Shown: positions 1 through 64,000 of the stretch, in pieces
Layout: every line of letters begins with the position of its first letter
How positions within the stretch are numbered: position 1 is the first letter of the stretch
NCBI GenBank assembly: GCA_964016885.1
Contig: OZ024743.1
Coordinates: 343,418,001-343,482,000 of the forward strand
DNA from: Eledone cirrhosa
Taxonomy: Eukaryota
Direction of reading: 5' to 3'
Length of the DNA stretch: 64,000 bases
Program-made: the position numbers and the translations under genes
Notes under the pieces: model-generated
The model's input: the letters and a program-made list of their open reading frames with translations, nothing else
Database searches by the model: none
Told to the model about the DNA's origin: nothing

Positions 1-960
1 GAGTGGTCTGAAAAGAAACTTTTAATCCAAGAGCTGAGAGGCTTTCAATCCATCCATGGTTGGAGATTTTGCTAATAACAAGACCGCCAACACCAAAGTT
101 TTTAAAGGCAAGGAACCACGTATGAAAGTAGGTCTCAGAGAGATCTAGGTCTCAGAGAGATCTAGCTCTGCAGAAACCATACTGATATTCACCAAAAAAA
201 AAAAAGATCAGGTTAACGTTTATAACGTTTCCATAACCTTTGGAAGGGTGAACTATAAGATGGTGACTGGCAGAGTCAGACACGGTTACTTTTCTTTCAA
301 ATGAAACAAAAGTCAAGTGTGTACTTACATATACATGAAGTACATATGTGTATAATAAACCATACTATCACAATACATTCAGAACACACAATGTACACAG
401 AGTAAATAAATCCATTTCTTAAAGTGTTGTAGTTGTTATTATGGATGGCAACGATAGAAAGCCAGATAAAATGGTCCACAGTAATTAAATCGGCGCCACT
501 ACATGCCGAGTTCAAATCTGACCGAGGACGCTTTTGTTTTTTGTTGTTGTTTTTTTATCATATAGTTTCGCCTGTTAAAGCTTTCATTTACTGGATACTT
601 TCAATTGTGTTTATAGTGAAGTCAAACATCAACTGGGAAATTTTGTTCACCATGCCATCCAACTGCATGTGCTTGGGGTGAGCTTGAGAAAGGGATACGA
701 TAAATATCAGGTATGTAGTGAGTTGGTATATTCTTTTCAGACAAACCTGTGGTATAACTAATACTACTGCGAGAAATATAACCGCCTCATATTTATTTTC
801 TTTTACTTTCCTATTTATAGAGATACAGGATTAAATTAGATTACATAGCACTTTCGATATAATAGTCTAAACATGAAAATGTACGCATGTGTAAAAACAG
901 TGTATATAATTTACTCTATCGAATGAGGATGTATATAGTGTTTACTGAGTGTATATTGTA

Positions 961-1000
<40 letters not shown>

Positions 1001-1381
1001 CAGACACATTTGTACGGGTGTGTGTACTTTATAAGACTACATTTCTAACACAAAGGTCTGTGGAGCACTGTTTTTATACTGCATCACAAACATATATGGT
1101 GATCTTAATCAATTAACTAGACAAGTATAAAATAAAGTACTCAATATATTTAAAAACAGTATATACATTTATTTGAACATCCACATTACAGAGGTGATAT
1201 TACCTTTCTATCTCTCTCATATATATCTACATACACACACACATTATGCGTGTGTATAATATAAAATAATTTTATAAAACTATATATAGACAAAAATCGG
1301 ACTAGTGATATCGCCAATAGATCATCATGTAATGTATATAAGATATATATATAATATATATCAATAATTTCTATACTTTTC

Positions 1382-1509
<128 letters not shown>

Positions 1510-2807
1510 CTACAAGATAATTACCGACAGATGAGACTACGTATCTGTAGTAGTGTACATATACCAATATAAATTAATTGTTTCTACTTTTTGGCACAAG
1601 GCCAGCAATTATCTCAGTGTATTACTGGTACTTTATTTTATCGACCCCAAATTAATGAAAGCGTATATCGTAAGAGTATATATAATATACTCATTCACAA
1701 GATATTGAATACGTTATACGTGCTTGTCAATTGATTGTATACATGCTTAGAATATATACCAGTATATGTAATCATCTTTATAAGGGTTCATATACATGAG
1801 ATTATGTATGCATGGGTGGTATATATAGACTATACACATGGATTAAGATAAGCATGCCGATGCATGCATCATTAGCGAAGCAGTTAATGTGAGCAAGTTC
1901 TTTACACACTTAAAAGACGCTGTAATTATGAACTCCGTCATCGAAGACTGAAGAAAAAAGCAGAAATTGTGTTAATGTTGTCACGAGACGGACGAATGGA
2001 ACTTGTTGAAAGAATAACAAAAGTACAACGACCGGGTGAAATAATAATTACGACGATAATAACTACCCCTTTTTAGACTAGACACAAAGCCAATAGCTGA
2101 TTGAATCGATTCTTCATTTATCTGCTAGTGTTTCATGTATCGACCCATTGGTCGGAGTGAAAGATGAAGCCAACATTCCACTGTGTGTTGAACAATGTAA
2201 TGTCTAAATAGATACTGTAAAACATATAGACCGGCTTACAATAATGATTTTTAATGTAATATGAAGAATTATATTTATTTAAGAATGGGGAAAATAAATG
2301 AGGTTTGCGACATCCATGCCTTTCTAGAGAAGAGATAACCGAAACGGAGACGCAGAATCAGCAACCCGACTGTTATAATAATAGGAGACGGTGCTGGTAG
2401 CGGGGACAGGGAAACGTAATAAAATGATCGTAATTACGACGCCAGTAAGGTTTATGAATGTGATGATAATGCGACGATGAACGTGTGAACGGTGCCCGGA
2501 GAGATGAGGAAACGAACACACTAATGACAAAAACAACAACACGAGTACGAGTTAGGTGGTAGTGATGGTAACTGTGATGATATTGACAACAATACACGGG
2601 TCTCAAAGCAAAGGGAGGTAACTCGCTATCATGCTTTAATCAAAGCCATCCGCCCCACGCGCTACGTTCACCCACCACAAGACCACTAGCGACAATCTAT
2701 CGAGAATTACCACCACTCGTCGGATCGATGGTTAATTTGTCGGGATAACGGAGACGTTGGGGAGGAGAATGTTTATTCAATATATAGTGTGATAAAACAT
2801 AGCTTAC

Positions 2808-2897
2808 CTCAGTTTTAATTTCTCGAAGTAAATAATAAGTTACTCCGAACAGCCATATAATTCCGATGCCGAGCAGCAGGTGAAACCTCCTCCGCAT
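2808..2897 (-). CDS. GALNT2: First coding exon of a GALNT2-like polypeptide N-acetylgalactosaminyltransferase; gene continues beyond the left edge
   Basis: Encodes MRRRFHLLLGIGIIWLFGVTYYLLREIKTE, then the donor GAG|GTAAGC. Basic N-terminus plus type II TM helix with W..G..YY resembles the GALNT2/pgant2 N-terminus. CpG-rich, TE-free context. The catalytic domain is outside the window. Confidence 0.6.
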
Positions 2898-3760
2898 CCT
2901 GGTTGTGACTCCGATAGTTGTATTAACCACCGCCTCCCCATGCGAACATCGGACCTGCCGCTCCGCTACAAGATTTCAAACTCCGCCTAGATTTGTAACG
3001 AAAGTAGCTAATCGGAGCAGACTATGCGTGTTTGTTTTATTTATTTACTTGTTTGTTTAAATATTTAACCAATCAAAATCGTCCCAGCTAAGAAAAGGGG
3101 GAGGATAAAAAAAAGAAAAAAAAATATTAAATAAAAGACATAAATATAATTAAAATAAATAAGTATATAAATAAATAACCTAATAAACAAAAAGATTTGG
3201 TCAGAAAGTGTGTGAGTGGAGGCGCACTTGCGCTCTGCAATACTTCCGTTATGGAAGTTCATCGATGTCGCTGAGAAACATCAACTGAGAATGTGGAAGG
3301 TGGTGGTGATGACTAGCCAGACTCGTGTTAATTATATCCACATTGGGTCTCCATACCGTTTTTCCACCCTTACTTTCCTATTTCTCTTTATATCTCTTTT
3401 GATATACTGTCTGTGTGTGTTGGTATGTATGTAATGTGTGTGTATATATGTAAATATATATGTATAAATAAATAAACACATATATATACACATACACATC
3501 ATCATATCATTTTTATACCCGTTTTAAAAACGATGATATATATATATGTGTGTGTGTGTATGTATGTATATATATATATATATATATATATAAGACTTTT
3601 GTACCTCTGTTGTCTCCTTGAACTATACACACGTATATATAAAACCATGTGTATATAGCACACACAAACACACCCCCGTATCCTACCTATCTTCTCCCAA
3701 ACCCCCTTTCCTAATCTCACACTACTCCTACGTCCATCTGTTCTCCCCTTATCCGAACTT

Positions 3761-3793
3761 TCCAGAAGAAAGACTTCTGTCCGAAACGTTGGA
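3761..3793 (+). ncRNA. Degenerate Penelope-type hammerhead relic
   Basis: TC-CAGAAGA-AAGACTTCTGTCC-GAAACGTT-GGA; the CUGA box is mutated to CAGA. Confidence 0.4.
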
Positions 3794-3839
3794 CCCTCCT
3801 CCACTTCCTCCAAGCGTGAACCTAATATAACTGAATTCC

Positions 3840-5720
3840 TCACAAAACTCACTTCCTACTCTCATTTTACTGGCAGCTCCTCTGTACATAGCTTGAATTC
3901 CTCTCATAAGCCATTCTCCTACACCTAATCTCCTTCAGGCCTTTTCTAGATCAACAAAAGCTAAATATAGTGGCTTATTTTTTGGTTAGGAATTTCTCTT
4001 GTAATTGCCTCACTAAGGAGAGGGCATCGGTAGTACTTTTCCCAGGCATGACACCAAACTGTATCTCATTTGATTTGACTCTTTCCCTAATTAGCTGCAC
4101 TCTAACTCCTATCACTTTCATGGTCCATTAGTTTTAATCCTCTGTAGTTGCTGCATTCTAGAGCATCACATGGTCCATTAGTTTTAATCCTCTGTAGTTG
4201 CTGCATTCTAGAGCATCACCTTTGCCCTTGTAGCAATTTATGATTGTACTGCTGTATTACCTGGTTGACTATGCAAGTTACTAGTTTGACTCCTACTTCT
4301 GATGCTTTTAGTATCTCAGCAACTATTTCTGATGGTCCCACAGCTTTACCATTCTTCATCTCTTTGATTGCTTCTTTGACTCTAAAGCTATCAACTTCAA
4401 TAGCTGGTTCTTCTGATAGGTATGTTGGAGGTAGTCTCTCTTCTTCCCATTCATTCTCTATGTTCATCATGCTCTCACAGTAACATTTCCAGGCCTCTTT
4501 CTTTTGGGCATCAGTGGTGCTAAGTGCACCAGTGTCATTTCTAACACATTTTTCCCCAACATATCTATTTACACAAACACACTGTCTTGCAATGCAGAAC
4601 ACTTCACATCTCTGATCCGCACATCTCAAGACATTGACAAACTTTCTTTTTTCAGCCACTTTCTGAGCTGTGTATATCTGTTGTTTAGCTTATCTCTTAG
4701 CTACCTAGTACTGGTCTCAGCTACCCCCATTTTTCCAGTCTTTCCATGCCTCTCTCTTGGCTTTAATGGTTCTATACACTGTGCTGTTCCACCACCAAGT
4801 TTCCTCAGTAGTTGTCATGTAGGAATTTCCAGTTGTCCTTTATGTTATATGTACCTAGCTTGTACCCTCATCTACTGCAGCCTGTAGGGTCTTTCTAAAC
4901 CTATATTGAGCTTCCACACCCTTCATCACCATATTTTTCTGCTTATCTTGTTCTGTCTTGTTTAATTTGATGTCGCTAATAACTAATTTATGTTAGGTCG
5001 TGCATTCTTCCCCAAAGAATGCTTTAGTGTTTATTACAGTCAGTTTATCTCATTATCTTACGATTAACCCATTAGCAATCACATTACTCTATATATACTA
5101 TTATATTTTCATGGTAAAGGCTTTACCTCACATAATATCGAATCTATGAGATTTTGAAAGTATTTATTTTGAGAACAATACCTTAACATCAGTTTGAGTG
5201 ACCAGTTACAGCCAGTTTCAACAGAAAAAGAATTCTAGCTGGTTTTGGCCGGTTTGAATATTAAAGGATTAAGTAATCAATTTGGCCTGTGTGTTTACCT
5301 GACTGATATGAGATCAGGTGACTGGCTGGCTGGTTTCCTGAAATTTGTGTTGCAAATGGTTAGTTTATTTTTGTCACAGAATTCCAGAAGCCTCAATCCT
5401 TCTTCATTTCTTAAGCCATAGCCACAGAATCCATCCTCGTATTGCTCCACATGTCCATCAAAGTCGCCTGCCAGGATGATGAGGTTTCTTTCATCAATAC
5501 CTGAAGTTGTCTGTAAAAGTTCCTCATAGAACCTGTTCTTTTGGCCTTTACTTAGTCCTGCTTGTGGAGCATGTGTAGATGTGCCACCATTCTATTTCCT
5601 ACAGTTATTCTAAGCTTGATGATTCTATCACTTACTCTAACTACCTCTATTACCTTATCTATCCATTTCTCAGCTACTAACATGCTTACAGTGTTCACGC
5701 CTGTCCCCTGCAGTTGTTTT
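3840..5720 (-). mobile_element. Decayed RTE-clade LINE (EN-RT), with a MITE at 5064-5272 and a 50-bp tandem duplication at 4119-4218
   Basis: ORF fragments such as KEAWKCYCESMMNIENEW and EMKNGKAVGPSEIVAEILK; GDFDGHV endonuclease-like segment. Confidence 0.8.
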
Positions 5721-5771
5721 TGATCGGAGTCACTGCGCTTTCTCTCTCTCTCCCTCTTATATATATATATA

Positions 5772-6192
5772 TATTAGGATTGGTGCTCTGAAATAGCAAT
5801 GTATACATGAATGTATGTATAGTATATTTGGCAATATACCGTATGTTTAATTAAAAACATTTAGAAGACCATACGCTATCATTTTAAAGTAGTGACTATG
5901 TCACTTCTTTTCAACGAAAGAAGGGAGAGAAGCTGACAGTCTGTTTCATGCTGGTTGGCGTTCATCAGAGCCACGTACTCCCCTGCTTTCACCAAAAATT
6001 ATAGAAGCTGGATTCTTATAGAATTCCAGTACTAATCAAGAGCTGATTATACAGAGCGATTGCTGGTCCAGCAAAAATTAGGTATTAGGATTGGTGCTCT
6101 GAAATAGCGATGTATACATGAATGTATGTATAGTATATTTGGCAATATACCGAATGTTTAATTAAAAACATTTAGAAGACCATACGCTATCA
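5772..6192. repeat. 110-bp direct repeat (5772-5881 and 6083-6192), period 311 bp, flanking a hammerhead
   Basis: Near-identical copies TATTAGGATTGG...CATACGCTATCA. Confidence 0.9.
5931..5972 (-). ncRNA. Minimal type I hammerhead ribozyme motif
   Basis: Minus strand reads GGCT-CTGATGA-ACGCCAACCAGCAT-GAAAC-AGACT-GTC-AGCT: both core boxes, GUC cleavage triplet, 4-bp stem I, near-palindromic stem III. Confidence 0.7.
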
Positions 6193-6405
6193 GTTTTATA
6201 TATATATAATTCAGTTTTATATATATATAATTCAAGGGTAAGAAATTGTCTAGACAAGTTATCCACATATGCATGTTTATACAATAATATAGGTGCAATA
6301 ACATACGAAGATCTAAGAGTAAAGTTGTTAGAAGATCGATTCTTACCATCCATATACATATATAAATCAACTTACTTAAATATGGTAAAATTCCGAAATT
6401 TCAAT

Positions 6406-6482
6406 ATTTCTTACAGCTGTTTCATGAGTGCAAGAGAAATGGAAGGAACCATAAGATGAAACACTCAATCATCAGTAGAAAT
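6406..6482 (-). ncRNA. Type I hammerhead ribozyme motif
   Basis: Minus strand reads ATTTCTA-CTGATGA-TTGAGTG...CACTCAT-GAAAC-AGCT-GTA-AGAAAT: core boxes, 6-bp stem II, palindromic stem III ACAGCTGT, GUA site. Confidence 0.72.
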
Positions 6483-6847
6483 TCATCTTCCTAAATGCAT
6501 TAGAGATGACCAGTTACTATAGATTCAAAAGAGTATCTGAACGCACATGATGAGGAATGTACTAATAATTGTTTCTACTTTGGGCACAAGGCCAGCAATT
6601 ATCCCAGTGTATTACTGGTACTTTATTTTATCGACCCTTTAAGGATGAAAGGCAAAGTTAACCTCGGCGGGATTTGAACTCAGCGCCATAACTCTTTGCT
6701 GCAAAGCATGGTGTCTGACCCTCTACCGATACTGCCAATCAACAATATGCGGGTACAAACAGGCCAACGTGAACGCTAGAAATAGCAGTGAGTTTGGTCT
6801 AAAATGAATCAGCTCGACTAAAATTTATTGTTAGGAGCAGAAGCACA

Positions 6848-7209
6848 TATATTATAAGATTGATTAATATGTAAAATTATTAATCATATTGTCTGACAAA
6901 TGTATAGGTTAACCAAAGTACTAAAAATAGTCACTATTAGAACCTAAAGTCAGCTTTACTGATATAAAATTTAAGAATTTCCATTCAGAGCAGTTACACA
7001 ATAATTCAAGGGTAAAAAATTGTCTAGACAAATGTATCCACATATGTGTGTTTGTACAATAATATAAGAATATTTGTGTAACTCTTAAATTTTATATTTG
7101 TAGTGCTGACTTTAGGTTCTAGCAGTGACTATCTGTAACATTTTGATTAACCTATACTTTTGTCAGACAATGATTGATAATTTTATGTATTAATCAATAT
7201 TTTAATATA
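6848..7209. repeat. Imperfect inverted repeat with ~125-bp arms; Penelope-like non-autonomous unit
   Basis: 6848-6976 matches the reverse complement of 7083-7209; spacer 7002-7068 repeats 6228-6292. Confidence 0.8.
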
Positions 7210-7619
7210 TATATATTTTTTGTTTTATTTTATAGATAATCTAATCCCTACTGTGGTAGTACAATGATCTGAATCTAGTGGGAAGAAAGAGTTATAATCT
7301 TCACAGTTCATTGCACTATTTTTCCACTTCTTTTTTATTAAAATATGATCAAGTTGACATTGGGCACCATTTGGATATTTAACCCTTTAGCATTTACATT
7401 ACTCTATATATACTATTATATTTTCATGGTTAATGCTTTATCTCACATAATATTGAATCTATGAGATTTTGAAAGTATTTATTTTGAGAACAATACCTTA
7501 ACATCAGTTTGAGTGACCAGTTACAGCCAGTTTCAACAGAAAAAGGGGAGAATTCTGGCCGGTTTGAACATTAAAGGGTTAAATATCCATGACTTTCTTG
7601 GTTTTTCTCATACTTATCT

Positions 7620-9593
7620 TCTATATCAGTCAGATTACATTCATTTAAAAGATCCAACAATAATTCCTTTTGCCTGATCTGCACAAATACAAATGAGAAC
7701 ATCAAAGAAAATTACACAGTTGAAATTAATAACAGATACCATGCTCTTCAAGACCAATCTCAAGACAACTCTGCCAACACAATGATTGAAAACATAATTG
7801 AAGTACATAAAAAGGCTGCAGAATGGCACATATCTCTGAAACCATGCAAAGCAAACAAGAAGGTCCCATGAGAATACCAAAAAGTAGTAAGGAAAAGGAA
7901 AGAATTAAAAAGTGCCTATTCTAAACACATGCTTCATCCAACTAAAACAAACAGCTTATATTTGAAGCTAAAAGGAATTTGGATAATGTTTATATCAAAG
8001 AACTGCTGCATAATTCCCACTTAAATTGAAAAACTATGCTTGCATGGAGTGTTATCAATAAAAGAAAGAAATCCAGTCAAAGTAAGATAAAAGCTGAATG
8101 CCTCGAGGAAAGAGTAAAGTTGTGGAAGGAGCATTTTGTTAAGTTATTGGGACAACCTCTCTTGATAGTTGAAGGAAATATTGACAAGGTATTTGACCCA
8201 CTGCCTATTGATGTTGGTGATTTTACAATGCAGGAGTTGAAAAATGCAATCAAGTCAACACAAAACAACAAAGCTACAGGCTTGGATAATAAACCAGTAG
8301 AAGTATGGAAAGAGTTGCTTGAAATCTACCAACAGACTTTCAAAGGAAATGTACCAAAAATTTGAAGAAAAGGAGGAATAGTGCCTCTCATTTTATTGGT
8401 AGTTGCAGCTAAAATCTACAACAAACTCTAAACAGAATAAGACCAAATCTAGACCTGAAACTCAGAATAAATCAAAATAGTTTCAGACAGAATAGATCAA
8501 CTGTTTCACAAATATTGACATTGTGACGGCTACTAGAAGGCATCAGATAAAAGAACCTGAAAGCTGTACTAACTTTCATTGACTCCATCCATAGAGGAAA
8601 GCTTATGTCAACTCTAGTTGTATATGGCAGACTTGATGCCATAGTTTGATATAAATGTACTCTATATAAACATGAAGGCTCAAGTTCTCTTTCCTAATCG
8701 TGATACAGAGTTTTTTCAAATCCTAGTAGGTGTAGTTCAAGTTGACACATTGGCACCATATCTTTTCATAATTGCTCTGGACTATTCCATGAGGGAAGCC
8801 AATATTAATGAACATGATCTTAGTTTTACATTGACACAAAAGAGAAGTAAGCAAAACCCACAAACTGTAATATGTGATACAAATTTGGCTAATGACATAT
8901 TCAAGAACATCATAAACTCTAATTCTCTGCCAGAAAAATTGGTCTACACATAAATGTTATTAAGACAGAGTACATGTGACTAAACCAAAATGGAAATCTT
9001 GTCTCTCTGGATGGCAAAATATTAAATCAAGTTGATGATTTTCTATATTTTGGCAGCTGGGTGAGTTCATCAAAAAAGGACATTGACATTAGAATTTCCA
9101 AAGTTCGGGTTGCATTAAACAAATTGGAAAGAATATGGAAGTCAGATCTACCCAGAAAAATTAAAATATCATTTTTGTGAACATCTGTTGAGTCAGTGTT
9201 GTATGGATCGGGTACATGGATCCTGACACAGGTATTTGAGAAGAAACTAGATAGTGCATACACTAAAATGTTTAGGGTTGTACAAAACATAAACTGGCAT
9301 TAACATATTACAAATGAAAGTTTATACAGAAACTTGCCAAAGATGAGAACTACAATTGCTCAAAGGTTACAATTCGCAGGACATTGCTGGAGAAGTAAGC
9401 AGGAAGTTATACACAAGCTACTAGTGAGGGAACCAACTCACGGAAGATGCATTAGAGGAAGACCTGCTCAAACGTTCATTGATTAACTCAGACAATACAA
9501 GTAAAGAGCAGTTGCCGAGAGCAATGAAAAATTGTGAATTCTGGAGAGACTTTGTCAGGAATATTTGACTGTGGTCGCGATGATGATGATGAT
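7620..9593 (+). mobile_element. Decayed RTE-clade LINE with (GAT)n tail
   Basis: KATGLDNKPVEVWK, GVVQVDTLAPYLFIIALDY and DDFLYFGSW fragments; tail at 9578-9593. Confidence 0.85.
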
Positions 9594-10099
9594 ATAATGT
9601 ATGCATGAGAGTCAATGACCATCCAATAGTATGTACATGTGTATCTGTGTATATATATATACGCACATACACACACACATATATTATGCGCAGGGACATA
9701 GAAATACTCAGGCTGAGTGCGCAGTAAGCCCACTAGGAATGAGAGACCCTCTGATTCTCATTAGGATATCTCTCTAGGAGAGGGAAACTCTGATGTAAAA
9801 CCTGTGGCTTAATAGTAACTGATGATATTGATCTGTTCTTCTTTTCAGATTAAAGCTGTTGTTGCTCAGTGGGTGGTGTTGGTCCAGTGCAAGGCCTTTA
9901 AAAAGCTTCATGCAGAGGCATCACTCAATATCAGGTAATCTTTGAAATGATATGAATGGCTGAATGTATCTTTAAAAGGTGACATGATGAAAATGAATGC
10001 TCAAAATTTTGAAATAAATGAAAATAAGGGTTCTGGAACAACATGTGGTGAAAGGGTCTGACTTGGCAGGTGTCCTGGGACATTGCAGCCCAGGCCTAA

Positions 10100-12470
10100 T
10101 CATCATCCCAATACTGCAGTGAAACCTTTGAAGCCTTTAAATGTGAGTTGTTAGAATGTAAGGACACTGTTTGACACTACGTCATTGAAACATCCTGAGG
10201 AGAGATCAACCTTGTAGCCAAGGAGCTAAGTCACTACAACCTGGACATTCTTGCTCTGTCGGAAACTCATTTGCTGGGTGAAGGTCACATAATATAATAC
10301 ACTGTTGACTACACTTTCTTTTGGAAAAGTAGAGTGTAGAGGTTGGAGCGGCCTTTGCAATGAAATCAGAACTTATGCGCAGAGAAGAATTCCCATCGGG
10401 TATAAACGAGTTATTGGTGACAATAAGAATTCCACTGCAAAAAAGTAAATACCGTACTTCCTTGCATCGAAGACGCTACTTTTTTTTCCTAAAATAAGTC
10501 TCAAAAATCTACCATGTGTCCTGGGGGCCAAAGGTTTATTTTTTTCTTCAAATTTTTGGTTGTCAAAATTAGGGTGCGTCCTTGAGGACAAAGTGTCTTT
10601 GGCCCCGAGAAATACAGTATCTGCCTCTGAAGAAGAGAAATCATTTTTCTACCAAGCTTTAAAAGCTGTAGTAAGCAGTATTCCCATTGCAGATAAAGTT
10701 GTCATCTTTGGTGACCTTAATGCTAGGGTTGGTAATGACGACAAAACATGGAGTGTGATTGGCAAGCATGGTATTAGTCATTGTAACAGTAACAGACTAC
10801 TTTTGTCACAAATGTGTGAGGAGATGGGGTTATGCATCACTAACACTATATTCCAGCAAAATGATAAGTTTAAAACCAACTGGATGCATCTAGGATTTAA
10901 ACAATGGCACTTGTTGGATTATATTCTTATGTGTGGAAGTGTGATATTTGTGGCATTCGCTTGGTCAGGATCCTTCAGGTTCTGAGTGTTGTATGGACCA
11001 TCACTTGATTCATGCACAACTTAAACTTGTGTGTAAAGCATGGCTGTGCCCAAGATTAAATGCCTCATGTTTGAGGAAAAGTATTCTGGAAGAGTACAAA
11101 AACACCTCTCACCATCTTGAGTGTTAAGACAACTGGTCATCTTTTAAAGAGACACTTTACAGTGTTGGTGTTGATATTCTTGGTTATGTAACGAAAAGCC
11201 ATCAGGACTGGTTCAAGGAGAATAAGGAGATAGAAAAGATCTTGCAGGAGAAGATATGGTTGAGCCCTCTAAATGACAGACATAATGCTGTGAAAAAAGG
11301 AAAGGCTGGGAGGTAATTTGAAAGCAATCAAGGTGTGTAAAAGAGGGCTTCATCAGATGAAGGATGCATGGTGGAATAAGAAGGCCAATAAGATTCAGGC
11401 TACATCAGACTCCCATAACACAAAACAAATATACAATCTCTTGCATGAGGTTTATGGACCAGCTTCTTCCCTGATTGCACCTCTTCGCAATAAGGATGGA
11501 AATGAGCTTGTTTGTGATCTACGGGGTATCCTAAAAAGGTGGCAACAACATTTTGATGATCTTAATCTGCCTTCAAATGTTGATAAGGATTCTATAAACA
11601 GCCTTCCTGACAACCCTGTGAAGCATGCTTTGGCTAGTGCTCCTTCATTTGAGGTGGAGACAGCAGTGACTAAACCAAATTGTGGCAAATCTCCCAGAAT
11701 TACTGCAGAACTTTTAAAATCTGGAGGTGAGAACCTACTGAAATTACTTCCTTTCATCATACGTAACATCTGGAACAATGACACTGTTCCCTCTGATTGG
11801 CGAAATGCTCTGATGTTTTTCTTGTATAAGTGTAAGGGGAGTAAAGATAACTGCGGTAACTATCAAAGCATATCTTTGCTCTCTGTGGTAGAGAAGGTTT
11901 TGTGTAGGATTTTGTTGGATTCGTTGCTTACACACATTGCTAGAGATGCTCTTTCGGAATCCCAATCTGTTTTTTTGTGAAGGACATAATATGGATGTCA
12001 TGATCTTTTTTGCCAAACAATTTCAAAAGAAATGCTTAGAACAAGGTACAAATTGTACCAAGTTTTTGTTGATTTCACCAAGACTTTTGACATGAGACTT
12101 TGTACAGAACTTTGGAGAAGCTTGGGTGTCCTTAAAAATTTCTGAGTATTTTGAAAAAATTTCATGACAGCATGGCTACTCATTTAAATGTGGGTGGAAA
12201 GTTGTCTGAACGCAGCAATGGAGTGAAGCAGGGAGATATTCCTGCTCCTACACTGTTTGCTTTGTACTTAGCAATGGTATTTCAACTGGCTTTCAGGGAA
12301 TGTAGGCAGGTGTTTATGTCCATCATGGGACAAGAAATGTCTTCAATATCAGATGTTTTAAGACAATGACAAACGTAGTTTTGATATTGGCGAGGGATTT
12401 GAATGCTAATGACTGAGACAGTGTGGCTCACACAGAAGAGGATATGTAACACCTGATGGATGCTATCGAG
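10100..12470 (+). mobile_element. Decayed RTE/BovB-like LINE (EN plus RT)
   Basis: FGDLNARVG, WHLLDYIL, NYQSISLLSVVEKV and NGVKQGDIPAPTLF fragments, with many frameshifts. Confidence 0.85.
10450..10619. mobile_element. Tc1/pogo-type MITE inside the RTE
   Basis: TA-CCGTACTTCC...GAGAAATACAG-TA termini with TA target duplication. Confidence 0.65.
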
Positions 12471-15029
12471 AAATATAAATGCAGATAAGCTATATAGACA
12501 GACGGTAAAGAAAAGTAATGAAAGAGAATGATATACACAGAAAGATAGATAACTAAGAAATAAATGGATTAAGTGAGAGAAACAAAGAAAAACAGATAAG
12601 ACATAAAAGAAGAAAGATATTAAAAAAAAAACATATAAAGCGATAACGACTTCGATAAGAAACCACCGAGTAGAGAGAAATTAAGATAGACAGACTGGGT
12701 TAAAAGAAGAGCATAATACGGTGAAGGGGTGGGAAAACAGAGATTCGCATTGAAACGGAAAAGGGACGGATAAGTAAATTAATTTGAATAGCAATTTGGA
12801 GTAAGGATATAGTGTTGGAATGAAAGGAAACCCCACGCCGGATGAGCGTCTGGGCGACTGGAAGTTAGGGGTACATTATAATTCTATATGGTTTAGGAAT
12901 GTTGTAAATCTGACATCCTTAAACCCCTCTCCCCCCAATAACATATGTCGTTAAGAAGTCATAACGGATATAAGAGGTCGGAATTCAGAGATCAAAACGG
13001 AAAGAAAGAATGAAAAGGCGGAGAATGGCAGAGAAGAGAAGAACGAGAAACAAAGAAAGAAAAAAATGTAAGTGAGAAATAGTGAGGTGATAATAAAAAC
13101 AAATTTTAGAATAGGAGACAAAGGGTGAAAGTGCGTTGTGATCTGGAAGCAAGAGTGTGTGGAGAATCTAAAATAAAAAGGCTGAAGAAGAAAGACAAAA
13201 GAGATGCGAGAAAATACAGAGAAAAAGTTTGGTAGCGCAAACGTGAAAGAAAAAAAGAATGGATATACAGAGTGAAATAAACAAAACGATAGATAGAAGA
13301 TAAAATAAAAAAGTTTCGGGTGAGAAAGTAATGAAGACAGGCGCTGATAGGAAGAAGAAAAGGGAACTTAAATGGGGAGGAAGAGTGTGAAATAGGTCGT
13401 GCTTTTTTTTTCTTTTCTTTTTTTGTACAGTTCTCACTGCTGAGTAAGCAATATTTACGCGCCGGTTCTAACTTAAGCAAGGAATATGCCAATAGATATT
13501 TACAGCATGTTTTGTTTATCTTAGACGAGTGGCTAATTAATACTGTTGAATGTATTTCAATATTATTCATATATTCTTTTTTTTTTCACCCCATTTTTAT
13601 TTTATATGTCAAACTGAAAAAGCAATTGTAAAAACCGCCTTTATTTTTAGAAAAAATTCTATTACATTAATTTTTTTAATTCTTTTTTTTTTACCGACGC
13701 AAACTTTCACTGGTTTATTTGAGCACTAGTTTTGTTTTTGTGTGTGTGTGTAGGCTGGGAGATCTTTGTTAAAATAAAGCTTTGTTGCCGGGTTTTAAAC
13801 AGCTACAACTGTATAGAATTATACACTAAATCTTTGAGGAAAATCGCGAATCTTCCTATTCTACGTATTGATTGAATTTGCAAAACGAACTATTTCATTC
13901 CTCGAAAAGTAACGTCCACAAAGTGTATGTGTTGTAGTTACTTAACCCCTTGTGTGAGCAGACGTTTCAGCTATTACAACGAAGACTTCTTTTAAAATAT
14001 TTTATCTAATACTATATATGATAAAATTATATATCAATAAAAGATTTGAGGACATATTCAGTTGGTTCGGGTTTATTTAAAATTCGTTATATATATCAGT
14101 TAAGATAGCCAGAGTTCTTCAGACGGCAAAACCTATAAAACAATTAAACCCAGTAACTTCTTCAAGAAAAAATTTTCTTTTCTTGATATAGAGGACCAGC
14201 CGGGCACATAGCGTTGATTTTTCGGCGGCCGGCTTACATTTAAAACTATTGTTCGAGGCAAAGAAAAACGTAAGAAATCCCAAACAATATAAAATATTTG
14301 GTGGGTTGCCTTACAGACGAATCAGGTGATGCCCGTGAAGGTGCTTGGTTGTTCCAGCGCTTTGGTTTCGTCCTCATTCGCGGTAATGCTGCAAGTTGGC
14401 TTGCCGAAAAAGTATTAGAGGGAGACTCCGGCACCCCTTGTGGTGTGTGATTGATTGACACACTTGTTGAATTAATAATTTCCCATTTTGATTTTATATT
14501 TTTATGTGAAATATTCATTGTATATATTATTTGTGGGTATATTTTCATTCTGTAAGAATTATAAATAAATCAATGACTAATATAAGCATTTTTACATTTA
14601 TAATCGAATAATTATATTCTTTTGAGCATTTAGTTTGGATATAATCATAACACGAACTTAGAAAATTCCTAAGGTTTACATTATCCAAACCCTCGAGGAA
14701 AATGCTTTAACTATTTGTCATAACCAGATATTCTGGTAGTTTATACCAAATTAAGATTATTTTATTCGTAATAAAGTATTTAAGTATATCTAACCTGGAG
14801 CGTTTAACAAAAATCTTTTCAGTATTAGTAATTTTTATAATCCATTGAATTATTAAAAATTATATTAAAAAAACAAACAAAAATGTAACTATGCCACTTT
14901 TTATTCAATCTTCATGAGACTTGTTTTAAAATACTTAAATATCTAACTATTTTTTTTAGTAAAACTACGTTCTATTTGCTTAACATTTCTAAATTATTTG
15001 TGCTAACACTCACTTTCATAACTTCATCC

Positions 15030-18000
15030 ATTAGTTTTTCGCTTCTGTAGTTGCTCCTTTCTAGACCATGACCTTTCGCTTGTAGAAAGATAATACTACA
15101 AAGCCAGTCATTGTGTATGACTCCTTGGATAACCTGACTAATAACGAGTTCGACTCCTACTTCACCAGGTCATTTAAGTGACTGTCCACCAGCTTTTCCA
15201 TCTCCTTGAATGCAGTTTTGAGCCTATAACTGTTAACTTCCATAACCATTCTCTGTTAAGTTTACACCCATTCTCTACATTTATCAACCTCTAGTAATAA
15301 CATTTCCAGGTCTCTTTCTTTTGAGCATCATTAAGGTTAAGTGCTCCGATGTCATTCGGAACACTTTTCCTCAACGGCATCTTGATTCACACCGATACAA
15401 TGCTTTGCAATGCAGAACATCTTCCGCCTCTGATCCCCATGTCGCAGAATGTTGGCAAACCTGTTTTCAGCTTCTTTATGTGTTATGTAAAAGCTGGTGT
15501 CTAACTTCTCTTTTAGCGATTTGATATTGTTCTTTGCTGTTACCATTTTTACAGTCTTTCTACACCTGTCTCTTAGCTTTAATGGCTCTGTCTACAATGC
15601 TGTTCCACAACTATATCACCCTTTGTCCGGTTGGCACCTTGCTCCAGCCACTAGTCTTGTCAGTGGCCTACAGTAGGTTGTCTTGTAAAAACTTCCAATA
15701 GTACTCTACGTCATATGAGTTCATCTCCTCCCTCTGATCATATGCATCACATAGCATATTCCGATACCAATATTTAACAGAAAGGTCCTTTAGTTTCCAC
15801 ACTCCCTCTTCTGAATATCCTGTGTTTTTATTTTGTCTAGTTCTTATGTTGTCACTAATAACTGGGTATTGCATTTCTCTCTTGGAAAAGACTTAGCATT
15901 CACAATCACATATCTATCTTGATTTCTAATGAGCATGAAATCTTATATTCACCTGAATGATAGGTGATCAAGTGGTAAGCCGGTTCTCTGAAGTTATTGT
16001 TACAAATGGTTATTTGCATCATTGAATTCCAGGAGCATTGGTTGCTCTTCATTTCTTGAACCATATTCATAACCACCAGGCACTCCAAAGTAACTACCTG
16101 GGTGCTGCCCAATATGTCCATTGAAGTCACCAGCCAGGATAATGAAATCACTGTTATAGAAAATTATTCTTTACCTAACCCAGTGCATAAGTGGAGATAA
16201 CAGTTGTCATTCTTGTGGGAGGGGGGATTGCCGGAAGTGGGGGAACGCCTGACTGGAAGCAGAAGGACAGGGGCGACTCGAGGGATAAGGCCGTGAACAG
16301 CCCTCTTAGCTACAGGCCCAGCAAGGTGACGGATGTGTGAAGACAGATGCGAGTGGAAAGTACCCCACGTTGACGGTGGAACCTGCGATAGAGAGACGCG
16401 TCCGAATGCCTCCGGCTACAAGCTATTTCGGCGTTTAATGAATTTTCCTATCTTTCGGCATTCTTACACCCGGCACGGTAGCCTTTTAGTTTACCTTTTT
16501 TTTAAAAATCTTTTTTTGTTCTTTTTCGTGAGGTATCGTTGTTGATTTTTTTCAGATCTCGCAGGGGAGATGGCGGCGAAACTGAGATTGAATAGCGATG
16601 AGCATGAGCGAGCTCGTCGCACAGACCCGTGTAATAACATAGGACACGAGGTGGAGTGTTGCAGCGCTGGCAGCGACGGAAGCCCATGGCAGTCGACAGC
16701 GACCGACGTATAACGAAAGGAGACCAGCCGCTGTGAATAGTCGTCCGCGTGCGTTTGGAGGCCGGTGCTTCAGGTGCCAGGGCCCGCATATGGCAAGGGA
16801 CTGCAGAGAGCCGAAGCCAGCCATAGTCTGCTATCGCTGCAAGCGACCAGGCTACATCGCTAATAATTGCGACCAGGCAAATGGTCTAAGGGGGACTATT
16901 GCACCGGTAGCCACCCCCGGAAGCGAGTAGAGGCGCCTTTGCAGTTGCTGCCCGTAGTGGAAGGGGTAGGGGTCCACCGCGAGCACTTGTGACCATGAAG
17001 GTGGTTAAAAAGTGGAGCGGGATGGGCAGTCGACGGCAGGGAGATTAGATGCTGAGGTACCAGCGAGTTGTCAATAGTGGTACGGGGAAAATTAGGCTTC
17101 GGCGATCGTTATTGACCAGGTGGTGAACGGAATCGATGTAGTAATGGGCATGAAAGCGATTGGCTGGGAGAATCCATGAAGAAAATATCATACAGGACAA
17201 GGATTTCAGGGCGGTGTTCGATGGGCAGTGGTGGGTAGTTGAGTGGTACTGGATGGGAGATCCACCAGCGCTGAAGAATAGAGTAAGGCTGCTATCAGCA
17301 TACCCTGAAAGGAAATGCCAGAAGCGAGTTTGATGGAGAGGTACAGAGATGGATCGAGGAGGGTATACTTATTCCTTGGAAGGAGGAAGAGAAGTGTGGA
17401 GAGTTTCCGCTGATGGCAGTGGTGCAGCCCACGAAGAACAAGGTTAGGCCGGTGCTGGACTTTCGTGAGCTGAACGAACACATGTCATGCCACACAAGTG
17501 GTGAGGACAGTGGCCATGATGCAGGAAATCGTGGAGAAGGTAAAAGCGGATAACCCAGCTGGTACGTCCCCAAATCGGAGAGCAGGACCGTATGGTGTGA
17601 TGCCAGCAGCATAGCACTAGGGGTCACTCTGGAGATAGGGGGTGTCGAGGTTGAGGACGCAGTTTGGCTCTGGAAGGAGGACTACAACCACATGGCCGAA
17701 CTGAATGCTGTGCTGAGAGGGGTGAATCTCGCCCTGAGATGGGGGCTGCACACTATAGAAATTCGAACTGACTCGGCCACTGTACTTGGATGGGTGAGAT
17801 CAGTGCTTACCAGTGAGAGGAGGGTGCGAACGAGAGGGGCAGCAGAAATGTTGATAAAGCACCGCCTGGGAACTCTGGAAGAGCTGTCTACTGAGTTTGG
17901 CCTGGAGTTGAGTGTAGCTTTTGTACCCTCAGAAAAACAGGGCAGACGTATTAACCAGGATGAAGAAAGTCTGCCTGGAAATGCCAGGGGACGCAGAGGA

Positions 18001-19300
18001 GGGGATAGCGGCAGTGTGTCGGCTGAGTGATTTGGAGTTGAGGGGACTGCACACCATGCACCACATGGGAGTAAATAGGACCCTGTTCCTAGCCAGAAGA
18101 ATCGACTCTGACGTTAACAGACAGTGTCCAGAGAGTGGTCGGAGGTTGCGACAGATGCCAGTCTATTGACCCTGACCCGGGTGTGCACGAGACAGGAAGC
18201 ATCCCGGTGGAGCACAACTGGAAGCGATTAATGGTGGACGTGACACACTACCGACAAGGAACGTATCTTTTGATGGTCGATTGTGGGTCGGGACGGATGG
18301 CGATATGGAGGGAAATGAAAACAGGGACTGCGGAGGAAATCGTGTGAACGCTGAGAGAGATGTTTCGCTTGGAGGCACTGAGGGAAATGCCTAACAAGTG
18401 GAAGGTGAACCGCTTCTTCAGAGCGGCATACAGGCCGAGCAGAAATGGGATTGTGGAGAAACACCATCGCATGATCAAGGCTATGGCGGAAAGGGGGCAT
18501 ATTTCGCCAATGGAGGCAGTGTTCTGGTACAACATGTCTCCTCGGGTGGGACAGGGCAATATATAGATATGAATGGCGACACCCATGCACAGTACCACAG
18601 CAGCCAGTGGAGAGAGAGAGCCCATCCGTACGAGTGGGTGAAGAGGTATGGGTCAGGCCCCCGAATGCGCATTGCACATCTCAATGGGGAAAGTACCCCA
18701 AACAGTGCAGAGATCGCAACGGAGTCGCTGCCAATCTAGGTAGATGGCGCAGTGTGATGGGGGGATTGATCCTTGAGATCGGGTGCCGTGTGGGGCTGCG
18801 GTGAGATAGAGGGGGGTGTAGAGCTGCTGTGGGAGGGGGATGCCTGACCGGAAGCAGGAGGATGGGGGCGACTTGAGGGAGCAGGCCATGAACAGCCCTC
18901 TCTTAGCTACAGGCCCTGCAAGGTGACGGACATGTGAAGACAGCCACGAGTGAAAAGTTCTCCACATGGACGGTGGTACCAGCGATAGAGAGACACAAGG
19001 TAAGTCCGAATGCCTCCGGCTACAATTCTATAACGTATGACTATTCTGAATTTGATAATTTTATCTTAATTACCTTAACTCTACTTTTCAGCTGGTAAAA
19101 TGTCCACTTCACGTAGCCCATCATCATTTCCTACTGAAAAGAGCTTTTAACTGTGTTCTTTGCCTGTAAGGAGTCTGGCTGATGCTATCCTCTTGTATGC
19201 AACACACAGCCACTAGTCTCTTCTAAACATCTACCTCATCTACCTTTCAGCAAGCCAATGTTAAGATTGTTAGCCCTGAAATGTGTTACATTACAGTAAT
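15030..19300 (-). mobile_element. Decayed RTE LINE split by an LTR element
   Basis: Flanks 15030-16213 and 19030-19300 are collinear with the RTE at 3840-5720. Confidence 0.7.
16214..19024 (+). mobile_element. Gypsy-type LTR retrotransposon, internally deleted; LTRs 16214-16420 and ~18828-19024; TSD ATTCT
   Basis: TGT...ACA LTRs; gag zinc knuckles CFRCQGPHMARDC and CYRCKRPGYIANNC; RT piece VRPVLDFRELN; RNase H WCDAS/AELNAV/TDS; integrase HHCC region and NGIVEKHHR; RT-RH-IN order. Confidence 0.92.
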
Positions 19301-19874
19301 GGGGTGTCCATTGGTTAATGGGTTGACTTTTGGTACCAGTTTCTTATATCCAAAAGTAAATGTGTGATTACTTGATGACAGTCAGACTTTTGCACAAAGT
19401 TATGTTAGCCACCTCACTACCATGCACAACATTATCATGGTTAGTGTTAGACCTTTATACACAGTTAGCATTTATATTATGAGTTGAGCTGGTCATATTG
19501 GCTTGGTTTTTATGGCTGGATGCCTTTCCAGTCACCAGTCACCTTACAATGTGGACTGGGTGTATTCTATTGTGCCACCAACACTAGTGAGGTTGTCTAC
19601 CAGGACCTAAGAGCCTCCTCTACCCAGAGTAGATTGTTCTCCTAGATAGGTTGCATTTGCTATAATTTACAAAGTCCACATCTACCCTGTGCAGTTTTAT
19701 TTATTCAGAATAACTATCCTCCAAGAGAGGCTTACAGCGTCAATGTTCTACATCAGGTTGCACATGCACATTTATACACACTGGTTATAATTGTGGTACA
19801 TACCCATATCTACATAGAAATACACTAATTGTACAATTATAATTAATCAATTAATTATCTATAATAAATCTATA

Positions 19875-20216
19875 TGGAGGCACATGGCTTAGTGGTTAGA
19901 GCATTGACCTTGCAATCAAAAGGTTGTGAATTCAATTCTCAGACAGGGTGATGTGTTGTTTCCTTGAGCAAGACACTTTATTTCACATTGCTCCAGTTTA
20001 CTCAGCTGTAGAAATGAGATGATAGGGACTGGGGTCCATATCATTCCACTGTAAAGTAGTCGTGCAGGTGCCATGGCAAAAAAGCACCCAGCACTCACTG
20101 TAAATGAGGTTGGTGTTAGGAAGGGCATCGAGCTGTAGAAATCAAGCCAGAATCAGTTCCCGTCCCACCCTTGCAAGCAGGGAAAAAGCGGACGTAAAAT
20201 GAAATGATGATGATGA
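19875..20216 (+). mobile_element. Full-length tRNA-derived SINE with RTE-type 3' tail
   Basis: A-box TGGCTTAGTGG, B-box-like AATTCAATTC, central CCTTGAGCAAGACACT domain; tail shared with the LINE at 29742; second copy at 47030-47390. Confidence 0.85.
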
Positions 20217-23200
20217 ATTCTATAGACAAATTCAAGTCTATTTTCGATTGGGGATTGGATAAATAATTGTTTCTACTTGGGCACAAGGCCAGACATTTGG
20301 TGGGAGAGGAAAGTCCATTAAATCAACCCCAGTGCATTACTGGTGTTTTATTTTATCAACCCCCGTAAGGATGAAAAGCAAAGCTAACTTCAGTAGGATT
20401 TGAACTCAGAACATAAAGGGATTGGCTAAATAATTGTTTATATTTTTGGCACAAGGTCAGCAATTACCCCCATTGCATTACTGGTGTTTTATTTGATCAA
20501 CCCCTGTAAGGATGAAAGGCAAAGTTAACTTCAGTGGAATTTGAACTCAGACCGTAAAGGGACGTAACTCTATGCTGCAAAGAATGGCGTCCGACCCTCT
20601 ACCGATACTGCAAATCCACCGACTGGCTAAATAATAGAAAGCTATTGTAGATTCTTGTTTATACTTCAAATAAATTTTTTCATGTTAATACAGCAGTGGC
20701 TAACTTTCAAAGTGTTCGTTTTACTTTTACATTCCTCCTTTCTAACACCATTCATAGCTAAGTGTAGTTCAAACAGATTTCATGGGAGATCCCTTATTTT
20801 CTTTTAACCAGAAAATGAACTTGTACACCTCTTAACTCTTTTATTTTTATTGAGGTTTATATTTTCATTTTACTTTCTTTGTACTCCTATTTATTCCTTT
20901 TCATTTGCTGACATGCAACCAGCTGGAATCTTTATCTGCTTTTATTCTTACTTCTAATAAACACTACCTTTTTCCATAAACATCTTCCTTATTCCTTTCT
21001 ATCTGGATACATCACATAATAAATGCTTTCTCCATACTGATTATGTCTGTTTACATATAGTCAACCTTAATCTTATTTGCTTTCACACTACCTTTCTCCA
21101 TAAAGCTTATTGTATCCACTGACACAGCAACATATCTGCTTCTTTTATCACCTCTCTATATTTCTCTTTCTCCCTCTACTTGCTATTTTTATCTTTTCCA
21201 TGTGCATCACCTTGCTTCTTACTCAATTTCTTTTACATTTTATTACCGTCTATTTTAATCCAAGCCTATTTTTTCTTATTTTAAATGTGAGAATCTCAGT
21301 ATTTACAAGCCAAGTCTTGACCAAATATTAAATATGGAGTTCAATTGTGTCAAAAATCAGAAACATGACAGAGTAACAATTGTGAAAAATCTCCATCAAC
21401 CCTGGAAAGATTGAAGACAAAGTTGACCTTGGTGGGTTTTAAACTCAGAATGTTCTAAGAGTTCATTCTGAGTTCAAATTCTGCCATGGTCAACTTTGCC
21501 TTTTATCCATCAGGGATCAATAAAATAAAGTACTAATCAAGTACTGGGGTCAATTTAACCAACTTATAAATTGCTGGACTTGTGCTTAAATAAAAAATAA
21601 AAAAAACATTACTAAAGCACTGGATTGGCAGTCAAACAAAATACTGTATTGAATCATGACCCTTTTCACTCTGGGTTCAAATCCTGTTGTGGTCAACTTC
21701 CGGGGTCAATAAAATAAAGTGTCAGTCAAGTACTGATGTTGATTTAATCAACTTAGCTCCTCCCCCAAATTTGTTGACCTTGTACCTAAATGAGAAACAA
21801 CCTCCTCATCATCATGATCATTTTATGTCCGTTTTCCATGCTGGCATGGGTTGGACAAGTTAGGATGAAGTTTCTCAACAGTAAAACAAGGATACCCAAT
21901 CATGACTAAAAATTACAAATAAATTATTTGTTGTTTATCCTGGTTTTTTGAATAGGTACATTGTATACGTGAGTGCCACAAGAGATGATTGAAAGGGTTG
22001 GTGTCAGGAAGGGTATCCAACTGTAAAACATTGCCTCAGAACATCCTGTCCAACCCATGTCAGCATGCAAAGTGGATGTTGATTTGTAGTTCAGAAGATT
22101 GAAAACAACTGCAGATTATTGCTCTCAGAAAACTAGTTTAACACAGTCAAGGTTCTTTTATTCTTATTCTTTTACTGGTTTTAATTATTGGACTGCAGGC
22201 ATACTGAAGAATTTCAAGAATATTAGTGAATTATATCAACCTCATCATTTGTTTCAGTCTGTTTTTTTTTTTTTAATCTCCATTCATGGAACTGCTACAG
22301 TTATGAAATAAACATAACGTAAGCACAGTCACACACACACACATACTTCAGGCATCTGCAGACATTCTACTTACCCAATTTCACTAATGAATTATTTGAT
22401 AACCTGCTATAATAGATGCCACACAGTTAGTATCAAACACAGAACTTCTTCATTGCAAAGTGAACTTTTGAAGCCATATCTGTGCCTAGACAATCATAAT
22501 TTTGAAAGGTAAACCAAATATAAAGCCTTACATCTTTAACAAGACCTCCATTAGCTATTTCTGTGTTTGCATTCATTGAATCAGAGCTGACTAGATTATA
22601 ATCATCAACATTTTTTCTATGCTTGCATTCATTATCAGCATGTGGCATTCTTTTCACCCAACAACCATTATACATTTAATCTAATGGCCATCACTTGCAA
22701 TCAAGTATGATTTGGTAGCATGTTCTCATTAATGGTTTTAGGTGCCCATAGAGTCATGAGCAGACTCTTCAACCCTCAATCCAGCAGAATATCCAGGATG
22801 TGGCAGCTGGAGAAAGAAAGGGTTGCACCTACACTGGGTGGGTACTTTTTTATTGGTCCTGAAAGGATGGAAGGCAAAGTAGATATTGGTGAGATTTGAA
22901 TGCAGAGCACTAAAATAACATAACATCATGCATCCTTTTAACCCTTTAGCATTTGCATTACTCTATATATACTATTGTATTTTCATGGTAAAGGCTTTAT
23001 CTTACATAATTCTCACATAAAATTGAATTTATGAGATTTCAATATTATTTATTTTAAGAACAATACTTTAACATTAGTATGAGTAGCCAGTTGCGGCTGG
23101 TTTGAACAGAAAGAGATGAGAGAATTCTGGCCGGATATGACCGGTCTAAATGCTTAAACACTTTAACCCTTTTGTTATCAAACTGTCCATAGTTCTAGGA

Positions 23201-24433
23201 TACACAGCTGTTTATTTTAAAGTATTTTTATTTATGATCCTTTTGTGGGCCTTCAAGACTGGTAAAATGGCTGAAGGAAAGTAAACTCAAACCAGAACCC
23301 TGGCCCAAACACTTGCAACAGAGTAGACTCTGCTATATGTACAAATGGCCTAGTTGGTAGTGTTAAACCAGTTGGATTAAGCTTAAAATGCAATAAGGCC
23401 ACAACAAGATATGACCTCAGTATGTAAACAGTTGGAACAAATACTGCAAACTATATATTACAACACTAACAATTCCTTTAATCTCCTGTCTTGGATTTAA
23501 ATTTTATGTTACTGACCTCAAAAGGATGAAGGGCAAAGCGACATCAGCAAGATTTGAACTTAGAGTGCAAATAGCCAGAAGAAATACTTCAAAGCATTTT
23601 ATCCTATGCCCTAATAACTGCCAATTCACTGCTGTTAAACATTGCTTTTGTAACAAAACAGCGACACTATCAAAGCTAGAGAATTGTATTCATATACATC
23701 AAAGTCAACTATATCAATACTTTTAAAGGCATCCAGCTATAAAAAGCAAGCCAAAACAAAGTGTACGAGGAGGACCCAGTTATCTGACTGGTCTGGCTGC
23801 TACACATAACCGTCTAACTCACGCAAGCATGGAAAATAGATGTTAAATGGTAATGATGATGAAATATTCTAACTAAAAGAAAACAAATACAAATGTGAAA
23901 GAATCATTTTAGCCATTTAAAAACACACAAAAACTGTTAACTTTACTTTATATTCATCAGTAGAACTGTGTATGTGACCAGGTCGCAGACTGTGTGACCA
24001 AACGTTTGACACCAGAAAAGAAATGATAAATATAAAGTAAATATATTATGTATGTTTTTAAATGGCTAAAATGACTCTTCCACACAATAATTGTTTTACT
24101 TTCAACACATAGCCTCAGATCAAGTCATTTACCAGAAAAGTACAACTCTGAAATACAGTTCAAATTATTTAAAAAAAAAAAACAATTTTAATTACTGTTT
24201 CATAAAACTTTAAATATTACAAAAGGTTTGCACAAATGAAAACATTTTGTAAAGAAAAATATATATTTAATACATGGAAATTATCAATAACATACTGTAC
24301 AGGCAGAAATAATAAAAGAATACAAATAATTTACATATATGTACATTGTTTTGATTTTGGTAAAGCAGTAGAAGAGCAAATTGCTCAGCTGAAAAAATAT
24401 TTCACAAACTCAGTAATAAAGTGTCCAGGTATA

Positions 24434-24584
24434 TTAAAAACTGTCTTCCCAATTAAGTTCAATATCTGATCCTTGGCTCAATTGACTTTCCTCGGAGTTC
24501 CGTTCTATTTCTCCCATGTCTGTATTATAGAGTAACAGCTCGTCATCAGTGATATGGGAATTCCCTAAAATGAAACTAGTAAAT
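24434..24584 (-). CDS. NEMP1: NEMP1-like exon 8 (last coding exon)
   Basis: Acceptor TTATTCTAG; FTSFILGNSHITDDELLLY...EDSF then TAA; the exons sum to 1245 nt. Confidence 0.92.
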
Positions 24585-26199
24585 CTAGAATAAGAAAAAA
24601 AAAATGTTTGTTATATATATTAATTTATATATATATATATATATATACACATACATATGGAAGAGGAAGACCTAGAAAAACATGGGATGATGTAGTGAAG
24701 GCCAACCGCATTTAGCTGAACATCACAATAGAGATGACTCAGGAATGAGAAAACTGGTGATATTCCATAATACAGGGAGCTCACCTTCCCATGTAAGTGG
24801 AATGAAACATCACAAGGAAGATGGCTAATCACCTATCTACCTCCCTCTATCCTAAACCTGAAGAAGCAGAGAAGTGGTACAACACTCAGGTTTCATCTCC
24901 CACATGCCAGCGGAACAACTCTTAGGTTCTCACCTGCTAGTATTCCTGACTTCTTCACTCAAACCATGATACCTTCTTTGTGTCTTCGTCATTTTCCCAA
25001 CTAGGAAAGCCAGGCTCATTACAAAATGACAGAAAGCCCCCACCCACTTGATCCAATGCCACTCCTATGATCCCTCCACTACCATCAGCATATATATTTG
25101 CTCGCTTTTTGGACCCACAATATGTTAGCCATCACCCACATGCATCAGACTGCCTCCATTACATGACTCCCACTGGCAGTGTGATGTCTGTACTCCAGCC
25201 TGAATCTCCACAAATGCCTCCCCAACAAGATCAAGGACACTTAGTACTGTAATGAAGTAGTGTTGGTTCCACAACAAAAAGCACCCAGTCCACTCTGTAA
25301 TGTGGTAGTGCTGGTGCCACAATGAAAAGCACCTAGTCCACCCTGTAAGGTGATAGATAGTGCTGGAGTCACAATAAAATGCTCCCAGTAAACATTGTAA
25401 AGTAGATTGCATGAGGAAAGGCATCCAGCCATAGAAACCAAGTCAAAACAAAGCATACTAGCAGGATTTAATCACCTGATTGCTCTGGCCTCAAAAGTTT
25501 ATGTGTGATCCACATCAGTTTAGATGTGGATCACATGTAAACTCAAATATCTGAGGAGATGTTAAAGAAGAGTCAGGCTTCGGTCACCTTGATCACACAC
25601 GAGCTGATTGATATTGTAACAATTGTAATATGCAAATAAAGTTTCTACACAAGCTGCAAATCTGACTTCAATTAATTTCAGTATATCTACACTCTGAAAC
25701 ATACAGCCAAAAGAACAAAGGTCAAAATTGACCTCAGTGGGATTTGAATTTAGGGCACACAGAGCCAGAACAAATACCACCAAGCATTCTATCTGACATT
25801 CTAACAACTATACCAGTCTACCACTTGAAAATTCAAATACAGTGATACCTCACAGTATGAGTTTAATTCGAGTAAATCATTATAGGATTTACTCGTTTTA
25901 CAAATCAATTTTCCCCATTGAAATTAATATAAATAGTCCGTTCCAGCCCCACATACCCACCAAAAAATAATTTTTTACAGGTTTTAAAACAGAAAAGGTG
26001 AAGTTACAATGACAATTATAAAAACATAATAAAAGAAAATGCAAAAAAAAAAAGGCATGGGTCAAACCAAGGTAAATGACACTTATGCAAGATGCCACAC
26101 AGTAGGATTGAACCTAGAACCTAATGATTGTGAAGCAAACTTCGTAACCATTCAGCTATGCTGCATCCACAGCATAATATCAGAGCTGTGATCTCTATT

Positions 26200-27245
26200 T
26201 GGAGAAGTAGTGGCTCTACCTGAAGCATGGGTTAACAAAGGATGCGTTCAGGCCTTAGGTAGAGGGGTCTGTTCAAAAAATATATTGGTCTTCATTTCAT
26301 GCTGCAAAAAACTGGCGATGGGCCTGCGACCAATCTTGGAAGGCATGGGATGAACGCACAAAGTTTGTGTATCCCGAGACCCCAAAAAGGGTTCTGAAGG
26401 GAGAAAACCTTCATAATTGGAATCTGGAACATCACAACCCTTACAGGTAAGGAGCAGGAACTAGTGGAGAAGGCTAGATGCTACTGGCTAGATATGGTCA
26501 GAGTTTCCTCAACAAAGTTCTGTGGCTCTGGTACTATAGATTTGGATGGAGGATGGAAACTTCACTATTCAGGTGTGGCACCAGAAATGACTGCACAGAG
26601 AGGAGAGGGGATACTCACAAGCCCTAGCTGAGACATCCATAAATATACAGAGTATAAGGGGACATAGATCAATAATTGATTTTGTTATTGTCTCTGATCT
26701 CTTCGATTCTGTGCTGGATGTTCATGTTATGAGAGGGACTGAGCTGCCAACTGATCACCATCTAGTTATCTGCAACTTGAGACTACCTAAAGCCAAAGAA
26801 GCCCACATGACTGGCAGGTCCAGATCGACCTACAGGATAAAGTGGGATGCATTGGTGAATAAGGAAGTCAGGATCAGGTATGCAGCAGATACTATTACAT
26901 CCAAATTGAAAGAACACCCTGAGCAAACTGAGGATATTGAAACTGAGTGGAGATTGTTCAGATCAGTAATTTCTGCTTCAGCTGTTAAATGCTGTAAACA
27001 AATGAGGCTTGGTGTGGTGTCAGATGGCAGGAGGACCCCTGGATTCAATCAAAAGGTCAAAGATGCCATTCGAACAGAGAAGGAGGTCTGGCTTGGAAAT
27101 AAGTCGTCCTTCTTGCACTTGCCATACATGCAGAATCACAGCAGAGAAGGCATCCAAAGTTAAGACATAGGAAGACTGTAGGGTTAAGCTGGAATCCAAC
27201 TTAAGATCAGCAAATAAAGTGTTCTGGCAGAACATCTACAGAATT
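26200..27245 (+). mobile_element. Decayed RTE LINE 5' part (endonuclease)
   Basis: IGIWNITTLTGKEQELVE and DVHVMRGTELPTDHHLV motifs. Confidence 0.75.
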
Positions 27246-28266
27246 TATAAAGAAAAATTCAATTATTAAATTATTTTATCTAGCATATTATTTGGTGTTG
27301 AATAAAGGAAAGGAGCTGATCCATTGCTGATACCATCTACCACTTACAACTCTTGACAGAAGCACCACTGCAAGATTTGGACTGGGAGTGTATAGAGCCT
27401 GAATAGATACTGTAATGCATCCTATCCAGCTCTTAACAATTCCACAAATCCACCATCCCTATTTATTTATTGGCTTTAAAAGGATGAAAGGCAAAGTTGA
27501 CCTTTGTAGGATTTAAACTCTGAGTATAGAGAGCTGGAACTAATATAAAGGCATTTAATCTAACCCTCTAAGAACTCTGCCAGTTCATCATATAAATAAA
27601 ATTCCAGATAAAATAGATATTGACTCTTTTGTTACCATATTTCTAATGAAAGACACTGCATATAACTTGCAAATAATTTTGAAAATATCAAGAATTTGCA
27701 AAGATTTAGTAATACAACTTACTTCCTAATTATTAAGATGTTTGCTACATAAATGTTCTTAATTTTTTAGATAAGTACACATACTTTAAAACAAGCAGTT
27801 TTGTATTGTAATACCAGGAAAAGCTTGAGCTAGTTTGGTATCTAAAAGGTTAAATATGTACCAGACCACTAACATATTTGTGGCCTGGTACCAATAACGT
27901 GGGATATTAATGTAATTGAACCTTTTGATACCAAACTGCTAGAATCCACTCCTGGTTCTATGACGAAAAACAAGTTTTAAAGGGTTCATATTCAAATATA
28001 AGTCTTCATCATTTTTTTGTAAAAACATTTAGTTATGTTCTAAACACCAACATAATAACAATAAAGTTAGTTGTATTACCAAATCCCTCCAATTTTTTTA
28101 TTTATTATTCTTAAAATTAATTGAAAATCATAGACAATATATCTCATTAGAAATGTGTTAATGAAAGGGTTAAATGCTTCATGCAAAATTAACCCTTTAG
28201 CATTCACATTAATTTGTCAAATATCATGTTTATCTATTCACATTATTTTCAGTTAATCATACTCAA

Positions 28267-28911
28267 GAGGGTTATCAATCATATTTGATTGTAATTTTCT
28301 TAATTTTCTATGTGCAGACTTGAAATTTTGTCAATAGATGTTTAAATATCAATAATTTACAATTATATATTTTTACCTGAATTTTTTTTTTGTTAAATTT
28401 GACTTTTATGGGCAGGTGAATTTAATTAACAGGTGTAAAAGTAATGACTTAATGGATAAACACAAAAAATTAAACTTTATCTGCCTTACCTGTAAGATGT
28501 GTTACAAAAAATATCCAACACAGACCTAGATGTTGACTTCCAACAATTTTATCACTTTTCCGAACAGGTGAATTAATTTAAAATGCAGGTATAAGTACAA
28601 GGTTTTATTTAGTCTTTCTCTACATTCCATGCAAATATTTTCATTGAAAAAATGGATAATACCTTTCACCAGTCAAAATAATATTGGCAATGTACTGAGT
28701 AGATCTATATAACAGAATGTGCCCAATATATAAGTTCATTAACAGGTGTGACAGGTGAATGCAGGTGTTTTTGTATATAATGTGTTCCAATATATTTTTT
28801 TAAATATTTTTTTCAATATTGTCAGGCAATATTTCTATCGGGAAATTGGCCAAAACACCCTTTACACTTTGCAAAAAGAACACATAAATGAGGTTTCAAT
28901 TTGATAACCTT
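28267..28911. mobile_element. Non-autonomous DNA transposon nested in a MITE
   Basis: Short TIRs AGGGTTATCAA / TTGATAACCT; the MITE starting at 28189 resumes near 29066. Confidence 0.45.
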
Positions 28912-29033
28912 TATCTGTATTTTAAATACTTTGTTTTTGGCATAATACTTGATATATAAGGGTCACTAAACCATATAATCAGTGCTCCAGTCATTCCAAC
29001 GTTAAAAAAACACGTGCTGTTACAAGCTGTTTC

Positions 29034-29294
29034 ATTATATTAAGTGTTAATTTTCACTGTAAAGGCCTATCTCGCAGTAACTTCGAATTGATGAGATTTT
29101 GATGACGGTATTGTTTATTTTTAGAACGATATTTTAGTGTTGGTGTTGTTGGCCAGATTGGGCTTATATTAAGTGTTAATTTTCACTGTAAAGGCCTATC
29201 TCGCAGTAACTTCGAATTGATGAGATTTTGATGACGGTATTGTTTATTTTTAGAACGATATTTTAGTGTTGGTGTTGTTGGCCAGATTGGGCTG
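29034..29294. repeat. ~130-bp tandem duplication
   Basis: Two near-identical adjacent copies TTATATTAAGTG...GCCAGATTGGGCT. Confidence 0.9.
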
Positions 29295-29365
29295 GTTTGA
29301 ACAAATAAAGGGGAAATAATTTCGACCGGTTTGGGCCATATTGAAAGCTAAAGGGTAGCACAGAC

Positions 29366-29527
29366 CTTTTAGGTGAACTGACTTTATTCAGTACTTCCCA
29401 AGGAACACAATCAGGACTGTGGCAATACTCTCTAAGATGTTCCAAAGCAATTTTTGTTTCCACTGCCCCTTGAGTAATATATTCTTCCTCTGTTAAAAAC
29501 CTGTGTTGTGGTGGGAAAAATTTATAC
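29366..29527 (-). CDS. NEMP1: NEMP1-like exon 7
   Basis: Acceptor TTTTTTTAG, donor GTCTGT, 162 nt; RFLTEEEYITQGAVETKIALEHLREYCHSPDCVPWEVLNKVSSPKR, the hallmark NEMP C-terminal motif. Confidence 0.95.
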
Positions 29528-29741
29528 CTAAAAAAAGAAAATAATCAAAAGACAAGATTAAACACATAATCACAATCGTTTTTTTGCTTTCTGTTCCTTG
29601 CTAGCATTGGTTGGAGACTTCTTGAGGCATTTTTTCTACAACTGGTTGCTTTTCCTAATGCCAACCCATACTTTATCATTTTTAAGTATGGTATATATTG
29701 CTGATGTTAGTTAAGGTGCTAAACTATGGGACATAGTAATT

Positions 29742-30951
29742 ATGAAGGCCTTTGATAGGGTACCCCGATCTGTCATCTGGTGGTCCCTAAGGAAGCTAGG
29801 TGTTGAGGAATGGCTTGTGAGGACAGTGCAAACTTTGTACAGAGGTACTCTCAGTAAAGTCAGGGTAGGAATGGAGTTTAGTGAGGAATTCCAGATACAA
29901 GTAGGAGTACATCAGGGCTCGGTCCTCAGCCCGCTCTTGTTCATTATAGTCCTCCAAGCCATAACAGAGGAGTTTAAGACTGGCTGTCCATGGGAACTTC
30001 TCTATGCTGACGATCTGGTTCTTATAGCAGAATCAGTAGAGGAGCTAGAGAAGAAATTCTGGCTATGGAAACAGCAGTTGGAAGCAAGAGAACTGAGAGT
30101 GAACCTAGCTAAGACAAAAGTGTTGATGAGTAGAAAAGAGGACAAAACCCTGATTCCGTCAGGGAAATGGCCATGTTCGATATGCAGAAAAGGAACTGGC
30201 ATAAATTCTATAAAATGCACACAATGCAGATCCTGGGTACACAAGAGATGTAGCGGGATAGCAGGCAAACTAACAGGTAGGGAGAAATATGTATGCAGTA
30301 GATGTACAGGGAAATTAGACAGTAGAAGTCGCATTGATAGACACATTTTTCAAATGCAGGAGGGCGCTATAGAAGTGGTGGATAGCTTCCGGTACCTAGG
30401 AGATCAGATTAGCATGGGAGGAGGGTGTTCCGAGGCCATAGTATCTAGAATAAGGACGGGTTGGAAGAAGTTTAGGGAGCTGCTTCCTCTGTTGACGAAG
30501 AAGGGTTTCTCCCTGCGTACGAAAGGCCGGTTGTATGATGCCTGTGTGAGGAGCGCGATGCTGCATGGTAGTGAGACATGAGCAGCAACTGCAGAGGATA
30601 TGCGACGGCTGGAGAGAAATGAGGCAAGCATACTCCGTTGGATGTGCAGTGTAAATGTGCGTGAACGACCCAGCATAAATGTGTTGAGAGGGATAGAATG
30701 TAGTGTACGGGAGAGGAGACTGAGGTGGTATGGACATGTGATGCGCATGGAGGATGACCGATGGGTGAAGAAGTGCCAGGAAATGCCAGTTGAAGGAAGA
30801 CGTGGTAGAGGTAGACCACGAAAAACATGGGCGGAGGTGGTGAGAACAGACCTCAGATCATTGAAGCTCACGGTGGAGAGATGCTGTGCTGAATAAGACC
30901 CGTCCCACCCTTGCAAGCAGGGAAAAGCGGACGTAAAATGATGATGATGAT
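29742..30951 (+). mobile_element. Young 5'-truncated RTE LINE; RT with embedded PHD finger
   Basis: KAFDRVP, GVHQGSVLSP and LYADD motifs; C4HC3 pattern CSIC...CTQC...H..C...CSRC; one stop (TGA at 30579); (GAT)n tail. Confidence 0.93.
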
Positions 30952-31224
30952 AAAGAAACATTACTGTTTGCTTTTTAAGCAGTGTAAATATCGAGATACC
31001 TGTAGCAACAGAGTCTCTCCCTCTCTCTCTTTCACACACACACATATATACAAAAATATATATTTTATCATAGCTGTGAAGCTATACCATTCTTTTATTC
31101 TTTGACTTGCTTCAGAGATTAAATTGTGACTATGCTGGGGCACCACCTTGAAGAAATTTAGTTCATCATATTGACCCCAATACTTATTTTTTCAAGTCTG
31201 GTTCTTATTTTATTGATTTCTTTT

Positions 31225-31540
31225 CCTTCAAACAAGGACAACACTTTATAGTTAAACACAATTTCACATGTGCATCAGAAAACCTGATCAGGTTGTCGAG
31301 AGCACTACATAGGACAGACCAAAAACAGCCTCCGACAACGTATGACTGTCTACAGATCCGGGAATATAGAAAGATAGCACTGAGTGAACACATTACAACT
31401 TGCGCATCTAATGAATAACCCAATTTTAGAATTTTTCCTATCTACAAATTTAAAGACAACGCTTCTTACATCCAGTGCATTAGCAAGGAATCACAATTTA
31501 TCGCCACATACGAACACCTTCTAAATGCTTCCACTTCAGA
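31225..31540 (+). mobile_element. Penelope-like element GIY-YIG endonuclease fragment
   Basis: Reads KHNFTCASENLI../GCREHYIGQTKNSLRQRMTV../ALSEHITTC..FRIFPIYK across frameshifts. Confidence 0.75.
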
Positions 31541-32200
31541 CTAAACTAAAGCTAGCACACTTTAAAATTAACCCTATAGCAATGTATCCTTCTCCAAGAT
31601 TCCAGCAACCTCTGACAACTATATAATGAAGACCAAGCAACCGTATAGAAACACCCACATCAGCTAGTCCTGGAGGGCTTCCAAGTAGATAATCGGATAA
31701 ATGGAAGCATTCAGGTGTCAAACTAAATGCTTTACATTCCCCTGAATCTGGAAGTTTCTGCTGAAGATAGAATGGGCATTCCAATGGTTCTGAACCCCTT
31801 TTTGTGGCAAAATTTTCTCCATTCCCCTAAATCTGAAATTTCTGCTAGGGATGGAATTAGTATTTCAATAACTGTGAATCTTCTTTGTGGCAAAAACACA
31901 AGGTCAATGTTGATGTTTTTGTCTAAGAAAAAATACCAAGATAGATATTTAACACCCCCCCCCAGTTAACTCTAAGGTCACCCAGCCTTTCAAACCAATC
32001 CCAGCTGGAACTTGTGCCCACTCCTCAAAGCAGCCAGCCAACACTTCTCCTTCCTCCCCTCCTACTACCTGTCACAACCAAGCTATAAGCAGAGTAGGAT
32101 GGACAGAGAAATTACCTATCTTCTCTGAATGAACCTGTATGTGAAAATTAATTTTTCTTCCCCTTTTTATTTTCATTTTCTTCATTATTATTATTACTAT

Positions 32201-32398
32201 AAGGGCGGTGGATTGGCAGTATTGGTAGAGGGTCGGATGCCATGTTTTGACGCATAGAGTTACGGCCCTTGCCATTCTGAGTTCAAATCCCGCCGAGGTA
32301 AACTTTGCCTTTCATCCTTACGGGGTCGATAAAATAAAGTACCAGTAATGTACTGGGTAATTGCTGGCCTTGTGCCAAAAGTAGAAACAATTATTATT
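32201..32398 (+). mobile_element. Short tRNA-derived SINE with a Meta/MESC-like core; other copies at ~1573, 6563, 20262, 20431, 21620, 38963, 57206, 57327, 62181
   Basis: GGCGGTGGATTGGCAG head, GTTCAAATCC B-box, GCCTTTCATCCTTACGGGGTCGATAAAATAAAGTACC core, AAACAATTATT tail, flanking direct repeats. Confidence 0.85.
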
Positions 32399-33559
32399 AT
32401 CACTATTTGTACAAATATGCAACTTAACAATATTCTGCATATCCGCAATTGACAATGCATTTAATGCTGAAAGCGGTATTGTAAATAAATTAATATTTTG
32501 ATATCTCACTGAAAAAAATCTCTTCAACATTTTCTACTGAAAGAATCTTTTTCTATTCTACTATTTGTTTTTATATATATCAACTCGTGTGTTACTTTTC
32601 TACATTTGATAATTTTATATATATATATAATGTAAGGTTTCAACCAAGAATGCAAATAAATATTACATAGGAGCCACTCCTAACATTTAAAAAAATGAAT
32701 TTTATGAACACATAAGCTCGTTTAGAAATGAGATTAAGAAACACTATGTCAGATGCAGAATTCATCTGGGCTTTACACAATTCAAAGGAAAAGTATGATT
32801 TAAGCTGGTCCATTAAAGTAGGGTGAGTGGGAATTTGATTCCCATCAAAGGTTTAGAGATATGTTTGATTTATAACCCTCTCCTTAACTGGAGATAGGGA
32901 AATTATTATATTATGCTTGTAAATATTCTCTAGTCTGGTTTGTGATCCAACTTAGTAAAGCTTATCTCATAATTCAGACAGCAGATTCTTTCTAACTCTT
33001 AATGCTTTGTTTACTAATATTGGCGTTAGTATTAAACAGACAATTTTTCAGAATATAGGGATAAAATACAACTCTCTGATATAGAACTTTACTAGAGCAA
33101 CACCTTAGGAATAAGAGAAAAAATGTATCCACTGCACCTAGAATAAATTGGCATAATAAGTTAACTCCTCACATCATTAAGTGTTTTTTGGCAGTAGTAG
33201 TTTGGTACAAGACTGACCTCAACCTATACAATTCTCCCCGCTACTGCCCTAACACCACATTTCTCCATTGAACTTAGTTATTTTTTCTAATTCTTTTTAA
33301 ACTTCTTGTCAACTCTAATTTTTTAGACACAAGAATCTAAATAACTTTCTTTTGTCCAAGACTTTCTTGTCTCCTGATAAAGAAGTGGTGGAGATAATAA
33401 ATAATTTGACATTAAGACCTGTAGATAGCTCCTCTTTCAAATGTAGATAGTTAAAAAATACCAGGATGATAGCTAAGCAGTTTGCATACTAATTTCTTGT
33501 CCCTACCTCTTCTATTCATACTTTTCTTTTGTACCTCTCACACTACGTATACTTATCTT

Positions 33560-35660
33560 CTTATATTCTTTTTTGGATATTTGTATGCTTATTTGTTATC
33601 ATGCCTCAGTTATTCAGTTGTTCAAGGTTGAATTTAGGATTACCCTTGAATTGGGGATTACCTAGACATTCAAAAGTCTTTCCAATTAGAATTGAGTAAT
33701 CAATTTTCTAGTTTGTAAGAACCAGAAAAACTGTATCAAGACATCATCAAACAACTCAAGATGCAATAGTGAAAAATCTTTTTTCTAATGATCTCACACA
33801 CTCTAAATGGATGTCCCAGGAAACCGAAGCAGCTATTAAAAACAAACACAAAATCAGTGTAGATATAGTAGCAATATCAACAATACTGGGTAGTCAAAGC
33901 TGAATCTAAAAAGCTGGTTAAGAAAGGCAACTTAACCCTTTAGTATTTAAACTGGCTGTATCCAGCCAGAATTCTCTCACCTCTTTCTGTTCGAACCGGC
34001 TGTAACTGGCCACTCATACTGATGTTAAGGTATTATTCTCAAATTAAATAATATCAAAATCTCATAGATTCGATATTATGTGAGATAAAGCCTTTACCAC
34101 GAAAATTCAATAGCATATATAGAGTAATGTAAATGCTAAAGAGTTAAAGCAGATAGAGTAGCATGTCAAATTCCTTAGCATTCTACCACCTCATAAGCAG
34201 TATTATGCTGCTCTGAAAAAGTTAAAAGCGAAAACAAAGAATATAAACTGGAGTATAAAAGACCATGATGCCAATTTATTGACCAGCAAAGATATCTTAG
34301 ATTGCTGGTTCAAATTTTACAAAGAACTCTACTTTGATGACTCTCTTGAAACTTCTATTGTTGATGCAAGATATGATCCCATTCCACTTATTCTAAAATT
34401 AGAAATGGAATATAAAATCAAAAACTTGAAAATCAGTAAAAATCCAGGATTAGATAACATCTACTCAGAATAGCTGAAAGTAGGTGGAGGAACCTTAGTG
34501 AATGCTTTATTACAATCAAATACTAATCACTAGCTCAATACCTCAAGCTTTTAAAGAAGTGCTTATTGTGGATATAGCAGATAGCCAACTGGATTGTGAC
34601 AATTACCATCCAATCAGCTTCATAAGTCATATTTATAAACTGTTTATTAGCATTGCTTCATGTGTTAAAGATAATCTCTTTGCTTATTTTCCTACATCTC
34701 AAGTAACATATAAACCTGGTAAAGGTACTGTTGAATAAATAATTGCTTTGAAAAATCAATTGAATTTAACAATCCAGTGTATACAGCTTTCACCAAAGCT
34801 TTTGATAATGTAAAGTGGCTACTGTACTTTCGGAAAACAAAAGCAGAATGCAACTTGGGTTTCTCTATCAATGGCCAGCTACAGTCAAATCTGAGGTGTG
34901 CCAATGACATAGCTGCTGTAAACAGTTCTAGTCAAGATCTGCAAAAGTATCTTAATACTCTAGCTAGACATACAGCAGAAATTGGGCTTTTTGTAAAAGT
35001 CTTAAAAACTACATGTATGTCAACAGATAAGAATAATCAACCTCTACACCTTACAATATATGATTAACACATACAAGTTTCAGAATTTGTCCATCTAGGT
35101 TATAAACTGTCAAGCACAAATGATGGTTCTGTTGTCATAGAATAAACTTAGGCTGGGCAGCTTTTAAGAAAAATAAGGAACATTTAACCTCAAAATGGAT
35201 CCCACTTTATATCAAACCTAAAATCAACAATTCATATATCCTAGCTGTCATCCTTTATGGTCTTGAATGTGTGAACTGGACCTCAGGTGTGATTAGTAAA
35301 ATCGAGACCTTTGAAGACCATATTATGAGGTTCAATACAAACCACTCAACCATATAAAAATTGTGGATTTACTAGAAGCTGCTAAACTAATTCCCATAAT
35401 GTACATCATCAAAAGCAAAGTCCTGAAGCTTGGTCATGTAAAACATTCACAAAAAAAAAAGTCTTCCTAAAATCTCTATGGAAAGTATGGTTCAAGATGA
35501 AAGAAATCGAGGTAGGCCACCAAGACAGAGACGAGACAGTGTCTATAAATGGTTTGGTCTAAATTTATATGAACTAAACAAAGCAATGCAAAATAGGAAA
35601 CTTTGGAAAGAAATATGTCTGTTAGTGCACAATCTGTTGCAGACAAAGACAGCAAATAAT
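33560..35660 (+). mobile_element. Decayed RTE-like LINE
   Basis: KNPGLDNIYSE, NYHPISFISHIYKLF, FTKAFDNV, NLRCANDI and RNRGRPPRQ fragments. Confidence 0.8.
33932..34147. mobile_element. ~200-bp TTAA-flanked piggyBac-type MITE; other copies at 5064, 7379, 22938, 38243-39249 (interrupted), 41860
   Basis: TTAA-CCCTTTAG...CTAAAGAG-TTAA termini; multiple similar copies in the window. Confidence 0.85.
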
Positions 35661-38298
35661 GATTGTTCTCATGAGTTTGCCAGCAAATCATGTATTTCCT
35701 TGCTTTATTGTCCTTTTCTCATTATTGCTCTCTGGAATATATGATTTTATTATTTTCCTATTGTGTATTTTTATTTTTATTATATTCTCTTATTTTACAA
35801 TTTCGATAACTCTTTTGAAAAACCCAGAGAGCAAGCATAATCACAGAAACAAGGATAGGAGCAATAAGGTTATGTCACTTAATCTCTGTACACACATATA
35901 CACACATACATATTTACTTGTTTACATATATTTTAACTATCCTTTCAAGTGGAAGTTGGGTTTTTGCTATTTTAGTATTTACATATGGTTTCTTTGAGCA
36001 AATATTTTTACAGCTGGCTACTTTTTCGACAATCACAACTCAACTGGTAACACCTATCAAACAGCACAGCTTTCACTCCCATATGGTCTAGTAGAACAAG
36101 TGGTTATGTGGTCACTTCAACATCTCTTCTGTGTCATGGTATTGATTTCAGTCAATGGAATCTGGCAATGTTGAGCCATCAACTTCAAATGTATATTTTA
36201 TCATATCAAGTTTAATACAGTATTTATTTTATTAACTTCAGGAGGTTGCAAGACAGAGTCAATCTAGTGGAATTGATTGAAACATAAAGTGACAACCAAC
36301 TACCAAAAGTATTTTTGTCCAATACTCTACCAATTTTACTGGTATTTGCTATCCTCATAATGAAATCCAAACTTTACTTTCTATGCTTTTACTCTTTTGC
36401 TGGTTTCAGGAATTTTCAGTAGATTTCCTGTAGCACAACAGAAGTAACAGTAGCAACTATTGCTACCAGTTAGCTACACTGTTGAAAAACAAGTGACAAA
36501 CAAGTGAAGAAGCTCAAAGCTATTTTTCTTCCTTTCTATCTATTCTTATTTTTTACAGCTTAAACAGGGATGGAAGGAAAATGCTCATGACTCTTTTCAG
36601 GGCCCTTGAGAAAAGTGTAAGTGGAAAAGTATTTTCAAACCAGAGACCCAGCACAAATGCTTGCAATAGAGTGGACTATTGCAATGACAGCAAACAGGCA
36701 AAAGATTGCGTTAAAATGGGCAACCGATTAAATTTACCACCCAAGTAGGTTACAGTGGGATTTGAACTAAGAACATGTTTATAACTGTTAATAGAATTGT
36801 GTTCATTCTTTAATAACACATGTCTAATAACACATGTCTAAAAGGAAAAAGCTGTTCCTCATATATATGACTATGTATATATATAATCATCATCATCGTC
36901 ATTTAACGTCCATCTTCCATGCTAGCATGGGTTATATATATATATTCCTTCTATGACCCAATCGAGTTGGACGAAGGTCACCACTTGTGGAAACAGGAAA
37001 TGAAGAAGCAAAAATTAGACTAATTGACACACTTTTCAGTTGGTATGTAAATGTATGACAGTGTTACAACCATCAAAGACAATCACAAGCAATGTAAATG
37101 ACTAATTCTGACTACCAAATCTTATGGGTATATGTAGCTTAGTGGTTAATGCACCAAGGTATCAACTAGTAAGCATAGGTTTGATACCCTCAATGACTAC
37201 ACCCAAATTATTTATATATATGTCATTTCCATTTGCATATATTCCTAGGTTTAGTCTCTCCTGTTACTACCTGCCATTACTGTTCATTTTTATTACTCTT
37301 TCCAACACTGTCACCATTTCACCACTTCCAATTACTCCCTTTTCTCCTATCATACTCTCATTCCCTTCACCCATTTACACTGGTGTTTCTCTCATTGCTC
37401 TCTCTTTTCTATGCACTCTTGGCAACAACACCTTGAATGAATGGAGGTAATGTTCAGTAGTGAGTATTATTTAGTCTTGTGAGATTCAAGGCAACATTAT
37501 CCGTGAGTGGATGTAATGTTAAAATACACCCAATGCACTCTATAAAATGGTTGGTAAATGAGAGGAGATAACATAGGGTCGAAAAGATCCTCTAGTCTTA
37601 CTGAGGACATGACAATCTCTCTACTGTTGGTGTCAAAATGTACCCAGTACACTCTGTAAAGCATCAATCCATAGAAATCATGGCACAAATGTAACATATG
37701 AGTGATATGTGGTCCTCTGATTTGTCTAGGTGGGAAATAATGAATAAGAACCAACTCAAACTATGACTTGTTCAACCTATGCCAGCTGTTAAACATGTTT
37801 TCTTCATTTCATCTTAGATATATCACATACAGACAATCATTCTAAAGGTATTTTCCCTGCTAAAACATGGACTAGCCATGCAGTCTCCTTGCCAAACTTC
37901 TTCATTTTGCCCTTTCACTTTCATCTCCTCCTTACCAATCCCTTGGCGTTCATTTCTATCTTTAATCACATCTTTCTTATTCCATCTACATTAATTTCCA
38001 TCATTCCTCTCACTCAGTTACTTTCATCCTTCATCAATACATGACCCAGCTATCACATTCCATTTCTCTTCACAACATTTATCATTGGGTCTATTTCTAT
38101 CATCCTCTCACTCAGTCACTTTCATTCTTCAATACACGAGCCAGCTATTACATTTAATTTCTCATCACTGGTTCTATTTCCATAATCCACAGCAAATCAT
38201 ATATGTCCTATCTATTAAAAAAACAAGCACACAAAGATTACATTAATCCTTTATCATTTAAACCGGCTATAACTATCCACTCATATATATGTTAAGGT

Positions 38299-38917
38299 TT
38301 TAACAGGATGGTTTTTAGAGTAGATGTATCACCACGAAGAATTGAGGTTAGGCTGTAAGTCTCAGGTTCTGTTGCTGCTGTGATAATACCTCTGGAAGGA
38401 ATCCTTCCATATCACATTTAAAGGCATTGCTGTGGTAACAGCATCACAAGACTATACAATGTTTTTATGTTAGTTATATCGACAACGAGTAACATGATAA
38501 TAATGTCAACAAGAAGAATGTTCGTGAGATGAAATGTATGTTTATTTGTTGTAGTGAGAAAGAGACAAAGTTAATCACTAAGTAAATGCTTGTTGAATTG
38601 GATAGTTAAGGTTAACAATATAAAGGTTATAAAAGGAATGTGGCATTGTGCCAGGCCCAAGGAAGGCCGGCAGGCCAAAGTGCAAATCTCACCGTTACAT
38701 TGTTTGTGTTGGTCCTTCGGCGTTCAAGCAGCAAGAGAATAAGTGATCTTTACATTAGCATGGTCAGGATGCAAGAGACAGATTTCTCAAATCAACGCGG
38801 CAATTTTTCCCTCAGGGTGCGTAGGGATACATTCTCTTCTACTGGTGCTGATTGGCTGAGCTAAGCCAAATCACGCACAGAGAATGTATGTGAGCCCGCG
38901 GAATGTAGGTCACTACA
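38299..38917. mobile_element. Probable solo LTR (619 bp) inserted in a MITE, TSD AGGT
   Basis: MITE sequence resumes exactly across the insert; ends T(T)TAAC...CTACA (degenerate TG..CA); 4-bp duplication. Confidence 0.6.
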
Positions 38918-39312
38918 AGGTGTTGTTCTCAAAATAAATATCAAAATCTCGTAAATTTGATATAATTGTTTCTACTTTAGGCACAAGGCCAGCAATTATC
39001 CAGTACATTACTGGTACTTTATTTTATCAACCCCGTAAGGATGAAAGGCAAAGTTAACCTCGGCGGGATTTGAACTCAGACTGTAAAGGGACGTAACTAT
39101 GCTAGAAAGCATGGCATCCAACCCTCTACCGATACTGCCAATTCACCGCCCGTAAATTTGATATAATGTGAGATAATTATGTGAGGTAAAAGCCTTTACC
39201 GGGAAAATATAATAGTATATATAGAGTAATGTAAATGCAAAAGGGTTAGACAAAATTTTACAAAAAAAATCTTTGAAAAGAAAAATAAACCAAGAAAAAA
39301 TGCTTTACTTAC

Positions 39313-39653
39313 TTTAGACGTTTATATAAACTGTCTATACATTTTGGTCGATTATGAACTACAAGGATGGCAATGATAACAGCAGCAGAAACTTCCGCAA
39401 GTTGAGTTCCATTAAATACTAAAAACAAACCAATAGCTTGTAGAATCCAACATAAAATCTTTTTAGACCGATGGTCAGTGACTGGGCCAAATCGATAGGA
39501 TAAAAAAAATGAGAGCACACCAGTAACTGTTAGGTAGACTAGAAGTGAAATCCAATATTCTTTGGTTAACATGAAAATATTTTGGTAAAACCAATGAACT
39601 GTATAAAGTAATCCAGATAATCCAGAGATAATGAAAGCAGCTGTAACAACTTT
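39313..39653 (-). CDS. NEMP1: NEMP1-like exon 6
   Basis: Acceptor TTTCAG, donor GTAAGT, 341 nt; multi-TM segment with YRFGPVTDHRSKKILCWILQ. Confidence 0.92.
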
Positions 39654-40032
39654 CTGAAATAGAAAGTAAAACATAAGTATTATACATTGGGGATAGGTGT
39701 ATATGTAATAAAGAGGCATGGTTGTGGTTAAGGAGTTCGCTTTGCAACCATTTAGCTTCAAGTTCATTCTCACAGCATGACACCCTGGGCAAATGTCTTT
39801 TATAGCAAAAATTGATACATGGAAAACTTTAGAAGCCTGCCATATATATGTATTAGCGAGTATAGTTGTCAGAAATAATAAAACACTGTTCATAACTTGG
39901 TTAAAACAATATGATAATAAAACATTGTTTATAATTTGAATGTAGCACTTTTGCCCTTCACAAGAAGTATCATGGGAATTATCCTTTTGATATGTTCAGT
40001 GAAAGATGAAAGCGCTAGACTTAAATTATAAG

Positions 40033-40290
40033 CATGTTTTATTATTATATTTTTTATCCAAGTATTAAATTACTTCTTCTGACAATTATTCTTTATTTTG
40101 TACACTACCAAAAATACTAAAAAACTCATTAAAATAGTTGGTGTTAGGAAGGGCTTCATGTTTTATTATTATATTTTTTATCCAAGTATTAAACAATATT
40201 TTATTACTTATTTTGACAATTATTCTTTATTTTGTACACTACCAAAAATACTAAAAAACTCATTAAAATAGTTGGTGTTAGGAAGGGCTT
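40033..40290. repeat. ~125-135-bp tandem duplication
   Basis: CATGTTTTATT...GGAAGGGCTT occurs twice. Confidence 0.85.
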
Positions 40291-41297
40291 CCAGCTGTAA
40301 AAACTATGCCAAAAAGATTGAGAGGTGCCGTCAATCATGACACGGCAACCTCTCTAGTGCTGGTGCCCTGAAAAATGCATCTAATACACCTTGTTGTAAG
40401 ATGGTTGGTGATAGGAAAGGCATCTAACAGTAGAAATCATGCCAAAAAAAAAGGGATGAAAGGACACTTCGGTTGAGTCAAGGGCATGACAACCTCTTTA
40501 GTGTTGCTGACAATAAAATGCATCCAGTAGATTCAGTAAAGTGGTTAGTGATAGAAAGGGTTTCTAGCTGTAGAAAACTCGCCTAATGAGAGGATTCTTC
40601 AGCTGTGTCAAAGACTTCTCTCATTCTGGTGCCATGATAAAATGCACTCAGTGCACTCTGTAGAGAGTGTGAATGCATGTAATCAAGATGGGGGTCCCCA
40701 ACCCATCTGAGAGATCTGTCCTACCCTTGCTAGCAGAAAAAATAGATGTTAAATCATGATACATATATACATATACATGTGTATGTCCCCGTGTCTGCGT
40801 TTACGTTCCATAACTTAGTGGTTTGATGATAGGAGATCAATTAAAATTAATAACCGGTGCACTCTGCTAGAGAGCGAGAACATATATGAGATGCGGCTCC
40901 TGTTCCATCTGAGGGATTAAGTACTGACCTGGTCTGATCAACCCATCCAACCCATGCTAGCAGGGATAATTGGCAGTAAACGATGACGATGTGTGTGTGT
41001 GTATGTGTGCATGTCTATTTCTGTGTACCTTAACACTGACAATGTAAAAACAAGTGGTAACATTTATTTCTATCCAGCAGCTTTGTAGTATGACAAACAT
41101 CAGTGTTATCCACTGCACTAAAAAATAGAAAATGTTGTCATTAGAAAAGGTATCTGAATGTAAAACATTACCTAAAAAAAAAGTCTTATCTAATCCCATG
41201 CATAGAACATCAGACAGGTTGGGTGATGATGAAGATAAATATATGATCATCTTTGTAAATATTATGGTGTTAATGATTTACTACCAGTAGCTCTTAC

Positions 41298-41391
41298 CTT
41301 TGAAATCATCCGACTAACAAGGAACAATATAATCATTACAGAAAATATTACACCAAGGAGAGTTCCCATCAAGTAATGGAATGAAGAATTT
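41298..41391 (-). CDS. NEMP1: NEMP1-like exon 5
   Basis: Acceptor TTTTGACAG, donor GTAAGA, 94 nt; NSSFHYLMGTLLGVIFSVMIILFLVSRMISK. Confidence 0.9.
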
Positions 41392-43426
41392 CTGTCAAAA
41401 TGGAAGATTTCAGAATATAATTGGTTTAAATTAAAAAAATATAAACATAGACTTGAATATATCTATGATATGTGGCTGTGTGGTTAAGAAGTGCTTTAAA
41501 GTTCAGTTTCAGTGTCTAACACCATGGTCAAGTGTCTCTTACTATTTAGCTTCAGGCTGACCAATGCCTTATGAGTGAATTTGGTAGATGGAAAACTGAG
41601 GAGGCCCATCGTATATATATATAACAATATATATATATATATAAAACCATCTTTATTTTATATAGAATGACTTTTACAGGACTAAAACTATTTCATTTGA
41701 ATAAAATCATCATTTCTAAATAAAATAAAGATGCCTATACTCTACCAACGTATCATGTACCTTTTTAAACTATGGTCACTTCTCAATACCCATTGGGAAT
41801 CAACCCATAATTATATATATACATATATATAAGATAGATATTATGACTTACAGTCAAGCTTAACTCTTTAGCATTTAAACTGGCCAGAATTCTCTCACCT
41901 CTTTCTGTTCAAACTGGCTGCTGATACTAATGTTAAGGTATTGTTCCCAAAATAAATAATATAAAAATCTCATCGATTCGATATTATGTGAGGTAAAGCC
42001 TTTACCATGAAAATATAATAGTAAATGTAGAGTAATGTAAATGCTAAAGAGTGAACTAATTTTACTTGTGACCATAATGCTCTTTGTTAAAGGTATATAT
42101 GTTAGTAAATTCCATTTATTTTTCAGTCCAAAAATCTGGCATCTTGTTAAGTGAAAGGATGTCAATATGAAATATAGGAGCAGTAAGGTTAGTGTGCATA
42201 AATTTTGACCAACAGACTACAAGTTAAAACCTGGCCATAGTCATTGTATTAAACCAGAGGTTTCCAAACTGTTGTGACACTTTAGTTGTCACCAATAATC
42301 TGTAGGTGTATCACAAAATTAAGTCAAATCGGATAAATCGGATTAATTTTTATGGATATTTGGCCGATAAGTATTTTTGAGATCTTACAGTTAAATATGC
42401 AACTCATGACACATGATTTAATATTTAATTGTTTATTTATTAATTTTGTGTCACTTACAAAACTTAATGTATCCTAAGAAAGTTTAATTTTAAATGAATT
42501 GATAAGTTTATGAAAAAATTTATCCAAATTTGAAAATTACCTGCATTTATAATGTAAAGCTGCCTATAATGCATATAATGAATATAAAATAGTCAAATAT
42601 ATTACTCTTGAAGTCACCCGTCCTCCTCATTTCCATCTCCAAGAGTAATTTACCTGGCTTATTCAACTATTTTATAGGTTATTATATGAATTGTGGCAAT
42701 TTTTCATAATAAAAGTAAATAAATAACAGATTTAAAATTTAACAATGTGTGCTGCAAATGTGAAATGAAGAAAGTTTTGTATTAAACCTTTGATCAAGAT
42801 ACACATTATTTTGTATGTCTTAGTCAGCCTAACCAGAAAACAGTGGTTAATCATAAACTCAACTTAGTTTACCCATCATGGAGTCTTTTTAGAGGCAATG
42901 TTTTATGGCCAGATACTCATCTTAGTGCTGGTGACTAAAAGAGTTGGTACCAGAAATGGCATCCAGTGATTAAACCTGGCCTCATAAAGGATTTCATGAT
43001 GAATATTAAGCCAGTCAGGCTAACTCCTGCTTTAGCAGGGAAAATGGCATTGAAAAAGTTTGTTAACAGTAAATTCAATGCTTGCTCCTTTGTAGGAAAT
43101 ATACAAAAATTACATGTTAAATGGCCAAAATATGAAAGCACATAGCCTAGTGGCTAGGGTGTTGGACTCATAATGATAAGGTCATGAGTTTTGAATCTTG
43201 GACAAGGTGGTAAATGGTGTTCTTGAGCAAGGCAATTCATTTCATGTTGCTCTAGAAAGGGAGTTTTTTTAATGATAAAACACCCAAGAAATTCCCTATG
43301 AGATGCCAACTTTATAGGAGGCCAGCTAAACTTACATTTATATGAGTTCCAACAACAAATGCTCCCCCCCCCCCCCCCTCCCAACCAAAAGGAAAAAAGG
43401 TAGTGATAAAAATCAGTTCTACATAC

Positions 43427-43499
43427 TGGCTCCAGTTCTTTGCATTGAGAAACAGCAGGATTCCAAGACAAAATATAATGACCAGCCATAATTCAATTC
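43427..43499 (-). CDS. NEMP1: NEMP1-like exon 4
   Basis: Acceptor TTTCATAG, donor GTATGT, 73 nt; GIELWLVIIFCLGILLFLNAKNWS (TM helix). Confidence 0.88.
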
Positions 43500-43698
43500 C
43501 TATGAAAAAAAAAAGGTTATAGGAACAGTTCAATATATAAGACATTTTTTCAAATGAGAAAACAAAAAATATGTCCATACACTTCTACACAAGATGTGGG
43601 AAAAGAAAACAATTTCTTTAAGGATTAGTAATTGCTTCTAATAGTTTTCCCTTGGCTCCAGAACCCTGAATTCCAGAAATGCCCAATCATCATCATCA

Positions 43699-43790
43699 TA
43701 TGGGTGTCCCAAAAATGTATACACCATTCTAATAAATATTGCCTGTACAGATAATCAAAGTATGTATACATTTTTGGGGGGCACCCTGTA
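43699..43790. mobile_element. Tiny Tc1-type MITE
   Basis: TIRs GGGTGTCCCAAAAATGTATACA / TGTATACATTTTTGGGGGGCACCC, TA flanks. Confidence 0.7.
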
Positions 43791-46484
43791 TATGTGTGTG
43801 TGTATATATATATGTTTCCAAGTGGAGTGAAAACATATATGTCGGGTCACTCGAGTGCTACTGGTAACATGTAACCCAGTACAACCTGTTGTATGGTCGG
43901 GTCGTCGGCGACTAAACCGGCAACCCCACCAAGTTTACTTGGTGAGGAGGGAGACTTTGGACACCCTGCAGGACAAAAAACAAAACCTGACAAAGGTCAG
44001 AAGAACTCATAAGAGTCAACAGCCATCCAAAAGTGTGTAAATATGTATATACACATGTACTGTGCGGTTAAACCACTGGCAGTGAAGGACACCCTAGACT
44101 TTGTCAGGGCATTCTTCTAGAAGGCAACTCAGGCAACTGGGATAACTCTGATATAAAACCTACGGCTCAGTAGTTACCGATGATGTTGATTTTTTCTTCT
44201 TTTCGGGTTATAGCTACTGTCGCTCAGAGAGTGGAATTGGCTCAGTGCACAGTCTTTCCTCACTTTAAAAAAATATCTTCACGCACAGGCATTGTACGAT
44301 AGAATTAATTAATAATTATTAATAATGGTATATCGTGCAATGGCCATACTCGATAACAAGGTGGCAGCCATCATATATATATATATATATCCAAAACAGG
44401 AATGTGTACAGGACAAAGACAATGAAAAAAAAAACCCTGGAACAACAGACAGTCTCTTCTCATCAGTCAACCTCAGGAAATCACTCTAGTATCAGAGCAT
44501 CAAATGTGTATGTATGTATATATATATATGTGTGTGTGTGTGTATGTATATATAATCATCACTGTTTAACATCTATTTTCTATGCAATTATGGGTTAGAT
44601 GAGTTGTTCCGTTGTGAGAAAAGTCAGATCAGATGACCATACAGAACTGTTTCTGGTTTCGTTTCTATGACTTGATGCCCTTCCTAATGCCAACCAAATT
44701 TACAGCATGGACTGGGCACCAAAATGACCAACTGACAGGTTGGACTGAGTACTTTTTTCATTGTGTAACCAGTATGACCATTTTACAGGGTGGACTGGAT
44801 GCATACATACATATAAACATCATCGTTTAACGTCCATTTTTCCACTTCCATGGGTTAGACAGGTAGTCAAATTATAAGGCAAGTCATGTCCGGTGACTTT
44901 GTCTTGCTCATACGTATCTGTATTTTGGCTTAGTTTCTATGACTGGATGCCCTTCCTAATGCCAACCACCTTACAGTGTGGACTGAGTGCTTTTTATCGT
45001 GGCACCAAAACGACCATCTAACAGGGATGACTAGGGGCTTTTTGTTATGTCACCAGCACAACCACCTTACAGGGTAGACTAGGTGCGCTTTTTTTCTCAT
45101 GTCGCCGACACGACCATTTTACTGGGTGAACTGGGTGCTTTTCTTTTCATGTCACATCATCATCATACCTGTTTAATGTTCATTTTCCATGCTAGCATGG
45201 ATTTGACGGTTGTCCTATTTGAAGCAAGTGAAGGTCAGATGACCATGTCTTGTTCATACAGAATCGATTTTGGCTTGGTTCATATGGCTGGATGCCCTTC
45301 CTAACACCAACCACATTTACAGTGAGCATTTACACTGGGTGCATTTTGTATTGTGGGTTGGGTGCTTTTTGTCATGACACCTACACGACCACTTTACAGT
45401 GTGGGCTGGCTGCTTTTTGTCGTATCACCAACATGACCACCTTACAGGATGGACTGGGTGCTTTTGTTGTGGCACAGGATCAACATATAGGATGGACTTA
45501 ATGCTTTATGTCCTGTCAATGGCATTGTGGGAGATCAGACGTAGAGCATGTCCAACTTTTATGCTTGTAGGCCTGTGTTGTGCAGGAGAGGTGTATCAAG
45601 GGTGAGGTTGGGGGTGGGGAGGAGCAAGTAAGCAAGTTCAACGTGGTTGAGGTGCATGGGATATGTAGCTGGTAAGGACAGGGTATTAAGATGAGGAGGG
45701 GTGAAGAGAAGATTGGTGCAGACTAATGTCCTCTATATGTTTGTTTCCTTCTATGGACATGGGAAGGGGGCAAGGCAGGTCTTCTGTAGTACAACATAAT
45801 ACCAGGGATCTTCATCCTGCATCATCTCCTTTGTGAGGTTTAATTGCGCAAAGTCAGCTTTTATTACTTCATCCAAAGCTTTCCTAGGTCTTCCTCTTCC
45901 ATAGTTTCCCTCAACATTGAATGCCCTGCACCTTTTTATACAGCTGTCCTCCACCATATACATCATATTTCCATATCAATGCAGTTTCTAATTCATCGAT
46001 AATACTAACTAATTTGATATATTCAGCAGAACATGCTAGCCTCATTTTACCAGCATTGAAAAATAGATGCTAAATGATGATAATGATACCATTCCCTGCA
46101 TTCAATGTCCACATCTCACTATCATGCAGCATTGATCTTCATTTGTAGGCATCATGATTCTGCAGAGACATAGTGACAGTCACTGAGGAAGGAGAGAACA
46201 AATGAATGGATGGAAGCTGAAGATAGAGTCAAAGTAAAACATACTTGTACATTAAATTCTTCACTGAACTTGCTGCCAACCCCAAACTTACAGCAACCTC
46301 ATACAGTGGCTTACACAGCTCTCACATACCATTCATATATATTATTTTCGGAAGGGTCTATCTTACTACAGAACCTGTAACTGTGACAAAGCCCTTCTCT
46401 TGATTAAGAATAGCAAAAGTTAGGGCATTAGTTCTTTGGTAAAAATTTCTCTTGTAGCTGTCTCAGTAAGTTTAATTTAAAATA

Positions 46485-46670
46485 TATATATATATAAAAT
46501 TTAAGCCACAATCACACTTCATATACTGTATATATATATATATTAAATTTAAGCCCAAATCACACTTTATATATATTAAATTTAAGCCCAAATCACACTT
46601 TATATATATTAAATTTAAGCCCAAATCACACTTTATATATATTAAATTTAAGCCCAAACCACACTATATA
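46485..46670. repeat. 33-bp AT-rich minisatellite, about 5 copies
   Basis: Unit ATATATTAAATTTAAGCCCAAATCACACTTTAT. Confidence 0.9.
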
Positions 46671-46791
46671 TTTAAAGCAAAAAAAAAATAATAAAGAAAT
46701 CTAAGGAACTGTCAACACTCTAATTAAGGTGGGCTTGTTTTTTCCATCAGCCAAAAAGCAAAGTTAGAAATTTTCAGGTGTTCACACATAC

Positions 46792-46993
46792 CTTTTATTC
46801 TCAGTTGTATAGAAAAATTAGATGCAGTAGTGATGGCAACACATGTAGAATTAAAAGGCTGCAAAGAGATTTCTTTGCTTTGGAACAATTTGTTTCGTAT
46901 CATATTGAGATCAAATGTAGAAACACTTGCTTCAGTTTCCATAGCATTTGCACCAAAGGTAACTGTATAGTCCTCATTGATGTTCAATTTTAA
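46792..46993 (-). CDS. NEMP1: NEMP1-like exon 3
   Basis: Acceptor TTTTTAG, donor GTATGT, 202 nt; ...KEISLQPFNSTCVAI... Confidence 0.88.
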
Positions 46994-47029
46994 CTAAAAA
47001 TAAAAGTAAAGGACTCATTAGTTAAGGTA

Positions 47030-47390
47030 ATCATCATCATTTTACGTCCGCTTTTCCCTGCTTGCAAGGGTGGGACGGGAACTGATTCTGGTTTGATTTC
47101 TACAGCTGAATGCTCTTCCTAACACCAACCTCATTTACAGTGAGTGCTGGGTGCTTTTTTTTCCGTGGCGCCTACATGTCCACTTTACAGTGTGGGCTGG
47201 GTGCATTTGCAGTGGAATGATAGGGAACCCAGTCCTATCATCTCATTTCTACAGCTGAGTAAACTGGAGCAATGTGAAATAAAGTGTCTTGCTCAAGGAA
47301 ACAACACATCGCCTGCCCGGTCTGAGAATTGAACTCACAACCTTTCGATTGCAAGGCCAATACTCTAACCACTAAGCCATGTGCCTCCAT
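47030..47390 (-). mobile_element. Full-length SINE, same family as 19875-20216
   Basis: Collinear reverse-complement copy. Confidence 0.85.
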
Positions 47391-47825
47391 GTTTTGAATA
47401 TTTGTAACCTTTATACAATCTAAATCAAAAGGAGATAATGTGTAGGCAGGGTTGTGTAGTTAAGAGGTTTGCTTCACAACCACATAGTTTTGGGTTCAAC
47501 CCCACTGCACGGCACCTGAGACAACTGCCTTCAATATATTTGACCAATACCCTATGAAAGAAACTTTGTCTGGTAGAAACTGTGCAGGAGCTCTTTGTCT
47601 ATATATTCATATGCACACACACAAGTTTGTGTGTTTCCCTGCTTACTTGTTCCATAACTTAGTAGTTCAACAAATGGAGATCGATAAAACAAGTACCAGA
47701 TTAGAAAAGGATACAAAAAAGAACAGGGATTGATCTGATCAACTAAATTCCTTAAAGGTAGTGCCCAAGCATAGCTACAGTAATTAGACTGTAGCCAGTA
47801 AAAGAATTAGTTGAACACTGTAGCA

Positions 47826-48230
47826 TTAACTCTTAACATCCTATAATGATTTATCAGAAAACATCTAAAAACAGGTTTGTTAATTCAAATGTTTAGTGTC
47901 TTTACTAGTGGACAGATCATTGTGAAAATTTGCAATAAACTGAAGACTTTAATTTTTTATATGAAGTCGTAGTTCCATTCTGTATATTTCAAGAATGTCT
48001 AACTAGTGTAGTATAAGGATGTTGAGAGTTAACTCTTAACACCCTGTACCACACCAAACTGTATTAGCAAAACATTCTTGAAAAGTACAAAAGCATGATT
48101 GCATCACATTAAACATTAAAGTCTTTACTCTAATATGGAAAATGTTCACAATGATGTAGTGATGATGTTATAAACATTTGAATTAACAAATGCTTTTGTA
48201 GATATTTTCTGCTAAAGGTCATTACAGTAG
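47826..48230. mobile_element. Two TTAA MITEs in inverted orientation sharing a central TTAA
   Basis: TTAACTCTTAACATCCT...AGGATGTTGAGAG-TTAA-CTCTTAACACCCT...; the second copy is a reverse-complement-like copy of the first. Confidence 0.65.
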
Positions 48231-49188
48231 TGATGTTTGTTTATGCTCTTCATAAACAATATCCCACAGTTTAGCAGTTTGACAAACATCAGCAATATAC
48301 TCAAATTTTATAATATGAAGGACATCCAGCCATACAACAGCTTCAAAAATTCTCATCCATCCTATGCCAGCATAGAAAACTGGATATAAGGAAAACAACT
48401 ATGATGATGTTCATCGTCTAACGTCCATTTCCATGCTAGCATGGGTAGAACGGGCTGTCCTTTTGTAAGAGATCAAGTTGGAGGACTGTCTTTCACTCAC
48501 ACAGAACTGATTTTGGCTTGGTTTCTATGGATGGATGCCCTTCTTAATACCAACCACATTTACAATGTGTACTGGGCGCTTTTTGTCGTGACACCTACAC
48601 GATCACTTTACAGTGTGGGCTGGGCGCTTGTAATATACTGGCTATACCAAATTCTCTGCACACATCATGACTATCTTGTGTTTTCAAACACAAAGCAACT
48701 AGCCATTTATTATCCAAAGTGTTTTTTTCTTAAGATGGCCCGGTATGATTTGAAGTAAGTTGGGCTGCCATTTAAAGTATGAACAACTTCATAAAAACTC
48801 AAAATTCTGTACATTATCTAGGTTGTGAGTTCTAATTTGCCAAAATCTACTTTTCATTTCATGCATGTCTTGTAAGACCATGAATCTGTACCTGGAAAAT
48901 TCCTCTCCAAAGTCCGCAGGAAATTTTTTGGGGAAGGACCAATACTTCCCCCCCTTGATAAGGGAAAAGCAAAGGCTGATCAGGATGCAATAACAATTCC
49001 ACTAATGCACAGCCCTGAACAGGTACTTTATTGACCCTAAAAGTACGAAAGGCATTGTTGATCTCGCTGGAATTTGAATTTAGTGTGCAAACAGATAGAA
49101 CAAATACCACAGGGCATTTATTCTAATATCATAACAACTCTGCCACCTTTTCCATGTGTACAAGCTCAATAAAATAACTCTCAAATTA

Positions 49189-50971
49189 CACCATGTAACA
49201 AAAAAATTTTTTTCTCTGTTCCTGGCTTGTAATCACTTTTTTTGTGTTGTTTAGGTCCCAAATAAATAAAAAAAGTGCTATTAAACAGTTAAAAGTTTGG
49301 GTTTGTATAAATACTAAGCTATTCACTAGAATTATTTGTATGCTGGATTTTACGTTGTATGTAAGTTTAATTTGCTGATGTTAAATGATTTTTTTTTATA
49401 TATGTTTCAGGTTAAATTAAAATTATAAAATAAAGAATAATACCTAAAGAAAATTATAAAAGTGCAATAAAGTATAAAATTGTTAAAAAGTGGATTAAAG
49501 AGATTTATTGATACTGGGGTACCAGAAAAAGTTCCTCACTTCCCAAACCAAAAAGAAGTCAATGACTTGGTCAGGGATATGGGTCTGACCAAGTCCAATG
49601 TAGAGCTATTCGTCTCCAGGATGAAGCAGTGGAACTTGGTCAAGGAGGAAGTGCAGGTGACTAGTCAGAGAAGTCGACACGAACCTTTCTCAGGCTTTTA
49701 CACTCTTAGGGATGGCCTCTGCTTCTGCCATGACGGGCTTGGACTGTTTGACGTTATTGGGGTGTCGTTTGTGCCCAAGGAGTGGCGGCTATTTATAGAC
49801 AGCTCCACCACATGTTTGAAGGCTGTCCTCCTCCACAATGGAAACAAGTTCCCGACACTGCCCCTAGCTCATTCAGTCTGCCTGAAGGAAGATTACTACA
49901 GTGTGAAAGTCCTCTTGGAAGCTCTGCAATACAAACAGTACAATTGGGAAATCATTGGAACCTTCAAGATGGTGGCTTTCCTGCTTGGACGCCAAGGAGG
50001 CTTTATCAAATTCCAATGCTTCCTCTGCCTTTGGGACAGCAGAGCCACCTCTGACCACTACAAAAGAAAGAACTGGGAGCAGCGAACAGAATTTGTAGTT
50101 GGGACCTGGAACGTCATGTGGGAGCTACTGGTTGATCCCAGGATTGTGCTCATGCCACCACTGCACATTAAGTTGGGGTTGATGAAGCAGTTTGTGAAGG
50201 CTCTCAACCAAGAATCAGCCGCTTTTAAGTACCTTCTTGAGTTCATCCCCAAGTTATCTGAGGCCAAAATCAAAGGTGAAATTTTTGTTGGACCACAGAT
50301 AAAGAAGGTGTTTGAGTCTACCGAGTTCTCCAATAAGCTCAATAGGATTGAGAGAACAGCATGGAACTGTTTCAAGGCAGTTGTTAAGAGCTTCCTGAGC
50401 AACTACAGAGCTGAAAACTACCAGCAACTGGTGCAGGATCTGATAAAGGCTTTTGGCGCCATGGGATGCAGGATGTTGCTTAAACTCCATATGCTGGACG
50501 CTCACCTGGAAAAATTCAAGGACAATATGGGCGCCTACTCAGAAGAACAAGGCGAACGATTCCACCAAGATGTGAAAGAGATAGAGTGGAGGTACCAGGG
50601 CCACTACAATGAAAAAATGATGGGGGACTATATCTGTAGGCTAGTGTGGGAATGCGACCTGGACTACAACCGCAAATCCAGTCATTTCTGACATGTATAA
50701 GTTGCTTTATAAGTGTTATTTGTTTTTACTTGTTTGCTTTTGATAAGCTTGTGTAATAAAATAAATATATACTCTGTTGATTTAATTATATGAACTGATA
50801 AATTTTTTTTAAATGTGTTTTTTGTTGAAAAATATGAAAATTTCGAAATATCAAACTCCTGACCACAAACCCAAACTTCTGATTAAATAATAGTGTTTTT
50901 TTAATAATAATGGGATATAATAAACCAGTAATTGACACTTAGAACCGGGGAACAAAAAATGTTACACAGTG
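49189..50971 (+). mobile_element. DNA transposon with TIRs and a ~400-codon open transposase ORF (49480-50691); family often labelled TcMar-m44
   Basis: TIRs CACCATGTAACA..TTTTT..GTTCC / GGAACAAAAAATGTTACACAGTG; motifs WRLFIDSS, CFLCLWDSR, LHIKLGLMK, SEEQGERFHQD. Confidence 0.85.
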
Positions 50972-51017
50972 TTATCAGATGACAATACAGAGAAGACAGT
51001 AAAGAAAAACAACTTAC

Positions 51018-51148
51018 AACGGGTGATAACCAGAGTTTATATATATTTCGCTTCTCTCCTGGATAACAAAATATCCAAGTTTTCTCTTGTGACAAATTCT
51101 CCACATTTTGGATGGAAATAAAAGGCTTTGTGGGATCTATTACAGAAC
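51018..51148 (-). CDS. NEMP1: NEMP1-like exon 2
   Basis: Acceptor TTTTCTAG, donor GTAAGT, 131 nt; (C)SVIDPTKPF...WIFCYPGEKRNIYKLWLSPV, with an FCY...W motif as in NEMP. Confidence 0.85.
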
Positions 51149-52149
51149 CTAGAAAACAATGAGTAAAAGTTGATAATTTAACCTTTGGTATTTCCATATA
51201 ATTTTTAAAATTATCAAGAATTTGGAAGGATTTAATAACATAAAAGTCTGTCTTAAGCCAGAAGGCTTGTTAGGCCAGTACTTATCCTGGTTTTATGTCG
51301 TGAAGCAACTGAGAGTACAATACTTCCTCCTGGACATGACGCCAGTCTATCGCAGGGTTAAAGCCCCAGCTATTGCTGGTACTCATTTTCAGCTGAGTAT
51401 ACTGGAGCAACATCAAATGAAGTGTTTTGCTCACGAACACAACATGCAACCCGGCCCAGGAATTGAACCCACGACATTATGATTGTAAGTCCAACACCCT
51501 TACAACTAGGCCATGCGCCTCCAGTTTGATAATATAAAATTATGATGGAAGATTTATATATAGCCTTGAATGTAATTGGCTAGATGGTAACCGTGTATCA
51601 GCTAGTTAAATAGACTATATCTGTAATCCAAAGGTCCAACCTTGTCACACTGAGGAATACTTAGCTTCTTTGTATTCTAATTCAATGAAAAAGGGACATA
51701 CACACTCCTTATGTTAGTGGCATGTTTAGTCTGGATAAGCTCTGCATCTTATTTACTCAGTCAGGGCTGATGCCTGCTCTAACCAGATTTTATATCCCTT
51801 CAATTCTTGAGCCAATCATTTTGTGCAGAGATCATGAGAAGAGGCCTGACAGACCCTTTGCCTTTGCATTAGATGTAGGTGTCATTTGTTCACACATTCT
51901 AGATACTATGGTGGAGGTGGTGATCACTGCATCCATACTGAACTGAATAAATTACTGAAACACTGTAATTTATCAGTAAATTACATTTTTCAATCTTTAG
52001 AATTTGAGGCATTCAGAGGACGTGGACCATCAAGTTTTTATCATTGTTGGTGGCTTGCTTTATTAAAGTGTCAGGTGATGTTCATGAAGCTTTAAAATCA
52101 CACACAGAAATGCTGGCAGTGCTTTGGGTTGTCTCAAACATTTTTCAAG

Positions 52150-53203
52150 AGTAACATCAGCATTCCCTGTTGCAGGGTGCAGGTCTTTATTTCTTTTCTT
52201 TCAGGCTCATTTTTTAAAATTGATTTGTTTCTTTTGTAAATCATACTCATTATAAAAAAATGTATTATTTTTTTCCGATACCCTGTGGTGGAACCTGTGA
52301 TTTGATTCACCAATCTGTCAACATGTGGCAAGATGCCAGGAAACACGGAGCAATGTTAGGCCATCACTAAACAGCACACAAAAAGAGGAAAATATTGAGG
52401 AAGTGTGAAGGTTAGTTATACAAGACCCTCAAGCTATTATGAGGATGATATCTGAAGCTGTTGGTATTAATATTGGCACAGTGGAGACCACTTTGAAGCT
52501 TTGGAGCTCTACAAAGTTGGTGCCAAATTTGTGCAAAAGATTCTGACGATCAGAGGCAGTTTCATATGGAATAATGCATTGATATTCTCGATATGATAGG
52601 GGCTGATTCTGGTTTCCCAAATAAACTAGTGACATGCATGCAACAAGTGTTGAGTATTCACCTATGACCCTGAGAGCAAATGTTAGAGCCCAATGAAAAG
52701 CAAAAATGAGCAGGTTGCAAGAGAAGGCCATGATCAATCCTTTCTTCAACTCCCAGGCATCAATTTATATTGAATGAGTGTTTGAGGGCCAAACTATCAA
52801 TAAGGAGCATTACCTTGAAGTTCTGAAAAGGTTCAGAAGGCGGATGGGAAAGAAGAGGTTCCACCAGGACATTGCCCCATACCGCAAGTCAATGCTGGTG
52901 ACCGCCTGGATGGCCAACAATGGACTGAAAGTCTTACAACACACAACCTACAGCCCTGACCTGGCATCTTGTGACTTTCTCCTGTACCTACACATAAAAT
53001 ATAGCTTCAGGGGAATCAGATTTGAGTGAGCATAAGAGGCATCAGCGAATTTCCTGATGGGACTGCAGAAGGACTAGGAGTGGGGAAGAGGCTTGCGTAT
53101 GTGTGTAGATGTGGGAGGTCATTATTTGAAAATTTTGTAAGCTTATGAAAATAAATATAGTCTCTCCTGAAATTTTCTCATTACTTCTTGAACATACCTC
53201 GTA
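52150..53203 (+). mobile_element. Decayed mariner element
   Basis: HQDIAP and YSPDLASCDF motifs; right TIR ...CTTGAACATACCTCG-TA. Confidence 0.85.
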
Positions 53204-53407
53204 CTTTTCAGCTATCACGTATATGTGTTTTGCATAAGGCTCTGCAGGAATATATGTAATATTTAGCAATATTCAGTCAAAGCGATGACAAACTACATTT
53301 TTTCACGCTCAGAGTTGCTGAAGCATGGAAGAAACTATCTGCATTAGCTGTTAGGACACTGCATCCTTCAAAACTTCCAAAAATCCGCTAACACTACACA
53401 TGGTATT

Positions 53408-54325
53408 CATCCTCATCATCGTTTAACCGCCATCTTCCATGGGTTAGACAGTTTTGTTCCATTTGATGCGGGATTGGTTGGGAGACCGTGTCACGCTTGT
53501 ACGGAAGTGTCTCTGGCAGGTTTTCTACGGCTGGATGCTCTTCCTAACACCAACCACTTTTACAGTGTGGACTGCGAGCCTTTTTACCGTGTCTCCTACA
53601 CAACCACTTTACAGTGTAGACTGGGTGCTTTTTGTTGTCACTGACACAGTGGACGGAAATAGCAGGATGGGGTAGGGTGTGTGGGGTGTATATTGGGTTA
53701 ATAGGTGCCTACTGACTGTAGGTTTGTGTGCAAGGGAAAGTGGGTCTTCTATAAAACTGAATAGCGCCAAAGATCTCGATCCAGTGACGTTGCCTTAGAG
53801 AGGTGTAAGTGAGCAAGGTCAGTTTTTATCACCTCGTCCCAGGTTTTTCTTGGTCTACCCATTTCTTAGCTTCCATCAATTTTCATTACTCTGCACTTTT
53901 TTTATACAGCTGTCGTCCTTCATACTCATCACATGGGCATACCAACGCACTCACCTCTCCAGAACACAACATTTGATACCTATGCTTAGTCTCTCTCTCA
54001 ATTCGTTTATCCTTCGCCGTTCGCTCACATTACTATTACACATCCATCGGAGCATGCAAGCTTCATTTCTTTCTAATCTACACAAGTCTTCAGCAAATCA
54101 CGCCCAGGTGTCACCACCATGTAATAACGCCGTTCGAATACAAGCATCATACAATCTGCCTTTCACTTTTAGAGAGAGAAAAAAAAAAAGAAAACCTTGT
54201 GGTCTACAGCGGTATTAGCTCTCTGAACTTTTTCCATCCCGTTCTAACTCTGGCTACTATTCTTTCAGAGCACCCTCCTCCACTGTGATTTTGTCACCCA
54301 GGTAACAGAAAGTGTCTATTTCTTT
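53408..54325 (-). mobile_element. RTE 3' fragment with a SINE-like 3' UTR; same family as 59221-60228, 60990-61867 and probably 45150-45990
   Basis: KGRLYDACIR/ERNEACMLRWM coding segment followed by a shared spacer and a GGAAG(A/G)GCATCCAGC...(GAT)n tail. Confidence 0.8.
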
Positions 54326-54541
54326 ATGCGTGTGTGTGTGTATCATGACTCATATACTGTTCATTTTCCTGACCTTTATAACATTGCACAACAATTTTCA
54401 TTATCATTATTATTATTTAATGAACCGTTTCCATTTATTGATTGTTTCATCAAATCCGAAATTAAAACGCTATTATCATTTTTTTTAATTGCTGGACGAG
54501 CTTTATTTTAGTGTCGTTATGAATACATCTAAGAAAATTTG

Positions 54542-54742
54542 GGGAATACTTTTTCGACAAATACACTTTATACTTAGAATAAAGTCTAATACGTAATAGT
54601 CAATCAAGTTCCCGTAACTTTTGCATCCAGCCGTTGGAGTGACACTCATCGTGGCTTTGTCACGATGGACAGTCAAACGTCAAGAGTAATACTCCAACGA
54701 CTGGCTGCATCCATTACTGTGTTTTTGTAAAAAAGTATTCTC
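54542..54742. mobile_element. MITE-like element
   Basis: TIRs GGGAATACTTTTTCGACAAATACAC / GTGTTTTTGTAAAAAAGTATTCTC. Confidence 0.55.
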
Positions 54743-55139
54743 GAAATTCCTACTCTCAGAATCGGCTATATGAAGGGCCCAAGAGAAGACGGTTTAATTT
54801 AAGGCTCCAACAATCCTTACACCACCATACCATCTACAAGATAAGACGTATTAGATGCTATACATCGTTTGTTTGCCGATTCAAATATTCTATAAGATTC
54901 TACGTATTTTTCTAATACAGAAACAAGCTTGTAAGTATACTTACATGTAAAGTGAAAACAAAATATATTTATACACCTCAAATACTAATGAAATAACATT
55001 CATATGCACTACAGTTATAAATCATCACTAAAATCAGTTTCTGGTTTTTGTTTGAAGTGACAGAAAAGTGTTATGAGAACAAACAATAAAAATGAGTAGA
55101 CTCATTATTATTGTTGCCGAAACGCATAATAAAACTTAC

Positions 55140-55230
55140 AATCTTTCACTTTATCACAAAGATGCTGTGAAGAATAGCTGTTAGAAGATGGTATCAAATG
55201 AAGAATAAGAAATAAAATAATCACATCCAT
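55140..55230 (-). CDS. NEMP1: NEMP1-like exon 1 (signal peptide)
   Basis: MDVIILFLILHLIPSSNSYSSQHLCDKVKD plus 1 nt; donor T|GTAAGT; phase 1 fits exon 2. Confidence 0.75.
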
Positions 55231-55307
55231 AATTCAAGATATAAAAAATTAATATTTTCAGTGGATAACATTACAAAATATTCCCCGCCAACATCCAGGT
55301 AACTCAC

Positions 55308-55321
55308 TCGCCGCCATATTG
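55308..55321 (-). promoter_or_regulatory. YY1-type motif (AATATGGCGGC) near the NEMP start; also opens a 19-codon uORF (55317-55258)
   Basis: Matches the AANATGGCG consensus; its ATG is 87 nt upstream of the main ATG. Confidence 0.5.
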
Positions 55322-55550
55322 AACAATTTGAATTTTTAAAAAAGTTAAGGGAAATAACTCCCGTTAGCAAACTGCATAAAATTATATATCTTTCTATTAT
55401 CATCTTTATTAGATGGGTAACAATAGAGCTGATTGACCGGTTAGAGCAAATTAAATATTCAAAAAGCACTAGGATATATATAAAGAGTATTTTTTTTCTT
55501 TAATCAGACAGAATGAATATTTTTTATAATTGTTACTTCAACTAAATACT

Positions 55551-57200
55551 TAATAATAATAATAATAATGAAATTATTGTGTAAAGTGCTCAGGTGCGCT
55601 ACAACTCGTCAAAGGTGTATGTATAGTACATAGAATAATACAAAAATGTCAGGGAAGTACATGTGTGTATGTGTTAGCTGTAGTGTTAGCGGATCTCGGG
55701 AAGCATGGTGCCTTAAAGGATGCAGTGTCTCGACAGCCAACAACTGATGCAGGTAGTTTGTTCCATGCTTCAGCAACTCTGAGCGTGAAAAAATGTTTCC
55801 GAAAGTCATGGGAACTGTGGTGTTTTCTTACTTTGTGGGCATGTCCACGTGTGTTAGACACATGGAAATCAAAAAGGTACTCAGGGTTGTTGTTGGCAAC
55901 ATGGTTAACAATTTTGTGGGTGTTTACCAAGTCAGTTGCCAGGCGTCGGAGCTTCAATGTATCCATGCCCAGGGAAGCAAGGCGCTCAGAGTATGGTAGA
56001 TGCCTGATGGAGGGTATTCGCTTGGTTGCACATCTCTGAACAGTTTCCAGGAGGTCAATGTTCTGAGCAAGATAGGGGTTCCAGACTGGTGATGCAAATT
56101 CTAAGTGTGCTCGCACCATAGCCATGAACAGCCTTAAATAGATATCTGGAGAGCGGCTGACAAAGGTCTTGCTGAGTGGTGCTAACACCCTCTTGACAAT
56201 TTTAGAGACGTGCTTCGTCCAACGCAAATCGCTGCTGACCGTAATGCCCAGGTCATGTTCACAAGAAGACTTCTTGATATTAGTGCTGTGGAGGGAGTAT
56301 GTGGACGCTGGGTTTTTACTCCCAAAATGCATGGTGGTGCACTTGTCCACAGCTAGCTTGAGTTGCCAGTCTGAGATCCATTGTTGCATTGTATCCAGGT
56401 CAGACTGCAAGCAAGATCTATAGTGTTCAGGATCTGTCCTTTTTATCTCAAGGTACAGCTTGATGTCGTCTGCGTACTTTAGTACTGTGGCATTCTTTAA
56501 GTTGGCATCTATGTCATTAATATATGCCACAAACAAAAGGGGACCAAGAACAGATCCCTGTGGTACACCAGATGACATCTCATATGGTGAGGAATGCTGT
56601 CCCAGAACCGTGACTACCTCTCTTCGACTGAGAATGAAGGACTTGACACCCATTGCAGAGAGTTTTGCCATAAGTCTTTTGTGTGGCACAGAATTGAAGG
56701 CTTTCGCAAAGTCAAGGTAAACAACATCCACCCATGAGCCGCCATCAGTGATCCGGGTGATGTCCTCAAGAAACTCTATAAGTTGATCACAGCAGCTGGA
56801 GTTGGGGATAAATCCAAATTGCGAGGGCCGGATAAGACTGTGAGAGCTCCAGAAGTTCCAAAGTGTTTCTCTGACACAGGATTCCATCAGTTTGGCGATG
56901 CAACTAGTAAGACTGACTGGACGATAGTTCACAGGTGATGTGCGGTCACCCTTTTTGAAAAGAGGAATGACACTGGCAGTTTTCCACTGTTCTGGAGTAG
57001 CACTGTTGTTCAGACAGAATTGGAAGAAGCGTGATAACTGGTGCAGAAGGGAGTACCCACCATGTTTAAGAAGCAGGTACGTAACACCATCAAGACCAGG
57101 AGAGGCATGGTTGCGTTTATTTTTTAGGTGACGTCGCAGCATTGCAGGTGTAAATTCCATGGTTGTAATAGAGTCCGGTGTCATAGGTAGTGGAGATGGT
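55551..57200 (-). mobile_element. 5'-truncated CR1/L2-group LINE with an open RT ORF and (ATT)n tail
   Basis: 524-aa ORF with NYRPVSLTS, YLDFAKAF, SGVPQGSVLGP, YADD and FTLRVAEAWNKLP. Confidence 0.92.
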
Positions 57201-57421
57201 ACACTCTGGCACAAGGCCAGCAATTTGAAGTCGATTAAATCGACTCCAGTGCATTACTGGTACTTTATTAACGACCCGGTAAAGATGAAAGGCAAAGCGG
57301 GATTTGAACTCTGATCGTAAATATATAATAATTGTTTCTACTTTTGGCACCAGGCCAGCAATTATCCCAGTGTATTACTGGTACTTTATTTTATCGACCC
57401 CGTAAGGATCAAAGGCAAAGT

Positions 57422-58040
57422 TATAATAATAATAATAATAATGCTTTCTTTATTAACCACAAAGGTTTACATAAAGTAGACATTAAGGACAATACAGGAC
57501 AGTACAAATGGGCATTTCTGCGTGTAAAAAAAACAAAAACAGGATGTAACAAAAAAATAACAATGAAAAATTCCCCAATATGGGGGAAACTTCTGAGGGA
57601 CATTCGTGGAGAAAGCCCATTAAAAAACCACAGTGACCCTGACCACCAGGGCAAGTGCCCTCTCCCAGTTTTCCACCTTTAATATACAGACACATACTCA
57701 GTTGGGCCATTCTTGCCTCTCTCACCCATCTTTCAACAAAATGCTGGGAAGAGAGCACTTCCCTCTCTACCCTGATTTTCATTTTCAAATGAAATTTGAA
57801 AAAGTTAATCAGGGCATCACCGAAGAGGTAAGTGCTCGTCTTCAGCCCTTTCAAACGTGTCCACCTTACTATCTCTTTCGCCATGGCCACCAGACAGATA
57901 AAAACTGCCTGCCCTTCCCGGCTAAAGGAAGAGGGCGGGGCAATCCTCACGATGGACTCAGCTGATAGCTGGATCCGTCCTACATGGGACAGCAGGTGTT
58001 CGATATAAACCCACAATTCAGCAATGCTCGGACACTGGAC
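57422..58040 (-). mobile_element. L1/Tx1-like LINE 3' end
   Basis: CPSIAELW...LINFFKFHLKMKIRVERE...FVERW C-terminus, U-rich UTR, (ATT)n tail. Confidence 0.65.
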
Positions 58041-59220
58041 GATAATAATAATAAGCTTGTTCTCATATTTTGATGGGCAGTTAGAACATATTAATTTTCT
58101 GTCAAAATTTCTTGTATGAAAAGAGATATAATAATACAATGCTAACAGAACGAAAGCACAAACAAATATAATATAAAGGAAAGGGAAAGGGAAAACGGAA
58201 AAAAAAAACGAAAGGAAAAGAAAGCGAAAAAAGACAAAAAAAAACACACATCTGGTACCATATACAACAAAAGGACAACCGAGCTGCTACCAGAGTAAAA
58301 GGTAACAGTATCGCAAGGAGCACTGGGAAACCTCTCTAAAGATTTTTGAAGCAAGCCAGCACGCTCATCATTGGGTGATGGTGAGGCTGGTGCGCCCTCT
58401 CTGTTAGTAGTCCAATTTCTCCAAATGTCTCGAACGCCACAGGCTGGAAAATGTAGTTGGCTGACAGATCACGTATTTTAAGATTTTGTTCTGTTTGGCT
58501 GTGGAAACTGTAGCTCTTGCCCTAACCACAGCATCCAGGATGTAGAAAGAAGCAAAAGAGTTTCTAACTATCCCAGACAAGGTATCTGCCTCTCGACCAG
58601 GGGCACAGGGTAAGGCTGTCAGGTCTTTTCCCATCACTTCTGGACATCCCAGATGGTTCCAAGATTGAGGGGATGTTTGCCCGGGTCAAAGATCTCTTGA
58701 GAATAAGGTTTTTTTATGAAGGTGGGGTGGTCATCGTTGTAGTGGAGTTCAACAGGCCAAGATTCAATTGATTCCCTATAAAATTCTTTTTCTATTCATA
58801 ATAATAGTCTAGCTGGCATTTTTGTTGTGTGTATGTGTGCATTTGGGTGGCGTTCTATTATGTCAAAAGTTGTTTTCAGGGTTTGTGAAAATAGCTAGGG
58901 GTGGATATAGAATTTCTTTTGTTTTGTGGTGGGTGTGTGCATGAGGTTTCCTTGTGTCAAGAGATCAAGATTATTTCTAGGGTTTGCAGACAAAAGCAAG
59001 AAGGAAAGTAAAAATGAAAATACAAATATAGGTATAAACATGATTGAAAAGAGTCTGAGGGGGGGGGGTTACAAAGAATAGGTTTCTGAAGGATTTATAG
59101 AAAAAAAAAGAAAGGAAAAAAGGGTTTTAGTAGAGGTTTCCTTGGAGTTATGATTTATATATATTATATATATGTATATATATATACATATATATTATAT
59201 ACACATGTATGTATATATAT

Positions 59221-60228
59221 ATCATCATCATCGTTTAACATCTATCTTTCACGCTAGCATGGGTTTAGACAGGAATTGTCCCACTTGAGGCAAGATTGGT
59301 TGTCTTGCTCGTATAGGACTGTCTGGCAGGTTTTCTACGGCTGGATGCCCTTCCTAACACTAACCACGTTTACAGTGTGGACTGGGAGGTTTTTACCGTG
59401 TTACCTACATGGCCACATTACAGCGTGGACTGTGTGTTTTTTTTTTGTCGTGACACCTACATGGTCTCATTTATTTAGGACTGGATGTTGTGGTACCAAC
59501 ATAACTTTACAGAGAAAGGGGTAGGAGTAGGGGTAGTGGGATGGGGGTGTATTTTTGGTTAAGCGGTGCCTACTGACTGTAGGTTTCGCTTTGTACTTAG
59601 GCAAGGCGGGTCTTTTGTATTACTGTGTAGTGCCAAAGATCTCGGTCCAGTGACATTGTCTTGGAGAGGTGTAAGTGTGTAAGGTCGGAACTTATCAAAT
59701 TGTTTCAGGTTTTTCTGGGTCTGCCTACTCCGTAGCTTCCATTAATTTTGATTGCCCTGCGCTTTTTTATACAGCTGTCATCTTTCATGCACATCACGTG
59801 ACCATACCAACGTAGTCTTCTCTCGAGTAAACAGCATTTGATCCTTCTTATTCCTAATTTCTCACTTAGTTCATTTATGCTTTGCCGTTCACGTATATTA
59901 CTATTATACATCCAATGGAGCATGCAAGCTTCGTTCCTCTCCAGTCTGCGCAGATCCTCTGCACACAATGCCCATGTCTCACTGCCATGTAACTTTGCTG
60001 TTCGTATGCAGGCATCATACAGTCTGCCTTTCATTTTTAGAGAGAAACCTTTAGCGGCCAATAGTGGTATAAGCTCTCTGAACTTTTTCCCGTTCTGAAT
60101 CTGGCTATTGTACTTTCAGAGCACCCTCCACCATTGCTGATTTTGTCACCCAGATAACGAAAGGTGTCCACTATTTCTATAGAACCGTCTGGGCAATGGA
60201 AGGAGCTAGTATCCTGTGGGCACTTGCT
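59221..60228 (-). mobile_element. RTE 3' fragment with SINE-like tail
   Basis: KGFSLKMKGRLYDACIRTAKLHGSETW; (GAT)n end. Confidence 0.85.
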
Positions 60229-60975
60229 ACTTTATATATCTCTAGGGTGGGAAAAATTCCTGAGATCCATGGACGAGTTCTCTCCAGCGGTCTCTGTCTC
60301 TAATTATCGCTGCCATGTCCTGCATCTCCAACAGACCAGTGTCTGTCCTTAGGGCATCAACATACATTAACTTTGGTCTTCCTCTTCCAGTGTGTCCATG
60401 TAGGGGCTCCCACAGAAGCTCTGAGTGCAATGTCAACTCTGGATGTCGGTGAGCATGTCCAGCTAACCTCAGTCTCCTCTCTGTCACTTTTGAGCTGACT
60501 TTTGGGAGGCTCCCATACAGCTCTGAGTTTTTCATCCTCAGTGTATACTGATTAATGTTCAGAGCCATCCTCAGCATTTTCGTGTAGCACCCATCCACCA
60601 TCTGAGTGAGTTTCTTGGTCAGTATCCTAGTCTCAGACCCATACTGCAGCACAGACTCCACTACAGCAATGAAGACGCGGATTTTCAGGTCTTTACAAAG
60701 TAAGGGAGGCAGAGGATTTGATGCAGGAGGTTGGGGCTGTGTCGGTGGGTGTGGGGATGGGAGTGGGTGGGACTAGAACAAGGTGTCTGGTGGGGAGTAT
60801 TGGGAAGCCAGAGGAGATCACTAATGTAGGCGGGAAGCCGCTAGAATTGGTTGAGGACTTCCTGTATTTGGGAGCAAAGATTGGGAATATGGAAGATGAT
60901 GTGGTTGAGAGGAAGAGCAAAGCCTGGGCAGCGTGCCACAGCTTGAGATCGGTGTGGAAGTCGGACTTTATATAT
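60229..60975 (-). mobile_element. RTE insertion with inverted 5' segment; TSD ACTTTATATAT
   Basis: Plus piece 60701-60968 ends ...SVWKSD; minus piece starting at 60700 begins LCKDLKIRVF...; 11-bp flanking direct repeat. Confidence 0.85.
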
Positions 60976-60989
60976 ATATATATATATAT

Positions 60990-61867
60990 CAGGGAGCTAC
61001 TACCACTGCTAGCTGTAAAAGGCTTTTCCCTCAAAATGAAAGGCAGACTGTATGATGTGTGCATATGAACAGCAATTTACATGGTAGTGAGACCTGGATG
61101 CTGTGTGCAGAAGACTTGCATAGATTGGAAAGAAATGAAGCTTGCATGCTCCAATGGATGTGTAATAGTAACTTACGTGAACGGCAAAGCTTAAATGAAC
61201 TGAGAGAGAAACTAAGAAGAATTGGATGCAGTGTGCAGGAGAAGAGACTGTGTTGGTATGGACATGTGATGCATATGAAGGATGACAGCTGTATAAAAAG
61301 GTGCAGAGCACTCAAAGACGATGGAAGCCATAGAATAGGGAGACCCAGGAAGTCTTGGGAAGTGTGATAAAAGCTGACCTCATTCAATTGCACCTCTCAA
61401 AGATGAGGACGCAGGACCGAGATCTCTGGCATTATACAGGCTGAATCTAAAGCATATATATATATATAGTATTCATCACCGCACCCCACCCTCCCATACA
61501 TCTTTCATGAGGAGTGGCTGTAGCATACATCCAGTGAAGCCTCCAGCCCACACTGCAAAGTGGTTCTGTAGGTGTCATGACAAAAAACACCCATCCCACA
61601 CTGTAAAGTGGTCCTGTAGGTGTCATGACAAAAAGCAGCCATCCCACAGTGTAAAGTGGTCATATAGGTGGCATGACAAAAAACACCTAGCCCACACTGT
61701 AAATGTGGTTGACGTTAGGAAGAGCATCCAGCTGTAGAAACCAAGCCATAAACAGTTCTGTGTGAGCAAGACATGGTCATCTGATCCAACTTGCCTCAAA
61801 CTGGACAACCTGTCTAACCTATGCTAGCGGGGAAAAAAAATGGACATTAAACAATGATGATGATGAT
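60990..61867 (+). mobile_element. RTE 3' fragment with SINE-like tail containing ~40-bp tandem units
   Basis: RELLPLLAVKGFSLKMKGRLYD; repeats AAAAAGCACCC..CACTGTAAAGTGG; (GAT)n end. Confidence 0.85.
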
Positions 61868-64000
61868 ATATATATACTTTGCTTTTGTATTTGTTTTGTG
61901 AGATTCTTGATGTAAATTTGTGTGTTGGAACATATTGTAATACTTAGAGTGGGCCATATTGCTAGTAAAAACACATGCTCTAATTGAGTCTCACCTAAGT
62001 TCTGATTTTGTTCTATTTAAAAAGAATGGAATAAATAGAACAAGATCAAAACAAAGAGGAGACAGAGAGGATACAGAATAGTCATTGAGAAGGTCATAGG
62101 ATGTGTGACAAAAAAGCTTTTAAACATCTTAACAACTATCCAGTTACTAAACTAGCCCATAAATGGATTAGTTACTTAACTAATAATTGTTTCTACATTT
62201 GGCACAAGGCCAGCAATTACCCAGTGCATTACTGGTACTTTATTTTATCGACCCCGTAAGGATGAAAGGCAAAGTTGACCTTGACAGAAATTGAACTCAG
62301 ACTGTAAAGGGCCGTAACTCTATGCTGCAAAGCATGGCGTCCGACCTTCTACCGATACTGCCAATCCACAACTAATAATAAACTCCCAAAGTATAACAAT
62401 ATATACATAATTAAGATTGGATTCCTGGTGGGGATTTGGGGATTAAAGAATGGCCATAAGCCAGAAATGCATCGCCAGTTATCTTCTACAGCTTCTGCTG
62501 GAATCCGCTAGCTGTCAGCTTCTAAAATTCATTGCTACCACACAAGCCCCACACCCACCTTGGTCACACCTACCAAACTCACAATGTTTTGCATTGACAA
62601 GTTTGTTATTCGGAGATAGTTTACAGCAACAATAACACCTATTTCGTGGGTCATCTCTGAATAAAATATTTTGTCTATTCTCTGTTTTTGTTTGCTGTAA
62701 TTCTTTTATTAATTAATTAATTATGCAATCTGCACCTGATGTCACCAGGATCTTACGTAACCAGGCCATTGAAATATATATAGTATTTTTTACAACAAAA
62801 ATCTTTAAAGGAACATTACCAGTCTGGCCTCCTGTTGTTTTAATCAAATTTATATATACATATATATATATATCATCTTCATTTTACGTTCGTTTTTCGA
62901 TATGGGCATAAGCTAGACAGGTATTCATGGTTCCAGATGAGACAGGTTTGAGAGTTGTGTTTTGCTGATATCTTTAATTTTTGGCATGGTTTCTACTGCT
63001 GGATGCTTTCTTAACCACAAGCACTTTCCTGAGTGTACTGGTTGCATTTACTGTGACACCAGAATTTGGGAATCAAAAAAGAGAAGAGAGGAATATTCAG
63101 TCATCTCAAGGGCATGACAGCCTCTCTAGTATTGGTATCATGATAAAATGTACAAAGTAAACTCTGTAAAGTGATTGTGTGTAAGGAAGGGAATCTATTA
63201 TTATCATCATCGTTGTTTTTATATCTGCTTTTGCATAGGTGAGACCAAGACTTTTTTATATTTAGTATGCTATACACCGATTAGCTTCATTGAATCACTG
63301 AGGCTAAATTGAAACATTTGAATAATAGTTAAACTGGTTTATTGAGTATTAAGCACAAATTGAAGGTAGTCAATTTAGGTAATTACCTGGAACATCACTA
63401 CAGTGCACCACATAATGTTATCTATAACTGTTGCCACAGGGAAAAGAAACTTTAGTAAACTAAAGTTTATATAGACATATTTAGGGTCATCCATAACACA
63501 ATTCTTTCCTAATATAAAAGGATATTGTAAAAAGTCATATGCAAATGTTTGCAGATCTAGTTTTAGGTAGGATAATCTGTTTTTCAGTATCTGTTTTGTT
63601 CATATTCTTTACTTGATAAGAAGACAGTTCATTACATCTAGAAATCAATGGCACACTTCAGACTTTGTTTCACCCATCTATCTAAGAACTCAGAATTTAT
63701 TTGTAACAAAAATGTGGCATTATTGCCATGACTGTAGATAACCTCTTTCTCACTAGAAAAGGTCGAAACTATGATAGTATGATTGTATTGTCTTGTATAT
63801 TGTAGTAGACATGTTATTTTTATGATATATTTGTAGGTTTTCTTCCTTGTGAAAATCTGTAAACACACTTTTTTAATTGCAGGCTGCCACACTGTTAACT
63901 TAACTGTGTATCTATGCGAAAAACCTCATTCACTATCAAAGTCAGTGAACTGGCAACATTGAGGTTCCGCAAGACAAGATCTTTGAATGAAATTTAATTA

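Follow-up and report, generated by a model that had tools for sequence, protein, structure and literature searches.

The 425-nt insertion on the minus strand of positions 5772-6196 of the window (the whole 64,000-nt stretch of Eledone cirrhosa DNA analysed here, whose numbering is used throughout) is probably a solo, slightly decayed offspring of a non-LTR retrozyme family. The likely template was a circular or multimeric RNA whose cleavage site was still intact, and Penelope-like enzymes probably carried out the reverse transcription and the insertion into (TA)n. A first-pass annotation of the same DNA had proposed a non-autonomous, ribozyme-bearing element of the retrozyme or Penelope kind, and every test run is consistent with that proposal. 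The insert is likely a further member of the known non-LTR retrozyme kind, not a new kind. The coordinates of its features are collected in Table 1.

Table 1. Features of the hammerhead-bearing insertion and its junctions, in window coordinates.
Feature	Position	Strand	Basis
Entire insertion, equal to 1.37 copies of a non-coding 311-nt monomer with 36.7% GC	5772-6196	-	
Full 311-nt unit; predicted strongly self-paired circle	5772-6082	-	
5' partial copy, 114 nt; better paired of the two copies; putative reverse-transcription end	6083-6196	-	
3' copy of the 114-nt repeat; bears both fold-weakening substitutions	5772-5885	-	
Canonical type I hammerhead with its extension, a 17-bp distal helix I (5995-5978 with 5927-5911)	5911-5995	-	
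UAC bulge of loop 1, located as in the HH9 consensus; tertiary contact with loop 2 predicted	5975-5977	-	RF02275 alignment
Core box CUGAUGA (C3-A9)	5962-5968	-	sequence
Helix II: A10.1-U11.1, C·A mismatch, G-C, C-G; loop 2 CAACCA (5957-5952)	5948-5961	-	
GAAA box (5947-5944) and helix III, 3 bp plus 3-nt loop, in a 9-nt near-palindrome	5936-5947	-	
GUC triplet (GUC = 5937-5935); predicted cleavage between 5935 and 5934	5934-5937	-	sequence, RF02275 alignment
(TA)n at 3' junction, 3-nt overlap with element end; putative priming site	5758-5774		
5' junction: (TA)6 within a perfect 21-bp duplication joining element end and target	6190-6234		

The hammerhead presents the CUGANGA, GAAA and NUH elements of the core, all in order, with an open-ended helix I that defines it as type I. 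In proximal helix I, 5972-5969 pair with 5934-5931; five of the six helix I positions are paired, the exception being a U·U, as are three of the four positions of helix II. In the RF02275 alignment the UAC bulge and the 6-nt loop 2 sit where the consensus has them. Canonical animal hammerheads have been described as combining a 6-bp helix I, a 4-bp helix II and loop-loop contacts, and the minimal hammerheads of Penelope-like elements (PLEs) as having a helix II of 7-8 bp preceded by an additional base, with loop 1 poorly defined (PMC4209133). Judged by its sequence, the motif is canonical, not minimal. The first-pass annotation had placed the minus-strand core (5931-5972) and the GUC ending at 5935 exactly, but its comparison with minimal hammerheads does not hold for a geometry of six helix I positions plus a UAC bulge, four helix II positions and a 6-nt loop.

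A type I descriptor allowing one mismatch in helix II, without which the real site is missed, finds one match in the window, against a mean of 0.063 matches per shuffled window (300 block-shuffles), and a stricter descriptor, written after the site had been seen, finds none in the 300 shuffles. A relaxed descriptor that includes minimal forms reveals no second hammerhead in the window. Rfam yields no match at gathering score in the whole window, and, at E values of up to 10 in positions 5000-7000, no hammerhead and two chance snoRNA matches. A search restricted to 106 nt does align the motif with HH9 (RF02275) over model positions 1-77 of 77 (20.1 bits, E 0.0045); the check with Rfam models suggested for this site thus returns a full-length alignment at a score below the gathering value of 52, and the E value, scaled to 64 kb, becomes about 2.7, so that the match lacks significance for the window as a whole. 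Scores short of gathering (27-38 bits) are also obtained for natural hammerheads from loci unrelated to the insert. The hammerhead call rests on a combination of evidence: the descriptor match, unique in the window; the UAC bulge, loop 2 and distal helix, which lie outside the loose descriptor and yet match HH9; and a position inside the only such partial tandem of the window.

The insert is built as a partial tandem. Its direct repeats (5772-5885 and 6083-6196) are 114 nt long, 97% alike and spaced by 311 nt, with mismatches at 5798/6109, 5842/6153 and, at the junction, 5882/6193. The 110-bp repeats, the 311-bp period and the arrangement of one monomer plus a partial second reported earlier are thus borne out at slightly greater repeat length, as is the claim that the unit holds no credible ORF, since even in a concatemer the longest ATG frames are of 28 aa (sense) and 18 aa (antisense). 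Over the 110-nt repeat stretch there are two substitutions, which, under the substitution calibration of PMC13282606 (available text) and if the repeat copies started identical, date the insertion to some 2.5 My (0.3-9). Both substitutions weaken predicted helices, both in the copy at 5772-5885, and one corresponds to CpG decay. The 110-nt repeat (5792-5880 and 6103-6191, minus strand) matches one predicted folded domain almost exactly, and the 5' stop of the insert corresponds to the base of the closing helix of that domain.

The low Rfam scores, lack of significance at window scale and the 6% chance per window of a match to the loose descriptor are compatible with a chance hammerhead likeness in an unrelated repeat, or in a TRIM-like mini LTR element with 110-bp LTRs, whose TG start the minus-strand repeat shares. 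Such an element would nonetheless be expected to show further hallmarks: the repeat has no CA end, no PBS- or PPT-like sequence is seen at either repeat border on inspection of both strands, and ARAGORN reports no tRNA-like part in the insert, which by this criterion is no tRNA-derived SINE either. With the stricter descriptor silent on all shuffles, features that were not searched for matching HH9 and the sole hammerhead match lying in the sole such tandem of the window, a chance origin appears extremely improbable.

The insert occurs in a single copy in the 64-kb window, and no relatives were found in the window, in phages or in plasmids. A hammerhead pattern scan of prokaryotic genomes recovered 10 loci, none of them related to the insert (best E 0.3). 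A bacterial promoter scan gave two sites against 3.2 expected, under a bacterial model that is not relevant to this host. Among prokaryotic records, a ~1-kb repeated unit with a hammerhead in each copy (L001:976-1075 and L010:976-1075; 86% alike, 6.6 kb apart) lies on one Nitrospirales MAG contig; two type III hammerhead matches, below gathering, occur ~530 nt apart on a Saccharibacteria MAG contig (L005:448-502 and 976-1040); and a well-formed type I hammerhead, also below Rfam gathering, is present in a Stappiaceae MAG record (L004:995-1072).

In its general properties the insert resembles a non-LTR retrozyme: the unit is non-coding, its 311 nt (within 150-450 nt), low GC content (36.7%, below 50%) and canonical type I motif agree with the description of these elements in PMC7229834 (available text), it shows no LTR, PBS or PPT, and its predicted circle is highly self-paired. 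An active retrozyme has been defined by at least two consecutive ribozyme-bearing units, and solo monomers constitute a frequent class of retrozyme offspring (10.64898/2026.07.22.740005); positions 5772-6196 contain one ribozyme and fall outside the definition of an active element. With one ribozyme only, the locus cannot excise a monomer or release a circle, and circles could come only from other family copies; it is likely inert. The earlier suggestion that the partial tandem may yield circular RNAs could thus apply only to other copies, not to this one.

The junctions may indicate how the insert arrived. Both ends abut (TA)n, an outcome with a chance of about 0.003 per end given 25 other such tracts in the window, and the 5' end meets its tract through a short T/A-rich overlap inside the 21-bp duplication. 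This perfect duplication (6190-6234) may be a templated insertion made during end joining. The cleavage site lies inside the insert, with 163 nt on its 3' side and 262 nt on its 5' side. Because the insert spans it, a cleaved linear monomer cannot have been the template, and the RNA template, if there was one, was a circle or an uncleaved multimer. Of the unpaired runs in the predicted circle, the longest (21 nt, 62% A+C, unpaired probability 0.91) contains the 3' junction, which ranks fifth in accessibility among the 311 positions for either way of cutting the unit. PLEs show a preference for (TA)n (available text of PMC8557442 and its preprint), and PLE biochemistry has revealed AT-rich nicking, an internal AC-rich start and a preference for uncleaved RNA (PMC11167929). 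The PLE of that study primes without target homology, whereas the insert has a 3-nt overlap.

The same junctions could have arisen if a long autonomous PLE had left two of its 3' ends one after the other, 5'-truncated to 114 and 311 nt and both begun at a single internal site, in which case the 311-nt length would be an accident of truncation and the hammerhead a pLTR ribozyme. PLEs typically insert into microsatellites as partial tandems that are truncated at the 5' end (PMC8557442 and its preprint, available text), the one PLE tested starts reverse transcription at fixed internal sites ~90 nt downstream of its hammerhead (PMC11167929), and both repeat copies of the insert have a common 3' end, with a 6-nt duplication at the internal junction. 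This account is nonetheless unlikely, if far from negligible, on three grounds. First, animal PLE hammerheads have been described as minimal and devoid of loop-loop contacts, and the motif at 5911-5995 is canonical. Second, modelling has one end of the 311-nt unit pair with the other (6057-6052 with 5790-5785, probability 0.89), as in a self-contained unit. Lastly, there is no reading frame in the unit, and no PLE domain (RT or GIY-YIG) is recognised in the insert or, against Pfam, among 142 of the 163 window frames of at least 75 aa, the other 21 being mostly low-complexity or overlapping recognised LINE/LTR remnants. The 6-nt duplication (6072-6089) contains TTAGG pentamers exactly at the internal junction, at the point equivalent to the 3' end of the insert. 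A telomere-targeting, EN-minus PLE was considered on account of these two TTAGG and discarded, as there is no TTAGGG and TTAGG occurs 91 times in the window.

A partial tandem might also have been produced at the DNA level, through reduction of a longer retrozyme array by deletion or through local duplication of a solo hammerhead repeat, and in that event the junctions would be uninformative on reverse transcription. The surroundings are indeed rearranged, with a LINE endonuclease remnant on one side, a MITE interior piece on the other and the 21-bp duplication at one junction. Both ends, however, meet (TA)n cleanly, and the 3' end coincides with one of the most accessible parts of the RNA, which a DNA event would not favour; an origin of this kind is hence regarded as quite improbable. 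The reading of the insert as the offspring of a non-LTR retrozyme, copied from an RNA of more than one unit's reach, is the one pursued below.

A retrozyme cycle comprising multimer transcription, cleavage, RtcB ligation and reverse transcription of the circle by PLE enzymes has been proposed (available text of PMC7229834), and Octopus vulgaris has 31 recently active Penelope-like families (PMC13282606, available text). For the insert, a corresponding course can be outlined, each step of which is inferred and none observed. Master loci elsewhere, with two or more units, would be transcribed, and their hammerheads, probably dimerising through the palindromic helix III, would release 311-nt monomers that an RtcB-type ligase would circularise. 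A PLE endonuclease would then nick (TA)n, and the freed 3' end would prime on an AUA that lies 163 nt 3' of the cleavage site, in the only long loop that the RNA leaves single-stranded. The reverse transcriptase would pass the intact cleavage site and copy more than one unit, from a circle or an uncleaved multimer, and the resulting end would finally be joined to (TA)n through microhomology.

Several features suggest that the hammerhead of this copy has degenerated. Helix II is closed by an A-U in place of the G10.1-C11.1 pair, termed highly conserved in PMC4209133 and present in all four loci with a perfect helix II among the 10 prokaryotic loci fetched. Cricket hammerheads show compensatory changes at 10.1-11.1 (PMC2837043, available text), and the pair is typical of hammerheads, not absolute. 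The context of the C·A mismatch in helix II is consistent with CpG decay. In fold energies, which leave out tertiary contacts, the active monomer fold (-15.7 kcal/mol) lies 8.3 kcal/mol above an inactive rod (-24.0 kcal/mol) in which the core pairs with the palindrome, and helix I has a pair probability of 0.01; closing helix II in the computation does not abolish the gap. Among four natural motifs folded as controls, the minimum structure of L004 is the type I active form and those of L001 and L010 are not. This hammerhead copy is accordingly predicted, from modelled structures, to have little or no cleavage activity as a monomer.

The dimer idea put forward in the first-pass annotation, based on a palindromic helix III, finds backing in computed energies only: the near-palindrome is more stable as a self-duplex (-6.9 kcal/mol) than as a hairpin (+2.1 kcal/mol), and modelling thus points to an arrangement that would favour double hammerheads. 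The double hammerhead (-42.5 kcal/mol) comes closer to its reference, two free monomers (-48.0 kcal/mol), but the best dimer fold (-52.5 kcal/mol) is still lower by 5.0 kcal/mol for each ribozyme. In Xenopus, one of nine predicted dimers cleaved in vitro (10.64898/2026.07.22.740005). The 311-nt circle is predicted to fold with -70.9 kcal/mol and 60% of its positions paired (z -2.7), two of 200 shuffles being as good, and the linear unit has a z of -3.7, with one of 100 shuffles as good. The antisense circle also beats shuffles (z -2.2), so the fold alone does not pick the strand.

Seven nucleotides of the repeat, at 5785-5791 (minus strand), are perfectly complementary to the helix I/core stretch (5965-5971). 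As a firm feature this anti-core complement was rejected, given shuffle probabilities of 0.04 for the core and 0.30 for any ribozyme part and the absence of the pairing from the predicted ensemble, where 5785-5791 pairs with 6052-6057 instead. A monomer-circle lock as a trait of this retrozyme family is a doubtful conjecture: the 5' arm of the helix III palindrome, predicted to pair with the core (5969-5966 with 5943-5940, probability 0.94), would block it together with the 7-nt anti-core, and only a dimer, by engaging the palindrome, would free it. The ends of the insert would, on this view, be the trace of a Penelope-like enzyme that copied the circle in rolling fashion, always setting out from one single-stranded loop. 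If true, the lock would explain how animal retrozyme circles escape self-cutting, and the junction signature would show the mobiliser.

The insert is most likely intergenic, among decayed transposons. On one flank, what is left of a decayed LINE endonuclease matches Exo_endo_phos_2 below the cut-off (E 1.8e-4), and on the other lies a 65-bp piece of MITE interior (6227-6291), which recurs from a MITE-like element with long inverted repeats at 6847-7210. The idea that the neighbouring LINE uses the ribozyme for 5' processing was dismissed, as a microsatellite intervenes and the LINE frame begins inside the endonuclease. Elsewhere, the window contains a GC-rich, decayed LTR-retrotransposon-like remnant (16643-19027; zinc knuckle, RNase H-like), a 534-aa LINE reverse transcriptase frame (55649-57253) and two long open frames with no Pfam match, probably transposon remnants (49471-50691, plus strand, 406 aa; 57483-58286, minus strand, 267 aa).

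Two genes flank the insert on its own strand. A NEMP-family gene with seven coding exons runs from 51146 to 24437 on the minus strand, as established with Argonauta and metaclust proteins after a first NEMP protein search at near lengths had given no match, and one of its exons is 84% identical to an Argonauta hians protein, which points to an octopod as the probable host. Downstream, a 30-codon signal-anchor first exon (2897-2808, minus strand) lies inside a CpG-rich stretch (~1500-3500). The GALNT2-like identity given to this exon in the first-pass annotation is not confirmed, the 30-aa exon having no match in 1.84 billion representatives and none at 0.9 or above in Atlas, and neither is the proposed tie between the element and the exon, given that the insert lies ~2.3-2.8 kb upstream of the CpG-rich stretch, among decayed transposons. 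The shared strand would nevertheless allow a domesticated ribozyme, cutting read-through RNA of the upstream NEMP gene or shaping transcripts of the downstream signal-anchor gene, and HH9-like hammerheads have been domesticated in amniote introns (available text of PMC6155905). Same-strand orientation, however, has a chance of 1/2, 18 kb separate the hammerhead from the final NEMP coding exon, the CpG-rich stretch around the downstream exon does not reach it, and a young insertion with two substitutions in 110 nt and decayed helices is the opposite of a conserved motif. Domestication is thus very hard to credit.

The insert would extend the non-LTR retrozymes, known from corals, mussels and salamanders, to the cephalopods. 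Literature searches returned no description of a cephalopod retrozyme, although supplementary family lists may include mollusc or cephalopod families, and the available main text of PMC7229834 makes no mention of cephalopods. In the giant squid, 235 Hammerhead_1 loci have been counted (PMC6962438, available text), and retrozymes in cephalopods are hence to be expected. The single locus matters little in itself, being probably an inert repeat in transposon-rich intergenic DNA. Its useful part is the clean junctions, since a copy of more than one unit, lying between (TA)n and starting in an open loop of the predicted circle, would be expected if PLEs mobilise retrozymes, a model that is still unproven.

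The insert can be compared with four described groups. With the plant LTR retrozymes it shares direct repeats around a non-coding centre, a hammerhead and a non-autonomous nature, but these elements carry type III ribozymes in both ~350-bp LTRs, a PBS, a PPT and a 4-bp TSD (PMC7761336, available text), whereas the single type I ribozyme of the insert lies outside its repeats and no PBS, PPT or TSD is seen. The HH9 family and the satellite hammerheads of schistosomes, newts and cave crickets have the same core, a four-position helix II with a 6-nt loop and a UAC bulge six positions before the core (PMC6155905 and PMC2837043, available parts). Unlike HH9, the motif departs from the standard at three positions of helices I and II, in addition to its score of 20.1 bits against 52, and, unlike both HH9 and the satellite hammerheads, it resides in a young mobile insertion, not in a conserved intron or a long satellite array.

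The likeness to the PLE pLTR hammerheads involves a partial tandem with a common 3' end, a (TA)n target and a palindromic, dimer-suited helix III (PMC4209133; available text of PMC8557442), as well as a type I hammerhead upstream of an internal AC-rich start (PMC11167929). In contrast to PLEs, the insert has no recognised RT/GIY-YIG frame, inverted copy or 30-40-bp tail, and, in contrast to minimal PLE hammerheads, helix II has four positions with no extra base, and loop 1 is defined within 5911-5995. Two short motifs of the insert are absent from the available supplement text of PMC8557442, which constitutes a weak test.

The metazoan non-LTR retrozymes, finally, provide a match by layout and motif, not by sequence comparison with described families. 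The insert departs from them in having 1.37 units, one ribozyme and an A-U-closed, mismatched helix II, and a core-blocking monomer fold of the kind predicted here is reported in the available text of PMC7229834 only for some mussel circles. On the other hand, it shares with them a non-coding unit of ~300 nt with a GC content below 45%, and a canonical type I hammerhead whose helix III is short (PMC7229834, available text; 10.64898/2026.07.22.740005). It likewise shares the lack of LTR, PBS and PPT, a self-paired predicted circle and an intergenic location, and solo offspring are a known class among these elements.

What the first reader, a model, noticed from the sequence alone, without database searches (positions are those of the whole stretch)
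60701..60810. Apparent A-to-G hyper-edited retroelement segment: possible genomic fossil of an ADAR-edited RNA
Seen: on the element's sense strand, 60731-60770 has 25 G and only 2 A in 40 nt. The RT motif that other RTEs in this window read as GLHINVIKTE (~8941) or ELRVNLAKTK (~30090) here reads GMGVGGTRTR. The odd residues are what A>G changes would give: AAT>GGT (N>G), AAA>AGA and AAG>AGG (K>R), ATG>GTG, GAG>GGG. The frame is intact and the downstream VEDFLYLG is normal. Known: inosine is copied as G by RT, and coleoid cephalopods have very high ADAR activity. Inference: a hyper-edited LINE transcript was reverse-transcribed into the germline, writing RNA editing into DNA and possibly reflecting ADAR defence against retroelements. 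The tract is now also a G-quadruplex-type motif.
Basis: partly seen in the sequence, partly recalled or inferred. Interest (0 to 1): 0.85.

Follow-up and report, generated by a model that had tools for sequence, protein, structure and literature searches.

The report
A-to-G hypermutated patch in octopus LINE
In one dead jumping-gene copy, most likely from an octopus genome, 17 of 25 adenines in a 70-base patch read as guanine, as if an edited RNA had been copied into the DNA, but the neighbouring bases do not show the usual signature of the RNA-editing enzyme ADAR, so the cause is still open.

Summary
At 60734-60803, 17 of 25 positions where the LINE family has A read G in this copy, on the RNA-sense strand. 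Elsewhere in the same insertion at most 9 of 198 do (Fisher p 2e-13). Family reads, distant DNA relatives and 114 related proteins show that A is ancestral.

The patch lies in the inverted 5' arm of a 5'-inverted (twin-priming-type) LINE insertion with an 11-nt flanking direct repeat, so it was probably written in at retrotransposition.

No double-stranded partner was found, and none of the four runs laid shows the G allele, so raw-read confirmation is missing.

An ADAR-edited template remains the best single explanation (about 0.5), by precedent in avian retroviruses and the very high hyper-editing in octopus. Rivals are polymerase G:T misincorporation (0.25), a later patch (0.1) and an assembly artefact (0.1). 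This locus gives no evidence for defence. It is one locus; a genome-wide scan is decisive.

The parts
60734..60803 (+). A>G hypermutated patch: 17 of 25 family adenines read G on the RNA-sense strand; 14 codons of the RT C-terminal region change, among them near-invariant E, N and K
   Evidence: conservation E 102/114, N 110/114, K 113/114
60699..60966 (+). Inverted 5' arm of the LINE insertion (end of the RT domain); RNA sense lies on the + strand
   Evidence: loose ends at 60699/60705 and 60966
60242..60700 (-). Non-inverted 3' arm: 152 open codons to the stop at 60244-60242; continues the protein exactly where the + arm ends; no A>G excess (at most 5 of 141)
   Evidence: joint 60700/60966 on opposite strands in all 4 runs (X21: 771 reads, 14 starts)
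60699..60700 (.). Inversion junction; 2 nt fit both arms
   Evidence: junction print against family loose ends (inference)
60229..60239 (+). Left copy of an 11-nt direct repeat, candidate target-site duplication (low complexity)
   Evidence: family D8
60965..60975 (+). Right copy of the 11-nt direct repeat; its first 2 nt also fit the LINE (microhomology); runs into a (TA)n tract
60747..60771 (+). Four-run G-quadruplex pattern created by the A>G changes; folding not tested
59623..60232 (-). Neighbouring copy of a different LINE family, left; inverted relative to the right neighbour
   Evidence: (I1-I3)
60989..61439 (+). Neighbouring copy of that other family, right; about 78% identical to the left copy; the patch lies in the loop between them, not in the stem
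   Evidence: 99 mismatches in 451 aligned bases

Best explanation
A transcript of an octopod APE-RT LINE (RTE-like) carried a hyper-edited stretch of about 70 nt: ADAR converted most adenosines to inosine while that stretch was paired, probably with an antisense RNA from another copy. The RNA was inserted by target-primed reverse transcription with a second, internal priming event. The internally primed cDNA copied inosine as C, and the patch was fixed as G in the germline. Shown: the A>G patch, its polarity and strand, the inversion, the flanking repeat. Established knowledge: RTs put C opposite inosine; octopus hyper-edits heavily. Inferred: that the changes arose on RNA, that ADAR made them, the duplex partner, and the timing at insertion.
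For: 17 of 25 against at most 9 of 198 in the rest of the insertion, p 2e-13 (patch limits were set at the first and last changed site). The changes are A>G only, on the RNA-sense strand, with sharp edges: 7 adenines kept at 60705-60733 and 15 kept at 60804-60850. The structure is that of a retrotransposition product. Avian retroviruses carry ADAR-type tracts with nearly 50% of A changed (PMC12925331, passages). Two RTs insert C opposite hypoxanthine almost exclusively (PMC7826257, passages). O. bimaculoides has exceptionally high hyper-editing (PMC5625713, passages). All 7 adenines with a 3' G are changed (one-sided p 0.04), and 3' G is favoured in most metazoans (PMC9989829, passages).
Against: No 5' G avoidance (9 of 12 changed against 8 of 13). 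A model with GA edited at 0.3 of the rate is about 70 times less likely than a flat model, about 400 times with a 3' A preference added, but only 3 times with a 3' G preference added (the rates are my assumptions). Both papers read report strong 5' G depletion across metazoans, octopus included. 3' T sites, disfavoured in most species, are changed 5 of 5. No hairpin in the 726-nt 3' RNA (longest helix 8 bp; patch less paired than the rest, 0.42 against 0.61) and no antisense partner in the 64-kb window. Human L1 RNA was not found edited (PMC5224506, passages). No laid run shows the G allele.
Confidence: 0.5

Rival explanations
1. Polymerase-made patch: while the second strand of the inverted arm was filled in, an error-prone polymerase (Pol iota-like) or the LINE RT under dATP shortage put G opposite template T over about 70 nt. 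No RNA editing is involved.
For: Gives the same strand and type of change and needs no duplex. It predicts no 5' G avoidance, as seen. Adenines followed by A are the least changed (3 of 9, against 12 of 12 before G or T; Fisher p 0.002, post hoc), as expected if extending a mispair with scarce dATP is slow (inference). Pol iota favours G over A opposite template T (PMC10779026, passages). The patch starts about 35 nt from the inversion junction.
Against: Pol iota is very distributive, so a 70-nt tract is hard to explain. No in-vivo precedent of this density came up in my searches. The neighbour rule was fitted after seeing 25 sites. The 7 adenines nearest the junction are unchanged.
Confidence: 0.25
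2. Later patch on an existing insertion: gene conversion by cDNA of an edited family transcript, or deamination of the DNA strand in an RNA:DNA hybrid.
For: Sharp 70-nt patch inside an older copy (70 listed differences from run X21 over 819 nt). ADARs can edit DNA in model hybrids at dA-C mismatches (PMC12925331, passages).
Against: No sign of a donor; the copy's own retrotransposition already supplies an RNA-to-DNA step; 17 hybrid deaminations without pre-existing mismatches have no precedent known to me.
Confidence: 0.1
3. Assembly or sequencing artefact, such as polishing with edited RNA reads or a base-calling fault in thin coverage.
For: None of the 4 runs laid holds the G allele or the window's own junction; in X1 all contig depth at 60734 and 60760-60776 reads A. 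No protein with the window's residues exists among 265 examined; the best shares 4 of 14. Two perfect tandem duplications in the window may be assembly faults.
Against: The runs may not be the source individual or species, and the tool warns that a hole proves nothing. Only A is affected: C and T are kept, unlike signal-loss errors (own knowledge). The published clustered trace error is G-to-A in AGA/AGG (PMC2873906, passages). The junctions and flanking repeat around the patch are biologically coherent.
Confidence: 0.1
4. A G-rich subfamily, or chance accumulation of ordinary mutations.
For: The copy is old and diverged; G-rich stretches occur by chance.
Against: About 96-100% of X21 reads have A at each site; distant relatives have A at 13 and 14 of 17 sites; near-invariant residues are hit; binomial p about 1e-14 at the upper background rate; the longest same-type mismatch run among 114 repeat pairs in the window is 4, against 12 listed here.
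Confidence: 0.03

Closest known systems
A-to-G hypermutated avian retroviral sequences (Rous-associated virus, avian leukosis virus), attributed to ADAR
   Same: Dense A>G tract, nearly half of A changed, fixed by reverse transcription (PMC12925331, passages; the 1994-95 originals were not read).
   Different: Here a non-LTR element in an invertebrate germline; 68% of A over 70 nt; no inverted repeat or duplex found; no 5' G avoidance.
APOBEC-edited LTR retrotransposons in vertebrate genomes (PMC4866542)
   Same: Strand-biased cluster of one mismatch type left in a genomic retroelement; the patch would pass a like threshold (12 consecutive listed, 17 in all).
   Different: G>A on LTR elements, made on cDNA; that screen found none in 19 invertebrates and selected for G-to-A (passages).
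ADAR hyper-editing of repeat RNA in metazoans, very high in Octopus (PMC5625713, PMC9989829, PMC9068888)
   Same: Clustered A>G in repeat-derived sequence.
   Different: Those are RNA-only changes with strong 5' G depletion; this one is in DNA and lacks it.
5'-inverted L1 insertions made by twin priming (PMC2912911)
   Same: Inverted 5' arm plus non-inverted 3' arm, flanking direct repeat, short microhomologies.
   Different: Described there for L1 and its passengers; here an RTE-like octopod LINE without a poly(A) tail.
Diversity-generating retroelement adenine mutagenesis (PMC7826257)
   Same: An RT step that alters about half of template adenines only.
   Different: DGR RT inserts A, C and G opposite A (22, 18, 12%); here 17 of 17 changes go to G.

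Membership tests
ADAR hyper-edited sequence | Dense cluster of A>G only, on one strand | tested here: met
   17 A>G and 2 other listed differences in 70 nt
ADAR hyper-edited sequence | Changes on the strand that was RNA | tested here: met
   + strand is LINE sense for this arm; 3' arm shows no sense A>G excess
ADAR hyper-edited sequence | G depleted 5' of the edited A | tested here: not met
   9 of 12 GA changed against 8 of 13 others; one-sided p 0.88; only 25 sites, near saturation
ADAR hyper-edited sequence | 3' neighbour preference (G in most species; A in invertebrate hyper-editing) | tested here: inconclusive
   3' G 7 of 7 fits; 3' A 3 of 9 contradicts; 3' T 5 of 5 fits neither
ADAR hyper-edited sequence | Double-stranded RNA substrate | tested here: inconclusive
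   No hairpin in the 726-nt 3' RNA, no partner in the window; the source locus and antisense transcripts are unknown
ADAR hyper-edited sequence | Same family region edited in RNA of the species | not testable with these tools
   No RNA holder listed; this is no evidence either way
Twin-primed 5'-inverted LINE insertion | Inverted 5' arm and direct 3' arm that are adjacent in the family | tested here: met
   Joint 60700/60966 in 4 of 4 runs; colinear in P0005, P0007, L001, L002
Twin-primed 5'-inverted LINE insertion | Target-site duplication | tested here: inconclusive
   Exact 11-nt direct repeat at both ends, within the 7-15 bp cited for RTE; low complexity, and no empty allele seen
Twin-primed 5'-inverted LINE insertion | Microhomology at the 5' end and at the inversion point | tested here: met
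   2 nt at each; short enough to arise by chance
RTE-clade LINE | One ORF with AP endonuclease and RT | tested here: met
   In relatives: P0007 has PF14529 and PF00078; L002 has 1015 stop-free codons. The window pieces alone gave no Pfam match
RTE-clade LINE | Microsatellite-like 3' end | tested here: inconclusive
   Family loose ends at 60241 are TA-rich, agreement 0.48-0.55
RTE-clade LINE | RT phylogeny with reference RTE elements | not tested
   No reference set at hand; the label RTE-like is recalled and comes from no call
APOBEC-edited retroelement | G>A on the sense strand | tested here: not met
   Polarity is A>G
DGR-type adenine mutagenesis | A changed to all three other bases | tested here: not met
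   17 of 17 to G

The most novel reading that the evidence does not exclude
An undescribed adenine-specific mutator acts during LINE insertion in octopods, either a polymerase step or an ADAR mode without 5' G avoidance, and has left a genome-wide class of A>G patches with their own signature (5' G tolerated, 3' A avoided): an invertebrate counterpart to APOBEC-edited retroelements.
Probability: 0.2. Interest if true: 0.85.

Novelty: new variant of a known kind. Interest (0 to 1): 0.62.

Why it matters
If real and repeated, such patches are a fossil record of editing, or of another mutator, on retrotransposon intermediates in the germline of the animals with the highest known RNA editing. A role of editing against transposons in cephalopods is named as unexplored in PMC9068888 (passages). 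It could be tested from assemblies alone by counting sense-strand A>G clusters per LINE family and age, with C>T, T>C and DNA transposons as controls. It would also show a route by which RNA editing becomes heritable DNA change. For this single dead copy no function is implied.

Tried and rejected
No whole genome is held, so no genome-wide scan. Self-comparison of the window: no second copy of this family and no other same-type run above 4 among 114 repeat pairs. No RNA holder listed. Runs with a small word share that I did not lay (19 of 23 listed) are not used as evidence. Pfam gave no match for the two window pieces. Homologue search at near length found nothing. The search of representatives found no protein with the patch. 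Three look-ups in earlier findings were empty.

Rejected: intramolecular hairpin in the known 726 nt; editing at this locus through the flanking inverted pair (the patch is in the loop); selection on the open frame; APOBEC; DGR-type RT infidelity; a G-rich subfamily.

Literature: searches found no report of an A>G-hypermutated non-LTR copy fixed in a genome. The library lacks most subscription journals, I read passages only, and I opened no supplements; supplementary notes of PMC4866542 (all mismatch types, invertebrates) and PMC5625713 (octopus motif values) may bear on this.

Full report
Observation. The base counts are as stated: 60731-60770 holds 25 G and 2 A. The + frame from 60703 reads as the end of a LINE reverse transcriptase. 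Its closest named relatives are from Octopus bimaculoides and O. vulgaris, 63-65% identical, so the window is most likely octopod (inference). No genome is held.

Polarity from proteins. Of 120 relatives fetched, 114 span the region. At the changed codons they are near-invariant for E (102 of 114), N (110 of 114) and K (113 of 114); the window's residue occurs in 0, 0 and 1 of them. Of 265 proteins examined, 232 cover at least 12 of the 14 changed codons, and none shares more than 4 of the window's residues.

Polarity from DNA. I laid 4 of the 23 listed runs on 60150-60968 at 80% likeness, listing differences seen in 25% of reads. The answer showed 40 of 90 rows. Seventeen rows at 60734-60803 have G in the window and A in about 96-100% of roughly 880-1460 raw reads of X21; contigs of X7 and X4 agree at all 17, and X1 at the 14 it covers. 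The other listed differences in the patch are 60757 and 60799; 60798 and 60802 vary in the family. An X4 contig across 60705-60819 differs at 21 letters, so little is hidden. Two distant metagenome relatives, about 53% identical over this arm, have A at 13 and 14 of the 17 sites.

Size of the excess. The patch has 25 family adenines, 17 changed. X21 lists 21 window-G/read-A places and 5 window-C/read-T places in all, so the rest of the insertion has at most 9 sense A>G among 198 adenines (Fisher p 2e-13). The limits were drawn at the first and last changed site, which flatters the number, but the binomial tail at the upper background rate is 1e-14. The edges are sharp: 7 adenines are kept just upstream and 15 just downstream.

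The protein that ends at 60966 on + continues at 60700 on the minus strand for 152 open codons to a stop at 60244-60242. In the family the two pieces are colinear: the joint 60700/60966 appears in all four runs. An exact 11-nt direct repeat flanks the whole (60229-60239, 60965-60975), and 2-nt overlaps lie at the 5' end and at the inversion point. This matches 5'-inverted insertions explained by twin priming (PMC2912911, passages). The repeat is of low complexity and no empty allele was seen. The copy differs from X21's majority at 70 places in 819 nt, 17 of them the patch, so it is not young, or organism A is not the window's species.

The ADAR test. Published metazoan editing, octopus included, strongly avoids a 5' G (PMC5625713 and PMC9989829, passages). 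Here 9 of 12 adenines after G are changed and 8 of 13 after other bases; with A at 60802 the figures are 8 of 11 and 10 of 15. With an assumed relative rate of 0.3 the data are about 70 times less likely than under a flat model; adding a twofold 3' G preference cuts this to about 3 times, adding a 3' A preference raises it to about 400. The 3' neighbour matters more: G 7 of 7, T 5 of 5, C 2 of 4, A 3 of 9, a pattern found after the fact. Twenty-five sites on one near-saturated molecule are few, the true parent's letters are unknown, and local duplex stability could override neighbour preference (inference). Still, the test was not met.

Substrate. The unedited 726-nt 3' RNA gives no long helix over the patch, and the window has no antisense match. 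The flanking inverted pair of another LINE family would put the patch in a loop. A partner at the source locus or an antisense transcript cannot be excluded.

Mechanism. The simplest history is one event: an RNA with an inosine-rich stretch was copied by the internally primed cDNA, since RTs read inosine as G (PMC7826257, passages). The precedent is avian retroviral A>G tracts (PMC12925331, passages). I put this at 0.5. A polymerase placing G opposite template T during fill-in fits the neighbours better but lacks precedent at this length (PMC10779026, passages): 0.25. A later patch: 0.1. An artefact: 0.1, because no laid run shows the G allele; the source individual's reads were not identified, and only adenines are affected, which argues against it.

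Defence. The changes hit conserved RT residues, but this copy was dead by truncation and inversion, and it inserted regardless. Human ADAR1 restricts L1 without detectable editing (PMC5224506, passages). The locus neither shows nor excludes a defensive role.

Novelty. It works like retroviral A>G hypermutation and is the mirror of APOBEC-edited LTR elements (PMC4866542, passages). It is not filed as an ADAR product, because one defining feature failed. Seven searches found no report of such a fixed non-LTR copy; the library is partial and no supplements were opened. Other papers used as passages only: PMC2873906, PMC6007223, PMC9068888. The label RTE-like is recalled, not tested by phylogeny. 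Verdict: real in this assembly, far beyond chance, mechanism open, one locus; interest 0.62.

Noticed in passing
runs laid on window 60319/60562, 60322/60559 and 60336/60604: Opposite-strand joints inside the 3' arm in 96-120 RAD reads each, from 1-2 starts: either other 5'-inverted copies of the family with arms of about 240-270 nt, or library chimeras.
   Followed up: no
window 59623-60081 and 60989-61439: Two inverted copies of a second LINE family about 0.9 kb apart, about 78% identical; a likely dsRNA substrate if transcribed. Their mismatches are mostly transitions of both kinds, longest same-type run 3.
   Followed up: partly
window 29035-29293 and 4119-4219: Perfect two-copy tandem duplications of 129 and 50 nt; recent duplications or assembly faults.
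   Followed up: no
window 16500-18900: GC-rich, G-skewed stretch that looks coding; a recalled resemblance to an LTR-retrotransposon pol gene, not tested. It holds one of the other G-rich, A-poor 40-mers (18779).
   Followed up: no
window 8042-9492: Longer decayed LINE copy of a related family on + (34-52% identical to P0007).
   Followed up: no
window 60702-60704: 60704 is G where family loose ends have A, a possible 18th change next to the junction; other Octopus proteins allow G there, so it was not counted.
   Followed up: partly
one search run list: Words of this stretch occur in runs of 12 coded organisms; only A and B were laid, so the spread of the family is untested.
   Followed up: no
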